Below are positions 1 to 36,767 of a DNA stretch of 36,767 nt, piece after piece (position 1 is the stretch's first letter; the number at the start of each line of letters is the position of its first letter). Both the position numbers and the translations under genes were made by a program. The stretch is from UHGV virus genome UHGV-0208078. One strand, 5' to 3'. The notes under the pieces are model-generated. The model had not been told where the DNA came from, made no database searches, and saw nothing but the letters and a program-made list of their open reading frames with translations. Origin of the DNA: a virus.

Positions 1-3
1 ATT

Positions 4-1035
4 TTATTGTGGTGGATGGCAAATGCCGCACGGTTCATAAACTCCGCGTACCTCAGACAGATGTTTTTCTATCTTAGATTTCAAAGTTCTGCATCCAGCA
101 CTATGATACTTTGCCCCAGTGTTTGTTATATACACGATAGGATCATCTTGGCTTTGCTGTGCAGCCTGCTCTTGTGCTGCTTGCGCTGCAGCTTGCTCTT
201 GTGCAATCCTTTCTTGTTCAGCAGCCGCTGCCGCAGCCTGTTCTTGCTCAATACGCGCCTGTTCAGCTGCTTGAGCTTCCTGTTCCAACCTAATCCGTTC
301 TTCTTCCTCGGCTTTTATTCTCGCTTCTTCTTCCGGATCTATAACGGTAATAGTTTTCGCACTGCTTTTAACTTCTCCATTCGCCGTAAAAAATAGTGAT
401 GCATTCCCAGAACCCGTAAATGTAATGACGGCTTTTCCGTCCTTATATTCGAGATCTGCGATATTATTTTCGGATAATTCCAAACTTTCGATTTTTGCGT
501 CCGACGGGCTTGGAGTAATTTTCACCTCCGTTACATCTCCGATATTAAATTCTTCTTTCCCCCACTCTGCAGATATAGAGTTCAATTCAGATGGAGATCC
601 AAGCCATATAAAGATAATTAGAGATGTTGCAAACACAATCGAGCATATCACAGTATTCCTGATCCTGTATGGCCGGAATTTTTTGGATACAACACAGTAT
701 ATCAATACCGGTATGGCTGGTATCCATAAAAAAGAATACACTACAAGTGCAATAGAGAGCATTATCAGCAAGGCAATAACACTAAGACATCCACCACCAC
801 TTTTATTCGATGCTTTACTCATTGTTTTCCCCTTGTTTTCTTTAGTTTTTCCGTTTTTGGTTTCTGTGTAATACAGTCCGCTCCCTGGAATTCCAAAGCT
901 TTTTGTCCGTTTTCCGTCAGAATTAACAGTGTAGTGTATTCCTTTTCCGCCAAACGTGAAGCTATGGCTATTCTTGTTAAGATTAAACTTTATACCGGGA
1001 GCAATTTTAAAACTTTTTCTAAAACGAAATCCCAT
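4..1035 (-). CDS. DUF4236-type membrane protein with coiled-coil and C-terminal Cys/His motif; 3' end runs off the window (partial)
   Basis: 343-aa ORF. N-terminus MGFRFRKSFKIAPGIKFNLNK...GKGIHYT matches the DUF4236 pattern from memory. One hydrophobic helix (LSVIALLIMLSIALVVYSFLWIPAIPVLIY). Glu/Ala/Gln low-complexity coiled-coil. C-terminal YHSAGC...PCGICHP. No stop before position 4. Confidence 0.75.
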   Translation of the reverse strand: MGFRFRKSFKIAPGIKFNLNKNSHSFTFGGKGIHYTVNSDGKRTKSFGIPGSGLYYTETKNGKTKENKGKTMSKASNKSGGGCLSVIALLIMLSIALVVYSFLWIPAIPVLIYCVVSKKFRPYRIRNTVICSIVFATSLIIFIWLGSPSELNSISAEWGKEEFNIGDVTEVKITPSPSDAKIESLELSENNIADLEYKDGKAVITFTGSGNASLFFTANGEVKSSAKTITVIDPEEEARIKAEEEERIRLEQEAQAAEQARIEQEQAAAAAAEQERIAQEQAAAQAAQEQAAQQSQDDPIVYITNTGAKYHSAGCRTLKSKIEKHLSEVRGVYEPCGICHPPQ

Positions 1036-1168
1036 TCCTTTCTTAATTCACCTTCTTCTTCTCTCCTGTACTTTTCCCACAATTTATATATAAACGCCGA
1101 AGCGGTTATATCATTACCATTATTTACCTGTAGTTTCCAGTTTTGGAATATACTACAATAATTACATT

Positions 1169-1366
1169 ATGAAGATACTACTCGATAAGATCATGCACGA
1201 TAAAAACCTATCTACTCGGCAAGTATCCATTGCAACTGGAATATCAAAATCAACGATTAACCGCATTGCAAATGGTAAAATATCGCCGACAGCTGACACG
1301 CTGGAATTGCTTGCCAAGGACTTAAAAGTCCGAATTTCCGACCTTATCGACTCTCCATATCAATAA
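1169..1366 (+). CDS. small XRE-family HTH transcriptional regulator (65 aa)
   Basis: HTH signature LSTRQVSIATGISKSTINRIANG. Divergent to the DUF4236 gene. Typical phage lysogeny-module regulator. Confidence 0.8.
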   Translation: MKILLDKIMHDKNLSTRQVSIATGISKSTINRIANGKISPTADTLELLAKDLKVRISDLIDSPYQ

Positions 1367-1368
1367 GT

Positions 1369-1396
1369 GTCCCACATCTGGGACGATTGTCCATTT
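1369..1396 (+). terminator. weak hairpin terminator after HTH gene
   Basis: GTCCCA-catc-TGGGAC stem-loop just after the stop, followed by a T-rich stretch (ccattttcg). The T tract is not contiguous. Confidence 0.3.
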
Positions 1397-1470
1397 TCGC
1401 GTAAGTTTCCCGAATTTTAACTGTTTATTTAATAGAGGGCAAAAACATTGCCACAAAATAACAGAACAAA

Positions 1471-1532
1471 TGTTCGAACAAAATATTGATTTTTGTTCCC
1501 TGAGATAGTATTATATGTTCAGGGATTTCGAA
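1471..1532 (+). promoter_or_regulatory. sigma70-like promoter bracketed by TTCGAA operator half-sites
   Basis: -35 TTGATT (1486-1491), 17-nt spacer, -10 TATTAT (1509-1514). Palindromic TGTTCGAACA at 1471-1480 and TTCGAA at 1527-1532. Same core motif as the operators at 2071-2150. Confidence 0.45.
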
Positions 1533-1563
1533 CAAGTGTTTTTGCAGTTAGGGGGATCGCGAA

Positions 1564-1665
1564 ATGGATTACAAAAACAAGATTATCGAACTTATCAACG
1601 GTATAAGTAATACTGCAAAATTAGAGTATCTTTATTACGTGATAAGATCGTTTCTTAAAGGGTAG
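1564..1665 (+). CDS. micro-ORF (33 aa) downstream of the internal promoter
   Basis: ATG at 1564 is preceded by GGGGGA about 8 nt upstream. The ORF ends at the bidirectional hairpin. No homology recognised. It could instead be an untranslated leader. Confidence 0.3.
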   Translation: MDYKNKIIELINGISNTAKLEYLYYVIRSFLKG

Positions 1666-1685
1666 GCTATTGCTTACCCTTTTTA
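1658..1685 (+). terminator. hairpin terminator between convergent genes
   Basis: AAGGGTA-ggctattgct-TACCCTT followed by TTTT. It sits exactly where the + micro-ORF and the leftward repressor gene meet. Confidence 0.5.
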
Positions 1686-2011
1686 GAAAGCGATTCGATA
1701 AGATGCTTTATGGCTTCCTTGTCGGATTCATCTAAAGAATAGTAACAAGATATCATATTGATAATCTCTTGATCTTTCATTATTCGTCCAACTAATGTTC
1801 CACTTTCTTCTCTGGAATAATTTCCAAAAAAGTCGTTTGGTATCATTTCCAGCACTTCACATAATCTTTCTATAGTATCAGCGTCTGGTTTATTCTTATT
1901 ATTTTCCCAATCGCTTATTGAATTATGTTTTGCACCTATTAAATTCGCAAGTTCTTTTTGAGTCATGTTTTTCTTTTTTCTGTATTCCTTTATTTTCTCT
2001 CCTAAACTCAT
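1667..2011 (-). CDS. CI-like repressor, XRE-family HTH (114 aa from the second ATG)
   Basis: HTH MTQKELANLIGAKHNSISDWEN plus a C-terminal domain of about 50 aa. The ORF track starts at 2029, but the ATG at 2011 has GGAGGA 6 nt upstream. It is divergent from the cro-like gene. Confidence 0.8.
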   Translation of the reverse strand: MSLGEKIKEYRKKKNMTQKELANLIGAKHNSISDWENNKNKPDADTIERLCEVLEMIPNDFFGNYSREESGTLVGRIMKDQEIINMISCYYSLDESDKEAIKHLIESLSKKGKQ

Positions 2012-2034
2012 TATGCTTCCTCCTTGCATTTTCT

Positions 2035-2063
2035 ATATTAACACATGGAAATTATATTTTCAA
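2035..2063 (-). promoter_or_regulatory. candidate leftward (PRM-like) promoter for the repressor gene
   Basis: On the minus strand: TTGAAA, 17 nt, TAATAT. It is positioned just upstream of the repressor RBS. Confidence 0.4.
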
Positions 2064-2070
2064 CAAAAAA

Positions 2071-2150
2071 AGTTCGAAAAAATCGAAATTTTAGTGTTGA
2101 CATTCGAATATTTCGAAGTTATAATGAAATTAGTTCGAACGAATCGAAAA
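2071..2150 (+). promoter_or_regulatory. rightward sigma70 promoter with three TTCGAA-N3/4-TCGAA operators (genetic switch)
   Basis: -35 TTGACA (2097-2102), exactly 17 nt, -10 TATAAT (2120-2125). Operator-like dyads: TTCGAAAAAATCGAAA (about 2073-2088), TTCGAATATTTCGAA lying between -35 and -10 (2103-2117), and TTCGAACGAATCGAAA (about 2134-2149). Confidence 0.7.
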
Positions 2151-2170
2151 ATGAAAGAGGTGATTACGGA

Positions 2171-2374
2171 ATGTGTGTAGGTGAAAGAATTAAAGCTTAC
2201 ATGGACGAAAAGGGAATTAAGCAGGTTTTTGTATCACGAAAAACAGGGATACCAAAAGAAAAACTTTGTTCATCATTAAATGGAAATAGGAAATTGCAAT
2301 TTGAAGAATACGAGCTGATCTGTGGAGCGTTAGATGTAAATACGGACAAGTTTATTAAACCGAAGAAATTGTAA
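2171..2374 (+). CDS. Cro-like XRE-family HTH regulator (67 aa)
   Basis: ATG at 2171 after GAAAGAGGTGA. HTH KQVFVSRKTGIPKEKLCSSLNG. First gene of the rightward early operon. The ORF-track extension back to 2045 would cross the promoter and is unlikely. Confidence 0.75.
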   Translation: MCVGERIKAYMDEKGIKQVFVSRKTGIPKEKLCSSLNGNRKLQFEEYELICGALDVNTDKFIKPKKL

Positions 2375-2385
2375 AGGAGAACAAA

Positions 2386-3147
2386 ATGAACAATTTAACA
2401 GTATTTGAACAAAACGGTCAGCTACTCACCGACAGTAGAGAGGTAGCAATGATGGTAGGAAAAGACCATGCAAAACTCTTAAGAGATATCAAAGGATATG
2501 TCAAACATCTTACTGAAGCCAATTTTGGATTGAGTGAATATTTCATTGAATCAGAGTACAAAGACAGTACCGGAAGAACACTTCCATGTTACCTCTGCAC
2601 AAAGAAAGGATGCGACATGATCGCCAACAAAATGACCGGAAAGAAAGGTGTCATTTTCACAGCTACATATATCGAAGCATTTGAGAAGATGAAAGATTTC
2701 ATTGAAAAAGGAACGCAGTACGTAGGCATTCCATTAAAAGAACAGGTGGAATCACTGGAAGTGGTAGCAAGCATGTTAAGAATGAACGATGCAAGCAAGT
2801 TGCTGATGCTGAAAGGGTTCTATGATTCTTACCATATTCCGACAGGATTCTTACCGAATTATGAGTTTAACGGCAATAGGGAAATGAAGTCACTCACAGC
2901 ACTGTTGAAAGAAAACAATCTCGGAATCAGTGCGGTACAGTTCAATAAGAAACTTTTATCAGCTGGAATCTTGGAAGAAAAGGAACGCCAGTCAAGTAAG
3001 GGAAGAGTAAAAAAGTTCAAATCACTGACAGAGAAAGGTTTGAAATACGGTGAAAATGCAGTCAGTCCTCATAATCAGAAAGAAGTGCAGCCGTTGTATT
3101 ACAGTGATACATTTAATGAACTGTTTGAAATGGTGATGAATGACTAG
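2386..3147 (+). CDS. phage regulatory protein Rha / antirepressor family
   Basis: N-terminus TVFEQNGQLLTDSREVAMMVGKDHAKLLRDIKGY matches the Rha N-terminal motif as remembered. RBS AAGGAGA. Position right after cro. Confidence 0.75.
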   Translation: MNNLTVFEQNGQLLTDSREVAMMVGKDHAKLLRDIKGYVKHLTEANFGLSEYFIESEYKDSTGRTLPCYLCTKKGCDMIANKMTGKKGVIFTATYIEAFEKMKDFIEKGTQYVGIPLKEQVESLEVVASMLRMNDASKLLMLKGFYDSYHIPTGFLPNYEFNGNREMKSLTALLKENNLGISAVQFNKKLLSAGILEEKERQSSKGRVKKFKSLTEKGLKYGENAVSPHNQKEVQPLYYSDTFNELFEMVMND

Positions 3148-3204
3148 CCCGCCACAAGCCCGAAAGATGCAGAGGACGGAATAAAAAGAAAGAGAGGTAA
3201 AACA

Positions 3205-3465
3205 ATGATTGGCTACAAAACATCTAACGATTCGGTAGTTTTGAACTATACAAAAGATAACGCAGTATCTTTCTTATGCCAGGCTATGTTTGATGAGACG
3301 TTGAGATTAAGGAAATGTGTCCGAAGAAAAGAAAGAGATTCCATAAGAAATTTTCTTACAGAATCTTTTCGAATACTTGTTGCAAATACTCAAGATACAG
3401 AAAGTCGAGAAGAGCATTTAGATGATACGACGCAAGGGATCCCAATGTCCAGTAGCATAAGGTAA
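3205..3465 (+). CDS. hypothetical protein (86 aa)
   Basis: ATG preceded by AGAGAGGT. It overlaps the 3' end of the opposite-strand ORF by about 110 nt, so one of the two may be shorter than called. Confidence 0.45.
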   Translation: MIGYKTSNDSVVLNYTKDNAVSFLCQAMFDETLRLRKCVRRKERDSIRNFLTESFRILVANTQDTESREEHLDDTTQGIPMSSSIR

Positions 3466-3868
3466 TCAATGTTTTAATAAAAATGTTTGTATTTATGCTA
3501 TATGTTTGAAGAATCCTTACAGGAAGAAATATCCAATAAAAGGGATTGATAGAGTTTTTCAACCTTATCCTATAGACGCCTAGCGTCAGTTGAAATACCT
3601 TATCCACTTCAAGAAAATAGTCTTTTCTATCCGCCAGATATGCTACATCTCGAACGGTTCTCTCTAAGTAACCATGTTTTCTTTCGTCATAGGTTGTGCG
3701 ATAAGAGGTGTTAGCGTTTTTGAATAGGGAATCTATTTCGGGAATGTATGAGGTTATCCAATTTCCAGTTTTAAATTTTCTATATAAATTTTTCGTTTTT
3801 AAGAATCGAAAACCATTTATAAGAATTTTTACAAAAATAATTATTGAAATGAGAAGAATTACTTTCAT
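3356..3868 (-). CDS. membrane-anchored hypothetical protein (170 aa), opposite strand to the early operon; moron candidate
   Basis: ATG at 3868 has AGGAAAGGAAA 4 nt upstream. N-terminal TM helix MKVILLISIIIFVKILINGF, then a polar domain (YDERKHGYLERTVRDVAYLADRKDYFLEV). The C-terminal third is encoded by AT-rich DNA and may be over-extended. Confidence 0.5.
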   Translation of the reverse strand: MKVILLISIIIFVKILINGFRFLKTKNLYRKFKTGNWITSYIPEIDSLFKNANTSYRTTYDERKHGYLERTVRDVAYLADRKDYFLEVDKVFQLTLGVYRIRLKNSINPFYWIFLPVRILQTYSINTNIFIKTLITLCYWTLGSLASYHLNALLDFLYLEYLQQVFEKIL

Positions 3869-3965
3869 AGATATTTCCTTTCCTGAAACGAGTATAAATA
3901 TTCACTTTAATTATAGAAGAAAATTAATTAAATGGCAATAAAAGAAAAGAAAGAGAGGTGACAGC

Positions 3966-4142
3966 GTGAGTGAGAAAGAAAAAGAGATCATCCGCAAAGT
4001 AGCGCATGCGCTGACGGAAGTGATCGGGATGGTAAAGCAGTGGTATGCAGACAATGGATATCCAAGAGAAATCTCATACATACAGTGCGATGGACAGATA
4101 AAGAAATATCATGTGATCGTCAGAGATTCGGATGCTAATTAA
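3966..4142 (+). CDS. small hypothetical protein (58 aa, GTG start)
   Basis: GTG preceded by AGAGAGGTGA. Translation VSEKEKEIIRKVAHALTEVIGMVKQWYADNGYPREISYIQCDGQIKKYHVIVRDSDAN. It is absent from the ORF track because it is under 60 aa. Confidence 0.45.
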   Translation: MSEKEKEIIRKVAHALTEVIGMVKQWYADNGYPREISYIQCDGQIKKYHVIVRDSDAN

Positions 4143-4201
4143 AAACGTAGGACAACATACGCAGGACGATCAACCTGCATACAGTAAAGAGGGGTGGTGA
4201 A

Positions 4202-4354
4202 ATGAAAGGAATCGAAGTAGTAAGCATGATCAAAATCAATGGTTCTTGGGTAAACCAGGAGGACTTAAGCAAGGAAGAATTTTCCGAGATTTTGGAGAAA
4301 AAATTAGATGAAACAATGAAAAATATAGGATTCGAAAGAAGAAAAACCGCTTAG
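4202..4354 (+). CDS. small hypothetical protein (50 aa)
   Basis: ATG after GAGGGGTGGTGA. Translation MKGIEVVSMIKINGSWVNQEDLSKEEFSEILEKKLDETMKNIGFERRKTA. Confidence 0.4.
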   Translation: MKGIEVVSMIKINGSWVNQEDLSKEEFSEILEKKLDETMKNIGFERRKTA

Positions 4355-4376
4355 GCGGTAGATGGGAGGACAAGCT

Positions 4377-4565
4377 ATGAAAGTTAAAGGAACTTACCAT
4401 TGCCAGACTACTCAACAGCTCAATGCATTAAACGGTTGGGATATCCGGTCTGTATCGGTTGAGCTTCCGGAAACAAAGGACAAGCCTTACTGGCACAAGG
4501 TTACAGCATCTGTGATCGGGTTTGTGCTGGTGCTACTGTCGTGGTATCTGGTGTTTGGGTATTAA
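4377..4565 (+). CDS. small protein with C-terminal TM helix (62 aa)
   Basis: ATG 7 nt after GGGAGGA. C-terminal VTASVIGFVLVLLSWYLVFGY is hydrophobic. Confidence 0.5.
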   Translation: MKVKGTYHCQTTQQLNALNGWDIRSVSVELPETKDKPYWHKVTASVIGFVLVLLSWYLVFGY

Positions 4566-4567
4566 AA

Positions 4568-4606
4568 AAGAGTGCTGTCACAGGGCGGCAACCCTCGAGC
4601 ACTCAA
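4568..4606 (+). terminator. two-tier stem-loop, possible terminator or processing site
   Basis: GAGTGCT-gtcac-AGGG-cggcaa-CCCT-cg-AGCACTC. It is followed by A/T-rich sequence but no clean T tract. Confidence 0.3.
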
Positions 4607-4651
4607 GAAATTAAATCATTTAAATTGTAGACGAAAAGGAGAAGTTTGTAA

Positions 4652-6082
4652 ATGAAAATTACGAAAATTAAGATCAAAAATCTTTATGGAATTACAGAAT
4701 ATGAAGGAGACGGAAAGAGTGTAGAGCTTTCCGGAACAAATGGAGCAGGTAAATCTTCTGTGATTGATGCGATTCGGTACGCACTTACAAATAAGTCGAA
4801 CCGTAAATATGTCGTCAGAAATGGAGAAACAGAGGGGGAAATTCTGATTGAAACAGATAACGGATTGAGAATCAATCGGAAGGCAAGAACGAATCAAGCG
4901 GATTACAAGAGCGTGAAGCAGAACGGTCATGAGGTGGGGAGTCCGGAAACATTTTTGAAAGATATTTTTACTCCACTGCAGCTGTCACCGGTTGAATTTA
5001 TGGAGAAATCCGAAAAAGAGCAGAATGCAATTTTGCTTGATATGATCCAGTATGACTGGTCATTGCAGACAATTCGTGAATGGTTTGGTGAAATTCCAGA
5101 TTGGGTATCTTACGATCAGAATATTTTACAAGTTTTGAATGATATACAGTCGGAAAACGGCATGTATTACAGGAATCGGCAGGATGTGAATAGAGATATC
5201 CGGAATAAAAAATCATTTGTTGAGGATATCGCAGATGCTATCCCGTCTGGATACGATGCGGAAAAATGGGAAAATGAAAATCTTGGACAGCTGTATCAGG
5301 AAATTGAGCGCATCAGAAAAGAAAATGAGCAGATCGAGAAAGCAAAGCGGTTCATCGAGCAGAGAGATAATAAAGTCCGGTCGTTCGAAGCGGATAAAGA
5401 GATTAAATTATCTGCATTGGAAAGGTCATTTACCGCAGAGCGGGAGCGGCTTTTGAAAGAGAATGAAAGACTGCAGGCTCAGTTGAGAGAAAATCAAACA
5501 ATGCTTGCTGGTATGGAAGAGAGAAAAGCGGACAAAGCAGAAGTGATCGTAAAAGAATATGAAGCGAATGTTGCGAAATATGACAGCTCTGTAGAAGAGT
5601 ATAAAGAATTGTCAGAAAAAGAAGTACAGGATTATTCGGAATTGCAGAATCAGGCATCTTATGCGGAAGAGATGAAATCCCACTTGAATGAATATCGTCG
5701 AATGGTTGATCTACAGAACGAAGTGGAGCGATTAAAAGCAGAATCCGAAGAATTTACGAAGAAAATCGAAAAGGCACGGTCTCTTCCTGGGGAAATTTTA
5801 GAAACTGCAACTATTCCAATTTCTGGTCTTACGGTTGTAAATGGAGTTCCACTGATTCACGGACTACCGATCAGCAATCTATCAGACGGAGAAAAACTTG
5901 ATCTTTGTATTGATGTGGCGATTCAAAAACCGAATGGACTGCAGATCATCCTGATTGATGGAGTAGAGAAAATGTCTACAAAAATGCGGACAGAGCTGTA
6001 TCAGAAGTGCAAAGATAAGGGATTACAGTTCATCGCAACAAGAACAACAGATGAAGAAGATCTGACAGTGATTGAATTATAA
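4652..6082 (+). CDS. SMC/SbcC/RecN-like ABC ATPase (phage recombination-associated)
   Basis: Walker A GTNGAGKSS near the N-terminus. Long Glu/Lys-rich coiled-coil in the middle. C-terminal LSDGEKLDL signature-like motif and ILIDGVE Walker-B-like motif. RBS AAAGGAGAAG. Confidence 0.75.
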   Translation: MKITKIKIKNLYGITEYEGDGKSVELSGTNGAGKSSVIDAIRYALTNKSNRKYVVRNGETEGEILIETDNGLRINRKARTNQADYKSVKQNGHEVGSPETFLKDIFTPLQLSPVEFMEKSEKEQNAILLDMIQYDWSLQTIREWFGEIPDWVSYDQNILQVLNDIQSENGMYYRNRQDVNRDIRNKKSFVEDIADAIPSGYDAEKWENENLGQLYQEIERIRKENEQIEKAKRFIEQRDNKVRSFEADKEIKLSALERSFTAERERLLKENERLQAQLRENQTMLAGMEERKADKAEVIVKEYEANVAKYDSSVEEYKELSEKEVQDYSELQNQASYAEEMKSHLNEYRRMVDLQNEVERLKAESEEFTKKIEKARSLPGEILETATIPISGLTVVNGVPLIHGLPISNLSDGEKLDLCIDVAIQKPNGLQIILIDGVEKMSTKMRTELYQKCKDKGLQFIATRTTDEEDLTVIEL

Positions 6083-6087
6083 GGAGA

Positions 6088-6729
6088 ATGGATATGGAAG
6101 AGATGATTGTAAGAGAAGAAAAGCACGAATTGAGTCCATTTGCGGACAGCCAGAGTTTTCAAAAGATTTTTGACATCGGAAAAATGTTCGCTACATCGCA
6201 GTTGGTGCCACAGAATTACCAAGGAAAACCAATGGATTGCACCATTGCAGTAGATATGGCTAATCGGATGGGGGTATCCCCTATGATGGTCATGCAGAAC
6301 CTGTATGTTGTAAAAGGTAAGCCTACATGGAGTGGACAGGCTTGTATGAGCATGATCCGGGCAAGTGAAGAGTTTAAAAATGTCCGTCTGGTATATTCCG
6401 GAGAACCGAACACTGACGGCAGAGGATGCAGAGTTGAAGCGGAATACAAAAGTGATGGAACGAAAGCGATTGGAACTACAGTGACAATAGGAATGGCCAA
6501 AGAGATGAAATGGTATGACAAGCCGGGAAGCTTATGGAAAACCATGCCGGAGCAGATGCTCAGCTATAGAGCAGCGGCGTATTTTGCCAGATCCTATATT
6601 CCTAATGCTCTTATGGGAATGCACGTTGAGGGAGAACCGGAGGACATTTGTGAAAATGAGAGAGAAACTGTAGAAAACCCGTTTGATTTTGAAGCTGCAG
6701 TGCAAGAAGCAGAGGAGGTATTTGAATGA
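6088..6729 (+). CDS. single-strand annealing protein, RecT/Redbeta-like (putative)
   Basis: Position between the ATPase and the exonuclease. The segment LYVVKGKPTWSGQACMSMIRASEEF resembles the RecT core as I recall it, but the family call is unverified. RBS AAGGAGAA. Confidence 0.55.
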   Translation: MDMEEMIVREEKHELSPFADSQSFQKIFDIGKMFATSQLVPQNYQGKPMDCTIAVDMANRMGVSPMMVMQNLYVVKGKPTWSGQACMSMIRASEEFKNVRLVYSGEPNTDGRGCRVEAEYKSDGTKAIGTTVTIGMAKEMKWYDKPGSLWKTMPEQMLSYRAAAYFARSYIPNALMGMHVEGEPEDICENERETVENPFDFEAAVQEAEEVFE

Positions 6730-7523
6730 TTTTAACACAGGAAAATTATTACAGTAAAGAAGCGAATCAGGAGTATCTCAGTGTCTCGCAGTATAAGGAT
6801 TTTTGCGGAACAATCGGACGTGTTGGATGCGAGGAACAGGCACTTGCAAAGCTGAATGGTGACTGGGAATTGGAGAAAACAACAGCTCTTCTGGTTGGCT
6901 CTTATGTGGATTCGCATTTCGAAGGAACGCTTGACTTGTTTAAGGCTCAGAATCCTGAGATATTTACAAAAAAAGGAGAGTTAAAGGCAGAGTACAGAAA
7001 AGCAGAAGAAATCATAAACCGAATCGAAAGAGACCCTTTATTTATGATGTTTATGAGTGGAGAAAAGCAGAAAATCTTTACAGCTGATCTGTTTGGAGCG
7101 AAATGGAAAGTGAAGCTTGACAGCTATTTGCCCGGTAAATGCATCGTTGATTTGAAAGTAATGAAATCCCTGAGAGAAGCGCATTACGCAAAAGACATGG
7201 GATTGATGGACTTTGTGAGATTTTGGGGCTATGACATACAAGCTGCCGTATACCAAGAGGTAGTGAGGATCAATACAGGGGAGCGATTGCCGTTTTATAT
7301 CGCAGCAGCCAGCAAGGAGAAAGTTCCAGATATCGAGATTATCCAGATTCCGCAGGAATGGATGAATGATTGCTTGTCTGGAATGGAGATGAATGTGTCA
7401 AAGATTCTCTCTCTGAAAAACGGAGAGATCGATCCAATACGTTGTGAAGTTTGTGACTGGTGTAAGCACACCAAAATACTAAAAGCACCAATCTGGCCAG
7501 ATAATTTGATAGGAGAAGTGTAG
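6726..7523 (+). CDS. PD-(D/E)XK Cas4/RecB-like exonuclease with Fe-S Cys cluster
   Basis: IVDLKVMKS (D-x-K) motif. One N-terminal Cys (FCGTIGRVGCEEQ) plus C-terminal CEVCDWC. This is the four-Cys arrangement typical of Cas4-like phage exonucleases. ATGA overlap with the upstream gene. Confidence 0.75.
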   Translation: MILTQENYYSKEANQEYLSVSQYKDFCGTIGRVGCEEQALAKLNGDWELEKTTALLVGSYVDSHFEGTLDLFKAQNPEIFTKKGELKAEYRKAEEIINRIERDPLFMMFMSGEKQKIFTADLFGAKWKVKLDSYLPGKCIVDLKVMKSLREAHYAKDMGLMDFVRFWGYDIQAAVYQEVVRINTGERLPFYIAAASKEKVPDIEIIQIPQEWMNDCLSGMEMNVSKILSLKNGEIDPIRCEVCDWCKHTKILKAPIWPDNLIGEV

Positions 7524-7802
7524 ATGAAAAAGTCAGACACGATAGTGACAGAATACGTTGAGTTTTGCTTGATCTGCGGAAAACCATACAACATCCATGG
7601 ACATCATTTGATCTGTGGAAGAGGGAGAAGGCAGAACGGAACAAAGGATAAGTTGATTCTTCCTGTGTGCAGTGATTGTCACGGGAAAATACACGAAAAT
7701 AGTGTAAGCATGGCATTGTCTAAGATGGTAGGACAGGCAATCTATGAGCAGAACCATACACGAGAGGAATTTAGGGAACGATATGGACAATCATATTTTT
7801 GA
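7524..7802 (+). CDS. HNH endonuclease (92 aa)
   Basis: CLICGKP...HGHHL...PVCSDCHGKIH is an HNH / zinc-finger motif. Confidence 0.75.
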   Translation: MKKSDTIVTEYVEFCLICGKPYNIHGHHLICGRGRRQNGTKDKLILPVCSDCHGKIHENSVSMALSKMVGQAIYEQNHTREEFRERYGQSYF

Positions 7803-8187
7803 AATCAGAGGGAAATTTTACAAAGGACATTGCTTCCCGGGTCTGAATGATTACATACATGAGATCGGGAAGAACCCGAAAGCAGGAAATCGAATGAAGC
7901 AACAGTATCAGATGATAGCCTGTAACGCTGTCAGGCTTGGCTTAAAGCGTTTTAAAACAGATAAGCCTATCATTCTTCACTATACGTTTAAAGAGCCTAA
8001 AAAGGGCAATAAACGGGACAGAATGAATGTTTTCAGTTTTGCGGACAAGGTGATTGAAGACGCATTGCAGAAATGCGATGTGATTGTTAATGATGATCCG
8101 GCTCATGTCGTGAATACAACGCATGAGTTTGAGTATACAAGCGGAATCCCGTCAATCATTGTCCGAATTGAAGAGATAATGGGGTAG
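7783..8187 (+). CDS. rusA: RusA-family Holliday-junction resolvase
   Basis: Its position and size fit RusA-like proteins of Gram-positive phages from memory. It contains Asp-rich VIVNDD, but the catalytic motif was not verified. The start is taken at the internal ATG (MDNHIFEIRG) after GGGAA. The ORF track starts at 7744. Confidence 0.6.
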   Translation: MDNHIFEIRGKFYKGHCFPGLNDYIHEIGKNPKAGNRMKQQYQMIACNAVRLGLKRFKTDKPIILHYTFKEPKKGNKRDRMNVFSFADKVIEDALQKCDVIVNDDPAHVVNTTHEFEYTSGIPSIIVRIEEIMG

Positions 8188-8247
8188 AGAGCCTTGTTAT
8201 AAATTGTAACCCGTTCATGTTCAGGTACGTCACACTACACTGAATAC

Positions 8248-8275
8248 ATATCCCGGGAGAAATCCCGGGAGGAAA
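8248..8275 (+). repeat. tandem ATCCCGGGAG(A/G) x2 upstream of the replisome organizer gene
   Basis: atcccgggagaaatcccgggagg. It contains two CCCGGG palindromes in the intergenic region. Confidence 0.4.
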
Positions 8276-8297
8276 GGAGTGAAAGGCTCTAAGAACT

Positions 8298-9095
8298 ATG
8301 GCTAAAAAGTATTACTGGCTAAAACTGAAAAACAACTTTTTTAGTCAGCCAAAAATAAAAAAACTCAGAAAAATAGCCGGCGGGGATACTTACACGATCA
8401 TATATCTGAAAATGCAGCTTTACAGTCTGGAAGATGATGGAAAGTTATATTTTGATGGCATCGAAGAGAATTTTGTAGAAGAAATGGCGCTGAAGATAGA
8501 TGAAGACCCGGAAAATGTAGGCGTTACAATTCAATTTTTGCTTGCGCAAGGACTTATGATTTTATGTGATGATAATGAGTATTTAATGACGGAAACGCAA
8601 GAATCAATAGGGTCAGAAAGTGACTCCGCACAACGAGTTAGAGCGCATCGTGAGCGAAAAGCGTTACATTGTAACGATACAGTAACATTGTGTAACACAG
8701 AGAAAGAGATAGAGAAAGAGAATAGAGATAGAGTAAAGAGAAAAGAGAAAGAAAAAGAGATAGAAGAGTTATTTGAGCGATTATGGAAAAAATATCCGGA
8801 GAAAAAAGGAAAAGGGCAGGTAAGTAAAAAGAGCAAGGAAAGGCTACTTGATATTGGCTACGAGCAATTCGAAAGAGCGATAAAACGCTATAAAGAAGAT
8901 CTGAAAGAAAATGAATGGAGAAAACCACAATACGGCAGCACCTTTTTTAACACCGGATATGAAGATTATCTCGACAAAAATTATCAGCCGCCAGAGAGGA
9001 CGGCAAAACCGCCAGTAAGCAGAAACTTAAATAACTTCGAACGCAGAGGATACGACATGGACTCTCTGGAAGAGCAGTTATTGAAGTCAAATTAA
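8298..9095 (+). CDS. phage replisome organizer (N-terminal rep_org domain plus DnaD-like C-terminal domain)
   Basis: N-terminus YYWLKLKNNFFSQPKIKKLRK matches the replisome-organizer N-terminal signature as remembered. Central charged linker. C-terminal ELFERLWKKYPEKKGK...AIKRY. Confidence 0.75.
   Translation: MAKKYYWLKLKNNFFSQPKIKKLRKIAGGDTYTIIYLKMQLYSLEDDGKLYFDGIEENFVEEMALKIDEDPENVGVTIQFLLAQGLMILCDDNEYLMTETQESIGSESDSAQRVRAHRERKALHCNDTVTLCNTEKEIEKENRDRVKRKEKEKEIEELFERLWKKYPEKKGKGQVSKKSKERLLDIGYEQFERAIKRYKEDLKENEWRKPQYGSTFFNTGYEDYLDKNYQPPERTAKPPVSRNLNNFERRGYDMDSLEEQLLKSN
8655..8770 (+). repeat. GTAAC iteron-like motifs plus purine-rich (GA) tract inside the replisome organizer gene; candidate ori
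   Basis: gttacattgtaacgatacagtaacattgtgtaac has a near-palindrome GTTACATTGTAAC and four GTAAC/GTTAC copies. It is followed by about 70 nt of strand-asymmetric agaaagagatagagaaagagaatagagatagag. Confidence 0.4.
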
Positions 9096-9104
9096 GGAGG
9101 AATT

Positions 9105-9683
9105 ATGGAACCGAAGAAAGTAACGATAAATTACGCTCTACTCTGCAAGGAACTAGAAAAGCAGGGCAAGACGAAAGAGAAATTCTCGGCGGAACTTGGG
9201 AGAAGCAAGTCTTTTGTCTGCAATATGGCGAAGAACCCGGAACAGACAGAAGATTTTGAAAGGACCATGTGTCTACTACTCGGGCTTGAGCCGGGAAGTC
9301 TGGTGAAAGAGCCAGAAAAGAAGGGGATGACTGCGGCACAGGCGCTTACAGTGATCAGGGATGAAATTTTAGAGAATCGTAGAATCATGCAAGAGAATTT
9401 TGAGAAAATCTGGAACAAGCTGAACACCAACACTATCCAACTGGAAAAGATCAAGGACAAGGTCAACGAGGTATCTAAGACTGATTATGACAAGGCGGTG
9501 GAATGGCTAAAAGATAAAATGGCAGGCGGACGATATGACGGAGCGAAGCTGCTCATGGAGTCAGATGCAGCGGGAATCAAACGGTCAGACATCATGAAAG
9601 CGAGAAACGAATTAAAAATAAAGATACAGACAACCGGATATGGGAAGAACTCGAAAGCATGGTGGAGTTTAGAAAGGGAGTAA
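9105..9683 (+). CDS. hypothetical phage early protein (192 aa), HTH-like N-terminus
   Basis: RBS AAGGAGGAAT. Its position after the replisome organizer suggests a replication accessory role. No confident family. Confidence 0.6.
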   Translation: MEPKKVTINYALLCKELEKQGKTKEKFSAELGRSKSFVCNMAKNPEQTEDFERTMCLLLGLEPGSLVKEPEKKGMTAAQALTVIRDEILENRRIMQENFEKIWNKLNTNTIQLEKIKDKVNEVSKTDYDKAVEWLKDKMAGGRYDGAKLLMESDAAGIKRSDIMKARNELKIKIQTTGYGKNSKAWWSLERE

Positions 9684-9685
9684 AC

Positions 9686-9814
9686 ATGAACAGAAAAAGA
9701 TACGGTTTTAGAGTCTATAGGAAACAGTCTACCGGATTGAGACACGGAAATATGGATGCGTTTACGCGCGGCAGCACAAAGCGGAAGAGAAAGAACAGGG
9801 TGAGAGGGAAATGA
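9686..9814 (+). CDS. small basic micro-ORF (42 aa)
   Basis: ATG after GGGAG. Arg/Lys-rich. Its stop overlaps the ATG of the next gene (ATGA). Confidence 0.25.
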   Translation: MNRKRYGFRVYRKQSTGLRHGNMDAFTRGSTKRKRKNRVRGK

Positions 9815-10293
9815 GTATACCAGCACACTTTCTGGATCCCTACAAGTTCCAGATCGAAGAGATGGTAAAGCTCGGATGCACGGATGAGCATATCTGCAGA
9901 GTACTTGAGGATATTACTGGAAAAGAAGTGAAAAAGAGGGTAATAGCAAACAAGAGGATGTGGTTAAGAAAAATGGAAAATAAAAGAAAACAATACGAAC
10001 CGTACAAGGGAGAAATTAAGTGCATGATCGAATACGGACTTACGATCCAGAACATCTATGCAGCAATAAGAGAAGAGAGCGGAATCGATGCAAGTATTGA
10101 AACGTTCAAAAACTTTTTAAAAGACAATGATATGCTGCCTGAGTCAAAGAAACAAGAAACTTCGGTTAAGGATATCTTTGGAACAATCGCAAATTACATG
10201 GAGTTTCACGAAGGCTGGGTACGGACCAGTTGCCGACTCAACAGGGCGATGTCGAATCCAAACCGGATATTAATGCGGAGGTATTTACAGTAG
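9811..10293 (+). CDS. hypothetical protein (160 aa)
   Basis: ORF in the early operon. No family recognised. Confidence 0.55.
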   Translation: MSIPAHFLDPYKFQIEEMVKLGCTDEHICRVLEDITGKEVKKRVIANKRMWLRKMENKRKQYEPYKGEIKCMIEYGLTIQNIYAAIREESGIDASIETFKNFLKDNDMLPESKKQETSVKDIFGTIANYMEFHEGWVRTSCRLNRAMSNPNRILMRRYLQ

Positions 10294-10295
10294 CT

Positions 10296-10448
10296 ATGAA
10301 AAAAAAGAAAGAGAATCCGAAGAAAAATGAAGTACATATCTGTTCTTCTTGTGGACGGGAAATCATCGGAGATTTTGAGTATGTAAAGACAAAAAGAGGG
10401 ACGGAATTGTATTTTTGTAAAGATATGAGGTGTAGGAGGAATGACTAA
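10296..10448 (+). CDS. small zinc-ribbon protein (50 aa)
   Basis: CSSCG...x17...CKDMRC. Start taken at the internal ATG right after the stop of the previous gene. Confidence 0.45.
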   Translation: MKKKKENPKKNEVHICSSCGREIIGDFEYVKTKRGTELYFCKDMRCRRND

Positions 10449-10630
10449 TGCCAAAAGTGAAAGAAACACGCTTGCGAAAAGGCGACACGATCAAATGCGC
10501 TGATGCAGAGGATTGCGTGAGGACAATGAATGAGTTGGCATCCTGCTGTATAGAGACAGATTTTCTCTACGAAAAAGATGGAGAGAGTGGTTTATGGTTG
10601 GAAATAACGGGAGGAAAATTAGATGGATGA
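10448..10630 (+). CDS. hypothetical protein (60 aa)
   Basis: Coupled start (TAATG). Confidence 0.45.
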   Translation: MPKVKETRLRKGDTIKCADAEDCVRTMNELASCCIETDFLYEKDGESGLWLEITGGKLDG

Positions 10631-10904
10631 GAAGAAAGTTAGAGAAGCGATAGAAGCTCTGAAGATTATTAATCTTAAAAGAGTACATCCCTTTTATGAT
10701 TGGGAAGAGATGCGAGAAATAAGAGACATAGCAATCGAAGCACTGAAAAAGCAGTTGCCGAAGAAAGTAGAAAACTGGAATGGACAAGCGTCGTGTCCTA
10801 GATGCAAAAGACTGTTTGGAAATATGGCAGATATAGAAATGTTTTGTCATTGGGATTCTGATTGCTGCAATCATTGTGGACAGAGATTAGATTGGAGTGA
10901 GTAA
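10623..10904 (+). CDS. hypothetical Cys-rich protein (93 aa)
   Basis: CPRCKRLF...CHWDSDCCNHCG. Confidence 0.5.
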   Translation: MDEKKVREAIEALKIINLKRVHPFYDWEEMREIRDIAIEALKKQLPKKVENWNGQASCPRCKRLFGNMADIEMFCHWDSDCCNHCGQRLDWSE

Positions 10905-10905
10905 C

Positions 10906-11079
10906 ATGGAAGAAATTAGAGTCGGAGACATAGTGATGTGCGTTGAATATCCAGGCAATCCATGCGGAATAGTGGTTAAACAGTATCGTCCGACAGCATG
11001 CGGACAGCAGACAATGATTAAATGCAATGACGGGCGGTTATTCCACGCACCAACAAGTGATTTTAGAAAGATAAGGTAA
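10906..11079 (+). CDS. hypothetical protein (57 aa)
   Basis: ATG after GGAG. The ORF track starts at GTG 10897. Confidence 0.4.
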   Translation: MEEIRVGDIVMCVEYPGNPCGIVVKQYRPTACGQQTMIKCNDGRLFHAPTSDFRKIR

Positions 11080-11101
11080 TTGGAAGGAGCGAGGAATAAT
11101 C

Positions 11102-11251
11102 ATGATGGGAAGATGTAAATTAACAAGTATATGCGGACACGATTATTGCTGCATAGAATGTCCGGACAACGATATTTGTAATATACAGTGTGCAGATAAG
11201 GACATGTATGAGTATTGTGCGGAGTGTCCGGAATATGAGGAGGTGGAGTGA
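11102..11251 (+). CDS. Cys-rich micro-protein (49 aa)
   Basis: RBS GGAAGGAG. MMGRCKLTSICGHDYCCIECPDNDICNIQCADKDMYEYCAECPEYEEVE, about 10 Cys. Confidence 0.45.
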   Translation: MMGRCKLTSICGHDYCCIECPDNDICNIQCADKDMYEYCAECPEYEEVE

Positions 11252-11406
11252 TGAAAAAATATGATATTTTAATTGCAAAATTGTATGCGTGCTGTGGAAA
11301 TCAGGAAGAGTTTCCGCGTGAGCCGATTACCGTTGATACTAATAAAATGAGTGAGTTATTAGAAGGTGTATTTATAGAAGCGGGATTGTTGGAGGCGGAA
11401 CAATGA
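11251..11406 (+). CDS. small hypothetical protein (51 aa)
   Basis: TGATG overlap with the previous micro-ORF. MKKYDILIAKLYACCGNQEEF... Confidence 0.4.
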   Translation: MKKYDILIAKLYACCGNQEEFPREPITVDTNKMSELLEGVFIEAGLLEAEQ

Positions 11407-11600
11407 AAGATGTGGAAGTTGCAGTTAGGTGCATTCCTGCCGAAGTTGTATTTGAATGCCCATATTGCGAAGAAGAAAATGAATATGATTATTCAGAATT
11501 TTGTGATTTATGTGGACAACCGTCAGATTGGGATTATGAAATATTAGAATGTCAAAAATGCGGGAAGAAATTTGAAATACAAGGTCAAGAATGGAGTTGA
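11403..11600 (+). CDS. double zinc-ribbon small protein (65 aa)
   Basis: CPYCEEEN...CDLCGQ and CQKCGKKF. Confidence 0.5.
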   Translation: MKDVEVAVRCIPAEVVFECPYCEEENEYDYSEFCDLCGQPSDWDYEILECQKCGKKFEIQGQEWS

Positions 11601-11604
11601 TAAC

Positions 11605-12060
11605 ATGAACGCATTAGAGAAGATTTTGGACAAAATTGAAGAACGTATGAATATGATTGAAAACATTCCAGTAGATGAAGATGATGGTTTTCTGGATGGT
11701 GAGGAATGTTATGAAGCCGGAAGAGTACAAGGTCGGTATGAAGAGCTGGTATGGTGCAGAAATATGATTCGTTCCCACATGGATGAAGTTCAAAACTGTG
11801 GAGATTACAGCCGAAGAAAATGGTATCAAAAAGGATACGAGGACGGAAAGAAAGATAATGACTGGATCCCTTACACAGAACAAAATATGCCTAAGAAAGA
11901 AGGTGTATATCTTGCAACGTGTGACGATGAAGAATATCCGGTAAAGAGAATGAGATTTAAAAAAGAGGATGAATATGGTCTCTGGTATGACGATTATGGG
12001 ATTTATGACGGGGTAATATTTGCATGGCAGCCACTTCCAAAACCATACAAGGAGGAATAA
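11605..12060 (+). CDS. DUF551-domain phage protein
   Basis: C-terminus WIPYTEQNMPKKEGVYLATCDD...GVIFAWQPLPKPYKEE matches the DUF551 ending (AWMPLPEPY) as I remember it. Confidence 0.65.
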   Translation: MNALEKILDKIEERMNMIENIPVDEDDGFLDGEECYEAGRVQGRYEELVWCRNMIRSHMDEVQNCGDYSRRKWYQKGYEDGKKDNDWIPYTEQNMPKKEGVYLATCDDEEYPVKRMRFKKEDEYGLWYDDYGIYDGVIFAWQPLPKPYKEE

Positions 12061-12061
12061 C

Positions 12062-12253
12062 ATGGACATTTTAATCACAATCGCATTTTTGACCCTTTAC
12101 TACATATTGGTACTGGGAACCGTGATTACTTTAAAGACAGGATTGGAAGAGGATGTAAAACTAGAAGGTGCGGATTACCTGATGGCTGCGGGATTCCCGA
12201 TACTGCTATTTGTGGTGTTTTTGGATTGGATTGTGCGGAAGATAGTGAGGTAG
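12062..12253 (+). CDS. small membrane protein (63 aa, two TM helices)
   Basis: ATG after GGAGGAATAAC. ILITIAFLTLYYILVLGTVITL and AAGFPILLFVVFLDWIV. Confidence 0.5.
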   Translation: MDILITIAFLTLYYILVLGTVITLKTGLEEDVKLEGADYLMAAGFPILLFVVFLDWIVRKIVR

Positions 12254-12257
12254 GAAG

Positions 12258-12851
12258 ATGAAAAAATTTAACTGGGATGAATTTAAAAATAAATACAATA
12301 AGATTGCGGTGCATTGTAAGACCGAGGAAGAAGCGAAAGATTTTTGCAAAAGAATGCATGAGCACGGGATGAAATGGTGCACAGGCAAAAGCTATATGGG
12401 AAAGACGAATTATGAAGAGTACAAAGAAGGAACGTGCTATGTAGGATCCGGAATGTTCTCATCGTATTGGTACTACAATAGCGAAGGATATAAAATCTTA
12501 GAATGGAGTGATTATATGAACAAAGAATTTACCAAGGCGGATCTGAAAGATGGGATGGTAGTGAAACATCGAAATGGTGACAAGAGAATGGTGATAAGCG
12601 AAGCATTAATCGGAGAAGATGGATATGCGGATCGAAACTGCTTTCGAGAAGATTTGACACACAGATATTTTAAAGATCTCGATATTGTTGGTGTCTACGC
12701 AATCCAAGAATATAACAACTTTGCAGATATGCTTTCGGACTATAATTTAGAACTCATCTGGGAGCGCAAAGAACCAAAGAAGATGACAGTGGAAGAAATG
12801 CGACAGAAGTTGGAAGAGCTGACCGGAGAGGAAATTGAGGTGACGGCATGA
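12258..12851 (+). CDS. hypothetical phage protein (197 aa)
   Basis: RBS GGAAG. No family recognised. Confidence 0.6.
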   Translation: MKKFNWDEFKNKYNKIAVHCKTEEEAKDFCKRMHEHGMKWCTGKSYMGKTNYEEYKEGTCYVGSGMFSSYWYYNSEGYKILEWSDYMNKEFTKADLKDGMVVKHRNGDKRMVISEALIGEDGYADRNCFREDLTHRYFKDLDIVGVYAIQEYNNFADMLSDYNLELIWERKEPKKMTVEEMRQKLEELTGEEIEVTA

Positions 12852-13057
12852 GAGGAGCAACCTTAAAGCATAGACGCAGCGCAAAGGAAATGAAACGAGA
12901 TCAGGAAGATCATTTTGCTGATCTGGCAGAACATGAACCACCGGAAGGAGCGAAGAGGTGGATGAAGAGTCAACCGTACAAAACGCACACGGTAGAAGAC
13001 TGCTTGAGAAAATGGGGAGTAGATACGAAAGGGAGTGTGATCAATGGAGCGAAATAG
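12848..13057 (+). CDS. hypothetical protein (69 aa)
   Basis: Coupled ATGA start. Confidence 0.45.
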   Translation: MRGATLKHRRSAKEMKRDQEDHFADLAEHEPPEGAKRWMKSQPYKTHTVEDCLRKWGVDTKGSVINGAK

Positions 13058-13460
13058 AGAAAATGAGGAAAAGAAGAAGTATTTGCGTGGATATAGAAAA
13101 CATGGAAGACGGATTGAAAGAATAAGCGCCGAACTGGAAGAAATAAAAAACATGAAAGCAAACCCATCCATAAAAACAGATGGAATGCCGCACGGAACGG
13201 ATCAGACGGATTTGTCGGATTATGTGGCAAAGTTGGATGACTTGGAACGGGAACTGTACGAAGAAGGGGTTGAGCAAGTTAGAGAATATAGAGACATAAG
13301 CTGGAAGATTAAGCAAATCGAAGATGAGGACGAGAGGGATGTCTTATTCTACAGGTATATTAAAGGATTGGAGTTTTGGGATATATCTCAGAAAATGGGA
13401 TACTGTGAGAGACATATACATAGACTGCATGGAAGGGCACTAGAGCACATAAAAATTTAA
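13044..13460 (+). CDS. phage late-gene transcriptional activator, sigma-70 region-4-like (ArpU/RinA/DUF1492-type)
   Basis: C-terminal HTH YRYIKGLEFWDISQKMGYCERHIHRLHGRALEHI resembles sigma region 4. It is the last gene before the packaging module. Confidence 0.6.
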   Translation: MERNRENEEKKKYLRGYRKHGRRIERISAELEEIKNMKANPSIKTDGMPHGTDQTDLSDYVAKLDDLERELYEEGVEQVREYRDISWKIKQIEDEDERDVLFYRYIKGLEFWDISQKMGYCERHIHRLHGRALEHIKI

Positions 13461-13563
13461 GATGTCAGTTCATGTCAGTAGTATCCGTGATATTATGGTA
13501 TTGTGGAATTAAGAGATGTGGCATTGAATAGTCAAAGTACTAATTCCTCCACCAAATATCTTA

Positions 13564-13617
13564 GGCACCGTCATACTTTCCCCCTTTCTTGTCTGGCGGT
13601 GTTTTTATGCCGTGGCA
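13564..13617 (+). terminator. stem-loop plus T tract downstream of the late activator gene
   Basis: GGCACCG...CGGTG closing an extended loop, followed by TTTTT. The geometry is imperfect. Confidence 0.3.
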
Positions 13618-13653
13618 AATGTAGGGCAGACAGGTTCGACTCCTGTACACGGC
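13609..13653 (+). ncRNA. tRNA-like 3'-half minihelix (acceptor stem plus T-arm), possible pseudo-tRNA
   Basis: GCCGTG ... ACAGG-TTCGACT-CCTGT-A-CACGGC. A 6-bp acceptor-like stem encloses a canonical TTCGA T-loop. Only 15 nt lie where the D and anticodon arms would be. Confidence 0.35.
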
Positions 13654-13842
13654 TTCGTAGCATATCGCAGTAAATTTTAATTCCGGAATGTTGCGGAAGT
13701 GCTACGAGTGATATCACAAAACGCAGATATCCGCAGATCTGCCAGAACAACAAACAAAAAATAGATTCAGCAATCTATATTTAGTGTAATCAGCGTACCC
13801 GAGTGCGGATAGGGTAGAGGATGTCAATAAAAGGCATCCTAT

Positions 13843-13915
13843 GGGTGTATAGCTCAGTTGGTAGAGCGATCGGCCGTTAACCGATGTGTCGCAGGTTCGA
13901 GTCCTGCTATACCCG
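13843..13915 (+). tRNA. tRNA-Asn (anticodon GTT)
   Basis: Manual fold: acceptor GGGTGTA/TATACCC (one G-U), D-arm GCTC-AGTTGGTA-GAGC, anticodon stem ATCGG/CCGAT with loop CCGTTAA (GTT at 34-36), T-arm GCAGG-TTCGAGT-CCTGC, discriminator G, no encoded CCA. Position 33 reads C rather than the usual U. Confidence 0.7.
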
Positions 13916-14077
13916 TTGCGGACTACTGCAAGGTTTCCTCCTTTTTCTTATAAATTTTGATTGTGTACTTGGTTATTTTGGTTTTTGTTGGCATTTGTAA
14001 TCCTTTCGAGCAGTAGTCCTAAATTCTTGGCATCCAGAGATGGGTGCTTTTATTATGTTTTAAAGGTGGTGAGTCGG

Positions 14078-14545
14078 ATGGCGAAAGGTAAATATCAAGA
14101 GTGGCTAGAGCCGGAAGGCTTGCTAAAAATAGAGGGATGGGCGAGAGATGGCTTGACGGATGAGCAGATTGCAGATAATATCGGGATTTCCAGAAGCACA
14201 TTAAATAGCTGGAAAGACAAGTATTCGGACATTTCGGACACCCTAAAAAGAGGAAAAGAGGTCGTTGATCGTCAAGTCGAGAATGCTTTGCTAAAACGTG
14301 CGCTTGGATATGAGTACACGGAAACGACCAGAGAATACATACCGGAACTCGATGAAATGAAAACTACGAAAAAGGTCACAAAGCAAGTAGCACCGGACAC
14401 TACAGCCCAGATCTTCTGGTTAAAGAACCGGAAACCGGACAAATGGAGAGATAAGCAGGAATATGAAGATAGGACAGCGATTGAGAAGCTGGATGAAATC
14501 TTGAAAGGATTGCATGACAATGCAGCTAAGCAAAAAGCAGAATGA
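14078..14545 (+). CDS. terS: terminase small subunit
   Basis: ATG at 14078 after GGTGGTGA. Its position immediately upstream of TerL and size fit a terminase small subunit. The segment GWARDGLTDEQIADNIGISRSTLNSWKDKY may contain an HTH; the match was not verified. Confidence 0.75.
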   Translation: MAKGKYQEWLEPEGLLKIEGWARDGLTDEQIADNIGISRSTLNSWKDKYSDISDTLKRGKEVVDRQVENALLKRALGYEYTETTREYIPELDEMKTTKKVTKQVAPDTTAQIFWLKNRKPDKWRDKQEYEDRTAIEKLDEILKGLHDNAAKQKAE

Positions 14546-15848
14546 GTACATAATTAACGCTACGCACAGATGGAATATTAAATCCGGTGCGGTACGTTCC
14601 GGAAAGTCTTTTGTCGATACTGCTTATATTGTTCCGAAAAGAATCCGAGATAGAGCTGGAAAGCCCGGCTTGAATGTCATTATGGGAGTCTCTAAAGAGT
14701 CTATAGAACGAAATGTCCTGCAACCGATGAGAGAAATCTATACCAGTGATCTGATCGGGAACATCAATAACCGGAATGTGGCAAGAGTATGCGGCGAGGA
14801 TGTCTATTGTCTCGGTGCGGAAAAGGTCAGTCAAGTTGCAAAGATACAGGGAGCGTCCATTAAGTATTGTTACGGCGATGAGATTGCAAAATGGAACAAA
14901 GAAGTGTTCCAGATGCTTAAATCCCGTCTCGATAAGACATACTCCTGCTTTGATGGAGCTTGCAACCCAGAGCATCCAACGCATTGGCTCAAAGAGTTCA
15001 TTGACAATGCAGAGCTGGACATCTATCTCCAAAAGTACACCATATTCGATAATCCATTTCTGGATCCAGAATTTGTCAAGCAACTCTGCAAGGAATATGA
15101 GGGTACAATCTATTATGACCGCCTCATCCTTGGCTTATGGAAACGAGCAGATGGGGCAATTTATAAGCGGTTTGCTGATAATCCGGAATCATTTAGATGC
15201 GAGATTGTGGATGAGTTCTCTCCAGACTCAGAGTATAAGCAGTTCCGAAAGGAAGATATTACATCAATCGAGATCGGTTTGGACTTCGGTGGTAATCAAT
15301 CTGGTCACTCGTTCGTTGCCAGAGGATATACGGATAATTACAGAGATGTAATTGCGCTAAAATCCCGTAGAATCACGGCGAAAGATGAAAAAGAAGACAT
15401 CGACAGCAATAGGTTGAATGAGTTGTTTTGCGAATTTATCAGAGAAGTAATAGAACAATATTCGGTATGCGTGAAGAGCGGAGACTATGTGCAGTATTGT
15501 AACGTAGAATCCGTATTCTGGGACAATGCGGAGACAGTACTTGGGAACTCTATCCGTAATGCTGTGGAAAAGGAGTTTCCGTGGATCGCTGTCAAACCGG
15601 CAAAGAAAAGACCAATCAACGACAGAATCAGATGCACCGTCAAGCTTATGGGAGCTGGGCGGTTTTTTATTACAAAAGATTGTGAATCTCTGCAAACTGC
15701 TTTTTCGGATGCGGTTTGGGACAAAGAAGCTGTTGGGAAAGATGAGCGTCTGGATGACGGCAGCACCGACATTGACAGCTTGGATGCGTTTGAGTACACA
15801 ATCGAACGTGATATGAAATACCTAATCGAAGAGGTGGAAGATGTTTGA
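14514..15848 (+). CDS. terL: terminase large subunit (PBSX-like family)
   Basis: Walker-A-like KSGAVRSGKSF near the N-terminus. Size 444 aa. Position between TerS and portal. Confidence 0.85.
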   Translation: MTMQLSKKQNEYIINATHRWNIKSGAVRSGKSFVDTAYIVPKRIRDRAGKPGLNVIMGVSKESIERNVLQPMREIYTSDLIGNINNRNVARVCGEDVYCLGAEKVSQVAKIQGASIKYCYGDEIAKWNKEVFQMLKSRLDKTYSCFDGACNPEHPTHWLKEFIDNAELDIYLQKYTIFDNPFLDPEFVKQLCKEYEGTIYYDRLILGLWKRADGAIYKRFADNPESFRCEIVDEFSPDSEYKQFRKEDITSIEIGLDFGGNQSGHSFVARGYTDNYRDVIALKSRRITAKDEKEDIDSNRLNELFCEFIREVIEQYSVCVKSGDYVQYCNVESVFWDNAETVLGNSIRNAVEKEFPWIAVKPAKKRPINDRIRCTVKLMGAGRFFITKDCESLQTAFSDAVWDKEAVGKDERLDDGSTDIDSLDAFEYTIERDMKYLIEEVEDV

Positions 15849-17391
15849 TGGAATTAAGAGACTATGGAAAGGAATCATGAGGATGTTTGGGCACACGACA
15901 TTAAAACAGATCATCGGCAAGGATATCGCGCTATCCAACGACATGATAGATGCAATCAATAGATGGAGACAGATGTTAAATGGTGATGCAGATTGGGTTT
16001 CAGATAGCATCGTTTCTCTCGGAATCGAAGATGGAATCTGCCGAGAGTTTGCGGACTGCGCGCTTGTGGAAATGGAAACCAGTGTAAGTAATGAACGTCT
16101 GGACAAGATCTATCAGAAGAATATCACGAGTCTGAATGAAAACCTGCAGGAAGGGCTTGCACTTGGGTCATTTGTTTTGAAACCACTGGGAGAATCGGCT
16201 GCCGAATTTATTTCAGCCGACAAGATCATACCGATTAGTTTCGGGGATGATGGAAAGCCGAATGACATTGCTTTTCTGACCGTAAAAAAGGTTGGGGACG
16301 CTGATTATTTCACAAGGCTTGAACGGCACTATTTCATTGGCGGGAATCTGACCATAGAAAACAAGTGTTTCCATTCTCAGACAGCGAATGATATCGGTCT
16401 TCCATGCAGCCTAGAAGCTGTGGAAGAATGGGAGAATATCCTACCCGGACCGATTACATACCCAGGAATGAACCGTATGGACTTTGGGTATTACCGTAAT
16501 CCAATCAAAAACAAGGTGGATGGTTCTGCTTGTGGTGTATCGGTATATGAGTCAGCCACTGAACTGATTCGAAAAGCGGATACACAGGGAGCAAGACTTG
16601 ATTGGGAATACGAATCTGGAGAGCGTGCTATCCATGTGGATAATAGAGCACTTAAACAAGATAAGGCAACCGGGAAGTTTGGACTCCCAAAACTCAAAAA
16701 TAAATTGTATCGAGGAATGAATCTGGACGTTGGAAAAGACCAAGAACTCTTAAAAGAATACTCCCCAGAAATGAGGGATGAAGCCTTTAAGCGTGGATTG
16801 GAAGAGTACAAGCGAGAGATTGAGTTTTCTGTAGGTCTTGCTTATGGAGACCTGTCAGATGCGCAGGAAGTAGCGAAAACAGCCACGGAGATTAAAGCAT
16901 CAAAGAACCGGAAGTACAACAGGGTAACGGCAATCCAGAATAACTTATACGATTGCTTAGAGGATTTTGCTGCAGGGCTTGCATTCTACAACAGTATGCT
17001 TAATTCGGGATATGAGTTCTCTTGCAAATTCAACGACTCTATTCTGACAGATGAGGAAACAGAGCGTCAGCAGGATAGACAGGACGTGAGCATGGGCGTG
17101 ATGTCGCACTTGGAATACCGAATGAAATGGTACAACGAGGACGAAGCCACAGCGAAAAAGATGTTGCCGGAACAGAACCAAGTCATGGACGATCAGATGT
17201 TTTCAGACTTAGGGGGGGCACAAGTACAAAGTAAAACGTTAAATGGTGCTCAAACACAGAGTCTTATTGCTATTATGTCTCAATACACAGCCGGAGAGCT
17301 GACAGAGGGACAGGCAGTGAATTTGATCGCGACAGCGATTGGAATCGAAAAAGACGAAGCAAGAAAAATCTTAGATGGAGAAGTGATCTAA
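15841..17391 (+). CDS. portal protein (SPP1 gp6-like)
   Basis: 516 aa directly after TerL. Acidic C-terminal tail typical of portals. Confidence 0.8.
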   Translation: MFDGIKRLWKGIMRMFGHTTLKQIIGKDIALSNDMIDAINRWRQMLNGDADWVSDSIVSLGIEDGICREFADCALVEMETSVSNERLDKIYQKNITSLNENLQEGLALGSFVLKPLGESAAEFISADKIIPISFGDDGKPNDIAFLTVKKVGDADYFTRLERHYFIGGNLTIENKCFHSQTANDIGLPCSLEAVEEWENILPGPITYPGMNRMDFGYYRNPIKNKVDGSACGVSVYESATELIRKADTQGARLDWEYESGERAIHVDNRALKQDKATGKFGLPKLKNKLYRGMNLDVGKDQELLKEYSPEMRDEAFKRGLEEYKREIEFSVGLAYGDLSDAQEVAKTATEIKASKNRKYNRVTAIQNNLYDCLEDFAAGLAFYNSMLNSGYEFSCKFNDSILTDEETERQQDRQDVSMGVMSHLEYRMKWYNEDEATAKKMLPEQNQVMDDQMFSDLGGAQVQSKTLNGAQTQSLIAIMSQYTAGELTEGQAVNLIATAIGIEKDEARKILDGEVI

Positions 17392-18576
17392 TTGAGGGAA
17401 GACTACAAAAAGCAGCTATCCGGACAGATTGAAAAGCATTTTTTGGATTTGGAACAGATGATTCTTGAGGACATTGTTCGCAGAATTAAAAAAGCCGGAA
17501 AAATCACAAGCACGGCAGACTGGCAGATTAACCGGTTACAGATCATCGGGTACTCTTCTGAGGACATCGAAAAGATGATAAAAACCACACTGAACCTGTC
17601 CTATCCGGAAGTGTTTGAACTGTATGACAAGGTTATCGACTGGGAATATGTCCGCAACAAAGACATATACGAACAGGTCAATGCGGAATATATCCCCTAC
17701 GAGGATAATAAGGAGTTGCAACAGCTTACAGATGGCTTTATCCAGCAGAGTAATGATAAGCTTCGAGATATCACGCAATCGATGGGATTTTATGTGGATT
17801 ATGGAAATGGCAAACTTGTTATGACACCACTTGCAGATATTTACCAGAATTATCTTGACCAGGCTATTGCAGGAGTGGTTTACGGTACATTTGATTATAA
17901 TACCATGATTCGAAGAGTAGTCACGCAGCTTACAAATAGTGGATTGAGATATGTTGATTATGCATCTGGATGGCATAATCGTGTGGATGTTGCTGCCAGA
18001 AGGGCAGTTATGATGGGTGTTTCACAGCTTACCTGGAAAATCTCCGATATGAATGCTGAGAATCTCGGAACAGAGTATTTCGAGGTTGCATGGCATTCCG
18101 GGGCACGTCCTTCTCATGCGGTTTGGCAAGGTAAAGTTTGGAGTAAGAAAGAACTGGTTACTGTCTGTGGGCTTGGTACTGGTCCTGGACTACTTGGTTG
18201 GAACTGCTACCATGAATATTACCCCTTCGTAAAAGGCATTTCAGAGCGTAACTGGACAGATGAGTGGCTTGCAGAGCAAAACCGCAAGGAAAGTATACCT
18301 AAGACATTTAACGGCAAGGAATACACCTTGTACAAAGCCAGACAGCAACTGAGGAAAATGGAAACAGCAATGAGGGCGCAGAGAGAAAAGGCTGTGCTAT
18401 TAAAGCAAGGTGGAGCTGACCCAGATGATGTGATGCTTGCGAAAGCGAAATATCAAGGACAGCTTGGTGAGTACACCAGATTTTGTAAGAAAATGGGGCT
18501 GCATCAAGAGCGTGAGCGCATCTATTACGATATGCGCGGCAGAGTGGCACCTGTACCAAAACGATTTAGGAGGTAG
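17392..18576 (+). CDS. minor head / head morphogenesis protein (SPP1 gp7 / Mu F-like)
   Basis: The central region (segment QLTWKISDMNAENLGTEYFEVAWHSGARPSHAVWQGKVW) resembles the Mu-F/gp7 core from memory. The start is TTG per the ORF track and directly abuts the portal stop. The first ATG lies 66 nt in. Confidence 0.75.
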   Translation: MREDYKKQLSGQIEKHFLDLEQMILEDIVRRIKKAGKITSTADWQINRLQIIGYSSEDIEKMIKTTLNLSYPEVFELYDKVIDWEYVRNKDIYEQVNAEYIPYEDNKELQQLTDGFIQQSNDKLRDITQSMGFYVDYGNGKLVMTPLADIYQNYLDQAIAGVVYGTFDYNTMIRRVVTQLTNSGLRYVDYASGWHNRVDVAARRAVMMGVSQLTWKISDMNAENLGTEYFEVAWHSGARPSHAVWQGKVWSKKELVTVCGLGTGPGLLGWNCYHEYYPFVKGISERNWTDEWLAEQNRKESIPKTFNGKEYTLYKARQQLRKMETAMRAQREKAVLLKQGGADPDDVMLAKAKYQGQLGEYTRFCKKMGLHQERERIYYDMRGRVAPVPKRFRR

Positions 18577-18579
18577 AAA

Positions 18580-18861
18580 ATGAGTAAAGTAAAAGTAATC
18601 AGACAACCGACAGCGGAAGCGGCATTGATTTTTGAATTTGAGGTGGCATCATCTGAATTTCTGGTCAAGAATTTCACGGACGGTGATATCTACGCATCTC
18701 TGGAAAGGGACGCGACAAAAGAACAAAGTGTACTGATTCCGTCGCAGACTGCACAGGTGCTACAGTACGGTTCCTACGGTGGCGGAAAGAGTAACCTAGT
18801 CCAAATCATCCCCACAGCAACCTCGGAAAAAGGAGTGGAAGTACAATGTTTAAAATGGTAG
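18580..18861 (+). CDS. hypothetical protein (93 aa), head-module insertion
   Basis: RBS AGGAGG before the ATG. Confidence 0.55.
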   Translation: MSKVKVIRQPTAEAALIFEFEVASSEFLVKNFTDGDIYASLERDATKEQSVLIPSQTAQVLQYGSYGGGKSNLVQIIPTATSEKGVEVQCLKW

Positions 18862-19343
18862 ACGGAACAGGAATCATCGGAGTGGATATGATCTGCCCTC
18901 TGGGAATCTCCACTCCACAGCCACCGAATTATGACAGGGTAGAGCTAGAGGGTACAGGAATGTTGGTGCTGCCGAATAGCTTGGATGCGCCGCTCGAGAG
19001 GTTGGAGCTTGGTGGGAAGACGGAGCAGGTGCAGACGAGTGGGAAGAATTTGGCAAACGCCAATGTATACGAACAAGGATATCTAACAAGCGTTAATGCT
19101 GGTGATAAAGTATCGTTAACTCAAATGCAAAAATCATTCACAACAAATATGGAAGTAAGTTCTATGCAAGGGAAAAACGTTTCAGTGTCAGTCAGAACAA
19201 AAGAAAAAACAGGAAAAAAATATGTATTCACTGATGAGACAGATACTATTATCACCGGAGTGTTTGATACCGGGAGTAATAACTATTCGGAATTTAAAAA
19301 TATAACAATCCCGAAAAATGCAAAAAACTTTTTTTCTCTGTGA
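18846..19343 (+). CDS. hypothetical protein (165 aa), head-module insertion
   Basis: ORF with overlap coupling. It ends in an A/T homopolymer-rich tract (aaaaaac ttttttt). Confidence 0.55.
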   Translation: MFKMVDGTGIIGVDMICPLGISTPQPPNYDRVELEGTGMLVLPNSLDAPLERLELGGKTEQVQTSGKNLANANVYEQGYLTSVNAGDKVSLTQMQKSFTTNMEVSSMQGKNVSVSVRTKEKTGKKYVFTDETDTIITGVFDTGSNNYSEFKNITIPKNAKNFFSL

Positions 19344-20092
19344 CTTATGATGCGCAAGAAAACACAGAATTGCAAGTTGAGTTGGGCACTACTGTAACTA
19401 CTTACGAACCCTACACAGGTGGTAAACCATCCCCATCCCCAGAATATCCGCAGGAAATCAAAAACTCTGGGAAATGGAATGAGGAGAAACAGAAGTACGA
19501 AGTGGATGTGAAAATTACCAACGCCGAACAGAATTGGAGCAAAGAGCAAACCCTCACCCTCACATCCGACAGACCTCTCACAAAGTGGGACAGACTGGTA
19601 GAGCAGGGTGGAGAGATTGGGTGGTTGTACGGAAGTGAAATTTTACAATTTACTGACGCTGAAGGATTTAAATTTTTTCATAACGCCCAAAATAAAGCTG
19701 TAGTTAATGTGCTAAAAGCTATTGACCCTGATTATTCAGATTCGTTCTCTGTAAATAATTCATATTGCACACATTTCATTAATAATATTCAGGCGTACTA
19801 TGATTCTGGGGATACTTGTTCTTTTACACTTTCAACAAGAGACGGGAACTGTTTGTATTTTAAATTTGGGAGCACCTCAGATATTTCGGATTTAGAAAAA
19901 TTCGAAAAATGGATTTTAGAAAAAAGACCTGTTGTAATTTATAAGACTAAGGATTTGCAATTCATCCCCCTCCCACAATCCGAACAAAACGCTATCCGAG
20001 CCTTAAAAACCTACTACCCTACCACAGTCATCACAGTGGACGGAGGGGAACTTGACCCAGATATTAAAGTAACGTATCGAAAGGAGATATGA
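19340..20092 (+). CDS. hypothetical protein (250 aa), possibly the continuation of the previous ORF
   Basis: GTG start overlapping the previous stop, in the -1 frame relative to it. Contains ELGTTVTTYEPY and a Pro/Ser linker. Confidence 0.5.
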   Translation: MTYDAQENTELQVELGTTVTTYEPYTGGKPSPSPEYPQEIKNSGKWNEEKQKYEVDVKITNAEQNWSKEQTLTLTSDRPLTKWDRLVEQGGEIGWLYGSEILQFTDAEGFKFFHNAQNKAVVNVLKAIDPDYSDSFSVNNSYCTHFINNIQAYYDSGDTCSFTLSTRDGNCLYFKFGSTSDISDLEKFEKWILEKRPVVIYKTKDLQFIPLPQSEQNAIRALKTYYPTTVITVDGGELDPDIKVTYRKEI

Positions 20093-20093
20093 T

Positions 20094-20384
20094 ATGAACT
20101 ACGCAAAAATCATGGAAAACGGAACTGTAAGAATCAGCTCCATCAAGAAAGAGGGCTACAAGCCACTCAAGGAGGAAAAACCAGAGGGATTTAGCAACCT
20201 TGTCTTTGTTGGATATACGGAGACAGAAGAGAACGTAATCAAAGAGTATGAAGCAGTGGATGATGGTATGAGCGCCTACGGGAAATTGCAGAAAGACTTG
20301 AAAGCAACACAGGCGGCACAGGAAGTCACAGATCAGGCGGTGCAGGAGCTTATACTTGCAACGATGGAAGCGGAGGTGAAATGA
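20094..20384 (+). CDS. hypothetical protein (96 aa)
   Basis: ATG immediately after the previous stop. Confidence 0.5.
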   Translation: MNYAKIMENGTVRISSIKKEGYKPLKEEKPEGFSNLVFVGYTETEENVIKEYEAVDDGMSAYGKLQKDLKATQAAQEVTDQAVQELILATMEAEVK

Positions 20385-20479
20385 TGGCACAGTTTTTGGC
20401 GAACAGAATTAAAGGCGGACACTTGACGATTGATGATGTACCGGAGAGCTTAAAAGAGCAGGTACAGGCGTTACTTTAG
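20384..20479 (+). CDS. micro-ORF (31 aa)
   Basis: MAQFLANRIKGGHLTIDDVPESLKEQVQALL. TGATG-coupled. Under 60 aa, so not in the ORF track. Confidence 0.25.
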   Translation: MAQFLANRIKGGHLTIDDVPESLKEQVQALL

Positions 20480-20487
20480 GAGTAGAT

Positions 20488-20601
20488 ATGTTTATCAGAT
20501 GGTTAAAGCAGAAATTCTGCAAACACAAGTATTGCAAGCACTACAACAAGACTACAAAGGGATATGTTAGGCGTTGTGTAAAGTGCGGAAAAATTGAATA
20601 A
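20488..20601 (+). CDS. Cys/Lys-rich micro-ORF (37 aa)
   Basis: GGAG then ATG. CKHKYCKHYNK...RRCVKCGKIE. Confidence 0.25.
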   Translation: MFIRWLKQKFCKHKYCKHYNKTTKGYVRRCVKCGKIE

Positions 20602-20731
20602 GTAGGAGATTAGCGCATAGAGATATGTGTTATTTTTATGCCTTTTGGTCAGTAGATGAGACCTTAAACAGTCAATTCGTGGCGGTTGGTAACACGCCTA
20701 AAACTACCTAATGCGAAAGGAGATCGGAAAC

Positions 20732-21283
20732 ATGAAAACAGAATTTTTAAAAGGACTCGGATTGGAACAGGATGCTATTGATAAGATCATGGCAGAGAAC
20801 GGGAAAGACATTGCCGCTGAAAAGGCAAAGACAACCAAAGCAGAGGGTGAGCGTGACAATTACAAGAGTCAGCTTGAGACTGCAACGGAATCTCTGGAAA
20901 AGTTTAAAGATGTTGATCCAGCAGCTATGCAGGGCGAGATCAACAAACTGAATCAACAGCTGAAAGACAAGGATGCTGAGTATGCCGAAAAAGAAGCGGA
21001 TCGCATCTTTTCCGACACGATCAAAGAAGCGATCAAGACAGCCGGCGGTCGCAACGAAAAAGCAGTCATGGCTATGCTTGATATGGATGCTTTGAAAGAA
21101 TCGAAAAACCAGTCTGAGGACATCAAAAAAGCATTGGAAACCGTAAAGGAATCTGATGCTTATTTATTTGGTTCTAATGAACCATTCATGAACGCAGTCG
21201 GAGCAACAGGAGGCGGTGCTGATGTTGGCGGAGATAATATGTCAGCAATCAGAGCGGCCATGGGGCTTCCGGCAGAAAAATAA
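20732..21283 (+). CDS. scaffolding protein
   Basis: ATG after AAGGAGA. Its position immediately upstream of the major capsid gene and its size (183 aa) fit a phage scaffolding protein. The Lys/Glu-rich sequence (EKAKTTKAEGERDNYKSQLETATESLEKFKD) fits but was not compared to any family. Confidence 0.7.
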   Translation: MKTEFLKGLGLEQDAIDKIMAENGKDIAAEKAKTTKAEGERDNYKSQLETATESLEKFKDVDPAAMQGEINKLNQQLKDKDAEYAEKEADRIFSDTIKEAIKTAGGRNEKAVMAMLDMDALKESKNQSEDIKKALETVKESDAYLFGSNEPFMNAVGATGGGADVGGDNMSAIRAAMGLPAEK

Positions 21284-21308
21284 TTTTGAAAGAATGAGGT
21301 AATAAGAT

Positions 21309-22166
21309 ATGGCGAACACAATTGCATTAAGAAAAGCATACTCTACGATGTTGGACGAAGTTTACAAGCTGGCATCTTTGACAGCGGTTTTGGATGGTCC
21401 GAATGAGCTTGTGAGAGAGGGTGCAAACGCAAATGAAATTTTGATTCCGAAAATGACGATGTCCGGTCTTGCAAATTACAATAAGCAGACAGGATATGTT
21501 GCAGGTGACGTGACACTTGAGTACGAGACCAAGAAATGTACTTATGATCGAGGCCGTATGTTCACTGTGGACGCTATGGACAATATCGAGTCTGCAGGTG
21601 TTGCCTTCGGACGTCTTTCTGGAGAATTTTTGAGAACACAGGTTGTTCCGGAGCTTGACGCTTGGAGACTTGCATCTTATGCAGGATACGCACCATCTGC
21701 TAATAAAGTGGCAGCAGCGATTGCAGATGCGAAAGCCGGAATTGCAGCAATTAGAAAAGGCAAGACTGCTATTAAAAATGCGGAGGCAAAGCCGGAAACC
21801 TGTTATCTGTATATCTCTGCCGCACTCAAAGGGGATATTGAGGACCTTGATACAACGGCATCCAAGAAAGTTCTGGAAGGCTGGGCTGGAGTGATTGAAG
21901 TTCCTGAGGGAAGATTTTTCGACAAAGTCACGTTGACAGCATCTGGAGCCGGCGGCTTTACAACAACAGGCGGTAAGAAGATTGATTTCTTGATTGTTGA
22001 CAAGAATGCAGTAATCCAGAATCAGAAGCACACTGTATCTAAGATTATCACACCGGATGCAAACCAGGATGCAGATGCTTGGAAGTTCGGATATCGTACC
22101 GTAGGTATCGCAGAGGCGAAAGACAACAAAAAAGTGGCCATCTATGTGCACACTGCTGCGGAGTAG
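21309..22166 (+). CDS. major capsid protein
   Basis: 285 aa directly after the scaffold gene. Strong RBS (GAGG). Size and position match the major capsid protein of this phage group. Confidence 0.75.
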   Translation: MANTIALRKAYSTMLDEVYKLASLTAVLDGPNELVREGANANEILIPKMTMSGLANYNKQTGYVAGDVTLEYETKKCTYDRGRMFTVDAMDNIESAGVAFGRLSGEFLRTQVVPELDAWRLASYAGYAPSANKVAAAIADAKAGIAAIRKGKTAIKNAEAKPETCYLYISAALKGDIEDLDTTASKKVLEGWAGVIEVPEGRFFDKVTLTASGAGGFTTTGGKKIDFLIVDKNAVIQNQKHTVSKIITPDANQDADAWKFGYRTVGIAEAKDNKKVAIYVHTAAE

Positions 22167-22178
22167 GAGTTGATCTGA

Positions 22179-22565
22179 ATGAATTTGTATGCGGACTATA
22201 ACTTCTATATGACGGAGTATAAGGGAAAAGCCACAGAAGAAGAATTTCAAAGGCAGATCGTGAAAGCAAGTGCCCACGTTCGGAGGATTACCTTTGGGCG
22301 TGCAGACAACTGCACGGAAATGGAAGAGGTGAAACTTGCTGTATGTGCAGTTTGTGATGTACTGATTTCGGATGAAAAAAGCCGAGAAAATAACAGTGGC
22401 AGACAGATCGCATCGGAGAGTACGGATGGATATTCCGTAAGCTATGTACAAGAAAAATTAGCTGATGAGACATCAGAAGAATTGTCATGCCGGAAAGCGT
22501 GTCAGGCGGCGGAACTATACTTGGAACCGACAGGTCTGCTCTATGCGGGGGTGGAAGAATGCTGA
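22179..22565 (+). CDS. head-tail connector / DNA-packaging protein (gp15-like), putative
   Basis: First small gene after the major capsid gene. The function is assigned by position. Confidence 0.5.
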   Translation: MNLYADYNFYMTEYKGKATEEEFQRQIVKASAHVRRITFGRADNCTEMEEVKLAVCAVCDVLISDEKSRENNSGRQIASESTDGYSVSYVQEKLADETSEELSCRKACQAAELYLEPTGLLYAGVEEC

Positions 22566-22894
22566 CCAATACAGATGCTACGATATACCACAGACAGTAT
22601 GATCCGGAAACAAGACTGGATGAGTGGGAGCGAACGTATATCCCGGAGATATGGTGGTACAAAAACGAAAAGTCGCAGATCACGACAGATGGATTAAAGC
22701 AAGCAGACACCTACACCGTCAGAATCCCGGACACGAGCGTGGCTGTCAAAAAAGATGATTATCTTGTAAAAGGAGATTGTAAGGTTGACATGCAGACCAT
22801 CAAGGATTTGGATGGGCTGGATAAGACCAGAGTCACATCTGCAAACTACAATACTTTTGGCGGCAATCCGCATATTAAGGTGGTGGGAATATAA
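22559..22894 (+). CDS. head closure / head-tail adaptor protein, putative
   Basis: Internal ATG at 22559 overlaps the previous stop. Assigned by position. Confidence 0.5.
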   Translation: MLTNTDATIYHRQYDPETRLDEWERTYIPEIWWYKNEKSQITTDGLKQADTYTVRIPDTSVAVKKDDYLVKGDCKVDMQTIKDLDGLDKTRVTSANYNTFGGNPHIKVVGI

Positions 22895-23295
22895 TGGCAA
22901 AAGGAAAGAAAAAATTCCAGATTGAGACGCCGAGAGGTAAGATATCAACTTACACGATTTCCAAGGGAAATTTGAAAGGAAGGACAATAGCGAGACTCGA
23001 CTGGAATCCGAACTTTAGACCGAATATGGAATCCGGTTTCGCAAACGCACAGGAGTTTGTTGATTCTGAGTGCATCCGGCGCATGAAACCAGAGACTCCA
23101 AGACGGACAGGTGCACTGGATAAGTCAGCGACTCTTGGCAGCGTGATCGGCAGTGGTGAGATCAACCAGATTGCGCCTTATGCATGTAGACAGTATTACG
23201 AGCATAAGGAAAAATCACGATGGTTTGAGCGCATGAAAAACCGACACAAAGACTCTATTCTGAAAGGAGCGGCTAAGTATGTCAAATCTCATTGA
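22894..23295 (+). CDS. minor capsid / neck protein, putative
   Basis: ATGG-coupled start. Assigned by position in the connector cluster. Confidence 0.5.
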   Translation: MAKGKKKFQIETPRGKISTYTISKGNLKGRTIARLDWNPNFRPNMESGFANAQEFVDSECIRRMKPETPRRTGALDKSATLGSVIGSGEINQIAPYACRQYYEHKEKSRWFERMKNRHKDSILKGAAKYVKSH

Positions 23296-23698
23296 CAGCG
23301 TCAGATCATACATTCTCACATGTCCGTTTTTAAGTGATGGACGTGTAAATGTGGATTATATCGGAACGGATATGGGGTACTCTGTTGACCCTCTCCCTTG
23401 CGACCCGATTATCCAGAGATACATGGACGGTGGGTCAAAGAAACAGTTCCAGTTTGCGTTTACGAGCCAAGAGGAATACGATCAGGACGCAAGAATCAAT
23501 ATCGAAAACAGTGGATTCTTCCAGAGCTTCGAAGAGTGGTTGGAACAGCAGAGTTTTAATGACAATCTTCCGGAACTCGGAGAAAAGAAGAACCCAATAT
23601 CAATCGAAACTTTAAACAGCGGCTATCTGTACGATATCAATGAGGAAAAAGCTAAGTATCGTATTGAGTGCCGCTTAATCTATACACAGGAGGTATAA
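23279..23698 (+). CDS. tail completion / neck protein, putative
   Basis: Assigned by position before the major tail gene. Confidence 0.5.
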   Translation: MSNLIDSVRSYILTCPFLSDGRVNVDYIGTDMGYSVDPLPCDPIIQRYMDGGSKKQFQFAFTSQEEYDQDARINIENSGFFQSFEEWLEQQSFNDNLPELGEKKNPISIETLNSGYLYDINEEKAKYRIECRLIYTQEV

Positions 23699-23700
23699 GT

Positions 23701-24225
23701 ATGTCAGGAACAGCACCAAAATTAGTAGGCAGACACCTGCGAGTGGCGTTTTTAAACACGGATGCAACAGGTAGTTCGCCAAAATTCGAGAGAATGACCA
23801 ATTTTACCAGTATGACAAACGGAAAAAATCCAAAAGAGTACTCACGTCAATATGTGGACGAAAGCACCGAAAGATCAGATGTAGTTGGATATGCTCCGGC
23901 CACAGAATACTCATTTGACCTGTATACAGGCAATCCGGTACATGATCGCATTGCTGCAATTCATGATGGAGAGAAAGTAGCGGATGACGCGCACGTGGAA
24001 GTTGTCACAGTGGATTTTTACAAGAAAAATACGAGAGGCGATAAGTGCTTTGCGACAAAGAGAACTTACGCAGTTATCCCAGATTCTGACGGAGATGGAA
24101 CGGACGCATTGGTTTACAGTGGATCCCTAAAAGCTGTGTCAGAAATCGAGGAAGGATATGTTACAGAGACTGATATTACATCTAAGACAGTCACTTACAC
24201 TAAGGGTGATTACATGGGGGAGTAG
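23701..24225 (+). CDS. major tail (tube) protein
   Basis: ATG after AGGAGGTATAAGT. 174 aa. It precedes the two chaperone genes and the TMP. Confidence 0.7.
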   Translation: MSGTAPKLVGRHLRVAFLNTDATGSSPKFERMTNFTSMTNGKNPKEYSRQYVDESTERSDVVGYAPATEYSFDLYTGNPVHDRIAAIHDGEKVADDAHVEVVTVDFYKKNTRGDKCFATKRTYAVIPDSDGDGTDALVYSGSLKAVSEIEEGYVTETDITSKTVTYTKGDYMGE

Positions 24226-24280
24226 CTGCCGCCGATTTTAAGGTGGCAAAAAACACAGGAAAGAATAGGAGAGTGAGCCA

Positions 24281-24643
24281 ATGAGCCAGTGGAAATTTAA
24301 TAATTTTGAAACAGACATCGATTTTACAGACGCAGATTTTATGGAGAAATTCGAGGGCTGCTACGAAAAAATGGTTGAGGAATCCGAAAAAGTACCGAAA
24401 GTTGGAAAAGTGTCCGAGATTACGAGGGCGCAATGCAAGGTTTTTAATGATTTCTATGACCGATTATTCGGAGACGGAACAAGCGAAAAAATGTTTCTAG
24501 GGAAAAACAGCATGGACATGAGAGTTAAGGCCGCCAATTCACTGTTTGATTTACGGAACAGCGAGCAGTCCAGATATAACAGTATGGTAAACAAATATAC
24601 ACCAAACAGGAAAGCTAGGAGAGGGGCGAATAAGAACCGATGA
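24281..24643 (+). CDS. tail assembly chaperone (G-like)
   Basis: Size and position between the major tail and TMP genes. Acidic N-terminus and basic tail. Confidence 0.65.
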   Translation: MSQWKFNNFETDIDFTDADFMEKFEGCYEKMVEESEKVPKVGKVSEITRAQCKVFNDFYDRLFGDGTSEKMFLGKNSMDMRVKAANSLFDLRNSEQSRYNSMVNKYTPNRKARRGANKNR

Positions 24644-25194
24644 ACCTCTTCTATGAATCACTCCCGACATCGGTAATTGTAAATGGAAAGCCTGTGAGAA
24701 TCAGAACCGATTTTCGAGAGTATATTTCTCTTTTGGACATGTTAAAAGATAAAGATGTCAAGTCTGTGGATAAGCTGTTGATTTTGAGTGAGTATTTCCT
24801 TGACGATGTCGAAATATCGCAGCCTGCAATTGACGCATTATGCGACTTTATGAGTGCTGATTTTTCAGACGGAGAAGTCAGTCAAACCGGAACAGTGAGG
24901 CAAAAGAATCTTTTTTCTTTTTCAATCGATTATCCCTATATATTATCAGCATTTTTGCGCGATTACGGAATCGACCTGATTGATATTAAATATCTGCACT
25001 GGTGGAAATTTCGAATGCTTTTTGATGGATTATCAGAGGACAATGAGATCAAGAAAAGAATTATGTACAGAGGGATTGATCTGAGCGAAGTTAAAGATCC
25101 GGAAGAGAAAAAGAGAATCCAGAAAATTAAAAAACTGATCGAGTTAAAACAGGAAGAATTGACTGATTTTGAAATCGGTGACGCTTTTATGTAG
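24640..25194 (+). CDS. second tail chaperone, Phage_Gp15-like
   Basis: Family assigned from memory. It starts in the -1 frame overlapping the previous stop (ATGA). Confidence 0.65.
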   Translation: MNLFYESLPTSVIVNGKPVRIRTDFREYISLLDMLKDKDVKSVDKLLILSEYFLDDVEISQPAIDALCDFMSADFSDGEVSQTGTVRQKNLFSFSIDYPYILSAFLRDYGIDLIDIKYLHWWKFRMLFDGLSEDNEIKKRIMYRGIDLSEVKDPEEKKRIQKIKKLIELKQEELTDFEIGDAFM

Positions 25195-25201
25195 GTGGAC
25201 C

Positions 25202-25348
25202 ATGAAAAAAGAACCAATATTAGTCCGAGATTGGATTAGATGCCCTGTGTGCGGCTGCAAACTTGCTATTGCAGACAATACAGCCAAAAGCCACGGTATC
25301 TACGTAAAATGTCGGACTTGTAAGAAAGAAATAGAAATTAAGAAATAA
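25202..25348 (+). CDS. Com-like zinc-ribbon micro-protein (48 aa)
   Basis: MKKEPILVRDWIRCPVCGCKLAIADNTAKSHGIYVKCRTCKKEIEIKK. Two CxxC pairs, as in the phage Mu Com family (from memory). It lies between the tail chaperone and the TMP. Confidence 0.5.
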   Translation: MKKEPILVRDWIRCPVCGCKLAIADNTAKSHGIYVKCRTCKKEIEIKK

Positions 25349-25400
25349 AGCACTTAAGTGAGCCTATGAGCCTGTGCTATCCAAGAATAGGAGGGATAGT

Positions 25401-27257
25401 ATGGGTTATGATGGCTCATTAAAATTTGACACGGAAATAAATGAATCTGGATTTAATTCCGGAATTTCCAAACTTGGTGGAATAGCCAAGAAAGGTGCAG
25501 GAGTGGCAGTTGCTGCGGTTGGTGCTGTTACGGCTGCGCTTGGAGCTGGTGTTGTAGCCGGAGTAAAATACAATGCATCCATAGAGTCTTACCAGACATC
25601 ATTTGAGGTTATGACTGGATCCGCAGAAAAGGCTGCGGAAGTAATCGACAAATTAAAGAAAGTTGGAGCGGAGACACCGTTTGAACTTCCAGACTTGGCA
25701 GATACTACACAGCTCTTAATGAACTATGGCTTTAGCGCAGACGAAGCTATGGACAGTATGATGATGCTCGGTGATATTTCACAAGGCTCTGCCGAAAAAA
25801 TGTCCAGAATTGCTACTGCTTACGGTCAGATGTCCTCTGCTGGAAAGGTATCGTTGGAAGATGTCAAACAGATGATTGAAGCTGGATTTAATCCACTGCA
25901 AGAAATTTCTGAAAGCACAGGGGAGTCTATGGCGTCCCTGTACGACAGAATCAGTAAGGGGACGATCTCTGTCGACGAAATTGCAGCATCCATGCAGAGA
26001 GCAACGTCTGAGGGCGGTAAGTATTTCCAAAGTATGGAAAAGCAAAGCCAGACGTTTAGCGGTCTGATCTCCACTTTAAAAGATAATGCTCAACAGCTAT
26101 TGGGCGAGGTCGTAAATCCGATATCTGATGGACTGACAGAGTCTTTGTTGCCTGCGGCGATTAGTGCAATTGAGCAGTTGACGCAAGGATTTGAAGAAAA
26201 CGGCGTTGCCGGTATGATTCAAGCAGCTGGAAATATCGTGAATGGACTATTTACCGGAATGATGGAAAATGCTCCGTTGCTTATCTCTACAGGAATGGAG
26301 CTGCTTAATCAGTTCTTACTCGGAATCGCAACCGGAGTTCCAGCACTGATTACCAAAGGGTTTGAAATCGTAACTCAGCTCGTTCTTGGTATTTTGCAAA
26401 ATCTACCGCAGTTAATCACGCAAGGAGCGGCGGTTATCACGAACTTTGTGAATGGACTTCTGTCGTCACTTCCGTCAGTATTGCAATCCGGTGTCCAGAT
26501 GATTTTACGACTTGTGGATGGAATTATAAACAATTTGCCGGCTATCGTATCCGCTGCGGCTCAGGCGATAGCGCGGTTTGTAGCCAGCGTCGCAAGTAAT
26601 CTTCCGCAGATTTTATCCACTGGGATTAAAATTATCGGAGAGTTAGCTTCTGGTTTGATTAGAGCAATACCAAACTTGGTTGGGAAAATACCGCAGATCA
26701 TCTCTGCGATAAAAGACGCTTTTTTGAGTGTAGATTGGATCAGCGTTGGAGTTAACATCATAAAGGGAATTGCATCCGGTGTCGCTTCTGCAGCCGGACA
26801 GCTAGTAGATGCCGCTGTGAGCGCTGCTACAGATGCCTTGAATTGGGTTAAAAGCAAACTTGGGATCCATTCCCCGTCCCGTGTATTTAGGGATCAGGTC
26901 GGGAAAAACATGGCTCTCGGTATAGGGGTTGGATTCGAGGATAATATCCCATACAAAGACATGGAAAAACAGGCAAACAAGATGGTGTCCCGGATACAGG
27001 GAGCTGCTCTTGGTGTTACAACGTCTGCAAGCCCGACAGCAAGTGGATATGTCGCTTCCAGATCAGCGGTCAGAACGACAGATAATAGTGAGCTACTCTA
27101 CGCGGTAGACCGATTATCCAGACTCGCAAACCGGCCGCTTGAAATTATCAATAAAATTGATTCCGTGGAGACATCCAGAGTACTTGCAACACCAATGGAA
27201 AAACAAATAGAAAAGAATTCAAGTTTTCGGAAGATGTTAGGAGGGGATAGAAATTGA
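25401..27257 (+). CDS. tape measure protein
   Basis: ATG after AGGAGGGA. Ala/Gly-rich TM-like segment near the N-terminus (GAGVAVAAVGAVTAALGAGVVAG). Long helical repeats (NLPQLITQGAAVITNFVNGLLSSLP...). 618 aa. Confidence 0.8.
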   Translation: MGYDGSLKFDTEINESGFNSGISKLGGIAKKGAGVAVAAVGAVTAALGAGVVAGVKYNASIESYQTSFEVMTGSAEKAAEVIDKLKKVGAETPFELPDLADTTQLLMNYGFSADEAMDSMMMLGDISQGSAEKMSRIATAYGQMSSAGKVSLEDVKQMIEAGFNPLQEISESTGESMASLYDRISKGTISVDEIAASMQRATSEGGKYFQSMEKQSQTFSGLISTLKDNAQQLLGEVVNPISDGLTESLLPAAISAIEQLTQGFEENGVAGMIQAAGNIVNGLFTGMMENAPLLISTGMELLNQFLLGIATGVPALITKGFEIVTQLVLGILQNLPQLITQGAAVITNFVNGLLSSLPSVLQSGVQMILRLVDGIINNLPAIVSAAAQAIARFVASVASNLPQILSTGIKIIGELASGLIRAIPNLVGKIPQIISAIKDAFLSVDWISVGVNIIKGIASGVASAAGQLVDAAVSAATDALNWVKSKLGIHSPSRVFRDQVGKNMALGIGVGFEDNIPYKDMEKQANKMVSRIQGAALGVTTSASPTASGYVASRSAVRTTDNSELLYAVDRLSRLANRPLEIINKIDSVETSRVLATPMEKQIEKNSSFRKMLGGDRN

Positions 27258-28726
27258 GCCTATCAGTAAAATTTGACGATCAGGAACTCGGGCGATACTT
27301 AAGTGTATTGTCCGGGTTCTCTCCGTTTAGTGGAGTAAATAGAGAGTCGGGACTCCTTGACGGAGCAGAAAGTGCAAAAGGAGAGGATTTTGGCTATACA
27401 ACATATAAATCAAAGACGCTTGAAATGCCATTTGAAATTAAAGGAGACATCTTAGCAAGCTATGACGCGATTCAGAAAATCCTAAACGTCACAGAGCCGA
27501 AAAGGCTTGTGTTTGGGAATTATCCGGATCGCTATTTTTATGCTGTCCCTGACGGCAATTTTGATATAACACAGGTTGCGATTTTTGGGAAAGGCACAAT
27601 CACATGGCTTATCCCGGACGGGGTAGCGTACTCTGTCGGCGAATTTGAATTTGACGGTGTGCAGCAAGACGGGTACCAGACCATCACCATCCAAAACAAC
27701 GGCACCGAATGGGCAGACGTGGATTATGAGATCACGCACCAGCACGAAAACGGGTTTATCGGACTGGTTAGCCAGTATGGAGTCATCCAGCTCGGCAAAC
27801 AGGAAGAAGCAGATGGAGAGAACTACGAAGCGTCCGAAGAACTGTTTAACGGTTATAGCTTGTTTCAAGACGATCATGGCACATCTTACCAAAATCCAGA
27901 GAATACCACACAAGGAACGTTGGAAGTGCGGAATGTTGCCGGATACAACGTGATGGCATTAAAAGGTGGACAAGCAACATCCGGATACTGGAACGGTGGA
28001 ATGAAAACCCTTACTATCCCGGTGGACAGTGAGGGCAGACGTGGAGCGAAGAACTTTTACTGTTACACGCAGCACTGGTTCGAAACCGGCTTGATGGGAC
28101 AGACAGGAGCGCAGACTATTGCATTCCTGACTGGAGATAACAAGGTGATATGTGCCATGTCTATTAACAAGAGTGATACGGTTGGCAATACGGCGCATGT
28201 GGACTGGTTCGCACCACAAAACAAGAAGATCAAGACACTGGATTTCCAGCCGACAGCTTATGAGGGAAACCCATTTAATTTGAAGATGGGTGGCGGTCAT
28301 AATGATTTTTTAAAAGAGGGTGACAGGCTACGGATCTTTTGGTACGGTCAGTATTATTACTTTACTATCCCGGAGATTAAAGACATGGTGTGTGAGAAGA
28401 TACAGGTCTGGATCGGGCAGTGGGGAAGTAGAGATCTTGGAAATCAGCTGGTTACGCACAACTATTTAAAAAGTATCTGGTTCCGGAAAGACAATGTCGA
28501 TAAGTATAAGGATGTGCCAAACCGGTATCGCGCCGGAGACGTGGTGTCTATAGACGGAGAGAGTACAAAGGTCTATGTAAACGGGATGCCGGCAAAAGGA
28601 GATGAGATTAATGGATCCAATTATCCGAAAGTCCCGCCTGGAACAACGGAAGTGCAGTTCTGCTACTCTTCCTTTTCCTCTCCGCCGCCACAGATTAAAG
28701 CCAAAATAAGGGAGGTATACTTGTAA
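27254..28726 (+). CDS. distal tail protein (Dit), extended form
   Basis: Dit call is based on its position between the TMP and Tal genes. 490 aa is long enough to carry an inserted domain, which is why I call it an extended form. Confidence 0.65.
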
Positions 28727-31700
28727 TGGACAGTATTAGAATTGCGATTTTAAGTGCAAACAACACACCGGTAGCATTTATGGACAACGGGCATAAAAAG
28801 TCCATGCACTACTGGAATGATGAGCTACACGAATACTTACAGGGTACGGCGAATGCTTACACTTTTACGGTAAATGCAAAGCATCCAGACGCACAGCATA
28901 TCAAAGCTGGGAATAAGGTGGCATTTACTTACAAGGGGAAATCATACTACTTAAATATTGTAAATACCGATCAAACGGAACAGACGATTACTGCTACGGC
29001 ATGGTCACTGTCGTTTGAGCTTATTAACGAGGATGCTGGAGAATACAAGGCCGCCAGTGCAATGAGCTTTGAAGAGTACCTTGCCGTATTTGATGCTGAG
29101 AGAACGCTAAAATTGGGGCTCAACGAGGTATCAGACAAGAGAATTACCAACGAGTGGACGGGTACAACATCCGTGCTTAAAAGGCTATTTTCTTTGGCAA
29201 ACGTATTTTCTTCTGAAATTGAATTTGAAACGGTTTTAAATAAGGACTACTCCTTAAAAGAGATCGTACTGAACGTATACCGAGAGCACTCCGATACAGA
29301 CAGCGGAGTCGGAGAATACCGGAATGACATTGTACTGCGGTACGGGAAAGGAATTACCGGAATTCGAAAAACCACAGATGCCGAGAAGCTTTACACCTGC
29401 ATCCAGCCGACCGGAAAGGACGGTCTGACAATCACTGGTCTTGACAAGAAAGAATACGATGAAAACGGCAATATCGAGTACTTTACAGACGGTGCGATCA
29501 TCCGCGCACCACAGGCAAGGGACCGGTTCCCATCCAACATCGTAAATAAGGCTGATGCTTATATCCTGATGCGTAAAGAGTACGATACAGACAGCAAGGA
29601 CAAGCTCTATAGCATGGCACTATCTGACCTCAAGACAGCATCCGAACCAGTAGTGACCTACGAGGTGGATGGATATTTTGACACCAACATTGGAGATACC
29701 GTGAGAATGCAGGATCAGGAGTGGACACCAGTCCTTTATTTGCAGGCGAGGGTGTCGGAGCAGGTACGAAGCCTTACCAATCCAAAGACAGCCAAGACTG
29801 TATTTACAAACTATAAAGAGCTGACATCCGAAATTTCGGATAGCTTATTACAGAGGATGGAAGACCTTATCAACAAAAATAAGGTTTACACTTGCTCTAT
29901 CTCAACAAACAACGGCATTATCTTTAAAAATGGCATCGGTAGCACTACTCTGACAGCTTACGCTTACGATAACGGCGTGGATGTGGCAGACAAGCTACAA
30001 TTCCGATGGAGCAAGGACGGACATGAGTTTTATGTCGGTAAGAGCGTTGCGGTAAATGCTACTGACGTGGATACAAAGGCGGTGTACTCGTTTGAGGCTA
30101 TGGAAAATGGGATAAAACGTGGGTATTACGAGGTTACGATCGTAGATGTAATGGATGGAGAGGATGGAAAAGACGGAGAACAGGGTCCGCAAGGTGAGAA
30201 AGGAGAGCAAGGCGAACAGGGACCTCCGGGTCCACAAGGCGCTCCGGGATTGGATGGTATACAGGGTCCAAAAGGGGATCAGGGAATCCCGGGAAAAGAT
30301 GGGAAGGACGGAAAAACACAGTACACCCACATCGCCTACGCGAACAGCGCAGACGGCAGGACAGATTTTTCCGTGTCCGACAGTAATAGGGAATATATCG
30401 GAATGTATGTTGATTTTACGCAAAATGACAGCGCAGACCCGACAAAATACGCATGGAGTAAGATCAAAGGTGCGGACGGAGCAAACGGAACACCCGGAAA
30501 GCCGGGAGCTGATGGAAAGACCCCGTATCTACATATCGCCTATGCAAACAGCGCAGATGGGAATACTGGATTTTCCACCACGGATGGTACAAATAAGCTC
30601 TATATCGGGCAGTATACAGATTATACACAGGCAGATAGTACAGATGCTGCGAAGTATACATGGACAAAGATCAAAGGCGAACAGGGGGAACGTGGTCCAC
30701 AGGGAGTTCCCGGTCTGCAAGGGGTACAAGGTCCTAAAGGTGAACAGGGAATACAGGGACCTCAAGGAAATACAGGTGCTACTGGACCGCAGGGACCAGC
30801 CGGACAGTCCACCTATTTTCATATTAAGTATTCCTCAGTTGCGAATCCTACATCAAGTAGCCAGATGACGGAAACGCCGTCTACATACATTGGTACTTAC
30901 GTAGATTTTACGCAAGCAGATAGCGAAGATCCAAAGAAATATGCCTGGTCACGCTTCCAGGGAGTGCAAGGACCACAGGGAACGCAGGGGATTCCGGGGA
31001 CAAATGGCACAAACGGCAAGACAAGCTATCTTCACATTAAATATTCTAATGATGGAGGAAAAACGTTTACCGGAAACAGCGGAGAAGATGTGGGAACGTA
31101 TATCGGTACTTGTGTGGATTACAATCAGTCCGATCCTACAAGTGTTGGATCTTATAAGTGGGCGAAGATTAAAGGAGAACAAGGTGCGACAGGACCACAA
31201 GGGCCTGCGGGGTCATCTGGAAGAGGGATAAAAACTATTACAGAATATTATTTGATTTCTTCCGCAAAAACAGGAATTACAACAGCGTCAAGCGGTTGGA
31301 GTACATCAGTTCCGACGATGACAGCAACAAATAAATACTTGTGGAACTATGAAAAATTTACGTTTACAGATAATACGACAGCGACCACTACACCAAAAAT
31401 AATCGGGATATACGGAGACAAAGGAACAACAGGAGCTACTGGTCCGCAAGGACCTCAAGGAAATGCAGGTGCAACAGGTCCCAAGGGACCACAAGGAGCG
31501 ACTGGCCCGAAAGGACCGCAAGGGGCAACTGGCGCAACGGGGCCGCAAGGAGCAACTGGAAACGGAATAAAGTCTATCACGAATTATTATCTTGCAACGG
31601 CAAGCGGAAGCGGTGTGTCGGCGTCCACATCAGGATGGACTACAACTGTACAAGCAATAACGGCGTCAAAAAAATATCTGTGGAATTATGAAGTTGTTAC

Positions 31701-32658
31701 CTATACAAATGGTAGCACGTATCAATCAGCACCATGTATCATCGGAGCATATGGTGATAAGGGAGCGACCGGTGCTACAGGAGCAACAGGACCAAGTGGC
31801 ATAATTGTATCTTCTACGGCTCCGTCAAATCCTAAAGTTGGCCAGTTATGGCAAACGGCATCCGGTCAGCCGATCAAGCGGTGGGATGGAAGTAGGTGGG
31901 TGATCCATTATATCGCAGCCGAGAATCTGGACGTGCAAACGCTCAGTGCGATCGTTGCCAACCTTGGAACTGTAACAGCCGGACTTATTAAGAGTAAGGG
32001 TGGACACTTTTACATAAATGTAGACACCGGAGAGATCGTGTCTAAAAGCAGTGACGGTACAATTTCCGTTTTTGTAAAAAAAGAGAATATTGACATGGTA
32101 AGATCGTTTACAGCGTCTAGGTACTGGGGGAGTCGATTAAACTACTCTGGATTAGAATTTTATTCCGGCGGCAGTAGCATGGCAGATGATATCGCGAATG
32201 GATCTATGGTATGCTCTATTCGCGGAGATGAGGAGATGCGAGACTTTTCGGTGACAAACATAAATGGAGATAGCATATGGCTTATTAGGACAATTAAGCA
32301 GCTTACAAAATCTATCTCTTACGATTCCGGTACCGTGAAAGGTCCATATACAAGTACAAACTCCGCTAATAACATCCGTGTGGAACTAAAAAGAAGAGGA
32401 TGTATGGTAACATGCAAGATCACAATGATTGCACAATTTCCGGGAAGTGGCGAATACGGGCCATTCAACGAAGTGAAAATTCCAGTAGGATATCGACCGG
32501 TTGTGGATTTCTTTGCTCCCTATAGTGAAGTTTCAGGATCTAACATATTTGGAACGGGAAGATACGGCATAGGAAAAGATGGGGGGATCAAGATTTATGT
32601 GGAGAATGCCGCATGGACAGAACGTCATGCAACGTTCACGTGGATTACAGATGATTGA
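28726..32658 (+). CDS. tail-associated protein (Tal) / tail fibre with collagen-like Gly-X-Y tracts and modular repeats
   Basis: N-terminus [25 protein letters not shown] matches the phage minor structural protein N-terminal (Tal) domain from memory. At least seven G-X-Y tracts. Four [12 protein letters not shown] / IGxYVDFTQxDS modules and two GIKxITxYYL...KYLWNYE...GxYGDKG modules. Confidence 0.85.
30150..31810 (+). repeat. collagen-like GXY-coding tracts interleaved with about 50-aa and about 65-aa module repeats (inside the Tal gene)
   Basis: Protein-level repeats are visible in the translation. DNA-level similarity between modules is about 70-80% by eye. Confidence 0.7.
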
Positions 32659-32686
32659 TTAAAGGAGCAAATATGGAGATAAGAGC

Positions 32687-32712
32687 AAGACCCTCACGGT
32701 CTTATTTTTATA
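32687..32712 (+). terminator. rho-independent terminator after the tail fibre gene
   Basis: AAGACC-ctcac-GGTCTT followed by ATTTTTAT. Confidence 0.6.
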
Positions 32713-32740
32713 CTTTAAAAACAGAAAGGAAAGTGAGGAT

Positions 32741-33193
32741 ATGAAGAAAATGGAACAGTTGGCAAATGTAAAAGCGTTTTTATGCATGGTATTCGGAGCT
32801 ATTGCAGGAGGTTTCGTAAACCTGATCGGAGGATGGTCTGAGGACTTAACTACATTACTTATTTTTATGGGTGTAGACTTTGTTCTTGGATTGCTGATCG
32901 CTGCCTTTTGGAAAAAGAGCAACAAATCGGAGAACGGTGCGCTAAGCAGCTACTCAGCATGGAAAGGTCTGTGCAGAAAAGGGGTATCTCTACTGATCGT
33001 ACTTATTGCATATCGGCTGGATGTTACTCTCGGCGTAGACTACATCCGTACAGCCGTGGTACTGGCATTTATAGCAAATGAGGGTATCTCGATTTTGGAA
33101 AATGTTGGAATTATGGGCGTGAAATATCCGGAAGCGTTAAAAAAAGCACTGGATGTTTTAACAAATAAATCACAGGAGCAGGAGGGCGAGTAA
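32741..33193 (+). CDS. holin
   Basis: 150 aa with 3-4 hydrophobic helices and a charged C-terminus. Immediately upstream of the endolysin. RBS AAGGAAAGTGAGGA. Confidence 0.7.
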   Translation: MKKMEQLANVKAFLCMVFGAIAGGFVNLIGGWSEDLTTLLIFMGVDFVLGLLIAAFWKKSNKSENGALSSYSAWKGLCRKGVSLLIVLIAYRLDVTLGVDYIRTAVVLAFIANEGISILENVGIMGVKYPEALKKALDVLTNKSQEQEGE

Positions 33194-33238
33194 TCGTCCT
33201 CTTTTATTGTGCGACATCGCACGGTAGGAGGTGAGAAC

Positions 33239-33325
33239 ATGAGCGAACAGAACGAATTTGGCAGAGTATCCGTAGAGGAACTGGAAAAGGCATTCGAGGC
33301 AGAAGAACAGGAGGAAGAGGAGTAA
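33239..33325 (+). CDS. acidic micro-ORF (28 aa) between holin and endolysin
   Basis: Strong RBS AGGAGGTGA 6 nt upstream. MSEQNEFGRVSVEELEKAFEAEEQEEEE. Its stop overlaps the endolysin ATG (TAATG). Confidence 0.35.
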   Translation: MSEQNEFGRVSVEELEKAFEAEEQEEEE

Positions 33326-34062
33326 TGAGTATCTGTAGAGGAATTGCCGGCAGGAGAGGGAAGAATCCTGTCGGTATTTTTATCCACAACGGGGCAGACA
33401 GCCAGAACGCAACATCGGAATACTATAAAAACTACTTGCAGAGAGCGAACTTGGAGAATGGATTTGCGCATTATTATGTTTGCAGTGATGGAATTCTGCA
33501 AGCAGAGGATGATTCAAACTGTGCTTGGCATTGCGGAAATTCGAATGGAAATCTTAATTTCTTGGGAATAGAAGTCTGCCAGAGTATGGGCGATCTGAAT
33601 GTATTTAAAGCGAATGAGGAAAAAGCATTACAGTTGGCAGCACAGAAGTGCAGGCAGTATGGAATTACACCAAGTGCAAGCACGATCATGCTGCATCAGG
33701 AGGTGTTTGCAACCGCTTGTCCGCACAGATCAGTGGAGATTCACAGCGGCGCAGCGCAGACAAAAGCCTATTTTATTAACCGTATCAAGGAGCTTATGAA
33801 CGGAAACCAAAGCACAACAACAGATCAGGAAGGAGAAGAGACTATGCAGTGTATGTTTACGGTGAAAGGAAAAGGATGTGTTTATTGGATGCATGATGGA
33901 GTGGTTACAGCTTTAGCACACCCTGATGAGTTAAAAATCATTCAGCAAATTTATAAGGATAACTATGGACATGATATGCCATGTTACAGTTGGAGCAAGC
34001 CAGCGCCATGGCATATTAGGCTGATGGAACCATTATATCGTGAACCCGTAAAATCTATTTAA
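33325..34062 (+). CDS. endolysin, N-acetylmuramoyl-L-alanine amidase (Amidase_2/PGRP fold) with uncharacterised C-terminal domain
   Basis: The N-terminal two-thirds (GIFIHNGADSQNATSEYYKNYL...AWHCGNSNGNLNFLGIEVCQS) resembles the Amidase_2/PGRP domain from memory. The Zn-ligand residues were not mapped. The C-terminal 70 aa or so is unassigned. Confidence 0.8.
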   Translation: MSICRGIAGRRGKNPVGIFIHNGADSQNATSEYYKNYLQRANLENGFAHYYVCSDGILQAEDDSNCAWHCGNSNGNLNFLGIEVCQSMGDLNVFKANEEKALQLAAQKCRQYGITPSASTIMLHQEVFATACPHRSVEIHSGAAQTKAYFINRIKELMNGNQSTTTDQEGEETMQCMFTVKGKGCVYWMHDGVVTALAHPDELKIIQQIYKDNYGHDMPCYSWSKPAPWHIRLMEPLYREPVKSI

Positions 34063-34069
34063 TAAAAAT

Positions 34070-34096
34070 CCCCTCGGAGATCAGCTCTCTGAGGGG
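34070..34096 (+). terminator. hairpin terminator after the endolysin
   Basis: CCCCTCGGAG-atcagct-CTCTGAGGGG (one G-U). T-rich sequence follows at some distance. Confidence 0.5.
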
Positions 34097-34138
34097 TGAA
34101 TATTGCATCATTTTCGTGTATATTTATAATATGTAAAA

Positions 34139-34190
34139 ATATTATAGGTTATTGCTATTTGGTGGCCCGGATTGTAGTAACCTATAACAT
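34139..34190. promoter_or_regulatory. 52-bp imperfect inverted repeat; candidate att site for the adjacent serine recombinase
   Basis: ATATTATAGGTTA-N26-TAACCTATAACAT (12/13 arm identity) in an AT-rich intergenic region between the endolysin and the 3' end of the recombinase gene. Confidence 0.4.
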
Positions 34191-34217
34191 ATCCGCAAAC
34201 CCTTATAAACAGAGGGC

Positions 34218-35636
34218 TCACGATATGTAAAGATGGAAGATCAGTTTTCCGTTTTTCTTGTCATAAACGATATCTTCTACCAAACTTCTCATAAAAATCC
34301 CTTTGGTATCATAGTCTATCGCATCATTTTTAATCACATCATATACAGTTTGCACGTTCTTGAGCACGTCAGATTTTGTTTTCGCGTCTTCATTATTCTT
34401 ATTGAGATTTTCCAGTTGCATCAAAATATCTTCCCTGTCTTTTCGCAGACGCTCTTTGTTCCGTTTATATTCTTCCAAAGTATCTACTTCATTCTCATAA
34501 GCGAGACGGATCCGTTTCTCCCTGTTGGAAATTTTATCAAGTTCAGACAAGAGCGATTCACGTTCTGATATCTTCTCGCCGGTCTCAGCAGAGTGGTAGG
34601 AGTATTCAAAATCCATACCGGAAAGAAGTTTTTCAAAATATTCTTCCAGTGCAGCGATCACTTTTTTCTCTGATATCGAACAGGATTCGGTATGTATTCC
34701 TTTACTGTACTTATAACACTGAAAACCAGGTGAGTGCCTGTTTGCACCATTGTAGGCGAGAGAGGCCCCGCAGTATCCACATTTTAAAATCCCTGATAAC
34801 CAATGTTTACATGAGGATACATCACGGCGTTTCAGTGGCTTATATGTAGTTTGTATCTTTTTCATGCGCTCTTCGAAGCGTTCTTTTGAATAATAGACTT
34901 CATGCGTTCCCATGAATGTTATTCCATTCCACGCGACAAGACCATAATAGAATGGATTTTTCAAGATTCTTTCTACGCTACGGGATTCGAAAGGGTTCCC
35001 TCGTCTTGTGCGGACCCCCATATCGTTTAGCTTTCTTGTTATCTTTGTGACGTCCGAGTTGTGGCGATCAAATTCATCGCAGATAAAATCCACGACCTTC
35101 ATTTCATCCGGATCAATTTTATAAGGATCTCCGTTTCCGACAGCACGATACCCAAAAGGTGGGGACATCTGGTATCCTTTTTTTGTAGCCTTTTCTTTCA
35201 TCCCTCTTAGGACTTCGCCAGAAAGCCGGATAGAGTAGTATTCATCCATCCATTCAATGATTCTCTCGATTAAAGAGCCGAATGGACCATCTATCAAAGG
35301 TTCTGATACACTCACAACATCAACGTTGCTTTGCTTCCTCAGCAGGGATTTGTATACGATAGATTCTTCTTGATTTCTTGCGAATCTGCTGAATTTCCAA
35401 ACCAGGATCACATCGACTGGATGATCGGATGATTTCGCAAGACCAATCATTTTTTGGAACTCTGGGCGTTTATCCGCTTTTCTTCCGGATATTCCGAGTT
35501 CAAAAAAGATTTTCGATACTACATATCCGTGACTTTTCGCGTAATCTTTCAATAGCTTTGCTTGAGAATCCGGGGATAATTCATCCTGTTTTCCTGTGGA
35601 TACACGGACGTATCCAAAGGCATATTTCGTTTCCAT
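34218..35636 (-). CDS. int: large serine recombinase (phage integrase, resolvase/invertase N-terminal domain)
   Basis: N-terminus YAFGYVRVSTGKQDELSPDSQ with the catalytic Ser context. 472 aa. Cys-rich zinc-ribbon region CKHWLSGILKCGYCGASL. Leftward orientation after the lysis genes. Confidence 0.85.
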   Translation of the reverse strand: METKYAFGYVRVSTGKQDELSPDSQAKLLKDYAKSHGYVVSKIFFELGISGRKADKRPEFQKMIGLAKSSDHPVDVILVWKFSRFARNQEESIVYKSLLRKQSNVDVVSVSEPLIDGPFGSLIERIIEWMDEYYSIRLSGEVLRGMKEKATKKGYQMSPPFGYRAVGNGDPYKIDPDEMKVVDFICDEFDRHNSDVTKITRKLNDMGVRTRRGNPFESRSVERILKNPFYYGLVAWNGITFMGTHEVYYSKERFEERMKKIQTTYKPLKRRDVSSCKHWLSGILKCGYCGASLAYNGANRHSPGFQCYKYSKGIHTESCSISEKKVIAALEEYFEKLLSGMDFEYSYHSAETGEKISERESLLSELDKISNREKRIRLAYENEVDTLEEYKRNKERLRKDREDILMQLENLNKNNEDAKTKSDVLKNVQTVYDVIKNDAIDYDTKGIFMRSLVEDIVYDKKNGKLIFHLYIS

Positions 35637-35772
35637 GTTATCATCTCCTTATTTAATTTTATGCAAAAACGAGTACAAAAATAACAGCCAGCGCAAAACA
35701 TATGTTCCGCTTGCGTGACTGCTCCGAAGATGATACAATATTCGTGGATTTCAATAGCATATCTTCGGATAT

Positions 35773-35808
35773 GTAGACCGTCTCAGTGTTGGTAGCACTG
35801 GGGCGGTT
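35773..35808 (+). repeat. copy A of an imperfect direct repeat flanking the RhuM-like gene
   Basis: GTAGACCGTCTCAGTGTTGGTAGCACTGGGGCGGTTTT. It contains the hairpin CAGTG-ttggtag-CACTG followed by GGGGCGGTTTT. Confidence 0.5.
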
Positions 35809-35811
35809 TTA

Positions 35812-36705
35812 TTATTTTTCGGATAATTTTTTCTGTTCTCGTTCTATTTGTTTAATACTTTTTGCCGGAGTAGGTAAATCTTCAGGCATAGTACCTCCTA
35901 AGCGAGAAATGGTATCACGTATTTCCTTTCCAACATTATAGTGAGTTTGATTCGCAGCGGATTTTCCTTGAATCTTTTCACGACGTAATTTTGCTTCAGT
36001 CTGAGTAGCGCGGAAAAGGTTAGCGGCTAATTCCTCGTATCCCATATGATCTAAGATTTTTTCGCTATTTTTGAGTCCTTTATGTTGATGAATATCTTTG
36101 GCAGTCATACCACCATATAGACCTTGATATCCATGATTCTGAAAGATAGCATAATCCAGAGAACTTTCGACACCGGCATTCTTGGCAGCGTCCACTAACA
36201 TTTTATTATGTTCAGCCATTTCGTACCGGATTGCAAGACGCTTCTGATCGTCACTAAGAGTATCAAAGTTATCAATAAGCTCTTGTTGTCTGGTTTTCAC
36301 TGCAAAGTAGGTTTGACCAAGTGCAATTACTTTTTTTCTAGAATCACCATTCTGTACAATCAAATAGCATGCGTAGCGGGAAAGTTTATAATCATCAATA
36401 ATGCGTTCGCCGCCATTAGGCATAGGTGATGATTTGCCAACATTGGCAAAATGTTCAGATACAGCATTTCCACTGTTTTCACAGGCTGTTTTCGCACGAA
36501 CGATTACTTCCTCAAACCTGCGCCATTGACTATATTCAAGTGCATTTTGCATTTCTCTGGCATACCAAAACTCTTGACCATATTTATTGATGTGTTTAAT
36601 AGACTCAAACAAAGATTCTGTATAACTATTTTGCTCTTCTTCTGTCAAGGCTTTATTGAGAACTCGGTCATGTATTTCATTTAATTTATCGTCAAAATCA
36701 TTCAT
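35812..36705 (-). CDS. RhuM / DinD-like (DNA-damage-inducible protein D family) protein
   Basis: ERIIDDYKLSRYACYLIVQNGDSRKKVIALGQTYFAVKTRQQE matches the DinD/RhuM core as remembered. 297 aa. Same strand as int. Confidence 0.65.
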   Translation of the reverse strand: MNDFDDKLNEIHDRVLNKALTEEEQNSYTESLFESIKHINKYGQEFWYAREMQNALEYSQWRRFEEVIVRAKTACENSGNAVSEHFANVGKSSPMPNGGERIIDDYKLSRYACYLIVQNGDSRKKVIALGQTYFAVKTRQQELIDNFDTLSDDQKRLAIRYEMAEHNKMLVDAAKNAGVESSLDYAIFQNHGYQGLYGGMTAKDIHQHKGLKNSEKILDHMGYEELAANLFRATQTEAKLRREKIQGKSAANQTHYNVGKEIRDTISRLGGTMPEDLPTPAKSIKQIEREQKKLSEK

Positions 36706-36730
36706 ATGTTCACCTTCTTTTTTAACATAT

Positions 36731-36767
36731 CTCGTAGACCGTCTCTGTTGGCGCAGGGGCGGTTTTT
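36731..36767 (+). repeat. copy B of the same repeat, truncated by the window end
   Basis: CTCGTAGACCGTCTCTGTTGGCGCAGGGGCGGTTTTT. About 80% identical to copy A, same orientation. Confidence 0.5.

Follow-up and report, generated by a model that had tools for sequence, protein, structure and literature searches.

A palindromic attP site of a Mediterraneibacter gnavus phage and its large serine integrase, targeting the spore-coat gene cotJC

The imperfect palindrome at 34139–34190 is, almost certainly, the attP of the adjacent large serine integrase, by which the phage would insert itself into the spore-coat gene cotJC. Coordinates refer to the window, that is, the whole 36,767-nucleotide stretch of DNA that was analysed. 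The features on which this reading turns are the following.

34139–34190, no strand: attP, an imperfect 52-bp palindrome made of two 25-bp half-sites and a central GG, assigned from the inverted repeat, from junction homology that ends at its centre and from the palindromes of relatives
34164–34165, no strand: crossover dinucleotide GG, non-palindromic and bracketed by mismatches at −1 and +1
34143–34151, plus strand: outer half-site motif TATAGGTTA of the P arm, conserved and likely a contact of the zinc-ribbon domain, by analogy with the LI integrase structure (PMC3783163)
34178–34186, minus strand: copy of the outer half-site motif carried by the P' arm, plus-strand sequence TAACCTATA, symmetric about 34164/34165
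34218–35636, minus strand: large serine integrase of 472 aa, assigned from Pfam and PHROG matches
34114–35644, no strand: exchangeable attP-int cassette, delimited by homology breaks in phages bearing other recombinases

The sequence at 34139–34190 is ATATTATAGGTTATTGCTATTTGGT GG CCCGGATTGTAGTAACCTATAACAT. The original prediction had described an inverted repeat here with arms matching at 12 of 13 positions, and this was borne out when the sequence was re-read and the dyad scored: the outer 13-nt arms do match at 12/13, a repeat finder stretches them to 20 nt with 80% complementarity and a 12-nt gap, and the dyad about 34164/34165 is symmetric at 18 of 26 positions. That value is the top dyad score over all centres in the 36.8-kb window, making this its best 52-bp dyad. 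First-order Markov shuffles of the whole window contain 0.16 equally good dyads per shuffle, and when the 155-bp intergenic region between lysin and int is shuffled 18/26 is attained in 0.26% of cases. By composition alone the repeat is real and just moderately unlikely, not overwhelming; it is the junction evidence, rather than composition, that argues for a functional site. As the GG is non-palindromic, it would set the polarity of integration.

Lysogens were located on the int side via the exact integrase protein, which many contigs carry, and on the lysin side via the exact endolysin protein, and the junctions on both sides break at the centre of the repeat, which upholds the earlier proposal of a serine-integrase attP. 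On the int side (L003–L006, with a 100% identical integrase and including a complete 3.36-Mb chromosome) int is followed by the bacterial genes cotJB and cotJA and an ABC-F gene; identity with the window extends from int through ...ATGTTATAGGTTACTACAATCCGGGCC (...CCGGGCC), and the divergent sequence beyond is the 5' part of cotJC. A Logan contig of 36.5 kb (L007) stops exactly at the junction base of this side. The lysin-side lysogens (L088–L092, L094, L096) are identical to the window through ...TATTGCTATTTGGTGG (...TTTGGTGG) and then pass into the 3' part of cotJC, which matches Pfam Mn_catalase. The centre reads T-GG-C in attP, C-GG-C at the int-side junction, T-GG-A at the lysin-side junction and C-GG-A in the rebuilt attB: mismatches lie on either side of the GG in attP, attB and both junctions, and the exchange is therefore confined to 34164–34165. 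Once joined, the bacterial halves encode a 207-aa CotJC starting MWNYEKRLQYPVKI...SQFGGPDGE, in which the GG supplies bases 1–2 of codon 31 (Gly31) of the FGGPDGE motif. In gene order the target comes third, behind cotJA and cotJB (Pfam CotJA, CotJB, Mn_catalase), and the insertion falls inside its coding sequence. These natural products point to the integrase at 34218–35636 as the enzyme that would recombine 34139–34190.

A bacterial partner site, which the original prediction had proposed as a search target, was found: the predicted attB (ATTTCACAATTTGGCGGMCCGGACGGGGAGCT; ATCATTTCACAATTTGGCGGACCGGACGGGGAGCTCGCTG over a span of ∼40 bp) is present and unoccupied in 48 human-gut metagenome contigs (L097–L144). 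When aligned to a model of the two host flanks, 37 of the 48 are collinear across the junction, and one of them (L127) matches the two-flank model over 6000/6000 bases at 99.85%. The window had been suggested to be a non-integrated form that wraps into its DUF4236 side, and both suggestions hold: its last 150 and first 150 bases, once joined, are identical at 300/300 positions to a contiguous stretch of an integrated prophage (L005), and the join runs from the Bro-N/DinD-like gene to DUF4236. The window is therefore not a fragment of a lysogen; it is a complete closed, excised temperate-phage genome, opened arbitrarily between the DUF4236 and Bro-N genes. Judged by the source annotations of close homologues of one window protein (P0001, P0005, P0014), its host is Mediterraneibacter (Ruminococcus) gnavus. 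The excised circle and the restored gene both occur in nature: the window is an excised circle with intact attP, and intact cotJC with the exact attB is found in the same species.

The stop codon of the integrase lies 28 bp from the repeat. Its protein matches Resolvase (PF00239, 5.6e-28), Recombinase (PF07508, 3.6e-14) and Zn_ribbon_recom (PF13408, 1.3e-7), all past the Pfam cut-offs, and PHROG 95 (integrase) at 7e-105; the presence of resolvase, recombinase and zinc-ribbon domains identifies it as a large serine recombinase, and the YVRVST motif at the N-terminus is typical of the catalytic serine. Among PDB sequences the catalytic domain alone finds matches (TP901-1, TnpX and others) and the C-terminal domains have none at E<=0.001, so that no close characterized relative can be named. 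The repeat and the integrase form one exchangeable cassette, since homology to MT836489 ends at 34113 and picks up again at 35673, and since 35645–35818 is common to phages with unrelated serine recombinases at other cotJC positions, with 80–86% conservation. Two lysin-bearing phages (L093, L095) diverge from the window right past the lysin terminator. The cassette is flanked by the endolysin (Amidase_2, 33325–34062), with a holin upstream, and by a Bro-N protein at 35812–36705. Further along the genome, 28726–32658 encodes a tail-fibre-like protein of 1310 aa that contains long G-x-y repeats of the collagen type and whose counterpart gene in L088 matches Pfam Collagen.

Relatives of the integrase number 80, at 44–94% identity, and come from Blautia, Dorea, Roseburia, Lachnospira, Anaerocolumna and others. 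A cotJC fragment adjoins int in 62 of them, each broken at the same GG, and both element sides display the arm consensus tTATAgGtTAytGcAnTAyGGt (42 P arms, 23 P' arms), which subclades alter jointly in both arms, for example to TATACCTTA. Intact palindromic attPs adjoin int, with no cotJC fragment, in the IMG/VR contigs L145–L148 and in L016 and L017; searched across IMG/VR, the exact 44-bp attP has 0 matches and the degenerate family pattern is found in 4 contigs. The comparison shows a whole Lachnospiraceae integrase clade aimed at a single glycine codon, itself conserved, in the gene for a spore-coat catalase. Five minimal elements have a half of cotJC at either end (L045, 2.8 kb; L075, 4.1 kb; L073, 4.45 kb; L043, 4.5 kb; L046, 7.5 kb) and retain little apart from the integrase and a single small ORF or a few of them. 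Further ORFs common to the minimal elements but antisense to int (e.g. L045 874–1470) were set aside as artefacts. Relatives below ∼50% identity (L053, L057, L066, L084; L050, L052, L062, L071, L085, L086; L035) have a similar outer half-site, other central dinucleotides (TG, CA) and other target genes, and they show how target specificity diversified within the integrase family.

The organization of the site is close to that of Listeria phage A118 and its LI integrase (PMC3783163), with a pseudo-palindromic attP of ∼50 bp and half-sites of 25 bp, and A118 likewise integrates inside a host ORF, comK. The target and the motifs differ from those of LI, and the C-terminal domains find no match to it at the threshold given above. 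In the LI model the inner motifs are common to attP and attB, and the outer motif lies ∼5 bp nearer the centre in attB (PMC3783163). In the window family the 5-bp shift is seen for the B arm only, at family level: by column similarity the outer attP motif fits the left (B) arm of attB best at a 5-bp inward shift (0.528 versus <=0.39 elsewhere), whereas on the right (B') arm the shift of +5 scores 0.304, second to +9 (0.343). With protein–DNA contacts and chemistry taken from the mechanism of the family, an integrase dimer would bind both 25-bp half-sites of attP and synapse with a dimer on attB within cotJC (CACAATTTGGC-GG-ACCGGACGGGGAG); all four strands would be cut at the central GG, one half would turn by 180 degrees and the ends would be religated, splitting cotJC at codon 31.

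Another of the closest known systems is SPbeta of Bacillus subtilis with its SprA/SprB system (PMC4191935, PMC5499854). It, too, is a temperate phage, active and equipped with a large serine integrase, that resides inside a spore-envelope gene (spsM). Both have a palindromic attP with a 2-bp crossover, and minimal derivatives of both exist. In the early region of SPbeta, directly behind a promoter of the sigma-E/K type, lies the gene for a partner of ∼50–60 aa (SprB, 58 aa), for which the window offers a candidate only. Unlike SPbeta, the window phage has a host in the class Clostridia (Lachnospiraceae), targets cotJC, uses other att sequences and carries a small ORF without detectable similarity to known factors; its enzyme has no close sequence relationship to any solved integrase, the PDB match being confined to the catalytic domain. 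Serine-recombinase elements that split mother-cell sporulation genes, as here, include skin and skinCd (sigK), vfbin (spoVFB), gin (gerE) and yin (yabG) (PMC5595907, PMC10747680); the five minimal elements resemble degenerate remnants of the skin/gin type, whereas the window is an entire phage genome in its excised state. Among deposited phages, the closest are those of R. gnavus, phiRg507T2_3, phiRgIBDN1 and relatives (MT980836-41), which share its host and its lysin-att-int-lysogeny layout and are ∼75–80% identical in nucleotide sequence in the lysin region. They carry a different integrase gene (e.g. gp21, 384 aa) and do not share the window's attP-int cassette.

In the literature covered, cotJC figures only in a list of targets for integration, for which bioRxiv 10.1101/2021.11.22.469490 cites Abe et al. 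2013. A targeted literature search, in which Abe et al. 2013 was represented second-hand, found no description of this cotJC att site or of the Lachnospiraceae integrase clade. As attP sites of large serine integrases go, this one, with cotJC as its target, is of a textbook kind; its definition in an M. gnavus phage is new. It provides a base-accurate attP/attB pair with its integrase for a prevalent, disease-associated gut species that has few genetic tools, and the set could serve as an integration vector or as a further orthogonal serine integrase. The data also suggest the hypothesis that gut Clostridia, like Bacillus with SPbeta, couple the excision of prophages to sporulation.

This last proposal centres on a small gene of the early region and the sequence ahead of it.

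4202–4354, plus strand: 50-aa ORF, candidate recombination directionality factor, on the basis of co-occurrence with the int clade
4150–4186, plus strand: putative sigma-K/sigma-E-like promoter motif, a GGACAA box followed by AC-N17-CATACAGTA (CATACAGTA at 4178–4186)

Excision would require the 50-aa product as directionality factor, the ORF would be transcribed from the mother-cell-type promoter motif, and the prophage would also excise during sporulation, rebuilding cotJC, as SPbeta does for spsM. Sporulation-coupled excision through this factor has close to an even chance of being correct. A broader version, to be held tentatively and at slightly below even likelihood, envisages a developmental switch in a gut commensal: attP and int would be joined to a new, unannotated family of directionality factors under the control of a sigma-K/E (plus SpoIIID-like) promoter, the prophage and the minimal Lachnospiraceae relatives of 2.8–7.5 kb would excise in the mother cell and so rebuild cotJC, and cotJC would be a landing pad for at least 4–5 unrelated serine recombinases (codons 31, 62–64, 68, 136 and ∼175). 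If this is true, some genomes would have to lose two or more elements independently before a single cotJC is whole again. The competing interpretation, whose probability also falls a little short of one half, retains the site as attP but regards cotJC as just a tolerated ‘safe harbour’, with excision solely on lytic induction and the 50-aa ORF as an unrelated early gene.

The distribution of the small ORF bears directly on this choice. An iterative profile search placed homologues beside 39 of the 80 int relatives; among the 43 relatives with 5.5 kb or more of sequence upstream, 30 have one. Of the 39 copies, 38 are encoded on the opposite strand to int and 11 are within ∼200 bp of the int start, and no member of the family was found beside other recombinases. 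The phage in L119 has a backbone that is 99.4% identical over window positions 1–3142, a different recombinase and another cotJC site, and in the slot of 4202–4354 it has an unrelated 64-aa ORF (BLASTP E=0.31 against the 50-aa protein; homology was rejected and the difference taken as replacement). Co-occurrence with this integrase clade alone, and replacement when the integrase is replaced, tell against an unrelated early gene. The persistence in cotJC of elements of 2.8–7.5 kb that retain little but the integrase likewise weighs against a mere safe harbour; the smallest of them (L045) keeps int and a homologue of the 50-aa ORF. In favour of the safe harbour, the ORF is located in the phage early region, and neither homology nor fold ties it to a known directionality factor: the protein has nothing above threshold in Pfam or PHROG, and its AlphaFold model (pLDDT 88.8, a predicted beta-hairpin plus helix) has no match below E=3.9 when compared with the PDB by Foldseek. 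Known directionality factors are reported to be without a common fold (PMC12286644), and the Foldseek result is for that reason uninformative. The swapped small ORF has the ‘MSEKEKEIIRKVA’ gene on one side and the ‘KGTYxCxTTQ...WDIRSVSVELPE’ gene on the other. Near-identical phage backbones with different serine-recombinase cassettes amount to a natural module exchange, here of window 3143–4328 against L119 2854–4758, and of 34114–35644.

Upstream of the small ORFs the family consensus is aAC-N17-CATAnnaTA, often after G(G/T)ACAA. In Bacillus, sigma-K promoters have the consensus AC-N17-CATAnnnTA; the GGACAA sequence is similar to a SpoIIID box. Motif counts in the small-ORF upstreams, which are related sequences and hence non-independent samples, compare as follows with those in control ORF upstreams.

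CATAnnnTA: small-ORF upstreams 20/35; control ORF upstreams 62/1147
AC-N16-17-CATAnnnTA: small-ORF upstreams 14/35; control ORF upstreams 12/1147
GKACAR-N8-12-CATA: small-ORF upstreams 15/35; control ORF upstreams 0/1147

The enrichment of the two longer motifs speaks against the safe-harbour interpretation. In its favour, the −10 element ends ∼15–18 nt ahead of the start codon at 4202, and the predicted leader is thus unusually short. Precedents from SPbeta and skinCd, where directionality factors are placed under sporulation sigma factors, count on the side of coupling: in SPbeta a mother-cell promoter directly upstream of the gene for the 58-aa SprB times excision (PMC4191935), and in skinCd the directionality factor is under a sporulation sigma factor (PMC5595907). 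With regard to the host, R. gnavus was long held to be a non-spore-former, which suits a safe harbour, but it is able to sporulate under suitable conditions (PMC10112845). The safe harbour also gains from the finding that most of the contigs examined have an interrupted cotJC, frequently with several elements in it.

Other interruptions of cotJC were catalogued, and they make the gene a landing pad with several sites in this species. A break at aa 62–64 is associated with a 550-aa recombinase and a non-phage element, one at aa 68 with a 510-aa recombinase in a phage with the same DUF4236/cI/antirepressor backbone, one at aa 136 with a 522-aa recombinase with DUF4368, and one at ∼aa 175 with a 505-aa recombinase; the loci are L088/L089/L091 (∼5158), L096, L119 (8073–9643) and L135 (9475–11146). 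Breaks at aa 64–69 and 136 recur in other Lachnospiraceae. Among the 48 contigs in which the codon-31 site is empty, only ∼7 have a cotJC that is intact throughout, and one scaffold (L003 + L088) carries two elements in the same cotJC.

That the repeat serves the convergent lysin and int genes mainly as a terminator or RNA hairpin, instead of being a recombination site, is very improbable. Its position between the two convergent genes would suit such a role, as would its folding: the int-strand RNA can pair into an outer stem of 13 bp with UAUUUUU behind it (−15.8 kcal/mol, z −2.2), and for the plus strand the fold energy is −23.1 kcal/mol (z −3.6). Each gene, however, has a nearer hairpin, which for int lies at ∼34197–34222 on the minus strand (−13 kcal/mol) and for the lysin is the following.

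34070–34096, plus strand: endolysin terminator hairpin, outside attP, −20.6 kcal/mol, z −3.6

The original prediction had separated this GC hairpin from the repeat and had denied that the latter is a terminator, and on both counts it was right. The hairpin is real, and the terminator scan does not report 34139–34190, which has an AT-rich stem around a 23-nt interior and does not combine the GC-rich stem, short loop and T-run of an intrinsic terminator. In addition, relatives keep the sequence of the arms beyond mere pairing, and a terminator would not account for prophage junctions that break right at the repeat centre. Termination as the sole function is thus contradicted by the junctions, the scan and the nearer hairpins; a secondary role of the attP repeat as a weak int terminator may exist.

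The fallback of the original prediction, in which the true att lies elsewhere, for example upstream of int at 35637–35811 where hairpins and repeats are indeed present, taken together with the idea that the repeat is an operator or other protein-binding site, is so unlikely as to be negligible, given that 35645–35818 is shared with phages bearing unrelated recombinases and is therefore not specific to the integrase at 34218–35636, and that the junction sequences refute it, the lysogen prophage being collinear through the region upstream of int and ending at 34164/34165 on both sides.

Two similar modules of a hairpin and T-run, AGACCGTCTC...GGGGCGGTTTT, are found at 35775–35809 and at 36737–36767, the second wrapping into 1–10. 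Both are oriented as plus-strand terminators, one on each side of the minus-strand Bro-N/DinD-like gene. In the lysogen, transcription that enters from the cotJAB side of the host would run into them, and they may act as insulators.
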